From: Actinomycetota bacterium
GTDB taxonomy: Bacteria; Actinomycetota; Thermoleophilia; Gaiellales; Gaiellaceae
DNA length: 42,873 bases
Reading direction: 5' to 3'
Assembly: GCA_039648845.1 (NCBI GenBank)
Contig: JBBWZE010000244.1
Location: forward strand, 1 to 42,873
The notes below the pieces were generated by a model, which ran no database searches, was not told the origin of the DNA, and saw only the letters and a program-made list of their open reading frames with translations. Of the stretch, positions 1-42,873 are shown piece after piece. The first letter of the stretch is position 1. Each line of letters begins with the position of its first letter. The translations under genes were made by a program, and so were the position numbers.

Positions 1-104
1 CCGACGCCCGCGGCGGCGAGGGCGACTTCGGCGGCGGGATGAGCTTCGGCGGCGGCGACTTCGGGGGCGGCGGAGGTGGCGGTGGAGGCGGAGGCGACTT
101 CTAA
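1..104 (+). CDS. 3' end of a CDS truncated by the window edge; glycine-rich C-terminal tail (...GGMSFGGGDFGGGGGGGGGGGDF*)
   Basis: Frame 3 is open from the window edge to TAA at 102-104 and contains a run of GGN glycine codons. It resembles the Gly-rich tails of TPM/YgcG-type proteins but is too short to assign. Confidence 0.4.
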   Translation, partial: DARGGEGDFGGGMSFGGGDFGGGGGGGGGGGDF

Positions 105-128
105 CCGGGCGTCGGCCAGACTGCGTCA

Positions 129-1079
129 GTGATCCACTCCGTCCTCCACGCGATCGGCGTCTTCTTCCACCATCTTGCTGCGGTTGAATGGAAGTGGCTC
201 GCGCTCGGGATCCTCTGCCACCTTTGCAAGCTCCTTGCGGTCTCGCGGGCTTGGCGGAACATCATCCAGGCGGCGTATCCCGATCGCCCCGTGCGCTGGC
301 GTCAGATGTTCGGCGCGTACGTCGCCGGGACTGGAGTGAACGCGCTCATTCCCGCTCGCGGGGGCGACGTCGTGCGCCTCTTCCTCGCGAAGCGGCGTAT
401 CGAGGGCTCGAACTACACGACGCTCGTCTCGACCTCGTTGCTGCAGACGCTTTTCGACCTGGTCGTAGCGAGCTGCTTCATCGCGTGGGCGGTCACGCAG
501 CACGTGCTGCCGGGCCTCGACGTGCTCCGTAGCCCGAGCCTCCCTGCACTCGACTACGGCTGGGCTTTCCGCCATCCGTTGGCCGGACTCATTTTGGTCG
601 GACTCCTACTTATCTTCGGAACGGCGCTCGTGGCCTGGATCGCCGAGCGCGTCGAGGAATTTCGGGCAAAAGTCGCACAGGGCTTCGCAGCATTTCGGGA
701 CCGCTCGTACTACCTGCGGCGCGTCGTCCTCTGGCAGCTCGTCGACTGGTCGCTCCGCCTTGCGACCGTCTTCTTCTTCTTACGAGCCTTCGGAATACCG
801 GCCACGCTCCGCAACGCGCTCTTGGTGCAGGTGAGCCAGAGCCTCGCCACGATCTTCCCGGTCAGTCCGGCCGGAATCGGCACGGAGCAGGCTCTGCTCG
901 TCTATATCTTTCGCAACGTCACGTCCAAGAGCTTGGCGCTCAGCTTCAGCGTCGGCATGCGCGTGACGCTCATCATCGTGAACGCGGTGGTCGGTTTCAC
1001 CGCGATCTTGCTCATGACCGGAACCTTGCGGATCCGTCGGCAGGCCGACGCCGATCGCGCCGGCGCGGAGCCGGCGTAA
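129..1079 (+). CDS. Multi-pass membrane protein, lysylphosphatidylglycerol-synthase TM-region / flippase-like (UPF0104) family
   Basis: 316-aa ORF with a GTG start. It has several hydrophobic helices and the family-typical segment 'FGAYVAGTGVNALIPARGGDVVRLFL'. A paralogue lies at 6825-7823. Confidence 0.7.
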   Translation: MIHSVLHAIGVFFHHLAAVEWKWLALGILCHLCKLLAVSRAWRNIIQAAYPDRPVRWRQMFGAYVAGTGVNALIPARGGDVVRLFLAKRRIEGSNYTTLVSTSLLQTLFDLVVASCFIAWAVTQHVLPGLDVLRSPSLPALDYGWAFRHPLAGLILVGLLLIFGTALVAWIAERVEEFRAKVAQGFAAFRDRSYYLRRVVLWQLVDWSLRLATVFFFLRAFGIPATLRNALLVQVSQSLATIFPVSPAGIGTEQALLVYIFRNVTSKSLALSFSVGMRVTLIIVNAVVGFTAILLMTGTLRIRRQADADRAGAEPA

Positions 1080-1089
1080 GCGAAGCGCT

Positions 1090-1119
1090 CAGACGGCCGC
1101 TACTGAAAGCGACCGTCTG
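1090..1119. terminator. GC-rich hairpin between convergent genes; likely bidirectional terminator
   Basis: CAGACGG...CCGTCTG outer stem plus inner CGCT/AGCG pairs give about 12 bp around a 6-nt loop. The TAG stop of the small peptide ORF (1100-1102) lies inside the hairpin. There is no clear U-tract. Confidence 0.5.
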
Positions 1120-1261
1120 AGAAACCGTCCGAGTTCCAGCCTCCGTTGCTGTTGCTCACAGCCGGCGAATGGGGATTCTTGGGCTGTGCCCACGCGTTGC
1201 CGACGCCGAACGTCACGGCGACCACGACAAGAGCTCCCAAGGAGAACATCTTCCGCAGCAT
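1100..1261 (-). CDS. Small secreted propeptide (53 aa): MLRKMFSLGALVVVAVTFGVGNAWA|QPKNPHSPAVSNSNGGWNSDGFSDGRFQ
   Basis: The ATG at 1259-1261 is preceded by a near-perfect SD (GAGGAGGTGATCAGG-ATG). The N-terminus has a classic n-h-c signal peptide with an AWA-Q signal peptidase I site. It starts 23 nt after the TAA stop of the HTH-TPR gene. The ORF track shows a 61-aa version from an upstream ATG that overlaps that stop (TAATG). Confidence 0.6.
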   Translation of the reverse strand: MLRKMFSLGALVVVAVTFGVGNAWAQPKNPHSPAVSNSNGGWNSDGFSDGRFQ

Positions 1262-1284
1262 CCTGATCACCTCCTCTCGTTGCA

Positions 1285-2619
1285 TTAGAACCGCACATCC
1301 TGCAAGGCTTCTGCCGCACGCCGGTAGAGCGCAGCAGCGGCACTGTCGTCGCCGCGCCGTGACGCAAGATCGCCCTGCGCAGTCCAGGCGACGGCACGAT
1401 GGCTGGCGGAGGAAAGCTGTGACAGGCTGAGCTCGGCCTCGGCGAAGGCCTGCTCGGCTTCATCGAGCCGCTGTTGTTCCAGGAGGGCACGACCGAGGAC
1501 GATCTGAGCGTTGCCGATCTCGTCCAGAAAGTCCGGGCGCCCCGCCAGCAGCTCGAGCGCATGTCGGGACTGCTCTTCGGCCAAGCTCCAATCGGCGGCG
1601 CCGAGGTGGACCTGCGCGAGCGAGGAGACCGCCTGGGCCGCGTCGGCATCGCTGCCGATTTCGAGCGCAACCGAGAAGGCACGCTTGAGATACGAGATTG
1701 CGTCGTCAGACTTGCCGAGGAGGTAGTTCAGGCCGCCGAGGTTGTTGAGCATGCGGCCGAGGTTCTGCCGGTCGCCGTGCTCCTCGTACAGCTCCTTTGC
1801 TCGCTCGGCGAGTGTCCGCGCACGAAGCCAGTGACCGTCGCGTTCGGCGACGAGTGACGCTTGGAACGTGATGTGCGCGACGGTGAGCGTGTCGTCGAGG
1901 CGCTCGGCGAGTTCGAGAGCGCGCTCGATGTCCTCCCGCGCCGCCTCGAAATCGCGCTGACGGCGTGAGCAACGGGAACGCCACTCGAGAATGTGAGAGC
2001 GCAGCCGGTCGCAGGGATCACCCGAGCGGTCGGCAAGCTCGAGCGCTTCGCTCAGCAGCGTCTGCGCGGTGTTGATCGACGTGAGCTTGTAGCGGCAGAC
2101 ACCCATCCGATACAGCACCTCGGCGCGCTCGACATCCGAGAAGCCCGCCTGCTCGGCCAGTTCACGCGCGCGGACAAGGAGCTCGAGGGCCGGGCGAAGC
2201 TCTGCGCCTGCCATTCGCGCCCAGGCTTCGGCGAGCAACGCGCGGAACTCGAGCTCACGAGCCTCCGGCGAGAACTCCAGGCCGGCCAGGGCTTCCAGCG
2301 CTTCGTCGTATTGCTGTCCCTCGACGGCAGCCTCGGCGCGCGTGATCGCGGCCTCGACCTCTGCGTATTCGTCCCAGGACTGACCGGTCTCCAGGTAGGA
2401 GACGTCGACTCCGAGCCGCTCGCCGATCCAGGAAAGTGTCTCTTTCGTCGGGCGCGTCTTGCCGCGCTCGATCTGGCTCATGTACTCCTTCGAGAAGCGC
2501 TCGCCCGCCAGCTCGGACTGCGTCAGCCCCGCGGCAACGCGAAGCTGGCGTAGGCGGGTGCCTAGGCCCGAAGTCGCGCGCTGCGGCGCGCGCTGGGGTG
2601 TGAGGATGCGGCCTTCCAT
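1285..2619 (-). CDS. XRE-family helix-turn-helix transcriptional regulator with a long C-terminal TPR-like helical-repeat domain (444 aa)
   Basis: Internal ATG at 2617-2619 (MEGRILTPQ...), with the upstream part of the 631-aa track ORF being Arg/Ser-rich run-through. The HTH motif is 'LGTRLRQLRVAAGLTQSELAGERFSKEYMSQIERGKTRPT'. It is followed by about 380 aa of Ala/Leu/Glu/Arg-rich repeats typical of TPR. Confidence 0.85.
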   Translation of the reverse strand: MEGRILTPQRAPQRATSGLGTRLRQLRVAAGLTQSELAGERFSKEYMSQIERGKTRPTKETLSWIGERLGVDVSYLETGQSWDEYAEVEAAITRAEAAVEGQQYDEALEALAGLEFSPEARELEFRALLAEAWARMAGAELRPALELLVRARELAEQAGFSDVERAEVLYRMGVCRYKLTSINTAQTLLSEALELADRSGDPCDRLRSHILEWRSRCSRRQRDFEAAREDIERALELAERLDDTLTVAHITFQASLVAERDGHWLRARTLAERAKELYEEHGDRQNLGRMLNNLGGLNYLLGKSDDAISYLKRAFSVALEIGSDADAAQAVSSLAQVHLGAADWSLAEEQSRHALELLAGRPDFLDEIGNAQIVLGRALLEQQRLDEAEQAFAEAELSLSQLSSASHRAVAWTAQGDLASRRGDDSAAAALYRRAAEALQDVRF

Positions 2620-2701
2620 GTTGCGGCCCTTCACGTATCGGCCGCCAGCTACTCCATGAGGATCACTTGCGCGAGTGCCCCCCATCGAGGGACTGGGGGA
2701 T

Positions 2702-4552
2702 TTACGCGCGGCCGGCTTTGTGCAGCTGGGCGTAGATCGAACGCGCCGTTTTCGCGGGCACGCCCGGGACGCCTTCGAGCTCCTCCTGGGACGCCGCGAG
2801 GAAGCGCTCGGCGGAGCCGAAGTGCTGGAGCAGTGCCCGCCTGCGCGCCGGGCCGACTCCTTCCAGCTCGTCGAAGATCGAGGCGAACGACCGGGAGTCC
2901 CGCCGCTGCCGGTGAAAGCCGACCGCGAAGCGGTGAGCCTCGTCGCGGATCCGCTGCAACAGCTGGAGCCCCGGGGAGTGCCCTGCGAGCACGATCGGAT
3001 CCGGACTGCCGGGAACGAAGACCTCCTCGACCCGCTTCGCCAGCGCGACGACCGCGACGCGTGGGAGATCGAACGCTTGCATCGCCGCCAGCGCGGCCGA
3101 GAGCTGCCCCTTCCCGCCGTCGATGACGACGAGATTCGGCGTGGCCGCGAAAGACTCGTCGTACTCCTCGGAGGTGACATCGGCGAGCCGCGAGAACCTC
3201 CTCGAAACGACCTCTGCGATCGCCGCGAAGTCGTCCATCCCGACCTGGCCCTTGATCCCGAACTTCCGGTAGTGCGCCTTCTTGGCCACCCCGTCCTGGA
3301 AGACGACCATCGAGCCGACGTTGTCCTGCCCCATCACGGTCGAGATGTCGAAGCATTCGATCCGGATCGGCAACGCCTCGAGGTTGAGGACCTCCCGCAG
3401 TTCCTCGAGCGCCTCCACCCGCCGCAGCCGCTTCAGCTCCGTCTGGTGAGCCTCCGACGCGAGCGCATGACGAGCGTTCTCGGTTGCGAGCTCCTGCAGG
3501 CGCCGCTTCTCGCCGCGTTCGGCTGCGCGGACCTCGACCCGAGCCCCACGTCGCTCGGAAAGGAACTCGGCGAGCGCCGCCGTGTCCCCGGATTCCCGCG
3601 GGACGACGATCTGCGGTGGGACGCTCGGCGCGGAGCCGTAGTACTCCAGGAAGAAGGACTCGAGCACGGTTCCGAGGTCCTGTCCTCCGACGTTCTCGAG
3701 GTGGAACGAGTAGCGGTCGATCAGCTTCCCGTCCCGCAGTGGGAAGACCTGGACCACGGCCCGGTCGGAATCCATCGCGAGGCCGATCACGTCGATCGTT
3801 CCGACGGAGCGGAGGTCGGCCGCCTGCCGCTCGGCGAGGTGCTGCACGCTCCGGAGACGGTTGCGGTAGCGCGCTGCTTCCTCGAAACGCTCGTGCGCGG
3901 CGGCATCCTGCATCTTCCCCTCCAGCACGCGCTGGATCGGCTCGGTCTCTCCCGACAGGAACTCGATCACCTGGTCGATGATCGCGCGGTAATCCTCCCT
4001 GGATACGTAGCCGACGCAGGGCGCCAAGCACCGGTCGATGTGGTAGTCGAGACAGGGAATGCCCGAGTGACGTCCCGGCTTCGGGCCCTCGCAGGGCCGG
4101 TACGGAAAGACGCGGTTCAGCACGTCCAGGGTCTCCCGGACCTTCTTCGCGTTCGCGTAGGGACCGAAATAGACGACGCCGCGCCGATGGCGCTCGCGCG
4201 TGAACATGACGCGTGGGTACTCGTCCGCGACAGTGACAGCGATGTAGGGGAACGACTTGTCGTCCCGGAGCCGAACGTTGAAGGGCGGCCGGTGCCGCTT
4301 GACGAGGTTCTGCTCGAGGTGCAGAGCCTCGACCTCGTTCTGCGTGACGATCACCTCGATGTCCTCGACGCGCTCGGGCAGCTGCTGGATCGCCGTGCGT
4401 GTGTCGTGGCTCTGCTGAAAGTAGGAGCGGACACGAGGCCGCAAGGACTTGGCCTTGCCCACATAGAGAACCTCGCCGCCCTTGTCCCGAAAGAGGTAGA
4501 CGCCCGGCTTCGCCGGAAGCCCCTTCAGCTGGTTTTCGAGCCGTGACGCCAC
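2702..4552 (-). CDS. uvrC: Excinuclease ABC subunit C
   Basis: GIY-YIG N-terminus 'PGVYLFRDKGGEVLYVGKAKSLRPRVRSYF', a central UvrC/RNase H-like region, and a C-terminal (HhH)2 'LEGVPGVPAKTARSIYAQL'. Start is set at GTG 4550-4552 (MASRLENQLKGLP...). The track ORF extends to 4726, and the start is uncertain by a few codons. Confidence 0.9.
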   Translation of the reverse strand: MASRLENQLKGLPAKPGVYLFRDKGGEVLYVGKAKSLRPRVRSYFQQSHDTRTAIQQLPERVEDIEVIVTQNEVEALHLEQNLVKRHRPPFNVRLRDDKSFPYIAVTVADEYPRVMFTRERHRRGVVYFGPYANAKKVRETLDVLNRVFPYRPCEGPKPGRHSGIPCLDYHIDRCLAPCVGYVSREDYRAIIDQVIEFLSGETEPIQRVLEGKMQDAAAHERFEEAARYRNRLRSVQHLAERQAADLRSVGTIDVIGLAMDSDRAVVQVFPLRDGKLIDRYSFHLENVGGQDLGTVLESFFLEYYGSAPSVPPQIVVPRESGDTAALAEFLSERRGARVEVRAAERGEKRRLQELATENARHALASEAHQTELKRLRRVEALEELREVLNLEALPIRIECFDISTVMGQDNVGSMVVFQDGVAKKAHYRKFGIKGQVGMDDFAAIAEVVSRRFSRLADVTSEEYDESFAATPNLVVIDGGKGQLSAALAAMQAFDLPRVAVVALAKRVEEVFVPGSPDPIVLAGHSPGLQLLQRIRDEAHRFAVGFHRQRRDSRSFASIFDELEGVGPARRRALLQHFGSAERFLAASQEELEGVPGVPAKTARSIYAQLHKAGRA

Positions 4553-4602
4553 GTCGTCCAGCCTAGCCCCGGCACAAATGGGCAAGCCGCGGCCGGACCG
4601 CC

Positions 4603-4637
4603 AATGAAAAGCGGCCCGGGTGGAGAGACCGGGCCGC
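4603..4637 (-). terminator. Intrinsic-terminator-like hairpin with U-tract on the minus strand, with no CDS upstream of it
   Basis: On the minus strand it reads GCGGCCCGG-TCTCTCCAC-CCGGGCCGC followed by TTTTCATT. That is a perfect 9-bp GC stem (4611-4619 / 4629-4637). It lies about 50 nt upstream of the uvrC start. Confidence 0.5.
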
Positions 4638-4792
4638 CTGAGAAAGGATTGGTGAAGGAAGGTGGCGAGCTTCCCGGAGGCCCCCTGCGGCGAGAGCCTT
4701 GGCAACACAATCCTGACTGTTGTCAATATCGGTCGGAGTCGCGATGTCCCCTCCCCCGGACGAGGGATCTTGAGCCCCGGAAACGGCCTGGG

Positions 4793-4821
4793 TTGACGCC
4801 TTCCGGCGCCGTTCCTACACT
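4793..4821 (+). promoter_or_regulatory. Sigma-70/HrdB-type promoter for the downstream secreted hydrolase gene
   Basis: TTGACG (4793-4798), a 17-nt spacer, then TACACT (4816-4821). It sits about 40 nt upstream of the TTG start at 4863. Confidence 0.45.
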
Positions 4822-4862
4822 GGCCGAACCCGGCGGCGTTTCACCGCAACCGGTTTTTTCCT

Positions 4863-6128
4863 TTGCCGAAGCCCCGATCCCTTATCGCACTCCTCTGCGC
4901 TTTCGCGGCCCTGGCCGCGCCGGCCCACGCTTTTGGCAGCGACCGGATGTACATGGGCGCGGCCGAAGACGAGGGCCGCAACGCCGATCCCGCGGTGGCG
5001 ATGGCGAAGATGCAGCTCGCCAAGGCGGCCGGTTTCGACACGATCAGGATCACGGCGATCTGGGAGCCCGGTCAGAGCGCGGTTCCCGCCACTCAGCTTC
5101 AGGCGCTCCAGTCGATCGCAGCCGCAGGCACCTTCCTGGGCATTCGCGTTGCCGCGACGGTCATGAATTTCGGGAGCCGGACGACGCCTCTGACCGCTGC
5201 CTCGCGCACCCAGTTCGCCCGTTTCGCGGCCGACATGGTCAGGCGCGTCCCGAGCATCCGCGAATATATCGTGGGGAACGAGCCGAACCTGAACCGCTAT
5301 TGGCTCCCCCAGTTCGGGCCGAACGGCGAGGATGCCGCCGCGACCGCTTACGTGCAGCTGCTCGCGCGCACCTACGACGCGATGAAGGCGGCGGACAAGG
5401 GTGTCTTCATCATCGGCGGCTCGGTCTCGCCACGCGGAATCGACCGGCCCGGCACCGGCCGCGACACACACTCGCCGACAACCTTCATCACGGACATGGG
5501 AACCGCGTATCGCGCGCTCAAGCGGACCCGGCCGATCATGGACGGCTTCTCGTTCCACCCGTACGGCGAGAACTCGAGCACGCCGCCGACCTTCGAGCAC
5601 ACGACCGGCACGTCACTCGGCCTGGGCGATTACGACAAGCTCGTCGGTCTGCTCGGGACCGCGTTCGACGGCACGGCGCAGATCGGCTCGAAGCTCCCGA
5701 TCGTCTACGACGAGTACGGCGTCGACTCCCAGATCCCGGACGGCAAGCGACGCTTCTACAGCGGGAAGGAGCCTGCCACGACAAAGCCGACGACCGAAGG
5801 CGTGCAGGCAGCCTATTACCGGGAGGCCCTCGCGATGGCCGCCTGCCAGCCGACGGTGCGCGGCTTCCTGATCTTCCACGTCACGGACGAGACCGACTAC
5901 AACCGCTGGCAGTCCGGCGTCTATTACGCCGACGGGACACCGAAGTCGTCGCGGGCGTTCGTGAAGCAGACGATGGCCGAGATCCGGTCGGGGGCTGTGG
6001 ATTGCGGCCAGCCGCCGCCTGCGGGCTCCAAGGCAGGCTGGGTCGTCGCCACGGCTGCCGAATTCGCGGCGGCGGAGAAGGGCTCCTCCCTCGTCGGCGG
6101 CTGGGTCCGCGCCGGCTCCTCGGGCTAA
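4863..6128 (+). CDS. Secreted TIM-barrel glycoside-hydrolase-like protein (clan GH-A features)
   Basis: TTG start and signal peptide MPKPRSLIALLCAFAALAAPAHA. 'IVGNEPN' is a candidate acid/base NEP motif and 'IVYDEYGV' a candidate nucleophile Glu. The specific family was not determined. Confidence 0.55.
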   Translation: MPKPRSLIALLCAFAALAAPAHAFGSDRMYMGAAEDEGRNADPAVAMAKMQLAKAAGFDTIRITAIWEPGQSAVPATQLQALQSIAAAGTFLGIRVAATVMNFGSRTTPLTAASRTQFARFAADMVRRVPSIREYIVGNEPNLNRYWLPQFGPNGEDAAATAYVQLLARTYDAMKAADKGVFIIGGSVSPRGIDRPGTGRDTHSPTTFITDMGTAYRALKRTRPIMDGFSFHPYGENSSTPPTFEHTTGTSLGLGDYDKLVGLLGTAFDGTAQIGSKLPIVYDEYGVDSQIPDGKRRFYSGKEPATTKPTTEGVQAAYYREALAMAACQPTVRGFLIFHVTDETDYNRWQSGVYYADGTPKSSRAFVKQTMAEIRSGAVDCGQPPPAGSKAGWVVATAAEFAAAEKGSSLVGGWVRAGSSG

Positions 6129-6138
6129 CATTTCTTCC

Positions 6139-6828
6139 GTGGAGGGGCAGTACGTCGCCTACAGCTTCTTCCGGATCGATCCGGCCTGGCGGCGTCTGCC
6201 GATCGAGGAACGCGCCGCGGGAAAGGATGCCTTCGCGGAGGTCGTGGAGGACTGGGCCGGACGGATGGACTCGCTGCGCACCTATACGCTCACCGGGGTC
6301 AGGCCCGACTCCGATTTCTTCCTCTGGAAGATCACGCAACGTTACGAGGATCTGGGAGAGCTCGGCGCTGCACTGAATGGCACGCCGCTCACTGCCTGGC
6401 TCGAGACGCCCTACTCCTATCTCGCGACCACCAAGGCATCCGAGTACACCAAGGCAAGGCGCGCGCGAAAGGTCGTTCCCAAAGGCTCGCCCTATCTCGT
6501 CGTGTACCCATTTGTGAAGGTGCGGCCGTGGTACGCGCTGTCGCTCGAGGAGCGCCAGGCTGCGATGGAGGAGCACATGCGTATCGGCGCCGAGTTCGAG
6601 ACGATCCACAACCACACCACGTACTCGTTCGGGATCGACGATCAGGAGTTCATGACGGCGTTCGAATGCGACGAGCCGTCTGACTTCATGCACCTCATGC
6701 TCACGCTGCGCGAGAGCGAAGCGTCGCGTTACACCGAGCGTGACACGCCGATCTTCGTCGGCCAGCACGTCGACATTCGCACTGCGCTCGACGCGCTCGA
6801 CGGAAAGGCTGCGCGCGTTCGGGCTTAG
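6139..6828 (+). CDS. hemQ: Coproheme decarboxylase / chlorite-dismutase-family protein (HemQ/ChdC)
   Basis: 229 aa with a GTG start. It shows the actinobacterial HemQ pattern '...YLVVYPFVKVRPWYALSLEERQAAMEEHMRIG...' and a family-typical length. Confidence 0.8.
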   Translation: MEGQYVAYSFFRIDPAWRRLPIEERAAGKDAFAEVVEDWAGRMDSLRTYTLTGVRPDSDFFLWKITQRYEDLGELGAALNGTPLTAWLETPYSYLATTKASEYTKARRARKVVPKGSPYLVVYPFVKVRPWYALSLEERQAAMEEHMRIGAEFETIHNHTTYSFGIDDQEFMTAFECDEPSDFMHLMLTLRESEASRYTERDTPIFVGQHVDIRTALDALDGKAARVRA

Positions 6829-7823
6829 CGGGCCTCGGCGAGGTCGCGCCAGCGCTTCAGATGCCGGAGGCCGACCGCAGCCGGCAACAGCGGCAACCAG
6901 AGGTTGAAGATCCTGTAGGCAAAGACCGCGAGGATAGCCTTGGCGAGCGGAATGCCCGCCCACGCCAGCGCGAACGACACGAGCGCCTCCACCGAGCCGG
7001 CGCCGGCGAGTGGCAGGGTACGCCGGGAAAGGGCGTAGCCCGTGGCGTAGCCGATCACGAGCGCCGCAAGATCCGGCGAGTCGTGGAACGCGCGCAGGCA
7101 CGCCCACAAGCAGCCGACATCGCCGACCCAGTAGAGCGTCGTGCCGAAGAAGGCGCCGCCGTACTCCGCTCCCTGGACAGCGAGGCTCTTGAGCATCTGG
7201 ACCGCGTCCAACGCGTGCCGCAGCACGGAGCGCCACCGACCCTTCTCTCCGACCTGGTGACGACGCGCCAGGGCCGCGAAGGCGGCGGCGAACCCGAGCG
7301 GCACGGCGATGACCCACGGAAGCGTGAACCCGAGGCTCGGGTGGGTCGACCCACGCGCGAGCAGAATGACCGCGGCCAAAGCTGCAGCCGGCGCCAGAAC
7401 CGCGTACTCCAGCGCTCCGAGCCCGAGGACGCGAGCCCGCGCCTCGCGCGGATTCATACCGGCTGCCTCGAGCGCCTGCCTGTCGACGACGAAACCACCG
7501 CGAATCACGAACACGCCGAACCCGGCGGCGACGATCGCCCCAGCGCGTCCGAGCCCGAGGCGGGGACCGCCCTCCACGCGCACGACTTCGCGGTAGGCGA
7601 CGACGTAGCCGAGGTAAGCGGCTAGCTCCATCCCGAACGCGACCGGCAGCCAGAGCGGGTCGATATGGCGGAGCTCGCGCAGGACGCTCTCGAATCCGGC
7701 GGCCCAGGAGATGCCGACGGCGGCGCCAAGCGCAAGCACGGCGCCGATCCCAACGAGCAGAGCATGCTGGGCCGGGTGCCGATCCAGATGAGGCAGTGGC
7801 CGAAGGAGGCGCCTGAGGGTCAC
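6825..7823 (-). CDS. Multi-pass membrane protein, lysylphosphatidylglycerol-synthase TM-region / flippase-like (UPF0104) family
   Basis: 332 aa with 6-8 predicted TM helices and a C-terminal 'AILAVFAYRIFNLWLPLLPA' typical of the family. Its TAA stop (6825-6827) overlaps the hemQ TAG stop (6826-6828) on the opposite strand. Confidence 0.65.
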   Translation of the reverse strand: MTLRRLLRPLPHLDRHPAQHALLVGIGAVLALGAAVGISWAAGFESVLRELRHIDPLWLPVAFGMELAAYLGYVVAYREVVRVEGGPRLGLGRAGAIVAAGFGVFVIRGGFVVDRQALEAAGMNPREARARVLGLGALEYAVLAPAAALAAVILLARGSTHPSLGFTLPWVIAVPLGFAAAFAALARRHQVGEKGRWRSVLRHALDAVQMLKSLAVQGAEYGGAFFGTTLYWVGDVGCLWACLRAFHDSPDLAALVIGYATGYALSRRTLPLAGAGSVEALVSFALAWAGIPLAKAILAVFAYRIFNLWLPLLPAAVGLRHLKRWRDLAEAR

Positions 7824-7868
7824 CGGACTCGAATCGGTCGGGCGAGCGGTCCTCTCAAGCGTTCCGCA

Positions 7869-8240
7869 CTACGAATAGGAGTGCCGGGCTCGCCAGACGC
7901 GAAACATCGCGTACCCCGCCCCGGCGAGAACGCCCAGGAAGCCGAGCTGCTCGTACCCCGGCAACCCATGCCAGAAATACAGACCGATCGCCGCGACGAT
8001 CAGGAGCGCCGAGCCGTAGAAGACAACGCGCTCGCGCTTCGACCAGCTCTCGATCTCGCCGCGCCGCTCACGCCACATCAGGTAGACGAAGAAGGCGACG
8101 GCAAGGAAGAACGCGATCCGCAGCAGCATCGCGATTGCCAGCAGCGCGGTGTACTGGTTGAGCACGACGACGACGAGCGCGATCAGCCCGATGATGAGGA
8201 AGCCTCGGAGCGTCGGCCGATCTGAGAGGAACTTTGGCAT
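7869..8240 (-). CDS. Small integral membrane protein (4 predicted TM helices), unknown function
   Basis: 123-aa ORF with strongly hydrophobic segments. It is co-directional and closely spaced with 8247-8600 and 6825-7823. Confidence 0.55.
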   Translation of the reverse strand: MPKFLSDRPTLRGFLIIGLIALVVVVLNQYTALLAIAMLLRIAFFLAVAFFVYLMWRERRGEIESWSKRERVVFYGSALLIVAAIGLYFWHGLPGYEQLGFLGVLAGAGYAMFRVWRARHSYS

Positions 8241-8246
8241 CTCGTC

Positions 8247-8600
8247 CTAGGCGGTCATGTAGGCCCGTACAGCAAGCACGGCTGCCAACAGGGTAGCCCC
8301 CGCGAACCAGGCCAGCCGGCGCCGTGGATCGGGCGGAGCGTAGAGCCACGGCCAGGCCACGGCGAGCACCGCGAGGCTGCCATACATGTAATGCGCCCCC
8401 TTGTTCGCGCGCTGGTGATCGGCCAGGAGCGAAAAGCCGACTGCCGCCTGCGCCACGATCAGCGTCTGGGCCAGCGCAAGCACGTGCGACACCAGGAGAC
8501 CTGCGCCACCCCGAGTGCGATACGCCACGAGCGCGAGCACAGTTGCGAGCAGACAAACGGTGATCACGAGGAATGCCAGCGCGTGGTGCACCGTTAGCAT
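8247..8600 (-). CDS. Small integral membrane protein (about 4 TM helices), unknown function
   Basis: 117-aa hydrophobic ORF located 6 nt upstream of the next membrane-protein gene. Confidence 0.55.
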   Translation of the reverse strand: MLTVHHALAFLVITVCLLATVLALVAYRTRGGAGLLVSHVLALAQTLIVAQAAVGFSLLADHQRANKGAHYMYGSLAVLAVAWPWLYAPPDPRRRLAWFAGATLLAAVLAVRAYMTA

Positions 8601-8630
8601 CGCGAGCGCACCCTACAGAGAGGATCTACC

Positions 8631-9086
8631 GTGATCGAAGAAGGCAAGCCCGCCCCCGACTTCGAGCTTGAGAGCGACGCCGGCGAGACGATCAAGCTCT
8701 CGGACCTGCGTGGCCGAGCAGTCGTTCTTTACTTCTACCCCAAGGACGACACACCCGGGTGCACGACCGAGGCGTGCGAATTCCGCGATGCGTACGACGT
8801 GTTCCGGGACCGCAACGCGGAAGTGCTCGGCGTCAGCCCTGACGACGTCACCTCCCACCAAAAGTTCAAGACGAAGCATGAGCTCCCCTTCACACTCCTT
8901 GCCGACCCGGATCACGAGGTCGCGGAGAAGTACGGTGTCTGGGGCGAGAAGAACTTTGCCGGCAAGAAGTACATGGGCATCAACCGCTCGACGTTCGTCA
9001 TCGATCCCGAGGGCAAGGTCGCACGCGCGATGATGGGGATCAAGCCAGCGGGTCACGCCTCCGAGGTGCTCGACTCGCTCTCCTGA
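8631..9086 (+). CDS. bcp: Thiol peroxidase, Bcp-type peroxiredoxin
   Basis: 'GKPAPDFELESDAGETIKLSDLRGRAVVLYFYPKDDTPGCTTEACEFRD' contains the Bcp PxxxTxxC/CxxxxC active site. 151 aa with a GTG start. Confidence 0.9.
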   Translation: MIEEGKPAPDFELESDAGETIKLSDLRGRAVVLYFYPKDDTPGCTTEACEFRDAYDVFRDRNAEVLGVSPDDVTSHQKFKTKHELPFTLLADPDHEVAEKYGVWGEKNFAGKKYMGINRSTFVIDPEGKVARAMMGIKPAGHASEVLDSLS

Positions 9087-9129
9087 AGAGTTCAGCCGAG
9101 CGAGGCTCTCTCCGGGTATGTCGCCTGTC

Positions 9130-10227
9130 CTACCCCGGCACCGCGGTCCAGGTCGAGAGCGACGAGGGCGAGCTGCCGGCCGCGTACGGCCGGACCGCGC
9201 CGACGTAGGAAAGCGCGTACCGGGTCTCGAACAGGCTCGAGACTTTCACGAAGTCGCCCGTCTGTGGAGCATGGATGAAGGATCCGTTTCCGATGTAGAT
9301 CCCCTCGTGTTGCGGAACGCCGGCAGAGTTGGCGTGGAAGAAAAGAAGGTCACCAGGCTGCAGTCCGGCGCGCGGGACACGTAATCCGGCGTAGTACTGG
9401 AAGCCGGTGTAGTGGCCGAGCTTGATCCCGAGCTGCCCGTAGACATACATCGTCAGCCCCGAGCAATCGAAGCCGGACGGCGACTCGCCTCCCCACAAGT
9501 AGGGGATGCCGAGGTAGCGATAAGCGAGCGCGACGGCCTGACCCCCGAGCGTGTTGGTCGGCGGCAGGATGTCGGGCGCGAGGAACGTCGGCACGCCGGA
9601 CAGCGATGCCTGGGCGGCAGGGAGTTGTGGGAGCCCCAGCACGGCCGCGGCGCGACTGGTCGAGGAGTCCGGATGGGCCGCGCGCGCAAGCCCCACGAGC
9701 AGCTGCGTTCCGGGCGCCAGGCCGAGCGAGGGACCGGAGACGAACGCGCGCAACCCGACGAGGCCGGAGCCCGTCCTCCCGGGCGAGACCGCCTCCTGCA
9801 GCGCCACGACGTAGCTGCCGCCGTCGAGGGGAATGATGGCGTTCGGGCCGACCACATAGCCCGTTCCGTCGACGACGAGACCGTCGATCCTGGCGCCCTG
9901 GAGGCCGCGGGACGGAACGACCAGCCGGCGAACGATGATCCGCCCATTGAACATCGACACATCGCGCAGCTCGACACGGGCGGCCGTCGCGCGGGACGAG
10001 CCGATTCTGAGAATGGACCCGTCCGCCGGGTAAGAGTAGGAACCGAACCCTGCCTTTCCCAGCAACGTCCCGTCAGCCGAGCGCACCTCGGCCAGTCCCA
10101 GCGTCCCGGCCCGCGCAGGCGCGGCGAAGACGAGCAGGATGGCCGCTACCCCCAATCCCCGACGCAGCATCGAGGCTCGGATGTTACTGGGGAATGAGAA
10201 AAAGCTCCAACGGCGAGTCTTCGACAT
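9130..10227 (-). CDS. Secreted NlpC/P60 (C40) cell-wall peptidase with an N-terminal domain of unknown function
   Basis: The C-terminal segment 'YLGIPYLWGGESPSGFDCSGLTMYVYGQLGIKLGHYTGFQY...GDLLFF...HEGIYIGNGSFIHAP' carries the Cys-His catalytic core. Signal peptide is '...MLRRGLGVAAILLVFAAPARA'. Start is ATG 10227, with ATG 10170 as an alternative. The track ORF extends to 10467. Confidence 0.85.
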   Translation of the reverse strand: MSKTRRWSFFSFPSNIRASMLRRGLGVAAILLVFAAPARAGTLGLAEVRSADGTLLGKAGFGSYSYPADGSILRIGSSRATAARVELRDVSMFNGRIIVRRLVVPSRGLQGARIDGLVVDGTGYVVGPNAIIPLDGGSYVVALQEAVSPGRTGSGLVGLRAFVSGPSLGLAPGTQLLVGLARAAHPDSSTSRAAAVLGLPQLPAAQASLSGVPTFLAPDILPPTNTLGGQAVALAYRYLGIPYLWGGESPSGFDCSGLTMYVYGQLGIKLGHYTGFQYYAGLRVPRAGLQPGDLLFFHANSAGVPQHEGIYIGNGSFIHAPQTGDFVKVSSLFETRYALSYVGAVRPYAAGSSPSSLSTWTAVPG

Positions 10228-10277
10228 CGGGGTCACCCGGCGTCTATGCGCCGGGCCCCCGATGTCTCTCGGCAAGC

Positions 10278-10718
10278 TCAGTCGAGCGTGACGACGGTGC
10301 AGTCGGTGACGTACGTCGCCGGTCCCGTGACTGTCCAATTGATGCTGAGTGTCAGACCGCGAATCCCGGCGGCATCTGCCGGCGTGAACTTCACGTCGGC
10401 CGTGCCGTTGCCGTGAGCGTTGGTGTCGATCGTTGCCGTCGGCACGACGACGCTTCCCCCACTGCAATCGAGACTCGCGGCAAAGATATGGAGCTCAACC
10501 TGATACGTCCCTGCGACGGCACCGCTGAGCGCGTAGATCTCGTGCGCGTAGACGATCGGGCCGTTCGGATGGACATTGACGACCATCCCGCCGCCCGGCG
10601 CACCGTTCAAGCCATGAAGCTCGAGCCGCTCGGTGTGGTAGGCGCTGTCGGCCGAAGCGGCTGCGGCGAGTGTCGCAGCAAGGACGGCCACGATGATGAG
10701 ACTGAAGAAATGGCGCAT
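10278..10718 (-). CDS. Small secreted protein (146 aa), probable beta-sandwich, unknown function
   Basis: ATG at 10716-10718 preceded by the strong SD GAGGAGGGGAG. Signal peptide is MRHFFSLIIVAVLAATLAAAASA. The mature part is rich in Thr/Val/Gly and has two Cys. Confidence 0.7.
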   Translation of the reverse strand: MRHFFSLIIVAVLAATLAAAASADSAYHTERLELHGLNGAPGGGMVVNVHPNGPIVYAHEIYALSGAVAGTYQVELHIFAASLDCSGGSVVVPTATIDTNAHGNGTADVKFTPADAAGIRGLTLSINWTVTGPATYVTDCTVVTLD

Positions 10719-10904
10719 CTCCCCTCCTCGCGTAGTAACCGCCCGACAGGATGACGCATCATGCTTGCGGAATCCACCTGCATTAGAGCCGCCTGCAAAA
10801 CCGTACAAACGCGAGACAGCAATCCATACCTTTGATGGGTTGACGCCGGCTCGTCGCGGACCAAGCTGAGGGAGACGTCTCCTGGGGGAGGAGAACTGCG
10901 GAAC

Positions 10905-11117
10905 ATGCTGATCGGAGACACCGTCACCTATGACGGGCGGACCCACGTTGTCGTCGGCTTCACGCCGACGAGCGTGAAGCCTGCCCAGGTCCAGTTGAGC
11001 GATCCCGAGGCCGGGATCACTTTCTGGGTTGATCTACAGCTGGACCGGGAGCTCGACGCTCCAGAGCGAGCGGCCCTTCGGCTCGTCCGTGGCGATCGAC
11101 GCCCGGGGCCGCGCTAA
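10905..11117 (+). CDS. Hypothetical small protein (70 aa)
   Basis: ATG preceded by GGGGGAGGAG and followed by a strong hairpin terminator. It has no recognisable motif. Confidence 0.4.
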   Translation: MLIGDTVTYDGRTHVVVGFTPTSVKPAQVQLSDPEAGITFWVDLQLDRELDAPERAALRLVRGDRRPGPR

Positions 11118-11196
11118 CTCAAATCCGGTAGTTCGCAGAGAACGCCCACGGAGAGCGCGTCGTCGCACTGCGGCGAGGCCAACGCGTCGAGCCGAT

Positions 11197-11230
11197 GGGC
11201 GGGGGCGGCCCTTTCGGGCCGTCCCCGCCC
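11197..11230. terminator. Strong GC hairpin between convergent genes (bidirectional terminator candidate)
   Basis: GGGCGGGGCGGCCC-TTTC-GGGCCGTCCCCGCCC, about 14 bp with one bulge. There is no U-tract. Confidence 0.55.
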
Positions 11231-11252
11231 TAAACATCGGCTCAATCTCGGG

Positions 11253-12134
11253 CTAACCAGTCAGGGCCCTGGCGACCGTGATGTGGCTTGGATCGAAGGC
11301 GACGATCCAGTCGAGAACTTTCTGCTGGTCGATCCGGAAGGCGTAGTCCGAGCCGACGCAGAACTTGTGCCCGAACGACGTCACCGCAACGATGACGTTC
11401 GTTGCGTCATAGAAGATGGGGCCACCGGAGTCACCAAAGCAGGTGGCGCCGCGGCCGTTTCCGCCGTTCGCGGTCATGTGCAGGTTGAACCCCGCAGTGA
11501 GCGCACTTCGCAGCGACACCAACTGCGTCGTCGCCACATACCGTGTCCTCTCGGCTATCTCTTTATGTCCGACCTCCTGCTGCAACCCGTAGCCGACGAT
11601 CGTGAAGGTGACGGTCTGCGTCCCTCGCTTGGTCGCTAGTGCGTCCAAGGAACCGGCCGGAGCAAGCGCGCCGTATGTGGCCGAATCGACCGGTTCGCTC
11701 AGAACGACGACGCCAACATCGCCTGTGTTGGGAAACGCAGCGTCCTCGGGTGGAACGATCCCGGGAAACGCGAAGCCCGGATACGCATTCGGAGTCCCCT
11801 CCAATCCGCCGGTGCAGGGAAAACCGGTAAAACCGGTGCAAGGCGGGCGCGATTCCACCGGATCCAGCGGATAAGCGCCCGCAGGTATCGGCCCAGTTTC
11901 GAACCACACTTGTGCCGAAGCCATTCCGTAGGTGCAATGACCTGCGGTCAGCACGACGGTCGGAGAAATCAACGTGCCTGTACAGCGATGCTCGTAGACA
12001 CCGCTTGCGTCGTAAAACGTGATCAGACCGACATACGTGTGCTGCGTGTCAATCGTCCCATTGACGATCGCGCTCGACGGCGCAGCAAAGACCGCCGCGA
12101 GAGCAACGACCATCAACGCAAAGAGCTTTCGCAT
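11253..12134 (-). CDS. Secreted trypsin-like serine protease (S1 family)
   Basis: 'LTAGHC' (His), 'GDSGGP' (Ser), and signal peptide MRKLFALMVVALAAVFAAPSSA followed directly by 'IVNGT' (an IVGG-like mature N-terminus). ATG at 12132-12134 with an AGAGGGGG SD. The track ORF runs on to 12389. Confidence 0.85.
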   Translation of the reverse strand: MRKLFALMVVALAAVFAAPSSAIVNGTIDTQHTYVGLITFYDASGVYEHRCTGTLISPTVVLTAGHCTYGMASAQVWFETGPIPAGAYPLDPVESRPPCTGFTGFPCTGGLEGTPNAYPGFAFPGIVPPEDAAFPNTGDVGVVVLSEPVDSATYGALAPAGSLDALATKRGTQTVTFTIVGYGLQQEVGHKEIAERTRYVATTQLVSLRSALTAGFNLHMTANGGNGRGATCFGDSGGPIFYDATNVIVAVTSFGHKFCVGSDYAFRIDQQKVLDWIVAFDPSHITVARALTG

Positions 12135-12403
12135 GCGAACCCCCTCTTGGTCTCTTCCCTCGACCGGTCTTTTAGCACGGATGCCGTGGAGATTCGACTC
12201 TTGCTGCTGCGCGCTCAACCACCGACAGCAGCTCGGGGAACCGACCGGCCCTGGCCAGGAGGAGTTCTCGGTCCTAGCTGCCTGAGGGTGGCGGCTGGTC
12301 TTGTGTTGATGCTGCATGCGACCGGGCTGTTGGTTCCCTCCGGCATCGAATGGATTAGGAGCGGGGACACCTCCGCACCGAGGCGCCAATTAGGATTCTG
12401 TGC

Positions 12404-13096
12404 GTGGTGCCGACGGCAAAACTCCGCTATCGGTTAGTCGGACGCGTAGCGCCGACGTACGCCAAGCGGACCGCAGAACTCGCGTACTGGGCGAAACGGC
12501 AGGCTGACGAGGGGGTGCTGGAAAACCACTGGTACCGCGCCGGGTTCACGACCGCCTTCGGGATCGACGAATCGTTCTACATCGGAAAGCGGCTGCTCGA
12601 CATCGGGTGTGGGCCGCGGGGAAGCCTGGAGTGGGCGACGATGGCGAGCGAGCGGGTTGGGATCGATCCGCTGGCCAGGCAGTACGAGCGGTTGAACGGC
12701 GGCCAGCACGCCATGACCTACAGGGCCGCACGATCGGAGGAGATTCCCTTCCCAGACGGGTATTTCGACGTCGTCAGCTCCTTCAATTCCCTGGACCACG
12801 TCGACGATCTAGACGCGACCATTGGCGAGATCGGGCGAGTAACCACCCCGGGCGGCACGTTCCTGCTCATCACGACCCTCAATCACTTGCCGACGCGCAC
12901 GGAACCTCAGTCATTTTCCTGGGACGTCCTGGAGAGATTCAGAGGCTTCGAGGTCGTCGAGGAACGACGGCTGCAGAAAGGCTCAGGCATCTCGGACGCG
13001 ATCCAGAACGTGCCCTACGACAAGAGTGATCCGACGCGCGATGGAACTCTCGTAGCGCGCCTTGAGCGCGTGGACACACGACCGCAGTCATCCTGA
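12404..13096 (+). CDS. Class I SAM-dependent methyltransferase
   Basis: Motif I 'LLDIGCGPRG', then 'FDVVSSFNSLDHV' and 'PGGTFLL'. The GTG start is uncertain. It contains codons that are rare for a high-GC genome (TTA, CTA, GTA, AGA). Confidence 0.75.
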   Translation: MVPTAKLRYRLVGRVAPTYAKRTAELAYWAKRQADEGVLENHWYRAGFTTAFGIDESFYIGKRLLDIGCGPRGSLEWATMASERVGIDPLARQYERLNGGQHAMTYRAARSEEIPFPDGYFDVVSSFNSLDHVDDLDATIGEIGRVTTPGGTFLLITTLNHLPTRTEPQSFSWDVLERFRGFEVVEERRLQKGSGISDAIQNVPYDKSDPTRDGTLVARLERVDTRPQSS

Positions 13097-13202
13097 TCCC
13101 GCCGGTGGGACCGGTAGAAATCTCCGGCCCTTTTGTGAGCATCGCCGAAGGGGCGTTGGGTCAGCGGCCGATCAACCCTACGACTCGGGCGCATGGCTTT
13201 GA

Positions 13203-13286
13203 TGCGGATGAGAGGACTTGAACCTCCACGGGGTTGCCCCCACACGGACCTGAACCGTGCGCGTCTACCAATTCCGCCACATCCGC
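13203..13286 (-). tRNA. tRNA-Leu (anticodon CAG), class II with a long variable arm; CCA not encoded
   Basis: Folded by hand. Acceptor stem GCGGATG/CATCCGC; D-arm GCG-GAATTGGTAGA-CGC; anticodon stem CACGG/CCGTG with loop TTCAGGT; variable arm GGGG-GCAA-CCCC; T-arm GGAGG-TTCAAGT-CCTCT; discriminator A. Confidence 0.9.
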
Positions 13287-13438
13287 GCGAAGGCACAGTC
13301 TAACCAGGCCCCTGATTTGCTTACAGCTGCCGCGGAGGCGAGCTTGCCCGTACGATTTCCGACCTGAGACGGGGTCTCCTGATCTGCGGACTGCTAGCGC
13401 TCTCGACTGCTCCGGCTGCTCACGCTGGAAACGTCGAG

Positions 13439-15787
13439 GTGCTCGTGACGCTCAAGGCGCCGCCGCTAGCCGAGGTGTTCACGCGGCAGGGGACGCTCTC
13501 CTTCTCCTCTTTCGCGCGACCGAACCGCCTGCTGTTGAGTGCGCCCGCAAGCCGCAGCTACCTGCAGCGGCTCGATTCTGCCCAGCGTCTACTGGAGGCC
13601 AGGATCCGCACCAGAATCCCCGCTGCCCGTGTGCGCTGGCGTTTCGGGGTCGTCCTCGACGGCTTCGCCGTCGTAGTCCCGCGCTCGCAGGTCACTTCGC
13701 TCTCGAGGATGGCGGGCGTCCAGGTCTGGCCGAGCATCCGGTACCACACGCTCCTCGACAGGACGCCGCAGCTGATCGGCGCGCCGAGCCTTTGGGGGCC
13801 GACGCTGTCGACCGCAGGTCAGGGAATGAAGATCGCGATCGTCGATGACGGTATCGACCAGACGCACCCGTTCTTCGCTCCGGCCGGTTACACATATCCG
13901 CCCGGCTTTCCGAAGGGTCAGACTGCGTACACGACGCCGAAAGTGATCGTCGCCAGAGCGTTTGCGCCTGCGACGCCGGCCTACGCGAACGCAAAGCTCC
14001 CGTTCGATCCAGAGCTCTCCGACCACGGCATCCATGTCGCCGGCATAGCGGCGGGAAACAACAACACGCTCACTCGAAGCGGATTCCGGCTCTCCGGGAT
14101 CGCGCCACGTGCGTACCTGGGTAACTACAAGGCACTCGGCATCCCGAGCGAGTTCGGTGCGAACGGCAACTCACCAGAGCTTGCCGCCGCCATCGAGATG
14201 GCGGTGCGAGACGGCATGGACGTCATCAATCTCTCGCTCGGCGAGACCGAGATCGACCCGACCCGAGACCTGGTCGTGAGGGCGCTGAACGCCGCCGCCG
14301 ACGCGGGCGTCGTCTCGACAATCGCGACCGGGAACGATTTCGGGGAATTCGGCTTCGGGTCGATCACCTCACCCGGGAGCGCCGCCAAGGGGATCTCTGT
14401 CGCAGCATCGAGCGGCGGCCACGGCAGCCCGGACGTGGACCAGGTTGCGGACTTCTCGTCCGCCGGCCCGACGCCGTACTCACTGCTCTTCAAGCCCGAC
14501 GTCACCGCGCCGGGCGAGAGCGTGCTCTCGGCCGCACCCGAGGGCGGCTTCGTCGAGATGAGCGGGACCAGCATGTCGGCACCGCACGTCGCCGGTGCGG
14601 CGGCCGTGCTGGGCCAGCGTCACCCGACCTGGACGCCTGCCCAGGTCAAGTCCGCGCTCGTGCTCACAGGTGTCCCCGTTCGTAACGGCGGCACCAGCGA
14701 GGTCAACCCTTTACGTGAGGGAGGCGGCCGGATCGATCTGGTTCAAGCCGATCAGCCGCTCGTCTTCGCGAGCCCGACCAACCTCTCGTTCGGATTGCTG
14801 AAGCCGCGCGCGATTGCGCGGCGCACGCTGAGCCTCGCGGACGCAGGAGCAGGTGCTGGAGTCTGGAGCGTTGCCACCAGCGCCCCCCGGGTGCCGCTCG
14901 CGGTTCCGCCTCAGGTCACCGTGCCCGGTCTCCTGCCCGTGCGCGTGGTCGTGCCTCGGAACGCGCGCGAAGGTGTGTCGACCGGATTCGTGATCCTCGC
15001 GCGCGGCGGCATCAGGCGAAGAATCCCCTTCTGGTTCCGGGTCGAGCGCCCGCGGCTTCGGCTCAATCGACGCGTCGCGCTGGTGCGGCCCGGTGACCAC
15101 GAGGCGAACACCACGCGCGGCGCCGCCCGAGTGACGTCGTATCGCTATCCCGACGTCCTGCCCGGCCAAGCTCCCTTCCCAGTCCGGCTCAGTGGACGCG
15201 AAGTCGTGTATCGGGTCCACATACGCCGTCGGATCGCGAACTTCGGCGTGGCGGTGATCGCACGCGGCCGCGGCGTCGGAGTCGAGCCCCGCGTCGTTCG
15301 CGCCGGCGACGAGAACCGGCTCACCGGCTACACGGCTTTGCCTTTCGACCAGAATCCCTACCGCAGCACCTACGGGCGTCACAGGCTCGTCGCCGGCGCG
15401 GTCCTACCTGCTCCCGGTGTGTACGACATCGTCTTCGACACGCCACGGGGTGCGCGCTCGGGCGCGTTCCGTTTCCGGTTCTGGCAGGGCGACGTCCAGC
15501 CTCCTTCGGTGCGAGTGCTCGGCATTCGCAATCAGTTCCTCGAGCTGGCGGTCAGTGACCGCGGCTCAGGGGTCGATCCGCTGTCGCTTCAGGTTCAAGT
15601 CGACGGGAACATCGTGTCGGCCTCGTACGCGTCCGGCCACGCGCGCTTGCCCGTTGCCGATTTCGCACGCGGGCGCCACGCATTGACCTTCACCGTCTCC
15701 GACTATCAGGAGACCAAGAACATGGAGGACGTCGCCCGCATCCTCCCGAACACCCGGACGCTGCGGACGACTTTCGTGCGGCCGTAG
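13439..15787 (+). CDS. Secreted subtilisin-like serine peptidase (S8 family) with I9-like propeptide and C-terminal beta-rich domains
   Basis: Asp 'IAIVDDGID', His 'HGIHVAGIAAG' and Ser 'SGTSMSAPHVAGAAAVL'. The first canonical start is GTG 13439. However, the in-frame upstream sequence (from about 13355/13364) encodes a signal peptide '..RRGLLICGLLALSTAPAAHA', so the true start is probably upstream and non-canonical. Confidence 0.85.
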   Translation: MLVTLKAPPLAEVFTRQGTLSFSSFARPNRLLLSAPASRSYLQRLDSAQRLLEARIRTRIPAARVRWRFGVVLDGFAVVVPRSQVTSLSRMAGVQVWPSIRYHTLLDRTPQLIGAPSLWGPTLSTAGQGMKIAIVDDGIDQTHPFFAPAGYTYPPGFPKGQTAYTTPKVIVARAFAPATPAYANAKLPFDPELSDHGIHVAGIAAGNNNTLTRSGFRLSGIAPRAYLGNYKALGIPSEFGANGNSPELAAAIEMAVRDGMDVINLSLGETEIDPTRDLVVRALNAAADAGVVSTIATGNDFGEFGFGSITSPGSAAKGISVAASSGGHGSPDVDQVADFSSAGPTPYSLLFKPDVTAPGESVLSAAPEGGFVEMSGTSMSAPHVAGAAAVLGQRHPTWTPAQVKSALVLTGVPVRNGGTSEVNPLREGGGRIDLVQADQPLVFASPTNLSFGLLKPRAIARRTLSLADAGAGAGVWSVATSAPRVPLAVPPQVTVPGLLPVRVVVPRNAREGVSTGFVILARGGIRRRIPFWFRVERPRLRLNRRVALVRPGDHEANTTRGAARVTSYRYPDVLPGQAPFPVRLSGREVVYRVHIRRRIANFGVAVIARGRGVGVEPRVVRAGDENRLTGYTALPFDQNPYRSTYGRHRLVAGAVLPAPGVYDIVFDTPRGARSGAFRFRFWQGDVQPPSVRVLGIRNQFLELAVSDRGSGVDPLSLQVQVDGNIVSASYASGHARLPVADFARGRHALTFTVSDYQETKNMEDVARILPNTRTLRTTFVRP

Positions 15788-15790
15788 GCG

Positions 15791-16021
15791 CTACCGCTTC
15801 CGGTCTGTCTCTTCGATCGTCGGCAGCTCGTTGAGGTCGCGCTCGACGCTCGCTGCAAACTCCTCGGTCTCCGTCCGGAGCAGCTTGAGCTGGCTCTTAC
15901 GGTGCGCGCGCTCACGGCGAAGCCGAGCCTCGTTTCCGAATCGGCCGGAAAGCCGTGGCCATTCCGCGCCGATGACGGCCGCAACGGTGCCAAGCAGAAG
16001 GGCGATCATCAGCCAGCCCAC
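15791..16021 (-). CDS. Small membrane-anchored protein (N-terminal TM helix, highly charged C-terminal tail)
   Basis: 76-aa ORF 'MGWLMIALLLGTVAAVIGAEW...' followed by an Arg/Glu/Lys-rich helix. It is convergent with the S8 gene and divergent from the copper protein gene. Confidence 0.45.
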   Translation of the reverse strand: MGWLMIALLLGTVAAVIGAEWPRLSGRFGNEARLRRERAHRKSQLKLLRTETEEFAASVERDLNELPTIEETDRKR

Positions 16022-16064
16022 GCGGCCATTCTACCCGCCGCCCGCCGGTGGTAGATTCGGGCCG

Positions 16065-17342
16065 ATGCGCCTTGCCCTGCGCCTGCTGGTCCTGGCGATT
16101 CTGGCTGCGCTCGTCCTCCCCGGCCGCGCGGCGGCCGCCACCGAAACTCTCGTGCTGGAGACGTCACCCATCACGGTGACCGGCTTCGAGGTGGCGCGCG
16201 GGGCGCGTCTCGCGCCCTCGCCGCAGGTCGATGGATACGTCGTCGGGATGAGCGCCGAGGTCGTCGACGTCCTCGGGAATCCGGTCCCGATGCAGGACGT
16301 GATGCTCCATCACGTCGTCTTCGCGAAGGTGGGCGTGCCTGACTACACGTGCCCGGCGATCCAGGAATACTCGGGCAATACCTCGAGCCTCCGGGCCGAG
16401 CGGTTCTATGCCGAGGGCGAAGAGCATTTCGCCCTCTCGCTGCCCGAGGGCTACGGCTACCCCAACCGCGGATCGGACACGTGGGGACTCCTGTACATGC
16501 TGATGAATCATCACCCGCACACGATGGTGGTGCAGATCCGCTACACCGTCCGCTACGTCACGAGCGAGCCTCTCACGGCCGTCAAGCCCGTCTGGCTAGA
16601 CGTCAAGAACTGTCGGGCCGATCCCGTGTTCAGCGTGGCCGGGACCGGCAAGCCCGGCGCGACCGTGTCGCGCACCGCCGATTTCCGGCTGCCGGAAAGC
16701 GGCCGTTTCGTCGCCGCGGGAGGCCACCTGCACGGCGGCGGTGTCTCGCTGGATGTCAGTGACACGAGCTGTGGGTCGCTGTTCACCTCGTATCCGACCT
16801 GGGGCCTCGTTTTCCCGCGGCCGGTCCTGCACGAGCCGGGACCGCTGCACATGACGGGCTTCGCCGATCCTTTGGGTAGACCCGTCCGTGCGGGTGACAC
16901 CTTGCGGCTCACCGCGACCTACGACAACTCCCGCCCTCACGTCCGCGTGATGGGGATCATGATCCTCTACCTCGCGCCCGGCCCGGCTTCGTCCTGCGCT
17001 CCGTATACCTCGACGGTGCCCGCGCCTTCCACGGCCGAACGCGTCAACGTGGAGCTCCTCAAGAATCCCACCGGGCCGCTCCGCCGCAACGTCCGCAGCA
17101 CTTGGGTGGGCGACTACGCTTTCGGAGCGCAGCGTGTCGTGTTGCGCCGAGGGTCGGCCTTCACCTGGCGCTTCCGCGGCGGAGTCGACCACGACGTTAC
17201 GCTCGCAAGCGGCCCCGCGGGCTTCGCATCTCCGAGCATGCGCAGTGGCAGCTTTACGCACCGCTTCACCCGCCCCGGGACGTACCGCCTCTTCTGCTCT
17301 CTCCATCCGGCTCGCATGACCCAGCTCGTCATCGTCCGCTAA
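16065..17342 (+). CDS. Secreted copper protein: PHM/DBH-like (copper type II monooxygenase-like) two-domain core fused to a C-terminal type-1 cupredoxin domain
   Basis: ATG 16065 and signal peptide MRLALRLLVLAILAALVLPGRAAA. The ligand-like pattern is 'MLHHVVF' ... 'NHHPH' ... 'GHLHGGG' ... 'VMGIMILY', which parallels the PHM HH / H / HxH / M sites. The C-terminus '..VDHDV...YRLFCSLHPARM' fits the His/Cys/His/Met ligands of a blue-copper site. Confidence 0.6.
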   Translation: MRLALRLLVLAILAALVLPGRAAAATETLVLETSPITVTGFEVARGARLAPSPQVDGYVVGMSAEVVDVLGNPVPMQDVMLHHVVFAKVGVPDYTCPAIQEYSGNTSSLRAERFYAEGEEHFALSLPEGYGYPNRGSDTWGLLYMLMNHHPHTMVVQIRYTVRYVTSEPLTAVKPVWLDVKNCRADPVFSVAGTGKPGATVSRTADFRLPESGRFVAAGGHLHGGGVSLDVSDTSCGSLFTSYPTWGLVFPRPVLHEPGPLHMTGFADPLGRPVRAGDTLRLTATYDNSRPHVRVMGIMILYLAPGPASSCAPYTSTVPAPSTAERVNVELLKNPTGPLRRNVRSTWVGDYAFGAQRVVLRRGSAFTWRFRGGVDHDVTLASGPAGFASPSMRSGSFTHRFTRPGTYRLFCSLHPARMTQLVIVR

Positions 17343-17522
17343 ACCCGGACGGCCTCCGCGCCGATAACGAGACGAATGAGCGGCCAGCTTCTGCTTCCTT
17401 ACATGGCTCTTTGGGCCAGCCTGATGCGAGCGCTCCTCGTGCAGGCCAAGATCGTCCCCGCACTCTGCGGACGCTGCGGGCTCAAGCTCGAGCGTTCCGA
17501 GCTCGGTGAGGCAATCTGTCGT

Positions 17523-17546
17523 TGCGGCCGACATTAGGCGGCCGCA
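17523..17546. terminator. Hairpin downstream of the long minus-strand gene array (and of the plus-strand copper protein gene)
   Basis: TGCGGCCG-acattagg-CGGCCGCA, a perfect 8-bp stem. It lies 16 nt beyond the stop of the M24 gene (17562). There is no U-tract. Confidence 0.45.
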
Positions 17547-17561
17547 TCCACTCCGAGATCG

Positions 17562-18653
17562 CTAGCTCCGGGTTTCCCCCGACCGGAAGATCCGCATCGG
17601 CAGTCCCGCGAGCGGCTCGCCTCCAGCTGCCGTGACGAGCCACGTGTCCTGCATGTAGAGACAGTCCACCCCGTTGTCAGCAATGACATGCGGGTGCATC
17701 GAGAAGACCATGTTCTCTCGGAGCTCGGTCTCGACTCCCTCGCCGATCTTCGGATGCTCGATCATCGTCATGCCGATCGAGTGCCCCGTCACGTGACCCA
17801 GGTGATAGCCACGGTCGGTGAAGCCCTGCGAGACCGAGCGGTGCACGTCGTGAGCCGTTGCGCCCGGACGGAGAGCCGACTTTGCCGCCTCGAAGTACTC
17901 CTCGTAGGCCTCCAGCATCCGACTCACCTCGGCGTTGGGCTCGCCGATCGCGCGCGACACTTCGACCCAGTGGCCACCCGGACCGGCGATCTCGAGCGAC
18001 GGGACGCAGAAGTCACCGAGGATCGTGTCTGTGCGAGCCAGCGCGAACTCCGCCCCGACGAGCACCATGTTCATGGTCAGCCGACCACAGCCTTCTTCCA
18101 CGAAGAGCCGCTCCGCGGGAGCAAGAACCTCCGCCGCAGACCTCCCCGGACGGTATCCCTCCAGGAAAGCCCAGAATCCCTCCGTATTGATGCGAACAGA
18201 GTCGCGCACGGACTCGATCTCCTTCGCGCTCTTGACCGCGCGGGCCAGATCGAACTCGACCTCGAACGGCACGAACTCGACGCGCAGGTGCGTGGCTTCG
18301 AAGTCCCGGACGGCCATCACGTAGTCGAGCCCATACACACCCACGCGCTGCGCGGCCAGGCGGTCGCCGATGTACTTGCCGGGCCGCTCCGCGAAGACCT
18401 GGTCCTCGATCCACGACTTCCCGTGCTCTCCGACGTACCGGGCCTCGGCCGGAAAGATGATCGTCGGGTCGCCTTCGCGCGGCAACAGGACGTACGCATA
18501 GCGGTGGACGATCACGAAGCCGGACATGTACGTGACCGCGCCCTCGAAGCCGGTGTACTCGGAGCCGCAGACGAGCACGGCGTCCAGCTGCTGCTCCGCC
18601 ATCACTGCGCGGACGAGCCCGTAGCGGCGATCGATCTCCTCGCGGCTCACCAT
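17562..18653 (-). CDS. M24-family metallopeptidase (Xaa-Pro peptidase / creatinase-like)
   Basis: 363 aa with a creatinase-like N-domain and a pita-bread C-domain: 'HDVHRSVSQGFTDRGYHLGHVTGHSIGMTMIEHPKI' and 'ENMVFSMHPHV'. The start overlaps the preceding stop (ATGGTGA). Confidence 0.8.
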   Translation of the reverse strand: MVSREEIDRRYGLVRAVMAEQQLDAVLVCGSEYTGFEGAVTYMSGFVIVHRYAYVLLPREGDPTIIFPAEARYVGEHGKSWIEDQVFAERPGKYIGDRLAAQRVGVYGLDYVMAVRDFEATHLRVEFVPFEVEFDLARAVKSAKEIESVRDSVRINTEGFWAFLEGYRPGRSAAEVLAPAERLFVEEGCGRLTMNMVLVGAEFALARTDTILGDFCVPSLEIAGPGGHWVEVSRAIGEPNAEVSRMLEAYEEYFEAAKSALRPGATAHDVHRSVSQGFTDRGYHLGHVTGHSIGMTMIEHPKIGEGVETELRENMVFSMHPHVIADNGVDCLYMQDTWLVTAAGGEPLAGLPMRIFRSGETRS

Positions 18654-19561
18654 GATTCCTCCAACCCTTTCACGAGTGACCAGAGGGCACGGTTCAACGG
18701 CGTCGCGACGCCCTGCTCTTCGCCGAAACGGACGATGCCGCCATTCAGGTAGTCGATCTCCGTCGGGCGGTGCGCCTCGACATCCTGGAGCATCGACGCC
18801 TTGTGGTCGTAGGCGACCTCTGGCTTAGCGGCGTGGTCGATCAGGTCCTCCGGATCGGCATCGAGCTCGATTCCCTGTGCGGCCGCGACGGCCTTGCCCT
18901 CGTCCACCAGGCCGGTGACGAGCCGCCGAAGCTCAGGGTCCCCGCACACACGCCCGTGCGTCAACCGTGTGAGCGCGCCGACCGGATTCGTTGCGGCGTT
19001 GAAGATCACCTTGCGCCACTGCGGTCCACGCGCATCTCGTACCGCCGTCGTCGGCATCCCCGCCCGGGTACAGGCCTCGGCGAGTCGCTCGATCTCCTCG
19101 AAAGGAGCTGGTCGCGGCTCGAACGGTCCGAGTGTCGTGTCGCCTTTGACGTCCCACTGGACGCGCCCCGGCCCGAGCAGCTTTCCCGCTGGGAAGGTCG
19201 TGCCGCGAATGACGCGCTCCGCGTATTTTGCGATCGCTTCCTCGTTACCCAGGCCGTTCTGGACGGTGGCCACACATCCGCCCGCGAACGCGGCTGCCGT
19301 TGCCTCGACTGCAGCCGCGGTGTGCATCGCCTTCGTGGCCACGATGCCGAAGTCGCACGCCGGGAGCGCGGCCGGGTCCGAGGTGGCCGTCAGTCGGCCC
19401 AGCACATCGCCTGCCCCGCTGAGCCGCAGCCCAGCTCGATTGATCGCGTCGACGTGCTCCCCCGAGAGGTCGTAAGCCCAGACTTCGACGTCGTCCAGCC
19501 CGGCAAGATTCGCAGCGAAGAGCGAGCCGACGGCCCCGCAGCCGACGACACAGACTCTCAC
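18647..19561 (-). CDS. 2-dehydropantoate 2-reductase family (PanE/ApbA-like) oxidoreductase, copy 2 (304 aa)
   Basis: GTG start at 19559-19561 overlaps the upstream TGA (GTGA). It has the Rossmann motif 'VCVVGCGAVGSLFA', plus 'ATK' and 'SMLQDVEAHRPTEIDYLNG' typical of the family. The track ORF runs on to 20134. Confidence 0.8.
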   Translation of the reverse strand: MRVCVVGCGAVGSLFAANLAGLDDVEVWAYDLSGEHVDAINRAGLRLSGAGDVLGRLTATSDPAALPACDFGIVATKAMHTAAAVEATAAAFAGGCVATVQNGLGNEEAIAKYAERVIRGTTFPAGKLLGPGRVQWDVKGDTTLGPFEPRPAPFEEIERLAEACTRAGMPTTAVRDARGPQWRKVIFNAATNPVGALTRLTHGRVCGDPELRRLVTGLVDEGKAVAAAQGIELDADPEDLIDHAAKPEVAYDHKASMLQDVEAHRPTEIDYLNGGIVRFGEEQGVATPLNRALWSLVKGLEESW

Positions 19562-20472
19562 GAGTAGGACCCCTCTCTGCCTGCGACGAGCCGGTAGAGA
19601 GCGTTCTGCAGCGGAGCGCCGATCCCATGACGGTCCGCCTCTCGGACGAGTGCGCCGTTGATCAGCTCGACCTCGGTCGGTCGCCGAGCCTCGACGTCCT
19701 CGAGCATCGACGGATAGTGCGCGCTCCCGCGCTTGGTGGCGAGGACGTTCATCTCCCAGGGGTCGTCGTATAACGCGACACCCTCTGCTGCGGCTATACG
19801 CTTGCCCTCGTCGACGAGAGCGTGGACGAGGTGGCCGAGATCGGACTCGACGCTCTCTGCGGCGAAGTGCGCATCGTGCGGCAATCCGGTCAAGGCGGCG
19901 ACACCGTTGACGGTCGCGTTGAAGATCAGCTTCGACCATTGCGCTGGGCGCAAGTCGGGCAAAGCCTTCGCCTCGAGCCCCGATTCGACCAACAGCCCGG
20001 CGAGATCCTGCACGCGCTCGAACGGCGTCGACCCGTACGGCCCGAGCCACGTCGGCGTGTCGAGGATGTACTCCACATGCGTATCGGAATGCTTGGTGCC
20101 ACTCATGAACGTCACCGCCGAGATCAGGGGCCATTTGCCGTGACGACGGACGATCTCCTCTGCACCGAGGCCATTCTGGACCGTCATGATCGTCGCAGCA
20201 GGGAAGTGGCCGGTCAGTGACGCGGCCGCGTCCTCTACACCGTTTGCCTTCGTCGCAATGATCCCGACGTCGAACTCAGGCAGTTCGCGCGGGTCGGCCG
20301 CCGCTGTCACCCGCGCGGTGAAGTCATGCCGGCCGCTGACCCGGACCCCGCGGTCGTTCAGCTCCTGCGCGTGTTCTTTGCGACGCGTGAGCACGAGCAC
20401 ATCCGCAACCTTCGCGAGATGCGCGGCGAAGAGGCTGCCGATCGCGCCCATACCTATGACGCACACCCTCAC
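19558..20472 (-). CDS. 2-dehydropantoate 2-reductase family (PanE/ApbA-like) oxidoreductase, copy 1 (304 aa)
   Basis: 'RVCVIGMGAIGSLFAAHLA', 'IIATKA' and 'SMLEDVEARRPTEVELINGALV'. The GTG start overlaps the upstream TGA. Confidence 0.8.
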   Translation of the reverse strand: MRVCVIGMGAIGSLFAAHLAKVADVLVLTRRKEHAQELNDRGVRVSGRHDFTARVTAAADPRELPEFDVGIIATKANGVEDAAASLTGHFPAATIMTVQNGLGAEEIVRRHGKWPLISAVTFMSGTKHSDTHVEYILDTPTWLGPYGSTPFERVQDLAGLLVESGLEAKALPDLRPAQWSKLIFNATVNGVAALTGLPHDAHFAAESVESDLGHLVHALVDEGKRIAAAEGVALYDDPWEMNVLATKRGSAHYPSMLEDVEARRPTEVELINGALVREADRHGIGAPLQNALYRLVAGREGSYS

Positions 20473-21953
20473 GCGAATTTTGTGCGGAGATACTTTAGAT
20501 ACGGCTCGGGATCGATACCGGATCCAGTCACACGACGCAGCAGCTCAGGCGGTGGGTATCTGCTGCCGTGGCGATAGATCTGCTCGCTCAACCACTCACG
20601 CAGCGGCCCGAATTCACCGCGGGAAAACTGCTCGTCGAGCTCTCCGAGCGCCGCGCGGGCGACCTCCCAGATCTGCACCGAGATGATGTTGCCGAGCTGG
20701 TAGGTCGGGAAATACCCGAACAGTCCGGCCGACCAATGCATGTCCTGGAGGACGCCGTGCGCGTCGTCCGAAACCTCAACGCCGAGGCATTCCTTCATGC
20801 GGGCGTTCCAGACCTCCGGCAGGTCAGCGGCCGCAACCGTGCCGGCGAGCAGCTCTCGTTCGAGCTCGAACCGCATGATGATGTGGAGCCCGTAGGTCAC
20901 CTCGTCCGCATCGCCGCGGATCAGCCCTGGCCGCACCGCGCTGACCGAGCGAACGAAGGAGGGCTCGTCGACACCTCCGAGTGCGTCGGGGAAGAGGGCC
21001 CGCAGCTGCGGATAGAACCAGTGCCAAAAGCCCGGGCTCCGCCCGACGAGGTTCTCCCAGGTCCGGCTCTGCGATTCGTGGATCGCGCTCGACGTCCCGC
21101 GGCCGAGCGGCGTTCGTGCGAAAGAAGGGTCGATGTCGAATTCGTAGACGCCGTGCCCGAACTCGTGCATTGTCGAAAAAAGCGACGTGAGATCCCCCTC
21201 GTCCGTGTGAGTTGTCAGACGGATGTCGCCGGCGCCCGGCTTGGCCGCGAAGGGGTGCGGCGTCTCGTCGAGCCGCCAGGACTCTCGGTCGTAGCCGAAT
21301 GACTCCAGCACGAGCTGGCCCGCCTCCCGCTGCCGCCCGACGGGAAACGGGCCCGCGACGTCCTCGACCGAGTCGCCGCGATGCCGGTCGACGAGCTGCA
21401 CTAGCTCACCTTTCAGCCGTCCGAAGATCTCCTCGACCTGAGCTGTCGTGAGACCCTCCTCGTACTCGTCGAGGAGAACGTCGTAAGGATCGTCCGTCTC
21501 GGGAAAACACGCGATATAGCGGCGCTTGAGCTCGAGTTGACGCTCGAGATGGGGCCTGAAGGACTCGAAGTCCGACGCGGCTTTCGCGTCGTCCCACGCG
21601 GCTACGGCAACGCCGCTTGCCTGGACCATCTCGCCCACGAGCTCCAACGGGATCCGACTTGCTCGCTCCCACTCGCGCCGCGTGATCCGGATCAGCGCTC
21701 CCTCGACCGATTCCGGATCGTGGTCGGCGGGAACAAGGTCGGCCAAAAGCTCCCCCACATCGTCCGAGACGAAGCGTGCATGGGCGAGCTGGGTGACCGT
21801 CGACGCCACGTCGGCACGAGCCGCAGCGCCTGCGCGAGGCATCGACACGCGTGAGTCCCATTCAAGGATCTGTTGCGCGTGCGCGAGATCCGCAACCTCC
21901 GCCAGGACGGTCTTCAGCCGTTCGAGCTGCGGCGATTGGGTCTCGAGCGTCAA
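20469..21953 (-). CDS. M32 carboxypeptidase (carboxypeptidase Taq family), copy 2 (494 aa)
   Basis: 'HEFGHGVYE' (HExxH), 'HESQSRTWEN', 'DIRLTT' and 'VLQDMHWS'. The TTG start at 21951-21953 overlaps the upstream TGA (TTGA), and the N-terminus aligns with copy 1. The track ORF runs on to 22088. Confidence 0.85.
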   Translation of the reverse strand: MTLETQSPQLERLKTVLAEVADLAHAQQILEWDSRVSMPRAGAAARADVASTVTQLAHARFVSDDVGELLADLVPADHDPESVEGALIRITRREWERASRIPLELVGEMVQASGVAVAAWDDAKAASDFESFRPHLERQLELKRRYIACFPETDDPYDVLLDEYEEGLTTAQVEEIFGRLKGELVQLVDRHRGDSVEDVAGPFPVGRQREAGQLVLESFGYDRESWRLDETPHPFAAKPGAGDIRLTTHTDEGDLTSLFSTMHEFGHGVYEFDIDPSFARTPLGRGTSSAIHESQSRTWENLVGRSPGFWHWFYPQLRALFPDALGGVDEPSFVRSVSAVRPGLIRGDADEVTYGLHIIMRFELERELLAGTVAAADLPEVWNARMKECLGVEVSDDAHGVLQDMHWSAGLFGYFPTYQLGNIISVQIWEVARAALGELDEQFSRGEFGPLREWLSEQIYRHGSRYPPPELLRRVTGSGIDPEPYLKYLRTKFA

Positions 21954-23449
21954 ACGGCCTGAGGGGCGAGCTTCTCGCGGAGGTACCGCACGTACGGTTT
22001 CGCATCGATCGGCCCGCCGGTCACCCGCTGCATGGTCTCCTGCGGCGTGAACTTTCGTCCCAGCCGGTAGAGGTGCTCCCGGAGCCATTCCCGCAGCTCG
22101 CCGAACTCACCCTGCTCGAAGCGCTCGTCGGGGTCGCCGAGGTCTTCCTTCGCCCGCTCCCAGATCTGCACCGAGATCACGTTCCCGAGCGCGTAGGTCG
22201 GGAAGTAACCGAATCCACCCGCCGCCCAGTGCATGTCCTGGAGCACGCCACGCGCGTCGTCGGGAACCTCAACCCCGAGGTACTCGTGCATCTTCGCGTT
22301 CCAGGCCGCGGGCAGATCCGCGACGGCGACGCGGCCCTCGATCAGGTCCTGCTCGAGCTCGAAGCGGAGGATGATGTGCAGGTTGTAGGTCACCTCATCC
22401 GCGTCGATGCGGATGAGAGACGGCTGCACCTTGTTCACCGCCCGGTAGAACGCTTCCTCATCCACGGAGCCCAACTGCGACTGGAACGTCTCCTGCAGCC
22501 GCGGATAGAAGTAGCGCCAGAACGAGCGGCTACGCCCAACGAGGTTCTCCCAGGTCCTGCTTTGAGACTCGTGCAGGCCGAGCGAGACTCCCGAGTGGAG
22601 TGGTGTTCTCGCGAGTGACTCGTCGACTCCCAACTCGTATATCCCGTGGCCGAACTCGTGCATCGTGGCGAAGAGTGAGGTGAGATCGTCGGCGCGGAAG
22701 TTCGTGGTGAGGCGGATGTCGCGGTGGCCCGGAGTGGTCATGAACGGGTGCAGCGTCGGGTCGAGCCGCCACTCGTCGTCCGTGTAGCCGAAACGTCGCA
22801 GGACGTCGAAGCTGAAGACCCGCTGTGCGTCCTGGTCGAACTCCCCATGCAAGAAGGAGTCGTCGATCTCTCCGGCTTCGCCGATCTCCTGAATCAGGGG
22901 CACCAGCTCCTCCTTGAGCTCGTCGAAGATCTCACGCACCTCCGCCGTCTTCATGTTCGGCTCGAAGTTGTCGAGCAGGACGTCATACGTCTCGTCGGGC
23001 GGATCGAAGCACTCGACGTAGCGGTGGCGCAGCTCCAGATTTTTCTCGATGTGCGGTCGCAGCGCTTCGAAGTTCGACTCTTCCCTTGCAGGCCCCCAGG
23101 CCGCGAGAGCGAGCGTTGAGGCCCGACTGATTTCCCCTACGAGCTCCGGCGGGACGCGCGTGGCCTTCTCGTAGTCGCGCCGCGTGACGCGGATCAGGCT
23201 CGCCTCGAAGGAGTCGTAGTCCGAGCTCTCCTCCACCCCCCGAAGGTTTTCGAGCAGTCTTCCGATCTCGTCCGTGACGAATCGCTCCTGCGCGAGACGG
23301 CTGACGGTCGCCGTCGCCTCGGCGCGGGCCGCGGCGCCACCGGGGGGCATCATCACGCGCTGGTCCCAGAACAGCAGGGTGGCCGCCTTGGTCAGGTCCT
23401 GCGTCTCGGCGAGTCGCTCCTTCAGTTGCTCGAACTTCGGATTGGTCAT
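21950..23449 (-). CDS. M32 carboxypeptidase (carboxypeptidase Taq family), copy 1 (499 aa)
   Basis: ATG at 23447-23449 (MTNPKFEQLKERL...) overlaps the livM-like stop (ATGA). Motifs are 'HEFGHGIYE', 'HESQSRTWEN' and 'VLQDMHWA'. The track ORF (883 aa) is run-through. Confidence 0.9.
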   Translation of the reverse strand: MTNPKFEQLKERLAETQDLTKAATLLFWDQRVMMPPGGAAARAEATATVSRLAQERFVTDEIGRLLENLRGVEESSDYDSFEASLIRVTRRDYEKATRVPPELVGEISRASTLALAAWGPAREESNFEALRPHIEKNLELRHRYVECFDPPDETYDVLLDNFEPNMKTAEVREIFDELKEELVPLIQEIGEAGEIDDSFLHGEFDQDAQRVFSFDVLRRFGYTDDEWRLDPTLHPFMTTPGHRDIRLTTNFRADDLTSLFATMHEFGHGIYELGVDESLARTPLHSGVSLGLHESQSRTWENLVGRSRSFWRYFYPRLQETFQSQLGSVDEEAFYRAVNKVQPSLIRIDADEVTYNLHIILRFELEQDLIEGRVAVADLPAAWNAKMHEYLGVEVPDDARGVLQDMHWAAGGFGYFPTYALGNVISVQIWERAKEDLGDPDERFEQGEFGELREWLREHLYRLGRKFTPQETMQRVTGGPIDAKPYVRYLREKLAPQAV

Positions 23450-24477
23450 TTGGCGAACTTTGTCAGAACGCGCAGAGGCCGGCGCTGACGAAACGCGAGC
23501 TCCCGACCGCCGGTGAGCCCCGCAGGACGGAGGATCAGGACGAGGGCCATCAGTGCCCCGACGACCACGATCCGGGTGCCGGCCGGCAGGTCGAGCGACT
23601 GCCCGAAGACGTGGATGCCGCTCTCCGCCTCCGCCAGGAACGAGTCGACGGCGCTGACGGCGAGCGCTCCCACGACTGCACCCCAGAGGCTGGTCGCGCC
23701 GCCGATCACCAGCATCGCCAGCGTGATGAACGTGAGATCGAGATAGACGGACTCGGTGTTCACGGGGAGCAGGTGCACGTAGAGCCCGCCGGCGAACCCG
23801 GCCAGCGTGCCCGAGAGTACGAACGCGATCAGCCGCTGGCGATAGACGGACACGCCGACCGCGCGCGCCGCGGTCGCGTCTTCGCGGGTCGCGCCCAGCA
23901 GCCTCCCGAACCGGCTCCGTCTGTAAGCGAAGGCGACGACCACGGCGAGCATGGCCCCGAGGGAGGCTTGCAAGAGGCCTGTCGTCTCCGGGACGGCGGA
24001 GAACGTGTTCAGTCCAGGCCCGATCTTCTCCCAGTAGCGCAGAACGTTGTGCGTGATCTCGAGAACACCGAACGTCGCGATGCCGGCTCCCAGGCCGGAG
24101 AGGCGCATCAGCGGCAGGCCGACGACGAGCGCGTAGGCGGCGCCGACCGCGGCCGCGAGCGCGAGTGACCAGACGTTGCCGAGCGTGTGATCGCGAAGCA
24201 GGCTCGCGAGGTGCGGCATGATCGCGGGCTTTTCTTCCACCGGCATCGAGAGCACACCGGCGGCCCACGCGCCGACGGCCACGAAGCTGATGTGCCCGAA
24301 AGAGAGCACGCCTGAGTTGCCGATGAAGACGTAGAGCGCAACGACGATCGCCACGTTGACGAGCGCGTTGATCACGTAGGTCTCCGCCGACGTCGAGACG
24401 ATCATTCCGACGAGCGCGGCGATGCCGATCAGCGCGATCGGGCCGAGCAGCTGCAGCACCGGGTCGACGCGCCTCAC
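23446..24477 (-). CDS. livM: Branched-chain amino acid (HAAT family) ABC transporter permease, LivM-like
   Basis: 343 aa, polytopic, with 'GVLSFGHISFVAVGAW' and 'REDATAARAVGVSVYRQRLIAFVLSGTLAGFAGGLY' typical of LivM. The GTG start overlaps the livH stop. Confidence 0.85.
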   Translation of the reverse strand: MRRVDPVLQLLGPIALIGIAALVGMIVSTSAETYVINALVNVAIVVALYVFIGNSGVLSFGHISFVAVGAWAAGVLSMPVEEKPAIMPHLASLLRDHTLGNVWSLALAAAVGAAYALVVGLPLMRLSGLGAGIATFGVLEITHNVLRYWEKIGPGLNTFSAVPETTGLLQASLGAMLAVVVAFAYRRSRFGRLLGATREDATAARAVGVSVYRQRLIAFVLSGTLAGFAGGLYVHLLPVNTESVYLDLTFITLAMLVIGGATSLWGAVVGALAVSAVDSFLAEAESGIHVFGQSLDLPAGTRIVVVGALMALVLILRPAGLTGGRELAFRQRRPLRVLTKFAK

Positions 24478-25385
24478 ACTCGCTCGACCGCCTGCTGGCC
24501 TTCACGCGTGAAGAGCCCTCCGGGTCTGACCAGAAGGACGAGGATGACAGCCGCGAACAGGAACGAGGGCAGGTACTGACTCTGGTCAGTCGGCAGAGCA
24601 CCGCCGAGCAGCCCTGAAGCGAACCCGATCGCGAACCCTCCGAGCGTCGCAGGCACGAGGCGGTTCATGCCACCCAGCACGACGCCGGCCAGGACGAGGA
24701 TCGTGTCGCGCAGGGCGAAGTCCGGCGTGACCAACGGAGTTTGCACGGTGAGCATCACTGCCACGACCGCTGCGAGCAAACCCGAGATCAATACGGCTGC
24801 GCCGATCACCCGCCCGGCCCGCACGCCGAGCAACTCGGCGGTGCGAAAGTCCATTGCCGCGGCACGCATGTGCAGTCCGACACGGGTGCGACCGAGCAGC
24901 ACGACGAGCAGCAGCAGGCAGCCGGCTGCCAGCACGGTCGCGACGATCGCGATCTTGCGAATGTCCACGCCCGAGATCGTGACCGGCTGATTCAACGTCG
25001 CAAGCGAGGCCGAGATCTTTCCGAGCGGTCCGAACCACAACAGGGCGATGCTCTGCAAGAGGAAGGCGACAGCGAACGTCGCCACGAGCATCACGGCGGG
25101 CGACTGCCCGCGTAGCGGGCGAAAGACGATCTGATCCATGAGGGCGGAGAGCGCTAGCACGACCGCAAAACAGAGGACGATGCCGACCGAGACCGGCCAG
25201 CCGCGCTCGGAGGCGAATGCGAGGGCGTACGCGCCGGCCATGACCAGCTGGCCGTAGGCGAAGTTGACGAGCCGCAGGACGCCGAAGACGAGGCCGATAC
25301 CGACGGCCATGAGTGCATAGATCGCGCCGAGACCGATTGCGTCAGCGAGCGTCTGCCAGTCGATGCCGAGGACGGCGACCGTCAT
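24474..25385 (-). CDS. livH: Branched-chain amino acid (HAAT family) ABC transporter permease, LivH-like
   Basis: 303 aa with 'GLGAIYALMAVGIGLVFGVLRLVNFAYGQLVMAGAY', typical of LivH. ATGA overlap with livF. Confidence 0.85.
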   Translation of the reverse strand: MTVAVLGIDWQTLADAIGLGAIYALMAVGIGLVFGVLRLVNFAYGQLVMAGAYALAFASERGWPVSVGIVLCFAVVLALSALMDQIVFRPLRGQSPAVMLVATFAVAFLLQSIALLWFGPLGKISASLATLNQPVTISGVDIRKIAIVATVLAAGCLLLLVVLLGRTRVGLHMRAAAMDFRTAELLGVRAGRVIGAAVLISGLLAAVVAVMLTVQTPLVTPDFALRDTILVLAGVVLGGMNRLVPATLGGFAIGFASGLLGGALPTDQSQYLPSFLFAAVILVLLVRPGGLFTREGQQAVERV

Positions 25386-26095
25386 GCGAGGTACGCGCTG
25401 ACGAGCGCGTCGGTGTCACCCGCCGATTCGGGCCCGAGAGTGAGGCGCAACTTTCCTTTGGAGAGGACGTGCGAACGGTCTGCGAATGCAACCGTCCGTT
25501 GCGCGCGTTGCTCGACGAGCAGGATCGCGAGGCCGCGCTCACGGATCGAAGCGAGCGCGTCGAAGACCAGGTCGACCACGCGCGGCGCCAGACCGAGCGA
25601 GGGCTCGTCGAGCAGCAGCACCTCCGGATCCGCGACCAGCGCCCGAGCGATCGCGAGCTGCTGCTGCTGCCCGCCTGAGAGCGTCCCCGCCTTTCTGCGC
25701 CGCGCTTCCTCGACGACGGGAAAGAGGTCGTAGACGTCACTCATATCCTCCATCACTCCCTCGCGCCTACGCCGCCCGGCGAGCCCGAGTACGAGGTTCT
25801 CCTCGACCGTGAGCTCGGCGAAGATCCGCCTCCCTTCCGGCACAAGTGCTACTCCTCGCCGGGCGACGTCCTCGGGTCGACGGCCGATGACCGAGGCCCC
25901 GTTCAAGCGCACGTCTCCGCCGGTGGGACGGACCGCGCCCATGATCGCGTGCAGCGTCGAAGACTTCCCGGCCCCGTTCGGCCCGATGAGGCCGACGATC
26001 TCGCCGCGCCCGACCTCGAAGGACAGGCCGCGCACCGCGTCCACTGCCCCGTGACGGACCTCGAGGTTCTGGACGGCGAGCACGGGAGCCTTCAC
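25382..26095 (-). CDS. livF: ABC transporter ATP-binding protein, LivF-like
   Basis: GTG at 26093-26095 overlaps the livG stop. Walker A 'GPNGAGKSS', signature 'LSGGQQQQLAIARAL' and Walker B 'LLLDEPSLGL'. 237 aa; the track ORF (412 aa) is run-through. Confidence 0.9.
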   Translation of the reverse strand: MKAPVLAVQNLEVRHGAVDAVRGLSFEVGRGEIVGLIGPNGAGKSSTLHAIMGAVRPTGGDVRLNGASVIGRRPEDVARRGVALVPEGRRIFAELTVEENLVLGLAGRRRREGVMEDMSDVYDLFPVVEEARRRKAGTLSGGQQQQLAIARALVADPEVLLLDEPSLGLAPRVVDLVFDALASIRERGLAILLVEQRAQRTVAFADRSHVLSKGKLRLTLGPESAGDTDALVSAYLA

Positions 26096-26874
26096 TGCTC
26101 CTCCTGGACGGCGCTCTCGCCGAGGTAAGCAGCCGCGACGTCGAGGTTGCGACGAATCTCCAGCGGCGTACCTTCGGCGAGCGTCCGTCCCTGGTCGAGC
26201 ACGACGATGCGGTCGCAGATCTCCATGATCAGCGCCATGTTGTGGTCGATCAGGAGCACGCCCGCGTCGTGCCCGTCCCGGACCGACCGGACCGCGTCGG
26301 CAAGCTCCGGAATCTCGGCCTCCGGGAGCCCGGCCGCGGGCTCGTCGAGCAGGACGAACCGCGGATTCGTCGCGAGAGCCCGCGCGACACCGAGTCGCCG
26401 TTCGTCGCCCTGCGCGAGCGTGTCGGCACGTGCGTCCGCATGCGCTGTGAGGGCAAGCGTGTCGAGCAACTCCACCGCCCGTCTGCGTGCCTCGCGGGCG
26501 ACTGCGCCCACGCCCAGGGCCGCAACCTCGACGTTCTCCCGCACGGAAAGGGATCGGAAAGCGTGGCTGTGCTGGAAGGTTCTGGCCAGCCCATGCCTTC
26601 CACGCCGGCTCGGGCTCCAATGCGTCACGTCACGGCCCTCGAGCTCGACGGTCCCCGCACTCGGGCGGTCGAAGCCGCTGAGCAGGTTCACCAGCGTGGA
26701 CTTGCCTGCCCCGTTCGGGCCGATCAGCCCAACCACCTCTCGTCTCCGGAGCTCGAGTGTGACGTCGCGTAGCGCATGCACGCCCTCGAAGGACCGCGAC
26801 ACGGAGGAGGCCCGGAGTGTGTCCCCGGGCCTCCTCGTCGTTTCGTCGCCGCTCGCTTCCGGCAAGCGGGACAC
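26092..26874 (-). CDS. livG: ABC transporter ATP-binding protein, LivG-like
   Basis: Walker A 'GPNGAGKSTLVNLLSG', Walker B 'VLLDEPAAGL' and an H-loop 'LIDHNM'. 260 aa with a GTG start. Confidence 0.9.
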   Translation of the reverse strand: MSRLPEASGDETTRRPGDTLRASSVSRSFEGVHALRDVTLELRRREVVGLIGPNGAGKSTLVNLLSGFDRPSAGTVELEGRDVTHWSPSRRGRHGLARTFQHSHAFRSLSVRENVEVAALGVGAVAREARRRAVELLDTLALTAHADARADTLAQGDERRLGVARALATNPRFVLLDEPAAGLPEAEIPELADAVRSVRDGHDAGVLLIDHNMALIMEICDRIVVLDQGRTLAEGTPLEIRRNLDVAAAYLGESAVQEEQ

Positions 26875-28073
26875 TAAATCTTCGCTACGACCTTGGCCAC
26901 GATCGTGCCGACCACTTTCGGCACGTTGTCCTGGATCCGGATCACGCGGTACCGGCGCCCGAACACCGTGTGGTACTTCGCCGAGAAGCTCACGTTGCCC
27001 GAGATCGTGGGCACCTTCTTGAACTTCTCCATCACCTTGGCAAGCGCACTGCCTTTCGTCGAGCCGTTCGCGCGCTTGATCGCTGTGACGAGACCGTCGA
27101 TGGCCGACGGCCCCGTGATGAATCCGCCGGTGCCTGCCTTGACCTGCTTCGCAAGCGTGTTGATGGCCGGACTCGGGTCGTCTCCGAAGGAGGAAGCGAA
27201 CGTGACGAACCAGTAGTTCGTCACCTTCGGGTTAGCCGGCAGCCAATACGTGCCGTCGCCCGCCCAGGAGTTGATGATCGGCGTGTTGTTCCCGAGCGTT
27301 CGCAATCCGGAGATCAAGGTCGACAAAGCTCCAAACGCACCTGCGGTCGACGTGACGACCACGTCCGCCTTGACGTTGTTGAGGCGGCTCACAGCGTTCT
27401 GAACGTTGTTGCCGCCGAGCGACTGGTACGTCTCCTTCGCAACGATCTTGCCGCCGAGCTGCTTGAACCGCACCTCGAAGGCCTGAACGACGTTCTTGAA
27501 ATACACGATGACGGTATCTGTCGCTAGCGCGGCCGACCTCCAGCCTCGGCTATACGCGTACTGCGCCATGGCTGAGCCTTCGTCCTGCGCGACGTTGCCG
27601 AAGCTGAACGCCAAGCGGCCCTTCGAGCCGAACCGCTTCGGGCCCATCTGATCGGTGCCGATGCAAGGAGCGATTGCGAGGACACCGCGGTCGATCGCCG
27701 CTCTGACCACGGGCGCTGCGAAGTCAACGTCACAGGTCGTGAAGAGGACGTTTGCTTTCTGCCCGAGTAGACGCAGGGCGCACGCCTTGGCAGTCGCGGG
27801 CGCGTTCTCCTGCGTGTCGCAGCTCCGGATTTGGAGCTTTCGCCCGTTGACGCCGCCCCTCGCATTGACCTGGGCAACGCGAAGCTGTGCAGCGGCCAGG
27901 GCAGGGCCGTCGAACGGCGCCATCGCGCCCTTGCCGTCGAATGCCCAACCGATGACGATCGGCGCCTTCGCCCCTGCGGTGCGATGCCCCGCGGTCGCTG
28001 CAAGCGCGCCTCCGATCAGGACGAGCGCCAGCAGCCCAGCTGTGGCGAACGCCCACCTCCCTCGAGCTCTCAT
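26874..28073 (-). CDS. ABC transporter substrate-binding protein, LivJ/Peripla_BP_6-like; ligand unknown
   Basis: 399 aa with an N-terminal signal/anchor MRARGRWAFATAGLLALVLIGGALAA. 'IVIGWAFDGKGAMAPFDGPALAAAQLRVAQVNARGGVNGRKLQIRSCDTQ' is typical of type I periplasmic binding proteins. Confidence 0.8.
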   Translation of the reverse strand: MRARGRWAFATAGLLALVLIGGALAATAGHRTAGAKAPIVIGWAFDGKGAMAPFDGPALAAAQLRVAQVNARGGVNGRKLQIRSCDTQENAPATAKACALRLLGQKANVLFTTCDVDFAAPVVRAAIDRGVLAIAPCIGTDQMGPKRFGSKGRLAFSFGNVAQDEGSAMAQYAYSRGWRSAALATDTVIVYFKNVVQAFEVRFKQLGGKIVAKETYQSLGGNNVQNAVSRLNNVKADVVVTSTAGAFGALSTLISGLRTLGNNTPIINSWAGDGTYWLPANPKVTNYWFVTFASSFGDDPSPAINTLAKQVKAGTGGFITGPSAIDGLVTAIKRANGSTKGSALAKVMEKFKKVPTISGNVSFSAKYHTVFGRRYRVIRIQDNVPKVVGTIVAKVVAKI

Positions 28074-28109
28074 GTACTGCCTCCTCTTGGGGTCGTCCTC
28101 ATTAGTCGA

Positions 28110-28928
28110 TTACACGGCACCGGGCGATACCTGGTCAAGGGACGTTTGGATTCGCGCCTCCCATACTCGCTCGAATGCTTGCTTCCCCCTTCGAGCGAGC
28201 TCTTCGGCTGGAACATCCCACAGCGAATCGGGCCAGGCGTTGCCAAACGTTCCGTTGTCGGAGAAGATCTCGAGGTCGTAGTAGCCGTCCCAGCCTGCGC
28301 GGTCGAGTGCGCCGAGGATCCGGGGAAGGTCGGCGACACCGGCGCCGGGTAGAACGCGATCGCACCACCCGCGTGTGGGCTCGCTCCAATCGGCGACGTG
28401 GACGCCGACGAAACGATGGGCATACCGCTCGATGTCCTCTACAAGCTCCGGGGTGTCCCAGACGTGCCAGGTGTCGAACTGGAGTCCGAGCGCGGATCGG
28501 TCGGCGTCGTCCAGCAGCTCGACGGCTTCGGACAGGGACGAGATCATGGTCCAGTCCTCCCCGCCGATGCGATTGACTGGCTCGAGACCGACGCGCAAGC
28601 CCAGTCGTCCAGCTTCCTCCCCGATTGTCTGCAGGCCTTCGACAACGGTGTGGCGATCCTCACCCGGCCCCGTCAGACAAACAACGCTGCTCGGCTCGAA
28701 CGTGGCGAGACGATGCAGCGACGTACAGATCGCCTCGATTCGCTGCTGCGGGTCCTCCGGCCCCTCCATCAGCGGCAGCGGCAGTATCGACGGCACCGCG
28801 GGAATCGCTGCGGCCGAGCCGAGGCCGCTGGCTTCCAACTGCTGGAGCGCCTCTGCGTCGCCTCCGTTCGGAAGCTTGATTTCCCAGATGCCGATCCCGT
28901 CCACTCCTGCAGCGGCGTACGCGCGCAC
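28110..28928 (-). CDS. Xylose-isomerase-like TIM-barrel protein (sugar phosphate isomerase/epimerase family)
   Basis: 'LGLRVGLEPVN', 'LQFDTWHVW', 'HVADW' and 'YDLEIFS', typical of the AP-endonuclease-2/TIM family. The first canonical start (GTG 28928) cuts off the in-frame upstream 'RFSISQITTLAATFAAD' first beta-strand, so the true start is probably upstream (to about 28997). Confidence 0.7.
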   Translation of the reverse strand: MRAYAAAGVDGIGIWEIKLPNGGDAEALQQLEASGLGSAAAIPAVPSILPLPLMEGPEDPQQRIEAICTSLHRLATFEPSSVVCLTGPGEDRHTVVEGLQTIGEEAGRLGLRVGLEPVNRIGGEDWTMISSLSEAVELLDDADRSALGLQFDTWHVWDTPELVEDIERYAHRFVGVHVADWSEPTRGWCDRVLPGAGVADLPRILGALDRAGWDGYYDLEIFSDNGTFGNAWPDSLWDVPAEELARRGKQAFERVWEARIQTSLDQVSPGAV

Positions 28929-28998
28929 ATCCGCCGCGAACGTCGCTGCCAGGGTGGTGATCTGCGAGATCGAGAAACGTGGCCGGATGCAGGCGATT

Positions 28999-30663
28999 CT
29001 ACGCTTGTCCGGGCCGCCGAAACGCGCCGAGCCGCCTGACCAGCCGCTGAGCGGCCCGGGGCTGAAGGAGGGCCTTCGCTACCAGGGTCCCCGAGCCGGC
29101 GCCGAGCCCCGGACCGGGCCATGTGCTGGCGCCGATCTGGAAGAGGCCGTCGATCGGAGTCCGGTGTCCGGGCTGCCTGGCGAACGGCCGCCAGAGGAAG
29201 TTCTGGTCGAGCGCGAGCGAGCCGGAGTACGGGTCGCCTTGCTCGAGGTTGATGTTCGCGGCCCGAAGATCGGCAGGTGAGAGCACGACGCGACGCAAGA
29301 TGGAGGACTCGAGGTTCGGCACGTGGCGAGCAATGCGCGCCTGGACCCGGTCGGCGTAGCGCTCACGCAGGTACTCGTCCCACGTGCCTTGCCCGACGTC
29401 GAGCTCGCCTGCCGCATCGCCCTTGACGTGCCAGGGCAGCTCCTGCAGCTGGATCCAGAGCATGCCTTTGCCGACCGGCGCGCGTGAGTCGTCGACGGCA
29501 AGCGGTTGTCCGACGACGACCGTCGCGTCGGCCGGGAGCAAGCCCCGCTCCGCTTCGTTGACTGCGCGTGAGACACCGTCGAGGCCCGGCGTGAGATGGA
29601 CGATCGCGGTCTTGCCGAGGCGGTCGTCGCCGTCCCACCGAGGCGGTTCCGACAACGCAAAGTGGATCTGCATCTCGGAGCGGCCGAATCGAAACCGTTT
29701 CCCCGCTTCCGCAACGTCCGCGGGAACGTCTGCGGCGTCGAGCAGACGTCCGTAGAGCTGCGCGGGCGTTACGTTGCAGACGACGGCGCGTTCTGCGCCG
29801 GCTGTGCCGCCACCCGCAAGACGGACTCCGGTCGCGCGTCCGCGAGTGACGAGCACTCGTTCGACGTCAGCGCCGGCCTTGCAGACGCCACCGTGATCTT
29901 CGATGAGGCGGACGAGCGCATCGACGAGACGAGCACCACCGCCACGCGGAACCGGCATGCCCCCGGCTTCGATGGCGAATGCGATCACACGCGTCATGAA
30001 TCCCGAAGCGGCAGCATCCGGCCCGAGCCCCGTGTGGAGAACCCAAGGCGCGAGCAGACCGTGCGCACGTTCCGAGCGGAAGGTCGCCGTCAGCCAGTCG
30101 CGGCTGCTCTGGACGACCTCTGCGCCGAACTCCGCGAGGCCCCGGCGCCCGAGACGGCGGTATGCCTTCGCTCCGAGGCTCAGCCCCGCGGGCGACCAGA
30201 GCTCGGTGCCGAGTACGCCGAAGACGAGCTCGGCCTGTGCGCCGACGCTCGCGATCGACTCTCGCCACGCCTCGCCGTCTCCCGCGGCGTGGCGCTCGAG
30301 CTCCGCCGCGTTTGCATCGGTGGACGTCGTCAGGAACGCGCTATCGCCGTCCGGGAACAACGTGCCCGTCGGATACTCGGTGTTCAGGTACTCGAGGCCG
30401 CGTTCGCCGAGCGCGGCGCCGAGCTCGGCGTGTGCCGGGCCTCCGACCCAGAGTGGATGCCACGCGCTGAAGACGTCGTGGCGAAAGCCCGGCTCGCTCA
30501 GCTCGGCGGTGCGGACGGCACCGCCCAGCTCCTCCTCGCGCTCGAGCACGGCGACGCGCCAGCCGGCGAGCGAGAGAAACGCGGCGCAGGCGAGAGAGTT
30601 GATACCGCTGCCGACGAGGACGGCGTCGTAGTCAGCCACACGCGAGCTCGCGGAACTCTTCAT
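28999..30663 (-). CDS. FAD/NAD(P)-binding oxidoreductase, phytoene-desaturase (CrtI)/amine-oxidase-like family
   Basis: Dinucleotide-binding motif 'YDAVLVGSGINSLACAAFLSLAGWRVAVLEREEELGG', about 550 aa. Start is ATG 30663 or GTG 30639, and both overlap the upstream gene. Confidence 0.75.
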   Translation of the reverse strand: MKSSASSRVADYDAVLVGSGINSLACAAFLSLAGWRVAVLEREEELGGAVRTAELSEPGFRHDVFSAWHPLWVGGPAHAELGAALGERGLEYLNTEYPTGTLFPDGDSAFLTTSTDANAAELERHAAGDGEAWRESIASVGAQAELVFGVLGTELWSPAGLSLGAKAYRRLGRRGLAEFGAEVVQSSRDWLTATFRSERAHGLLAPWVLHTGLGPDAAASGFMTRVIAFAIEAGGMPVPRGGGARLVDALVRLIEDHGGVCKAGADVERVLVTRGRATGVRLAGGGTAGAERAVVCNVTPAQLYGRLLDAADVPADVAEAGKRFRFGRSEMQIHFALSEPPRWDGDDRLGKTAIVHLTPGLDGVSRAVNEAERGLLPADATVVVGQPLAVDDSRAPVGKGMLWIQLQELPWHVKGDAAGELDVGQGTWDEYLRERYADRVQARIARHVPNLESSILRRVVLSPADLRAANINLEQGDPYSGSLALDQNFLWRPFARQPGHRTPIDGLFQIGASTWPGPGLGAGSGTLVAKALLQPRAAQRLVRRLGAFRRPGQA

Positions 30664-31783
30664 CGGTCACAAGCCCGCGCTTGGTCGTTCCGAGCTCCTT
30701 CACCCGCGCGAGCAGTTCGCGTTGCGCGTCGTCCGACAGATCGAGCCCCAGCTCTTCGGCCTTGATGCGAATCGAGTCGATACCGCTCTTCTTGCCCAGG
30801 ACGATGCTGCGCTCTGCGGCGACGAGGTCCGATGAGTACGGCTCGATCGCTGGAGGATCGTGAAACTGGCTCGCGACCGCACCGGATTCGCGGCGAAAGA
30901 GGTTGTCGCCGACCAGTGGCTTGAACGGCTCGAGCTCGTAGCCCGAGAGCTGACGCAGTCGCTCTGAGAAGGCGCGCGCCCTGTCGAGGCGGAGGTTCGT
31001 CTCGACGCCGTAGAGCCCTCGCAGCGCCAGAGCGATCTCCGGAAGGTTCGCGTTGCCGGCCCGCTCGCCCATGCCGTTCACTGTGCCCTGGATCCAGCTC
31101 GCGCCGGCCCGTACCGCCGCAAGAGCGGCCGCCGTGGCAAGACCGAAGTCGTTGTGCCCATGGAAGTGAATCGGGACATCGGGCCCGAGCCAGTCCTTCG
31201 TCAGGCCGACGAGCTCCGCCACAGCTTCGGGGCTCCCGATCCCGATCGTGTCGACGACGACCGCCTCCTGTGCACCTGCCTCGATCGCGGTCTTGTACAC
31301 GGTCTCGAAGTAGCCCAGATCCGCACGTGTCCCATCCACGCCAAAGAACGCGACCGTCACCCCCTGCTCCACGGCAAACGAGATCGCGTAGACGATCCGC
31401 TCGAGCATCGCCTCGCGATCGACGCCGAGCGCCGCCAGCTTCAGGTCTGAGATCGGCGACTCGATCACGCTCGCCTGGACGCCGAGCTCGAGGAGGGCCT
31501 TGACGTCTGCCTCAACCGCGCGCGAAAAGCCCCAGACCTCCGCATGCAGCCCGGCATCGCGGATCAGTTCAACCGCACGCCGGTCGTCTTGCGAGACGCG
31601 TGGGAAGCCGGCTTCGATCCGCTCGATCCCGAGCTCGTCGAGTCCTCGCGCGAGCTCGAGCTTGTCCTCGGGGCTGAGCACGACGCCGACGGTCTGCTCG
31701 CCGTCGCGCAGCGTCGTGTCGTAGAAGCCGACGTGCGCGTCGAAACGGTGCGGAATGTTCAGGTGACCGGTCCAGAAAGTCAT
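30632..31783 (-). CDS. HMGL-like (DRE-TIM) enzyme of the homocitrate / 2-isopropylmalate / citramalate synthase family, lacking the LeuA regulatory domain
   Basis: 'FYDTTLRDGEQTVGV', 'HFHGHNDFGLATAAALAAVRAGASWIQGTVNGMGERAGNA', 383 aa. Confidence 0.8.
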   Translation of the reverse strand: MTFWTGHLNIPHRFDAHVGFYDTTLRDGEQTVGVVLSPEDKLELARGLDELGIERIEAGFPRVSQDDRRAVELIRDAGLHAEVWGFSRAVEADVKALLELGVQASVIESPISDLKLAALGVDREAMLERIVYAISFAVEQGVTVAFFGVDGTRADLGYFETVYKTAIEAGAQEAVVVDTIGIGSPEAVAELVGLTKDWLGPDVPIHFHGHNDFGLATAAALAAVRAGASWIQGTVNGMGERAGNANLPEIALALRGLYGVETNLRLDRARAFSERLRQLSGYELEPFKPLVGDNLFRRESGAVASQFHDPPAIEPYSSDLVAAERSIVLGKKSGIDSIRIKAEELGLDLSDDAQRELLARVKELGTTKRGLVTDEEFRELACG

Positions 31784-32931
31784 CGGAAGTCGTCCGGATA
31801 GCTCGACAGCTTTTCGGGACCGTGGGCGGTGATGAGGAAGTTGTCCTCAATCCGGAGTCCGCCGCCGCCCTCCCAGTATGCGCCAGGTTCGATCGCCAGG
31901 ACCATGCCTTCCTCGATCGTGCCGCTCCCTGCCTGGTGCGCGTACGGCGGTTCGTGCGCACGCGCGCCGACGCCGTGCGCGACCGGATGACTGGGCTGAT
32001 GGGGGTAACCGGCCGCCGCCAGGCCATCGCGAATCAAGACATCGAGCTCGGCGAGGCTCGCGCCGGGACGGCAGTGGTCGAGCGCGCGGGCGTAGACGTC
32101 GAGCAGCACGTCGAGGAGCTCCTCGTAGGAGGGGTCGAGTGTTCCGGGACACACGTTCTTCGTGTGGTCGCACCAGTAACCGTCGGCGCAGACCCAGATC
32201 TCGAACAACGTCGGCTCGTGTTCCTGCACGGGGCGTTGCCCTGTTGCGGTGAAGGTGCGGATCCCCGTCCCTGACCACACGAGCGAGAAGCCGAGTGCAA
32301 GCTCGACTTGTCCTTTCCAACCGGTGCCTTCGCCGTGCACGAATCCCTCCCACAGCGCAGCTGCCTCGCTCTCCTTCATCCCCGGCCGGAGCTCGGTGGC
32401 CACATGCTCCATCGCCGCAGCGGCGATCTCGTTGGCGAGGCGCATCCGCTGGATTTCCTGCCTCGTCTTGATCGAGCGTGCGCGCGCGAGGAGCGGCGCG
32501 GCGTCAGCAGCCTGAGGGAACGCGTCGAACCACGCCTTCGTGAAGGTCGTGGGCTCGCCCACCATTCGGTCGGAGGCCTGTGTGCCCAGGGAAAGCTCGA
32601 GACCCACCTTCTCGTAGGGCCGGGCGGCCTCCACGACAGCCTCGAGCGTCCGGGAGAGCGGCGGGCGCGGGTCGCCCGGGTCGTACCCGGCGACGAGGAC
32701 GACACCCTTCGTCCAGGCGCTCGCGGCCGCATCGGCAGCCGACGGCTCGATCGTGATCAGCACTGGGGGCCCCTCCCGGGGGAAGACCGCCGCGTCATAG
32801 CCTTTCATCCCCCAGAAGTTCGTCAGGTAGAGGACGTTGTCCGGCGCCCGGACGACGAGCGCGTCGAGTTCCTCCTCGGCCATCAGCGCCTGGACGCGGT
32901 CGAGCTTGGCGTCGTCGTGCGGCCAGATCAC
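31780..32931 (-). CDS. M24-family metallopeptidase (Xaa-Pro aminopeptidase / creatinase-like)
   Basis: N-terminal creatinase-like domain 'LDALVVRAPDNVLYLTNFWG' and pita-bread domain 'CDHTKNV', 'PSHPVAHGVGARAHEPP', 'GMVLAIEPGAY...LRIEDNFLIT'. GTG start. Confidence 0.8.
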   Translation of the reverse strand: MIWPHDDAKLDRVQALMAEEELDALVVRAPDNVLYLTNFWGMKGYDAAVFPREGPPVLITIEPSAADAAASAWTKGVVLVAGYDPGDPRPPLSRTLEAVVEAARPYEKVGLELSLGTQASDRMVGEPTTFTKAWFDAFPQAADAAPLLARARSIKTRQEIQRMRLANEIAAAAMEHVATELRPGMKESEAAALWEGFVHGEGTGWKGQVELALGFSLVWSGTGIRTFTATGQRPVQEHEPTLFEIWVCADGYWCDHTKNVCPGTLDPSYEELLDVLLDVYARALDHCRPGASLAELDVLIRDGLAAAGYPHQPSHPVAHGVGARAHEPPYAHQAGSGTIEEGMVLAIEPGAYWEGGGGLRIEDNFLITAHGPEKLSSYPDDFR

Positions 32932-32941
32932 TCCGCCGGAA

Positions 32942-33811
32942 TCACCACGATACGCGTGGAGGTGCCGGCTCGCCGTGGGCGTCCTGCCACGAGACGACCG
33001 GGTTGCGGAGAACGCCGATCCTCTCGATCTCCGCCTCGATTACATCACCGGGCTTCAGATAGAGCGAGGCTGCGTCTTCGCTGAAGCCGGCGACCCCGCT
33101 GACGGTGCCGGTCGAGACGACGTCGCCGGCGGAATAGCCGAGCGCCGAGTAGTGCGACAGGATCTCCGGAATCGTCACGGACATGTTGCCGCTGTGCGAC
33201 TCCTGCCGGCGTTCGCCGTTGACGCGCAGCTCCATGTGGAGATCGTGCGGATCGCCGATCTCGTCGGGCGTGACGATCCACGGACCGAGCGGGCAGAACG
33301 TGTCGATGGCCTTACAGAAGGAGAAGACCCCGGAACGCATCTCACGACGTTGGATGTCGCGCGCCGTGATGTCGTTGAAGATCACGTACCCGCCGATGTA
33401 CTCCGCTGCCTCTTCGGGGCCGAACCACTTGCCTGACTTCGAGATCACGACGGCGAGCTCGAGCTCGTAGTCGAGCTCCTGGGTCAGGTGCTCCGGATAG
33501 ACGACTGGCTCGTCAGGGCCGACGATCGCGTCCACGTTCTGGAAGAAGACGATCCAGGACGCGATCTCGTGCGACCAGCCGACTCGCTTCGACTCCTCCT
33601 CGTGCTCGCGGAAATTCCCGGCCGTGTGGATGAGCTTCTTCGGGCTGATCGGCGCGCGGACTTTGACGGCTTCGAGCGCAGGTTCCTCACCCGTGGGGCG
33701 CACCGCTCCGGCTCGTTCGAAGTACTCCCTCATCGACGGTACGTCGAGCTCGACGACCGTGTCGTCGCGCAACTCACCGACCCGCCCGTCGTCGAACGTG
33801 ACGAGCTTCAC
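32942..33811 (-). CDS. Fumarylacetoacetate hydrolase (FAH) family protein
   Basis: 289 aa with 'ELDYELELAVVISK', 'GYVIFNDITARD', 'FCKAIDTFCPLGPWIVT' and 'GDVVSTGT', typical of FAH-fold hydratases/decarboxylases. Confidence 0.85.
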   Translation of the reverse strand: MKLVTFDDGRVGELRDDTVVELDVPSMREYFERAGAVRPTGEEPALEAVKVRAPISPKKLIHTAGNFREHEEESKRVGWSHEIASWIVFFQNVDAIVGPDEPVVYPEHLTQELDYELELAVVISKSGKWFGPEEAAEYIGGYVIFNDITARDIQRREMRSGVFSFCKAIDTFCPLGPWIVTPDEIGDPHDLHMELRVNGERRQESHSGNMSVTIPEILSHYSALGYSAGDVVSTGTVSGVAGFSEDAASLYLKPGDVIEAEIERIGVLRNPVVSWQDAHGEPAPPRVSW

Positions 33812-34356
33812 CGAGCTACCAGCCAGTCGATGACATCCTGAGCATTTCGATCCGGAGGAAACACCGGATAGAAGACCATGACGATCTGGCCTTGCTCGGC
33901 GACCAGAGCCAGCCGCTTGTAGAGCGTCAGGCCTTCGATGTCGAAGGTCGGTAACCCCGGATCACGCGCCAGGTCGAGCCACTCGTCGCTGATGACGGGA
34001 AACGGCATTCGATTGCGCTCGGCGAACTCGATCTGGTCGTCGAGACTCTGGGCGCTCAGGCCGGCTACGCGCGCGCCGAGCGCGGCCAGCTCCGCGCTGT
34101 GATCTCGGAACGCGCAGGATTGCGGGGTGCAGCCCCGGGCTCCCGGAATGTCGTCCCAGCCGGGCAGTAGCTCCCGGCCAGGCCGCCCTGCACGCGGATA
34201 GACGTAGAGCACCTCGAAGTCCCGCACGTTGACGGCGCCTTGCGAAGACGGCAGCACCAGGTCGGGAAGCTCGCTGCCGGTCAAGTCGTCGACAGCCCCG
34301 TCGTCAACAGGAACCGGCAGGCCGTCGGGGAGGGCGTAGGGGTCGTGCACGATCAC
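33808..34356 (-). CDS. Peroxiredoxin/redoxin-like thioredoxin-fold protein (Bcp-like CxxxxC)
   Basis: 'VLYVYPRAG...PGARGCTPQSCAFRDHSAELAALGARVAGLSAQS...FAERNRMPFPVISD' parallels the Bcp/AhpC-TSA layout. GTGA overlaps on both sides. Confidence 0.65.
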   Translation of the reverse strand: MIVHDPYALPDGLPVPVDDGAVDDLTGSELPDLVLPSSQGAVNVRDFEVLYVYPRAGRPGRELLPGWDDIPGARGCTPQSCAFRDHSAELAALGARVAGLSAQSLDDQIEFAERNRMPFPVISDEWLDLARDPGLPTFDIEGLTLYKRLALVAEQGQIVMVFYPVFPPDRNAQDVIDWLVAR

Positions 34357-34832
34357 GCAGCTTCCGCGCGTCGCCTCGCGGCTCGGAGCACGGCCATCCG
34401 GATGAGCCCGCTGAACGGACGGACGATGCGCCAGTAATGCTCGAACTTTCTCCGCGAAACCGGATCGGGGACGTGGACGCGCGTCTCGGTCGCCAGACTG
34501 CCCGGCAGCGCGCGAAAGTCGAGCACCGCCGTGGCCGGAGCTTCCGGCCCTCGGCCGCGCAGGCGCCAGAATTGACCGCTCAACGTCAGGACGAGCCCCT
34601 CGCCCGGGACGTCCTCGAGAACGGTCGCGCGCGGAACCATCGACCCAAGCACCGTGTCCGCTCCCTCCCGCGGCCCGAGGCCACGCGCCAGCAGCAGCGC
34701 GCGCACGAGCGGAACCTCTTTGAACGTCACCTCGCGGAGGGCTCGGTCGGCCCGAAGCGGATCAACAGTGATCGAGACTGTATGCCGCGTCGAGAACTCG
34801 TACGCCGGTAGGAATGCATCCAGGTTCTTCAT
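34353..34832 (-). CDS. Hypothetical protein (159 aa), unknown function
   Basis: ORF tightly coupled on both sides by NTGA overlaps. I could name no motif with confidence; a SRPBCC/DUF2867-like fold is possible. Confidence 0.5.
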   Translation of the reverse strand: MKNLDAFLPAYEFSTRHTVSITVDPLRADRALREVTFKEVPLVRALLLARGLGPREGADTVLGSMVPRATVLEDVPGEGLVLTLSGQFWRLRGRGPEAPATAVLDFRALPGSLATETRVHVPDPVSRRKFEHYWRIVRPFSGLIRMAVLRAARRRAEAA

Positions 34833-36070
34833 GCAACCCCGCAGATGCGCTGAGCCACGAGGGCGTACACCTGCGCGATCTTGACCAGGCCGTCGACGTC
34901 GAGGTTCTCGCCGAGCACCGGATCGGGGAGGCCGCTCGACGTGCCGTAGTTGACGCTCTCGATCCCGTAGCGCGTCAGCGCGGAGGCATCCGAGAACCAG
35001 CGCACCGTGTCGCGTTCCGGCTTCGCGCCGAACACCGCAGCGTGCGCCTCGTCGATCGCGCCGATTAGAGGGTGATCCTCGGCGATCTCGGAGCCCGGCG
35101 CAGTGACGTAGATCTCAGACTCGATTCCATGGTCCGGGAAACGCTCGCGCAGGCCGCGGACGAAGTTACCGAGAGCGGTACGCGCCTGCGCCATCGACAT
35201 GCTCGGGGGCACACGGAAGTCCACGAACAAGTCGGTGCGCTGTGGCGTCCGCGAGGCCCGCCAGGCGAAGCCGCCGTTGATCGCGCCGACGTTGACGATC
35301 CCGCTCTCGCCACCGTAGGAGGTCCACTCCTCCCACTCAGGTGCGTACTCGAGTACGGCGTCGAGCACGTCGCGCATGCGGACGATCGATGTCTCGTTGC
35401 GCCGCCCTTCGCTGAATGCGGTGTGGATGAACGGGCCATTCGTCGAGATGCGCATCCAGATCGCGCCGTAATGGCCGAGCACGATCTTCTGCTCGGTCGG
35501 CTCGCCAAGGATGCACATGTCAGTGACCCCGCCGTGCGTGGCTAGGAAGCGCGAGCCGGCTGCGTATCCCCGGTACTCGCGGCCGACGAAGTCAGGATGC
35601 CACTGGGTCTTCTCGATCTCGCCGGACACGCAGGCGATCATCAGGTCGCCTTTCAGACGTATGCCGGCGTCCTGCAATGCGCGCACGGCCTCCAAGTAGC
35701 AGGCAAGTGCACCCTTCATGTTCGAGATGCCCAGCCCGTAGATGCGACCGTCCTGGACGAAGCCGTCCGGCTGGAAGCCCCGGATTCCCTTGAGCCACGG
35801 CTCCCGGCCGGAGTACGAGGTGTCCATGTGCCCGTTGAACATGAGCGACTTGCCGCCGCCGCCCTTCGTTTCCCAGAGGCCGACGACGTTCGGCCGCCCG
35901 TCCTCGACCTCCTGCCACTGCACCTGCAGGGCCATGTCGTCGAACTCATCGCGGACGCGTTCTCCCATCGCCTGCTCAGCGCCCGTGGCGCTCGGAATCG
36001 AGACGAGGTCGACGGCAAGGCGGACGAGGCGATCCGCGTCGACGGCCGCGACGGTTTCCTGGGCCCTCAC
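34829..36070 (-). CDS. M20-family metallohydrolase (ArgE/DapE/ACY1-like deacylase)
   Basis: 'LMFNGHMDTS', 'GLGISNMKGALA', 'SGEIEKT' and a C-terminal 'WFSDAS', matching the M20 catalytic/dimerisation layout. 413 aa with a GTG start. Confidence 0.8.
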   Translation of the reverse strand: MRAQETVAAVDADRLVRLAVDLVSIPSATGAEQAMGERVRDEFDDMALQVQWQEVEDGRPNVVGLWETKGGGGKSLMFNGHMDTSYSGREPWLKGIRGFQPDGFVQDGRIYGLGISNMKGALACYLEAVRALQDAGIRLKGDLMIACVSGEIEKTQWHPDFVGREYRGYAAGSRFLATHGGVTDMCILGEPTEQKIVLGHYGAIWMRISTNGPFIHTAFSEGRRNETSIVRMRDVLDAVLEYAPEWEEWTSYGGESGIVNVGAINGGFAWRASRTPQRTDLFVDFRVPPSMSMAQARTALGNFVRGLRERFPDHGIESEIYVTAPGSEIAEDHPLIGAIDEAHAAVFGAKPERDTVRWFSDASALTRYGIESVNYGTSSGLPDPVLGENLDVDGLVKIAQVYALVAQRICGVA

Positions 36071-36121
36071 GGGCGCAGTCTACGAGCAGGCCGCGGCCCG
36101 GCGCCGGGGAAACGTGCCGTC

Positions 36122-37462
36122 CTAGGCGAAGATCTCGGTGGTGCAATCTCCGTTCTGCAGTCGCACTTCGTGTGCGCGAGCGGGCCCACCGGGTCGGTCG
36201 TCGAAGTCCACGAAGAACCCCTGGTCGACTTCCATGCCGCCGCCAGGATCGCAGTCGATCTTGAGCAACCAAGAGCGCAACCCAGGATAGAACTGGTTGT
36301 CCCAGGTGGAATAGAGCGAGTTGGTGACGTACAGGCGCCTCCCGTCGAAGGAGAGTTGCAGCATCTGGGGCCCTCCGTTGAGCTCGCGACCCGCATCGTT
36401 GGGCCGGCCGAGCACACCGCCGAGCCAGAGCTGCCCCGTCAGCTTCGGTTTACGCGGGTCCGAGACGTCGTACTGGCGAAGGTCGCCTTGCAGCCAGTTC
36501 GAGAAGTAGAGGAAGTGATCGTCCATCGAGAGCACCAGATCGGTGATCAGCCCAGGTACGGGGAAAGGCCAGCCCTCGTGCTCGACGCCATCGACGGCGA
36601 TCACCTGCTCGACTCGCCACTCGCTGTTTTCGCGGTACCAGTGGAACATCGTGCTCGAAAGCGCTGCGCCGACGAAGCCGCTCTCGGCCTCCGGATCGTG
36701 AAGCCAGCGAACCTCGAGGGGAATGAGACCGCTGTCACCAAGGTCGACCGTCTGCTCGAGCTTCCTCTCCTCGAGATTCCAGAAATGCAGACGGCGCCCA
36801 TAGCGGCCTGCGCCTACGTCGTCGAGCTCGAACCCCGGCTCGTAGGCATTCGGTTCGCCGAACTCGGACGAAACGAGGACGTTCTTGCGCGGCTGGTACC
36901 AGAAGTCGTAGTTGAGCGGCGGTCGCTCCCCGCCGTTCTCCCACCGCCCCTTGAGCTCGAATGTCTTCGCATCCAGGACCGCGAAACCGCCTGATCCGTT
37001 GCCCTCCGCATCGCCGAGCATGCTGACCACGACGTTGTCGCCGGCCATGCAGTGCACGGTGTGAGGTCGCGTGTAACCCGTTTCGCGGACGACGTCCTCC
37101 GGCTCGATCACCTTTTCGACGTGCGGACGGCGTGGATCGTCTGCGACGTTGACAACGTGGATGCGCGATGAGCGGAAACCCGGCACGATCAGATGCGAGC
37201 GCTCCGGTCCGTGGCAGGCCGAGCTGCACCGGTTCCAGCCGTAGTGGTGAAGCTCATCGCCGACGTTCGGCATCGGCGTCTCATGGATGATTCGCCCATC
37301 CTCCGCATCGACCACTGCGAGGAAGTCGGGTGCGGCGACCCCGGTGCCCTCGTGCAGGCACCCGACGTACAAGAATTCCTCAGCGGGAGCCCCAAGCGCC
37401 TCTTCCGGTGAAGCGTAGAACGAGGCGGGGCGGCTATGCGGGTCGGTGTGATCGTGAGCCAT
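36122..37462 (-). CDS. Selenium-binding protein 56 (SBP56) / methanethiol-oxidase family protein, with no signal peptide
   Basis: ATG at 37460-37462 with the strong SD AAGGAGAG. 'HHYGWNRCSSACHG', 'RIHVVNV', 'YTRPHTVHC', 'FWYQPRKNVLVSSEFG' and 'LYVTNSLYSTWDNQFYP' are hallmark SBP56 segments. The track ORF runs on to 37702. Confidence 0.9.
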   Translation of the reverse strand: MAHDHTDPHSRPASFYASPEEALGAPAEEFLYVGCLHEGTGVAAPDFLAVVDAEDGRIIHETPMPNVGDELHHYGWNRCSSACHGPERSHLIVPGFRSSRIHVVNVADDPRRPHVEKVIEPEDVVRETGYTRPHTVHCMAGDNVVVSMLGDAEGNGSGGFAVLDAKTFELKGRWENGGERPPLNYDFWYQPRKNVLVSSEFGEPNAYEPGFELDDVGAGRYGRRLHFWNLEERKLEQTVDLGDSGLIPLEVRWLHDPEAESGFVGAALSSTMFHWYRENSEWRVEQVIAVDGVEHEGWPFPVPGLITDLVLSMDDHFLYFSNWLQGDLRQYDVSDPRKPKLTGQLWLGGVLGRPNDAGRELNGGPQMLQLSFDGRRLYVTNSLYSTWDNQFYPGLRSWLLKIDCDPGGGMEVDQGFFVDFDDRPGGPARAHEVRLQNGDCTTEIFA

Positions 37463-37499
37463 CGTTCTCTCCTTTGATCTCGAGAACCCGTGAGCGAAT

Positions 37500-37545
37500 G
37501 GTCTAAACCCTCCCGCCCGGTCTGTCAATGACCGGTCGGATGCGG
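37500..37545 (-). promoter_or_regulatory. Intergenic control region: imperfect hairpin after the LLM gene, overlapping a candidate promoter for the SBP56 gene
   Basis: On the minus strand: CCGACCGGTC-attgaca-GACCGGGCGG (9/10 bp), then TTGACA (37528-37523), a 17-nt spacer and TAGACC (37505-37500). The -10 element is weak. Confidence 0.3.
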
Positions 37546-38577
37546 TTATTTGAAGTGTGGCACCACCTCCTTGCCGAACAACTCGATCTGTTCGTGCCGG
37601 CGGTCGCCCCAGAGCTCGAGCATCACGTGCGTGCAGCCGGCCTCGCGGTACTCCTCGATCGCAGCGATGCAGTCGGCGGGGGTGCCGGCGATGGGCTTGC
37701 ACTTGTCGAGGATCTGGTCGGTCACCTTCGCCTTGGCCGCCAGCCGTCCGCCCTGCTCCATCGCGTCCGCGACGGGTCGGATCTCGTCCTGGGTCAGCCC
37801 GGCAAGGTCGAGCAGCGTGTCGGCTGCTCCCTTAATGTTCTGCACCTTGTTCGCGAGGTACATGCCGGCAATCTCCCGCGCGCCGTCACGTCCTTTGCCA
37901 TGGTCGGACTCGTGGATCGACGCTACAACGGTGCAGCCGATGTCGATGTCGGCATCGACGTTCTCGCGCGAGTAGCGGACGAAGGCGGGAGTCGTGATCG
38001 ACGGCGTCAGGCAACCGTCGGCGATCTCCCCGGCAAGCGCCTGCATCTTCGGGGCGGTGGCGGCGATGTAGACCGGCGGCACGTCACGCGGCGTCTGCGC
38101 TTCGTCCTGAAGGCCCGGCACATCTGCGCTCCACGTGTCGCCCTCATAGCTGAACGGCCTACCCGAGAGGACGCCGCGGACGATCTCGACCGCATCGCGC
38201 ATCGGCCCAAGAGTGCGCTTGCCGTTCAGCCGGGCGTTGTTCAGGAAGATCTTCGAGGTGCCGAAGCCGAGCAGGAACCGACCCGGCCCCGCAGCCTCCT
38301 GCACGACGCGCGCGTCCATGGCGACCTGCACGGGGTGGCGTGTGAACGGCGAGATGATCCCCCAGCCGACGGTCAGGCGCTCCGTCGCCTTCGCGATCAG
38401 ACCGGAGACGACGGTGGACGAGCGTGCTTCCATCCCGTGCTTCCGCCACCAGGGGTAGGCCTCGGCCAGCCAGATCGTGTCCATGCCGGCTCGGTCCATG
38501 ACGCGTGCCGACTCGAGCATCTCTTCGAGCGGCTCCATCGTCAGTTGCATCACCCCGATGCGAAAGGGCTGCGACAT
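37546..38577 (-). CDS. LLM-class (luciferase-like) flavin/F420-dependent oxidoreductase
   Basis: 343 aa with 'AGMDTIWLAEAY' and 'FLLGFGTS', and overall resemblance to Mer/F420-dependent LLM proteins. SD is AAAGGA. Confidence 0.8.
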   Translation of the reverse strand: MSQPFRIGVMQLTMEPLEEMLESARVMDRAGMDTIWLAEAYPWWRKHGMEARSSTVVSGLIAKATERLTVGWGIISPFTRHPVQVAMDARVVQEAAGPGRFLLGFGTSKIFLNNARLNGKRTLGPMRDAVEIVRGVLSGRPFSYEGDTWSADVPGLQDEAQTPRDVPPVYIAATAPKMQALAGEIADGCLTPSITTPAFVRYSRENVDADIDIGCTVVASIHESDHGKGRDGAREIAGMYLANKVQNIKGAADTLLDLAGLTQDEIRPVADAMEQGGRLAAKAKVTDQILDKCKPIAGTPADCIAAIEEYREAGCTHVMLELWGDRRHEQIELFGKEVVPHFK

Positions 38578-38607
38578 TACGGCGATCCTTTCATGGCGAG
38601 GGTTCGA

Positions 38608-39822
38608 TCAGCTGCTCCCGTCGACGAAACTCGCAAGTGTCGTCTCGCTTGGGTCACGGCCCGCTGCGCGGGCGTAGAGCTCGGCAAGCGTCAGCGATGT
38701 CCCGACGCCGTCGGCCGAACCATGCGCAGCGAGCCAGGCCGAGGCCTCGTCGGGATTCAGTGAGGCAAATTCGATGTTCGCAGCGCAGCGCCCGGGCCGT
38801 GCGACGGCGGGGTGCAGCTTCCGGATCGGCTCGTTGGTCGTGACGAGAACGAGGACTCTCAGCCCTTGACCGATCAGCCCATCGACGACGTTGAGGAATC
38901 GAGAGAGACCCTGGCCGATCACCGCTTTGGCGTCAGGCGTCAGCAGTTCACCCGTATCCTCCAAGACGAGCACGCGCCACGCTTTGCCGGAGCTACCTTC
39001 TTCCCCGTCGGCGGCCTCGTCTTCGCTGTTGGGCGTCGTGGTCTCACCGATGCTGACGCTCATTCCACCTTGCCCGATGAATCCGTACGCGGAAGGCACC
39101 GTCATCCCCATGTACTCAGGCTGGAGGAGGACGCTCATCAGGTAGTCCGCGTGTTGGCCGAAGAACGTGTCCGGATCGACGATGTAGTGGAAGTCGCACC
39201 ACTCGCGCCATTCCCACGCAAGTGCACGGAGCCCAAAGGTCTTGCCGGTTCCGGCCATTCCGTGCCAGAGAACCAACTGGCCACCGTGGGCCGGCTGCCA
39301 GCCACTCATCAAAGTGTCGAGCTCGCCGCGAGTGTTGCCTGGGTAATTGTCGCGGATCTCGTTCCAAGCCGGAACCGCGATCGAGCGCCACGACGGCATC
39401 GGGCCATGCGGGCCGTACGTCCAGAAGGTAACCGTTACCTCGTGGGCGGAACTTGGATCCGGAGCCGGGATTTCGCCCCGCAGCCGTTCGAGCAACCCCT
39501 CGATCGCCTCGCCGGACTTAGCGGCAGCAATCAGGTAGACGTTCCCTGAGATGAGGTGGATCTGCAGCAGAACCTCGCCGACTTCGACCACCACCACCTC
39601 CCCACCTCCGACCGTCGAGCGGAAGATCGGCTGCCCGAGCCGCGGCAATTCTCGGGCAGACGTCGCCCAGCCGTCACGTCGTACTTCGCGGTCGCCGCGC
39701 TCGAGCACTCTCGCCGTGAACACGCCGCCGGCCAGGCCGTCGTGCTCAACTTGGTGCGTCAGACGCAGCCTGTCTTGGTCTCCACCCTGCATGGGCTTCA
39801 CCCTAGCCACGCCTCCCCTCAA
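38608..39822 (-). CDS. Classical-clade AAA ATPase with an uncharacterised N-terminal domain of about 180 aa
   Basis: Walker A 'GMAGTGKT', Walker B-like 'VLVLEDTGE', sensor-1 'VLVTTN' and second region of homology 'LHPAVARPGRCAANIEF'. Start is TTG 39822 or ATG 39792. A/T-ending codons look more frequent than in the neighbouring genes. Confidence 0.8.
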   Translation of the reverse strand: MRGGVARVKPMQGGDQDRLRLTHQVEHDGLAGGVFTARVLERGDREVRRDGWATSARELPRLGQPIFRSTVGGGEVVVVEVGEVLLQIHLISGNVYLIAAAKSGEAIEGLLERLRGEIPAPDPSSAHEVTVTFWTYGPHGPMPSWRSIAVPAWNEIRDNYPGNTRGELDTLMSGWQPAHGGQLVLWHGMAGTGKTFGLRALAWEWREWCDFHYIVDPDTFFGQHADYLMSVLLQPEYMGMTVPSAYGFIGQGGMSVSIGETTTPNSEDEAADGEEGSSGKAWRVLVLEDTGELLTPDAKAVIGQGLSRFLNVVDGLIGQGLRVLVLVTTNEPIRKLHPAVARPGRCAANIEFASLNPDEASAWLAAHGSADGVGTSLTLAELYARAAGRDPSETTLASFVDGSS

Positions 39823-39839
39823 AACGCAGCCGCTGTTTG

Positions 39840-40058
39840 CTACGGGTCTTCGGTGGACGTCGTGGGCCCGTCCGGGTCGGACTCATACGATTCCGGCGCC
39901 AACGGACTGAGCCCTTCCTCGGCACCGCTCGACCCTTCTGAATCAGCCGGGCCGTCTGCGGGCTCGCCCGCGTCCTTCAGCTCCGGGTCGGTCTTTGGGG
40001 CGTCGCGGTCGGTTGTCGGCTCGGGCGTGCCGGCGTTACCCATCTCGTCGCTGCTCAT
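39840..40058 (-). CDS. Tiny, highly acidic, Pro/Gly/Ser/Thr-rich (predicted disordered) protein, 72 aa
   Basis: The ATG at 40056-40058 overlaps the coxG-like TGA stop (ATGA), with a GGAGG about 9 nt upstream. Sequence: MSSDEMGNAGTPEPTTDRDAPKTDPELKDAGEPADGPADSEGSSGAEEGLSPLAPESYESDPDGPTTSTEDP. The track ORF (116 aa) starts further upstream in the same frame. Confidence 0.5.
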   Translation of the reverse strand: MSSDEMGNAGTPEPTTDRDAPKTDPELKDAGEPADGPADSEGSSGAEEGLSPLAPESYESDPDGPTTSTEDP

Positions 40059-40504
40059 TGCGCTTTCGCCTCCTGCACCTGCTTGTCGAGCGCGCCGAGC
40101 ACCTGGGACACCTGCTGGTTCACGATCGGCTGCAGAACGCGCTGCCCCATCGACGCAACCGGACCGAGGAGGTGCACGTCCGCTTCCCACTGCATGTTCG
40201 TTCCCTCGCCGGCCTCGCTCAGCTGGAACGACGTATCCATGTTCAGCACGGCGCCAACGCCGTTGCCCTTGGCGTGAAGCTTGGCGAACTCCGGCTCGCG
40301 CTCCTCCATCTTCTCGAAGTCGATCGACATCCGCAGGCCGCCGAGCCCGAGCGGGATCTTCACGTGCGCGCGCCAGTGCCTGTCGTCATGGATGTCGAAC
40401 GACTCCACCCCGGGCATCGTCTTCGCCATCTGTGCCGGGTCGTTCAAGACCTGCCAGACGGTTGCGATCGGCGCCTCGAATTGTCTTTCGCCGCTGACCT
40501 TCAT
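40055..40504 (-). CDS. coxG: CoxG-like SRPBCC family protein (carbon monoxide dehydrogenase subunit G family)
   Basis: 149 aa. 'MKVSGERQFEAPIATVWQVLNDPAQMAKTMPGVESF' is the typical CoxG N-terminus. ATGA overlap with the large-subunit gene. Confidence 0.8.
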   Translation of the reverse strand: MKVSGERQFEAPIATVWQVLNDPAQMAKTMPGVESFDIHDDRHWRAHVKIPLGLGGLRMSIDFEKMEEREPEFAKLHAKGNGVGAVLNMDTSFQLSEAGEGTNMQWEADVHLLGPVASMGQRVLQPIVNQQVSQVLGALDKQVQEAKAQ

Positions 40505-42873
40505 CGACTCTCTACGCTCACGAGCTTACGCGTCTCCTCCGGTTTCTGGAGCAGGTCCCAGACACCCTCGTAGGGATTGCAGCTGCGCCAGACGATCGGC
40601 CCTTCGCCCCGGCGGCCGAGTGCGTTCTGCAGTGCCGCGCAGACGGCGTGGATCCCTGCGCCGCCGCCCTCCCCCATGCCCTTCGCGCCGAGCGGCGTGA
40701 ACGGCGACTCCGACTCGATGAAGCCGTTCTTCATCGGCGGCATGTCGAGCGCGTGTGGGACGTGGTAGTCGTAGAAATTGGGAGTGAGCAGGTTGCCTTC
40801 CTCGTCGTAGGTGAAGATCTCGTGGGTCGCCGCGCCGAGCGCCTGTGCGGTCGCGCCGTGAACCTGCCCTTCGACGATCTGTGGATGAATGCGGTTGCCG
40901 CAGTCGTCCACTGCAGCGTAATCGACGATTTCGTACACGCCGGTCTCCGGGTCGATCTCGAGCGCACAGGCGTGGATCTGCGTGGCGTAGGTCAACGTCA
41001 GGTTGCCGAATTTGCGCTCGAGGTCGGGCTTCTCGAACGGCGGCCTGTAGACATACCGCACGTTCAGCGTCACGTCGAGATCGGGCGGCAACCCGGCGTT
41101 GTTCGCGTTGAGAATCGCACCGAGGGCCATGAACGGCAGCGCGGCTTCCGGATTGCCCTTGATCCGGGCCTGGCTCTCGACGAGCTCGATGTCGTCCGGC
41201 GAGCAGCCGAAGACGGCGGCAGCGAGCTGCTTCATCTCCCCCGCGAGCTTGTCCGCCGCACCCTTGACGGCGCCCAGTCCGGTGACGGCGAACTGCGACG
41301 CGTACGTTCCCGAGAACCCGGCCGTCGAGTTCCAGTACGTGTCGTGGCCGGCGCGGACGTTCACGTCGTCGGGCGTGCAGCCGAGGATCTCCGCGACGAC
41401 CTGGGCGGAGGTCGTCTCGTGTCCCTGCCCTTGAGGGACCGTGCCGAGAGTAACCACGATCTCGCCGAAGATGTCGAGCTTCACGGTCGCGACCTCGTTG
41501 TTCCCGGAGAACTGGAGTTCCGGGTTGAGGATCATCGACTGCCCGAAGTTGTTCGTCCCGGAGTCGAGCGTCGAGCCGATCCCGATGCCGAACAGCTTGC
41601 CGCGCGACTCGGCGTCGCGACGTTTCTCCTCGAGCGAGTCGTAGCCGATCAGATCGAGGGCGATGTCGAGGCAGCGGGCATAATCGCCGGAGTCGTAGAC
41701 ACAGCCGTTCGGCGTTTCGTAGGGGAACTCGTCGTGCCTGACGTAGTTCTTCTTGCGCATATCGATCGGGTCGAGCCCGAGCTCGCCCGCCACGATGTCG
41801 ATGATCCGCTCCGTCAGCCAGAGGTGCTGCATGCGCGAGTAACCCCGGTTGGGCGCCACGGGTGACTTGTTCGTGCAAACCTGCGTGAAGTCGACGCGGA
41901 CGTTGCGCCAGCGGTAGCAGCCCGGCGTCACCTGCGCCCAGATGATGCAGCCGAGCGGCTCGTAGCGCGGGAACGCCCCGCAGTCGTCGATCGCGCGGAC
42001 GGAGAAGCCGAGCATCGTGCCGTCCGCCTTCACCGGGACTGTGACGTCGAGAAAGGTTCGCTCGTTCCCGTGCGTGTTCGCCGTGTGCTGGTCGGTCCGC
42101 CACTCGGTCCATTGCACCGGCCGGTTGAGCTTGCGGGCGAGGAGACAGCACGCGGTGTACTGAGGATGCAGCGTGATCTTGTTGCCGAAGCCGCCGCCGA
42201 TGTCCTGGCTCACGAACCGCAGCTTGTCGATGCCGACACGCAGTGCGGGCGCCATCCAGATCGCACCCACGCCGGGCATCTGGTGGTTTCCGTGGATCGT
42301 CCACTGGCCGGTGCCGCGGTTGAACTCGACGAGGCAGCCGGAGCACTCGAGCGGCGTCGACGAGAACCGGTCGAAGTGCAGGCGCTCGATGCGGACAACA
42401 TGATCGGCGTCTGCCAGCGCGGCGTCGAAGTCGCCCCAGTCGAACACGCCGGACCACACGGTGTTCGATCCGGCGTCCTCGTGCAGCACGACCTCGTCTT
42501 TCAGCGACTCCTCGCCGTCGAGAACATGCAGGAGCGGGTCGTAGTCGACCTCGACGAGCTCGGCGGCGTCGCGTGCGAGCTCGCGTGTACGTGCGACGAC
42601 CGCCGCGACGGGATCGCCGACGTGGCGCACGCGGCCGACCGCGAGCGCATAGTCCTTGATGTTCGCCCCCGGCGGCGTCGAGAGCTCGAAGAACGGGTCA
42701 GAGAGGATCGCGACCTCGTCACCCGTCAGCGTCCCGTAGACGCCGTCCAGCTCGAGAGCCCTCGAGACGTCGACCGACTTGATCCGCGCGTGGGCGTACG
42801 GCGAGCGTACGAAGTGGACATAGCCCATCTCGTGGCGCTTGACGTCGTCGAAGAACACGCCCTCGCCCTGGAC
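40501..42873 (-). CDS. Molybdopterin-binding large subunit of a xanthine dehydrogenase/CoxL-family Mo-hydroxylase (5' end outside the window)
   Basis: 'SQDIGGGFGNK' and 'FVRSPYAHARI'. The active-site-loop region reads 'TNKSPVAPNRGYSRMQ'. The frame stays open to the window edge (...VQGEG-VFFDDV...), so the N-terminus is truncated. Confidence 0.85.
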   Translation of the reverse strand, partial: VQGEGVFFDDVKRHEMGYVHFVRSPYAHARIKSVDVSRALELDGVYGTLTGDEVAILSDPFFELSTPPGANIKDYALAVGRVRHVGDPVAAVVARTRELARDAAELVEVDYDPLLHVLDGEESLKDEVVLHEDAGSNTVWSGVFDWGDFDAALADADHVVRIERLHFDRFSSTPLECSGCLVEFNRGTGQWTIHGNHQMPGVGAIWMAPALRVGIDKLRFVSQDIGGGFGNKITLHPQYTACCLLARKLNRPVQWTEWRTDQHTANTHGNERTFLDVTVPVKADGTMLGFSVRAIDDCGAFPRYEPLGCIIWAQVTPGCYRWRNVRVDFTQVCTNKSPVAPNRGYSRMQHLWLTERIIDIVAGELGLDPIDMRKKNYVRHDEFPYETPNGCVYDSGDYARCLDIALDLIGYDSLEEKRRDAESRGKLFGIGIGSTLDSGTNNFGQSMILNPELQFSGNNEVATVKLDIFGEIVVTLGTVPQGQGHETTSAQVVAEILGCTPDDVNVRAGHDTYWNSTAGFSGTYASQFAVTGLGAVKGAADKLAGEMKQLAAAVFGCSPDDIELVESQARIKGNPEAALPFMALGAILNANNAGLPPDLDVTLNVRYVYRPPFEKPDLERKFGNLTLTYATQIHACALEIDPETGVYEIVDYAAVDDCGNRIHPQIVEGQVHGATAQALGAATHEIFTYDEEGNLLTPNFYDYHVPHALDMPPMKNGFIESESPFTPLGAKGMGEGGGAGIHAVCAALQNALGRRGEGPIVWRSCNPYEGVWDLLQKPEETRKLVSVESR

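Follow-up and report, generated by a model that had tools for sequence, protein, structure and literature searches.

The window analysed here, a stretch of 42,873 nt, is contig JBBWZE010000244.1 of assembly GCA_039648845.1, from an Actinomycetota bacterium (Thermoleophilia; Gaiellales; Gaiellaceae). Open reading frames and their translations place on its minus strand, in this order, uvrC (ending at 2702), a gene for a 444-aa regulator and, 23 nt beyond the regulator's stop codon, a mini-ORF of 53 codons (Table 1); the 3' neighbour of the pair is a convergent LPG_synthase_TM/flippase-like gene ending at 1079. A first-pass annotation of this DNA had described a regulator combining an XRE-type HTH with TPRs, a closely following ORF with a near-consensus Shine-Dalgarno (SD) sequence and a Sec signal peptide, and no Opp importer nearby. 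Our coordinates and Pfam domains agree with the first element, the ORF with its spacing and SD lies on the minus strand as described, n-region, h-region and A-x-A site could be identified heuristically, and a search for oligopeptide permease genes across the 42.9-kb window found none.

Table 1. Coordinates of the regulator/mini-ORF pair and its associated features in the window
Feature	Position	Strand	Details
Regulator/receptor gene	1285..2619	-	444 aa; ATG 2619, TAA 1287-1285
XRE-type HTH DNA-binding domain	2386..2565	-	Residues 19-78; Pfam and model
All-helical TPR-like superhelix	1303..2376	-	Residues 82-439; 18 helices, ~9 repeats; proposed peptide-binding domain
Propeptide gene (mini-ORF)	1100..1261	-	53 aa; ATG 1261, TAG 1102-1100
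Mini-ORF Shine-Dalgarno	1265..1278	-	GAGGAGGTGATC (GAGAGGAGGTGATC); strong, 6 nt 5' of ATG
Predicted Sec-type signal peptide	1187..1261	-	Residues 1-25; heuristic analysis
Variable pro-region linker	1130..1186	-	Residues 26-44, QPKNPHSPAVSNSNGGWNS; length varies; highest pN/pS in gene
Invariant C-terminal core DGFSDGR	1109..1129	-	Residues 45-51; proposed mature signal
uvrC-regulator intergenic spacer	2620..2701	-	82 nt; probable promoter/operator region (inferred)
Inverted repeat GCGGCC-N11-GGCCGC	2623..2646	-	Just 5' of regulator start
GC-rich hairpin enclosing stop codon	1088..1121	-	14 bp; CTCAGACGGTCGCT-ttcagt-AGCGGCCGTCTGAG; fold

The regulator, which has more than 7,200 homologues, is modelled by AF2 (pLDDT 91.3) as an HTH region of five short helices joined to a continuous TPR superhelix, and neither the model nor the sequence shows a membrane segment or signal peptide, which points to a cytoplasmic receptor. 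Pfam recognises the HTH at residues 19-76 (HTH_31, 1e-10; HTH_3, 8e-7) and TPRs at residues ~140-441 (TPR_12, 1.7e-21; TPR_2, TPR_1 and TPR_MalT). Among PDB sequences the HTH matches ClgR, ComR, DdrO, the 434 repressor and also PlcR; its weak NCBIfam matches are to HipB-like and spr1629-like domains. Searches of Pfam and NCBIfam found no RRNPP-specific family in the regulator and no NB-ARC/ATPase (AAA+) or BTAD domain, and Pfam no Rgg_C-type domain. The TPR region also matches the RiPP-biosynthesis TPR protein HaaT in NCBIfam (1.3e-8, far below its cut-off).

The structural comparison with RRNPP receptors that the first-pass annotation had proposed gave a divided answer. In a Foldseek search against the PDB, the ternary PlcR+PapR7+DNA structure (3u3w) aligns with nearly the whole regulator chain (E 7e-7; TM 0.58 on the target), and Rap-pheromone complexes match at E ~1e-6 with TM 0.65-0.67. 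However, these stand at ranks 34-49, behind LGN (2e-9), a TPR protein that binds peptides in its groove, and generic TPR proteins (LGN, consensus TPRs, kinesin light chain and giant-virus TPRs) outrank RRNPP receptors in both Foldseek and profile searches; NprR is absent from the best 50 Foldseek matches, and AimR from the viral structural matches. Sequence searches of the PDB agree: phmmer reaches RapF at E 0.01 and PlcR at E 0.06, the latter in the HTH only, and the profile search finds RapJ (3.7e-8) far behind consensus TPR, LGN and kinesin light chain. Because the receptor resembles RRNPP proteins no more closely than generic TPR proteins, in sequence as in structure, we call it RRNPP-like by its architecture and gene organisation rather than by demonstrated homology.

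The mini-ORF encodes MLRKMFSLGALVVVAVTFGVGNAWA followed by QPK...DGFSDGRFQ. Its export-type N-terminus comprises an n-region (MLRK), an h-region (FSLGALVVVAVTF) and a c-region with a predicted signal-peptidase-I site (A-W-A/Q), whose A-x-A, at residues 23-25, is conserved throughout the window's clade. Beyond the core, the C-terminus is a ragged tail of 0-3 residues across the clade, FQ in the window copy. The product matches no family in Pfam (E ≤ 1) or NCBIfam and is represented among independent gene calls by 403 protein clusters, all annotated 'hypothetical'. In most relatives its SD reads AAAGGAGGTGATC, which we take to be the complement of the 16S rRNA 3' end, and nearly all retain GGAGGTG with the 6-nt spacer; the start codon itself is ATG, GTG or TTG. 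An alternative ATG at 1285, overlapping the regulator stop and giving 61 aa, was rejected: unlike the SD-driven ATG, it is not conserved in relatives.

Two further sequence elements frame the pair. The first-pass annotation saw no obvious promoter between uvrC and the regulator, and we too found no sigma-70 consensus in this spacer; yet it holds conserved blocks, at close-clade loci AGTCCCTCGATGGGGGGCACTCGCGCAAGTGATCC and then GGCCGATAC..G..GGCCGCAAC ahead of the ATG, and a hairpin. Two blocks, CACT[CT]GCGC and CAAGTGAT, recur in the promoter/operator region of sister clades, so that the spacer is a probable promoter/operator region. Within the loop and 3' arm of its inverted repeat lies the weak SD of the regulator (GAAGG; GGAGG in relatives), and the pairing persists in relatives with other arms, such as GGCACG...CGTGCC. 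At the other end, the stop codon of the mini-ORF does sit inside a strong hairpin, as had been noted, but not a canonical terminator. Its 5' arm is formed by the SDGR codons; it is kept in 26 of 30 close-clade loci, with compensatory changes between the arms (CAGACGG/CCGTCTG vs CGGACGG/CCGTCCG; GGTCGC/GCGACC vs GGCCGC/GCGGCC). Since no T-run follows the hairpin and the terminator scan made no call there, termination is only an inferred role: it is likely a factor-independent terminator or an mRNA 3' stabiliser, common to the convergent gene ending at 1079.

Conservation and diversification of the pair

Of 118 related loci, taken from genomes of Thermoleophilia and from soil metagenomes, 110 have 3' of the regulator a small ORF whose product begins with a signal or membrane segment, and the mini-ORF is present at all 42 genome loci that have downstream sequence. 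Even regulators only 38-44% identical to that of the window still adjoin an ORF, whose product terminates in ...GGFFDGH, ...GGRGFHEW or ...GGGWFDGS. The ...GGGWFDGS ORF sits on the opposite strand from its regulator, which argues that the regulator-peptide link is independent of operon structure. Further, the pair is constant while its flanks vary among uvrC, hrcA-dnaJ, a glycosyltransferase or an sRNA, and the module is single-copy, chromosomal and vertically inherited; viral contigs and phage records yielded no relatives, and none lies on phages or plasmids. The pairing is far beyond chance. Thus, the synteny check set out in the first-pass annotation finds the mini-ORF beside essentially all orthologues.

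The conservation is concentrated at the C-terminus of the peptide. 'DG' occurs within the last eight residues of 93 of the 110 peptides, against 8.7 ± 2.7 in shuffles, and GFSDGR in 118 of 120 clusters of the window's clade; sister clades carry variants such as GLWDGP, SWFDGH and GMSDGG. The pN/pS of the core is 0.03, compared with values of 0.36 in the signal peptide, 0.43 in the linker and 0.145 in the receptor, and the purifying selection asked about earlier is hence seen, and is very strong, in the C-terminal hexapeptide. About ten propeptides hold two to four tandem copies of the motif, for example SMFDGGSAFDGGSAFDGGSMFDGH and DGFSDGRASAGPGADGFSDGRA (multiple copies at loci L016, L035, L063, L067, L068, L095, L098, L119 and L127); L016, L035 and one metagenomic cluster carry the core of the window's own clade twice. 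In sister clades many of the short peptides (29-40 aa) have no clear A-x-A site, and these may be membrane-anchored or follow a different route of export and processing.

Peptide and receptor also diversify together. Receptor pairs at least 80% identical share a peptide class in 95-100% of cases and pairs below 70% identity in 0-4%, so that the co-variation sought by the first-pass annotation exists at the level of classes, the motif class changing with the receptor clade, a pattern also expected from simple co-inheritance. Class-specific receptor residues (H209, V247, D366, E367 and N370) lie mostly in the A helices of the TPRs, and the 7:1 ratio of class-specific positions in A over B helices is not significant at 0.05 (Fisher p = 0.07).

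In sister clades, a candidate sRNA of ~190 nt is tightly linked to the module, upstream of the regulator and divergently transcribed; it matches no Rfam family, and the window's copy of the module has no such neighbour. The sRNA has a sigma-70-like promoter that coincides in part with repeated GTCAAGT motifs and is close to a GAAGTCAAG...TTGACTTC palindrome.

A peptide-signal model and its alternatives

The proposal that the pair could be an actinobacterial peptide-communication module gains support from synteny, selection, motif repeats, co-diversification and receptor fold, and none of the refuting observations listed with it turned up where computational analysis could reveal them. On balance, we consider that the pair probably constitutes a chromosomal peptide-signal/receptor module working like RRNPP quorum sensing. 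In such a module, the regulator and mini-ORF would be co-transcribed, with the receptor translated from its weak, partly hairpin-masked SD and the 53-aa prepropeptide from a near-perfect one, a disparity from which peptide would be produced in excess. Sec would export the prepropeptide, with cleavage after the A-W-A (residue 25), and extracellular proteases would then shorten the remaining 28-aa pro-peptide to a small C-terminal fragment based on the invariant core (D/E)GFSDGR. At sufficient concentration this peptide would enter the cell, presumably through an oligopeptide permease whose genes lie elsewhere, and would bind the concave face of the TPR superhelix, altering DNA binding by the XRE-type HTH. 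The likely target would be the module's own upstream region and, in sister clades, also the divergent sRNA.

The small protein might instead be exported or membrane-anchored and function extracellularly or within the membrane, for instance as the ligand for a different sensor, as a His/Gly-rich peptide with adhesive or metal-binding properties, or as an envelope factor, with the HTH-TPR protein only regulating it or sharing its operon, and with neither re-import nor direct binding. This we judge unlikely, yet much would fit it: the signal or membrane N-terminus with a conserved motif predicted to face outward, linkers often rich in His and Gly (GHHGVG, HHHPNG, GHGHGGG), short forms lacking clear signal-peptidase sites, a 42.9-kb window with no importer and a TPR domain that is generic in structure searches. 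However, no other gene is consistently linked to the peptide, only the regulator-peptide pair being constant across flanks; the peptide class switches with the receptor clade; and tandem units of 5-7 aa better suit a released small ligand than a structural protein.

A quite improbable variant is that the mini-ORF product stays uncleaved in the membrane as an anti-regulator, tethering or inactivating the TPR-HTH protein in a partner-switch with no diffusible signal. The tight genetic coupling, the strong SD and the resemblance of the short sister-clade versions to single-pass membrane peptides would be compatible with such a role. Yet if the positive N-terminus lies inside, only some four residues (MLRK) would be cytoplasmic, conservation falls in the extracytoplasmic C-terminus rather than in the membrane segment or N-terminus, and the cleavage site is conserved in the window's clade.

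We give very little credence to a toxin-antitoxin-like pair, in which the XRE-HTH protein would be the antitoxin or regulator of a small hydrophobic membrane toxin and the sister-clade sRNA a type I antitoxin. XRE HTHs are common in antitoxins (cf. the weak HipB-like and spr1629-like matches), the small protein is hydrophobic and the sRNA adjoins the module; but what is conserved is a hydrophilic C-terminal motif, repeated in tandem, a 360-aa TPR domain is no antitoxin feature, and the unit, a single-copy core gene, is not borne on phages or plasmids. Moreover, over 1.4 kb separates the sRNA from the peptide gene, and the complement of its loop motif shows no positional enrichment at the peptide's ribosome-binding site. 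Equally hard to credit is a RiPP or bacteriocin precursor with the TPR-HTH protein as its pathway regulator: the ORF is small, precursor-like and conserved in a C-terminal core, and the HaaT match of the TPR region might hint at it, but in none of the contexts examined do genes for modification, immunity or dedicated export adjoin the pair, a Sec signal peptide stands where the RiPP leader would be and the downstream gene is convergent. Finally, a chance frame in GC-rich DNA, with the RNA hairpin or terminator as the conserved entity, could explain a depressed synonymous rate at the SDGR codons (pS 0.11 in the core vs 0.42 in the linker) but is effectively refuted by sister clades that keep the motif with different codons and without that hairpin, second motif copies in different codons, and a frame, SD and start codon retained in 110 of 118 loci.

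Returning to the peptide-signal module, a wider claim, which we advance tentatively and at somewhat below an even chance, is that it represents the first RRNPP-type cytoplasmic-receptor family outside Bacillota, single-copy and vertically inherited across Thermoleophilia (Gaiellales and relatives), with at least eight 'pherotype' classes built on an aromatic-x-D-G core and, as the likely direct output, an apparently ancestral sRNA that the uvrC-linked clade of the window has lost or moved elsewhere. The literature searched bears out the first-pass annotation in describing Bacillota, with their phages, plasmids and mobile elements, as the only setting of peptide signalling through RRNPP or cytoplasmic TPR receptors, and Actinomycetota are described as using small-molecule signals (PMC10075063). 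Large RRNPP surveys either scanned only Firmicutes and viruses or relied on subfamily HMMs, which would miss the window receptor. If the claim is true, peptide communication via cytoplasmic TPR receptors would extend to a second Gram-positive phylum, and a conserved receptor-pheromone pair would span an entire class of soil actinobacteria that are abundant and for the most part uncultured. It would also offer a natural set of receptor/peptide specificity classes for the study of pherotype evolution, a new sRNA as signalling output, and synthetic-peptide handles on Gaiellales physiology, perhaps with better cultivation.

Comparison with known systems

Several other kinds of system with a regulator and a small partner were considered and set aside. 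A regulator of the SARP/AfsR or MalT (STAND) type would call for an NB-ARC or AAA+ ATPase module placed between the DNA-binding and TPR domains; the window regulator shows neither an ATPase nor a BTAD domain, and the AfsR and TPR_MalT matches cover the TPR region only, far below cut-offs; AfsR/SARP, NsdA, RamB and ClgR belong to the window's phylum and match weakly, the first two to the TPR region and the last two to the HTH, with all NCBIfam scores well short of the curated cut-offs. A conserved small partner gene also accompanies the WhiJ-type XRE regulators of Streptomyces; that partner is a cytoplasmic DUF397 protein, and the mini-ORF has no Pfam match at E ≤ 1 and an N-terminal signal or membrane segment. 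Type II toxin-antitoxin pairs join an HTH antitoxin of ~70-130 aa to a globular toxin from a known family, and here a 444-aa regulator with 360 aa of TPRs accompanies a 53-aa partner without a family. For a RiPP precursor with its pathway regulator, modification, transporter and immunity genes are lacking beside the pair.

RRNPP_detector strictly defines such systems as a TPR receptor of 250-500 aa adjoining a Sec propeptide of 10-100 aa (PMC10075063); the window pair measures 444 and 53 aa, the Sec signal being predicted heuristically, and its architecture is identical to that of the NprR, PlcR and AimR systems. Of the traits shared by RRNPP systems, it has the TPR-type C-terminal superhelix on a cytoplasmic receptor (Pfam, AF2), the N-terminal XRE-type HTH of PlcR, NprR, PrgX, Rgg, ComR and AimR and, as a sequence signature, the short, most conserved peptide that co-varies with its receptor. 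Several pheromone copies per propeptide, as found here, are documented for the propeptides of Rap, AimR, PlcR and NprR (PMC9765709, PMC11343458). Most Bacillota RRNPP systems, in contrast to the vertically inherited single copy of the window, are multi-copy and often on mobile elements.

Among individual systems, Rgg-SHP and ComR-ComS of streptococci pair an HTH and TPR-like receptor with a hydrophobic peptide of ~20-35 aa bearing a C-terminal signal, a format resembled by the short sister-clade peptides such as MKIQALLTLTALAAFVAKFHLMVGHFDGR. SHP and ComS rely on a dedicated exporter and on Eep, a membrane protease, whereas the window peptide has a predicted classical Sec signal; ComR matches the window receptor weakly and in the HTH, and the Rgg_C-type domain is absent. 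Rap-Phr of Bacillus, like the module proposed here, couples a TPR receptor to a C-terminal penta- or hexapeptide of a Sec propeptide, sometimes with pheromones in multiple copies. However, Rap has an N-terminal 3-helix bundle in place of the HTH, acts on proteins as a phosphatase or anti-activator, and is multi-copy and often on mobile elements. AimR-AimP likewise places, after an HTH and TPR receptor, a short Sec propeptide with a C-terminal hexapeptide signal, and its output, the small non-coding aimX, is echoed by the candidate sRNA; but arbitrium is borne by Bacillus phages and the window family is chromosomal, and the sRNA is upstream and divergent where aimX is downstream, with none at the window copy.

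By analogy, the nearest counterparts of the window module appear to be PlcR-PapR and NprR-NprX. In PlcR-PapR, of the Bacillus cereus group, papR lies immediately downstream of an HTH and TPR receptor, the active peptide comprises the C-terminal 5-7 residues of an exported propeptide, as the core of the window peptide is C-terminal, and 'pherotypes' co-vary with receptor clades like the peptide classes of the window family. PlcR differs in having five degenerate TPRs in 293 aa against about nine canonical ones, with its sequence match confined to the HTH. NprR, to which the searches found no specific homology and only generic TPR/HTH similarity, comes from the Bacillus cereus group rather than the Thermoleophilia of the Actinomycetota, and NprX lies internally in its propeptide rather than at the extreme C-terminus. 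In layout, NprR-NprX and the window pair are closely alike: NprR, of about 420 aa and hence of similar length, joins an XRE-type HTH to about nine TPRs, the propeptide gene follows directly 3' on the same strand, encoding ~45-55 aa with a Sec signal peptide, and NprX is a short peptide released from the pro-region by cleavage, as we propose for the window peptide.

The gene pair and its distribution

The first-pass annotation's reading of the locus holds in its layout: the regulator, the 23-nt gap, the Shine-Dalgarno (SD) sequence, the 53-codon ORF and the hairpin enclosing its stop codon are all present (see the table). The regulator carries an XRE-type HTH at residues 19-76 (Pfam HTH_31, 1e-10; HTH_3, 8e-7), and the rest of it is mostly TPR (TPR_12, 1.7e-21; TPR_2, TPR_1, TPR_8 and TPR_MalT), while the mini-ORF encodes MLRKMFSLGALVVVAVTFGVGNAWAQPKNPHSPAVSNSNGGWNSDGFSDGRFQ, a product with no match in Pfam or NCBIfam. 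An upstream ATG that overlaps the regulator stop (TAATG) would give a 61-aa version (MQREEVIR-MLRK...); this start is not conserved across loci, though longer starts are used by some gene callers (clusters of 60-63 aa).

Coordinates of the features discussed, in the window unless another locus is named
Feature	Position	Strand	Remarks
Gly-rich gene end	1-106	+	runs off window start; ends ...GEGDFGGGMSFGGGDFGGGGGGGGGGGDF and stop
LPG_synthase_TM/flippase-like membrane protein gene	129-1079	+	convergent with mini-ORF; shares hairpin region 1088-1121
Hairpin around mini-ORF stop codon	1121-1088	-	14 bp
Mini-ORF	ATG 1261 to TAG 1102-1100	-	53 codons; 23 nt past regulator stop
Mini-ORF SD, GAGAGGAGGTGATC	1278-1265	-	6-nt spacer to ATG
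TAATG	1283-1287	-	alternative mini-ORF ATG at 1285
Regulator	ATG 2619 to TAA 1287-1285	-	444 aa
Hairpin GCGGCC-N11-GGCCGC	2623-2646	-	regulator's weak SD in loop and 3' arm
Operator-like remnant CAAGTGAT	2662-2669
uvrC-regulator spacer	2620-2701	-	82 nt; conserved and structured
uvrC	end at 2702	-	Pfam GIY-YIG, UVR, UvrC RNase H and HhH domains
421-aa secreted protein gene	4863-6128	+	signal peptide MPKPRSLIALLCAFAALAAPAHA; divergent from uvrC
Second LPG_synthase_TM/flippase-like gene	6825-7823	-	paralogue of 129-1079 (+)
tRNA gene	13203-13286	-	Rfam RF00005, 53.7 bits; sole Rfam match in window
S8 subtilase	13439-15787	+	782 aa; 12 kb from pair
Candidate sRNA at sister-clade locus L066	356-551	- (of locus)	~190 nt; divergent from regulator
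Distant regulator P0139 with peptide MRILTRRPAVLLWATSLALFLAQVHHHRGGRGFHEW, metagenomic contig L133	2501-4027		inside heat-shock operon (hrcA/dnaJ)
Streptomyces sp. ADI95-16 plasmid locus (L134), NZ_CP033582.1	384979-387021		463-aa HTH-TPR regulator

The 42.9-kb window is ordinary chromosome. Besides uvrC it encodes HemQ-like, peroxiredoxin, NlpC/P60, S8 subtilase and M24 and M20 peptidase proteins, along with a Liv-type ABC transporter, an HMGL-like enzyme, CoxG and a molybdopterin dehydrogenase, and it holds no mobile-element genes. The uncharacterised 421-aa secreted protein has no Pfam match at E ≤ 1e-4. The extremely Gly-rich C-terminus encoded at the window start resembles the tails of TPM/DUF2207-type membrane proteins, and its likeness to the FDGG form of the peptide motif is probably coincidental. 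Phr peptides in Bacillus are matured by subtilisin-type proteases; nothing ties the subtilase gene of the window to the module.

The pairing seen in the window recurs beside orthologous regulators. Relatives of the regulator are numerous (7,202 among 8,000 scored candidates with E ≤ 1e-5; 229 representatives at E ≤ 1e-30 once the library is clustered at 50% identity). Scanning a single genome for each species gave 46 loci at 53-98% identity, all from Gaiellaceae, Thermoleophilia or unclassified Actinomycetota MAGs and mostly single-copy per genome. In 40 of these a complete mini-ORF, with an SD of GGAGGTG or GGGGGTG, lies 15-23 nt past the regulator stop; two others (L012 and L020) have a mini-ORF begun at the contig end and four have no downstream sequence. 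Start codons across the genome loci are ATG, GTG or TTG. Distant family members, used as seeds for a search of metagenomes, added 80 loci, nearly all with the same arrangement, and a single parser run over all loci recovered the pair in 110 of 118, most of the eight failures being contig ends or spacings outside the parser limits. Gene callers independently predicted the mini-ORF in 403 protein clusters, of which the named ones are nearly all 'hypothetical' and none has a Pfam domain.

Regulators only 38-44% identical to that of the window also have small ORFs nearby: MLTSKRLQLLILAATVIGAILGGHGHGGGFVGH 22 nt downstream of P0134, ...LAGGFFDGH 151 nt downstream of P0137, ...HHHRGGRGFHEW with P0139, where the pair is placed between hrcA and dnaJ, and a 57-aa product ending in GGGWFDGS on the opposite strand to P0240. 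P0208 (32% identical), with a SHOCT-domain neighbour in place of a small peptide ORF, lies at the boundary of the family. An alignment-based scan of viral contigs turned up no relatives, and tblastn against phage and plasmid collections returned HTH-level matches only, save one Streptomyces megaplasmid protein with 30% identity across 84% of the query. The gene of this plasmid regulator precedes two small ORFs (71 and 70 aa) that carry signal-peptide-like hydrophobic segments, and a BTAD regulator is adjacent. The layout of a receptor with a small secreted peptide may be wider in Actinomycetota.

The propeptide motif and the receptor fold

All versions of the small protein have an N-terminus with one to three K/R and a hydrophobic stretch of 12-20 residues, then a variable linker, and finally a conserved short motif at the C-terminus. 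Residues 23-25 form an A-x-A site (AWA, AAA or ASA) in the window's clade, where 118 of 120 clusters share the core GFSDGR, with D or E before it and a ragged tail of 0-2 residues after it. Purifying selection falls most heavily on this core: pairwise Nei-Gojobori estimates for the window's clade give a pN/pS of 0.03 for the core motif, against 0.36 for the signal peptide, 0.43 for the linker and 0.145 for the regulator. The low synonymous rate of the core is partly due to the stop-codon hairpin, whose 5' arm is made up of the SDGR codons. Across the family the motif falls into the classes G[FM]SDGR, SWFDG[HL], G[ML]xDGG[YF]W, xWWDGP/GLWDGP, GFFDG[HT], DGP[HS][DE]G and tandem (S[AM]FDGG)n, along with GGR[MF]x[YIM], which differs from the others. 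'DG' lies within the last eight residues of 93 of 110 peptides, as against 8.7 ± 2.7 (maximum 20) in 1,000 shuffles. About ten propeptides have two to four tandem copies (e.g., ...SMFDGGSAFDGGSAFDGGSMFDGH at L098, ...DGFSDGRASAGPGADGFSDGRA at L016, and L035).

A confident AF2 model of the receptor, built on 32 diverse family members (pLDDT 91.3, pTM 0.79), has five helices in the HTH domain and 18 more, stacked without a break, over residues 82-439; it contains no membrane segment. The best Foldseek matches in the PDB are LGN/Pins TPR domains (E 2e-9, TM up to 0.76 on target), whose inner groove accommodates peptides in extended form, and designed consensus TPRs. RRNPP receptors stand behind these at ranks 34-49: PlcR with PapR7 and DNA (3u3w) at E 7e-7 and, at E about 1e-6 and TM 0.65-0.67, the Rap of phage phi3T with pheromones (8rsv, 8rsu, 8rst) and RapJ with peptide (4gyo). 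Searching the PDB by sequence and by profile likewise puts generic TPRs first, with RapJ at 3.7e-8 and the AfsR TPR at about 1e-7, and the matches to ComR, PlcR and ClgR are confined to the HTH. A Foldseek search of viral predicted structures for AimR-like neighbours returned giant-virus generic TPR proteins only and no AimR. As modelled, the receptor has the fold and domain order of HTH-type RRNPP receptors; its similarity to the known RRNPP subfamilies is no better than that to generic TPRs.

The peptide class follows the receptor clade: receptor pairs at least 80% identical have the same class in 95-100% of cases, those 70-80% identical in 34%, and those below 70% in 0-4%. Eleven receptor positions, including H209, V247, D366, E367 and N370, are conserved within peptide classes yet differ between them. 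Seven of these map to A helices of the TPRs, against one in a B helix (Fisher p = 0.07), a bias that is only suggestive and that shared ancestry could also give. Conservation does not clearly differ between the A helices (concave face) and the B helices (convex face).

Conserved RNA structures and operator-like repeats

The mini-ORF stop codon does lie inside a hairpin, as first described, but the name 'terminator' is a presumption, for no T-run follows the hairpin and the terminator scan passed it over. The hairpin persists, with compensatory changes (CAGACGG/CCGTCTG vs CGGACGG/CCGTCCG; GGTCGC/GCGACC or GGCCGC/GCGGCC vs the G·U form), at 26 of 30 close-clade loci and is therefore under selection. 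It is probably a T-less terminator or a 3' stabiliser used in common with the convergent gene.

Upstream, the pair had been thought to have no obvious promoter, and a consensus scan around it indeed returned neither promoters nor terminators relevant to it; the spacer, however, does carry conserved sequence and structure. Close-clade loci have in common AGTCCCTCGATGGGGGGCACTCGCGCAAG[TC]GATCC, in some as the variant form GTCACTCGTTCGGGTCACTCGCGCAAGCGAT, and a GGCC...GGCC hairpin before the regulator ATG, whose pairing is kept by relatives with other arm sequences. This hairpin could limit translation of the receptor. Whereas the mini-ORF SD matches the 3' end of the 16S rRNA over a long stretch, that of the regulator is weak (GAAGG) and borne within this small conserved hairpin, a disparity that would favour a high peptide-to-receptor ratio.

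In the sister clades uvrC is not the neighbour, and a highly conserved non-coding block of ~250 nt takes its place upstream. It contains a candidate sRNA with a consensus-like promoter on the strand opposite to the regulator (TTGACT-17 nt-TATAGT), strong structure (MFE -103 kcal/mol, z = -4.5), compensatory changes in 13 of 23 RNAalifold pairs, an invariant GCCGCAG common to two hairpin loops, and a 3' GC hairpin followed by a T-run. By nhmmer the element occurs in about 87 sister-clade loci (L033-L129), always divergent from the regulator, and in none of the close clade; in the window nothing credible appears even at E ≤ 100. Its loci match no Rfam family at gathering score or E ≤ 1. Since the gene on its far side is convergent in most cases, we regard the element as a stand-alone candidate. 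Pairing of the GCCGCAG loops with the translation start of the regulator or peptide was considered and dropped, CTGCGG showing no positional enrichment.

The recurrent 7-mer GTCAAGT, complement of the sRNA promoter -35, is present in 85 of 112 upstream regions. It forms direct repeats and also, about 30 nt ahead of the regulator start, a palindrome, GAAGTCAAG-N6-TTGACTTC. At loci such as L066, L076 and L088 the palindrome and direct repeats AGTCAAGTAGCTCGGTCAAGTGATT stand about 20-60 nt upstream of that start, between it and the sRNA promoter, with the half-site GTCAAG recurring four times; -35 hexamers overlap with them as well. Of these sequences, only CAAGTGAT and CACTCGCGC persist in the window. 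An XRE dimer could plausibly use the palindrome and repeats as operators.

Proposed mode of action and comparison with RRNPP systems

We lean towards the view, the best supported of those considered, that the pair is a peptide-signal/receptor module working like NprR-NprX or PlcR-PapR; its features at the level of the genes are observed, and we infer each of its biochemical steps. The propeptide would be exported and then cleaved and trimmed to a core-containing peptide, which would be taken up by the cell and bound in the TPR groove of the receptor, changing the activity of the HTH.

The main rival accepts export of the peptide and dispenses with re-import and direct binding to the receptor; we consider it possible but doubtful. 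The importer bears on it: none of the 31 Pfam-annotated ORFs of the window belongs to an Opp/Dpp system or encodes an oligopeptide-binding protein, only a Liv-type amino-acid ABC transporter being present, in agreement with the earlier remark that no Opp importer is adjacent; on the other side stands the tracking of receptor clade by peptide class. That the small protein is a membrane-tethering anti-regulator is improbable, as the window's clade retains an A-x-A site. We hold a TA-like pair and a RiPP or bacteriocin precursor both to be very unlikely. A chance ORF is effectively excluded, as sister clades keep related motifs in other codons without the hairpin, and second motif copies within propeptides also use different codons.

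In the papers searched, RRNPP systems have been assigned to Bacillota and their mobile elements, with Actinomycetota said to use small molecules (PMC10075063), and the two large surveys either scanned Firmicutes and viruses only or used subfamily HMMs. In the literature searched, whose coverage is incomplete, we found no prior report of RRNPP-type systems in Actinomycetota. The module falls within the operational definition of RRNPP_detector and shows four of six listed RRNPP defining features. We therefore describe it as one that would work like an RRNPP system with a receptor of unclassified family, placed in none of Rap, NprR, PlcR, AimR or Rgg; 'RRNPP-like' is preferred to subfamily membership because of these four features, a similarity to the known subfamilies that does not exceed that to generic TPRs, and the conjectural nature of binding and import. 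In layout its propeptides are akin to those of Phr, PapR and AimP, with a signal, a variable spacer and, at the C-terminus, a short conserved unit that is occasionally repeated in tandem, and multi-pheromone propeptides are documented in the Rap, AimR, PlcR and NprR systems (PMC9765709, PMC11343458).
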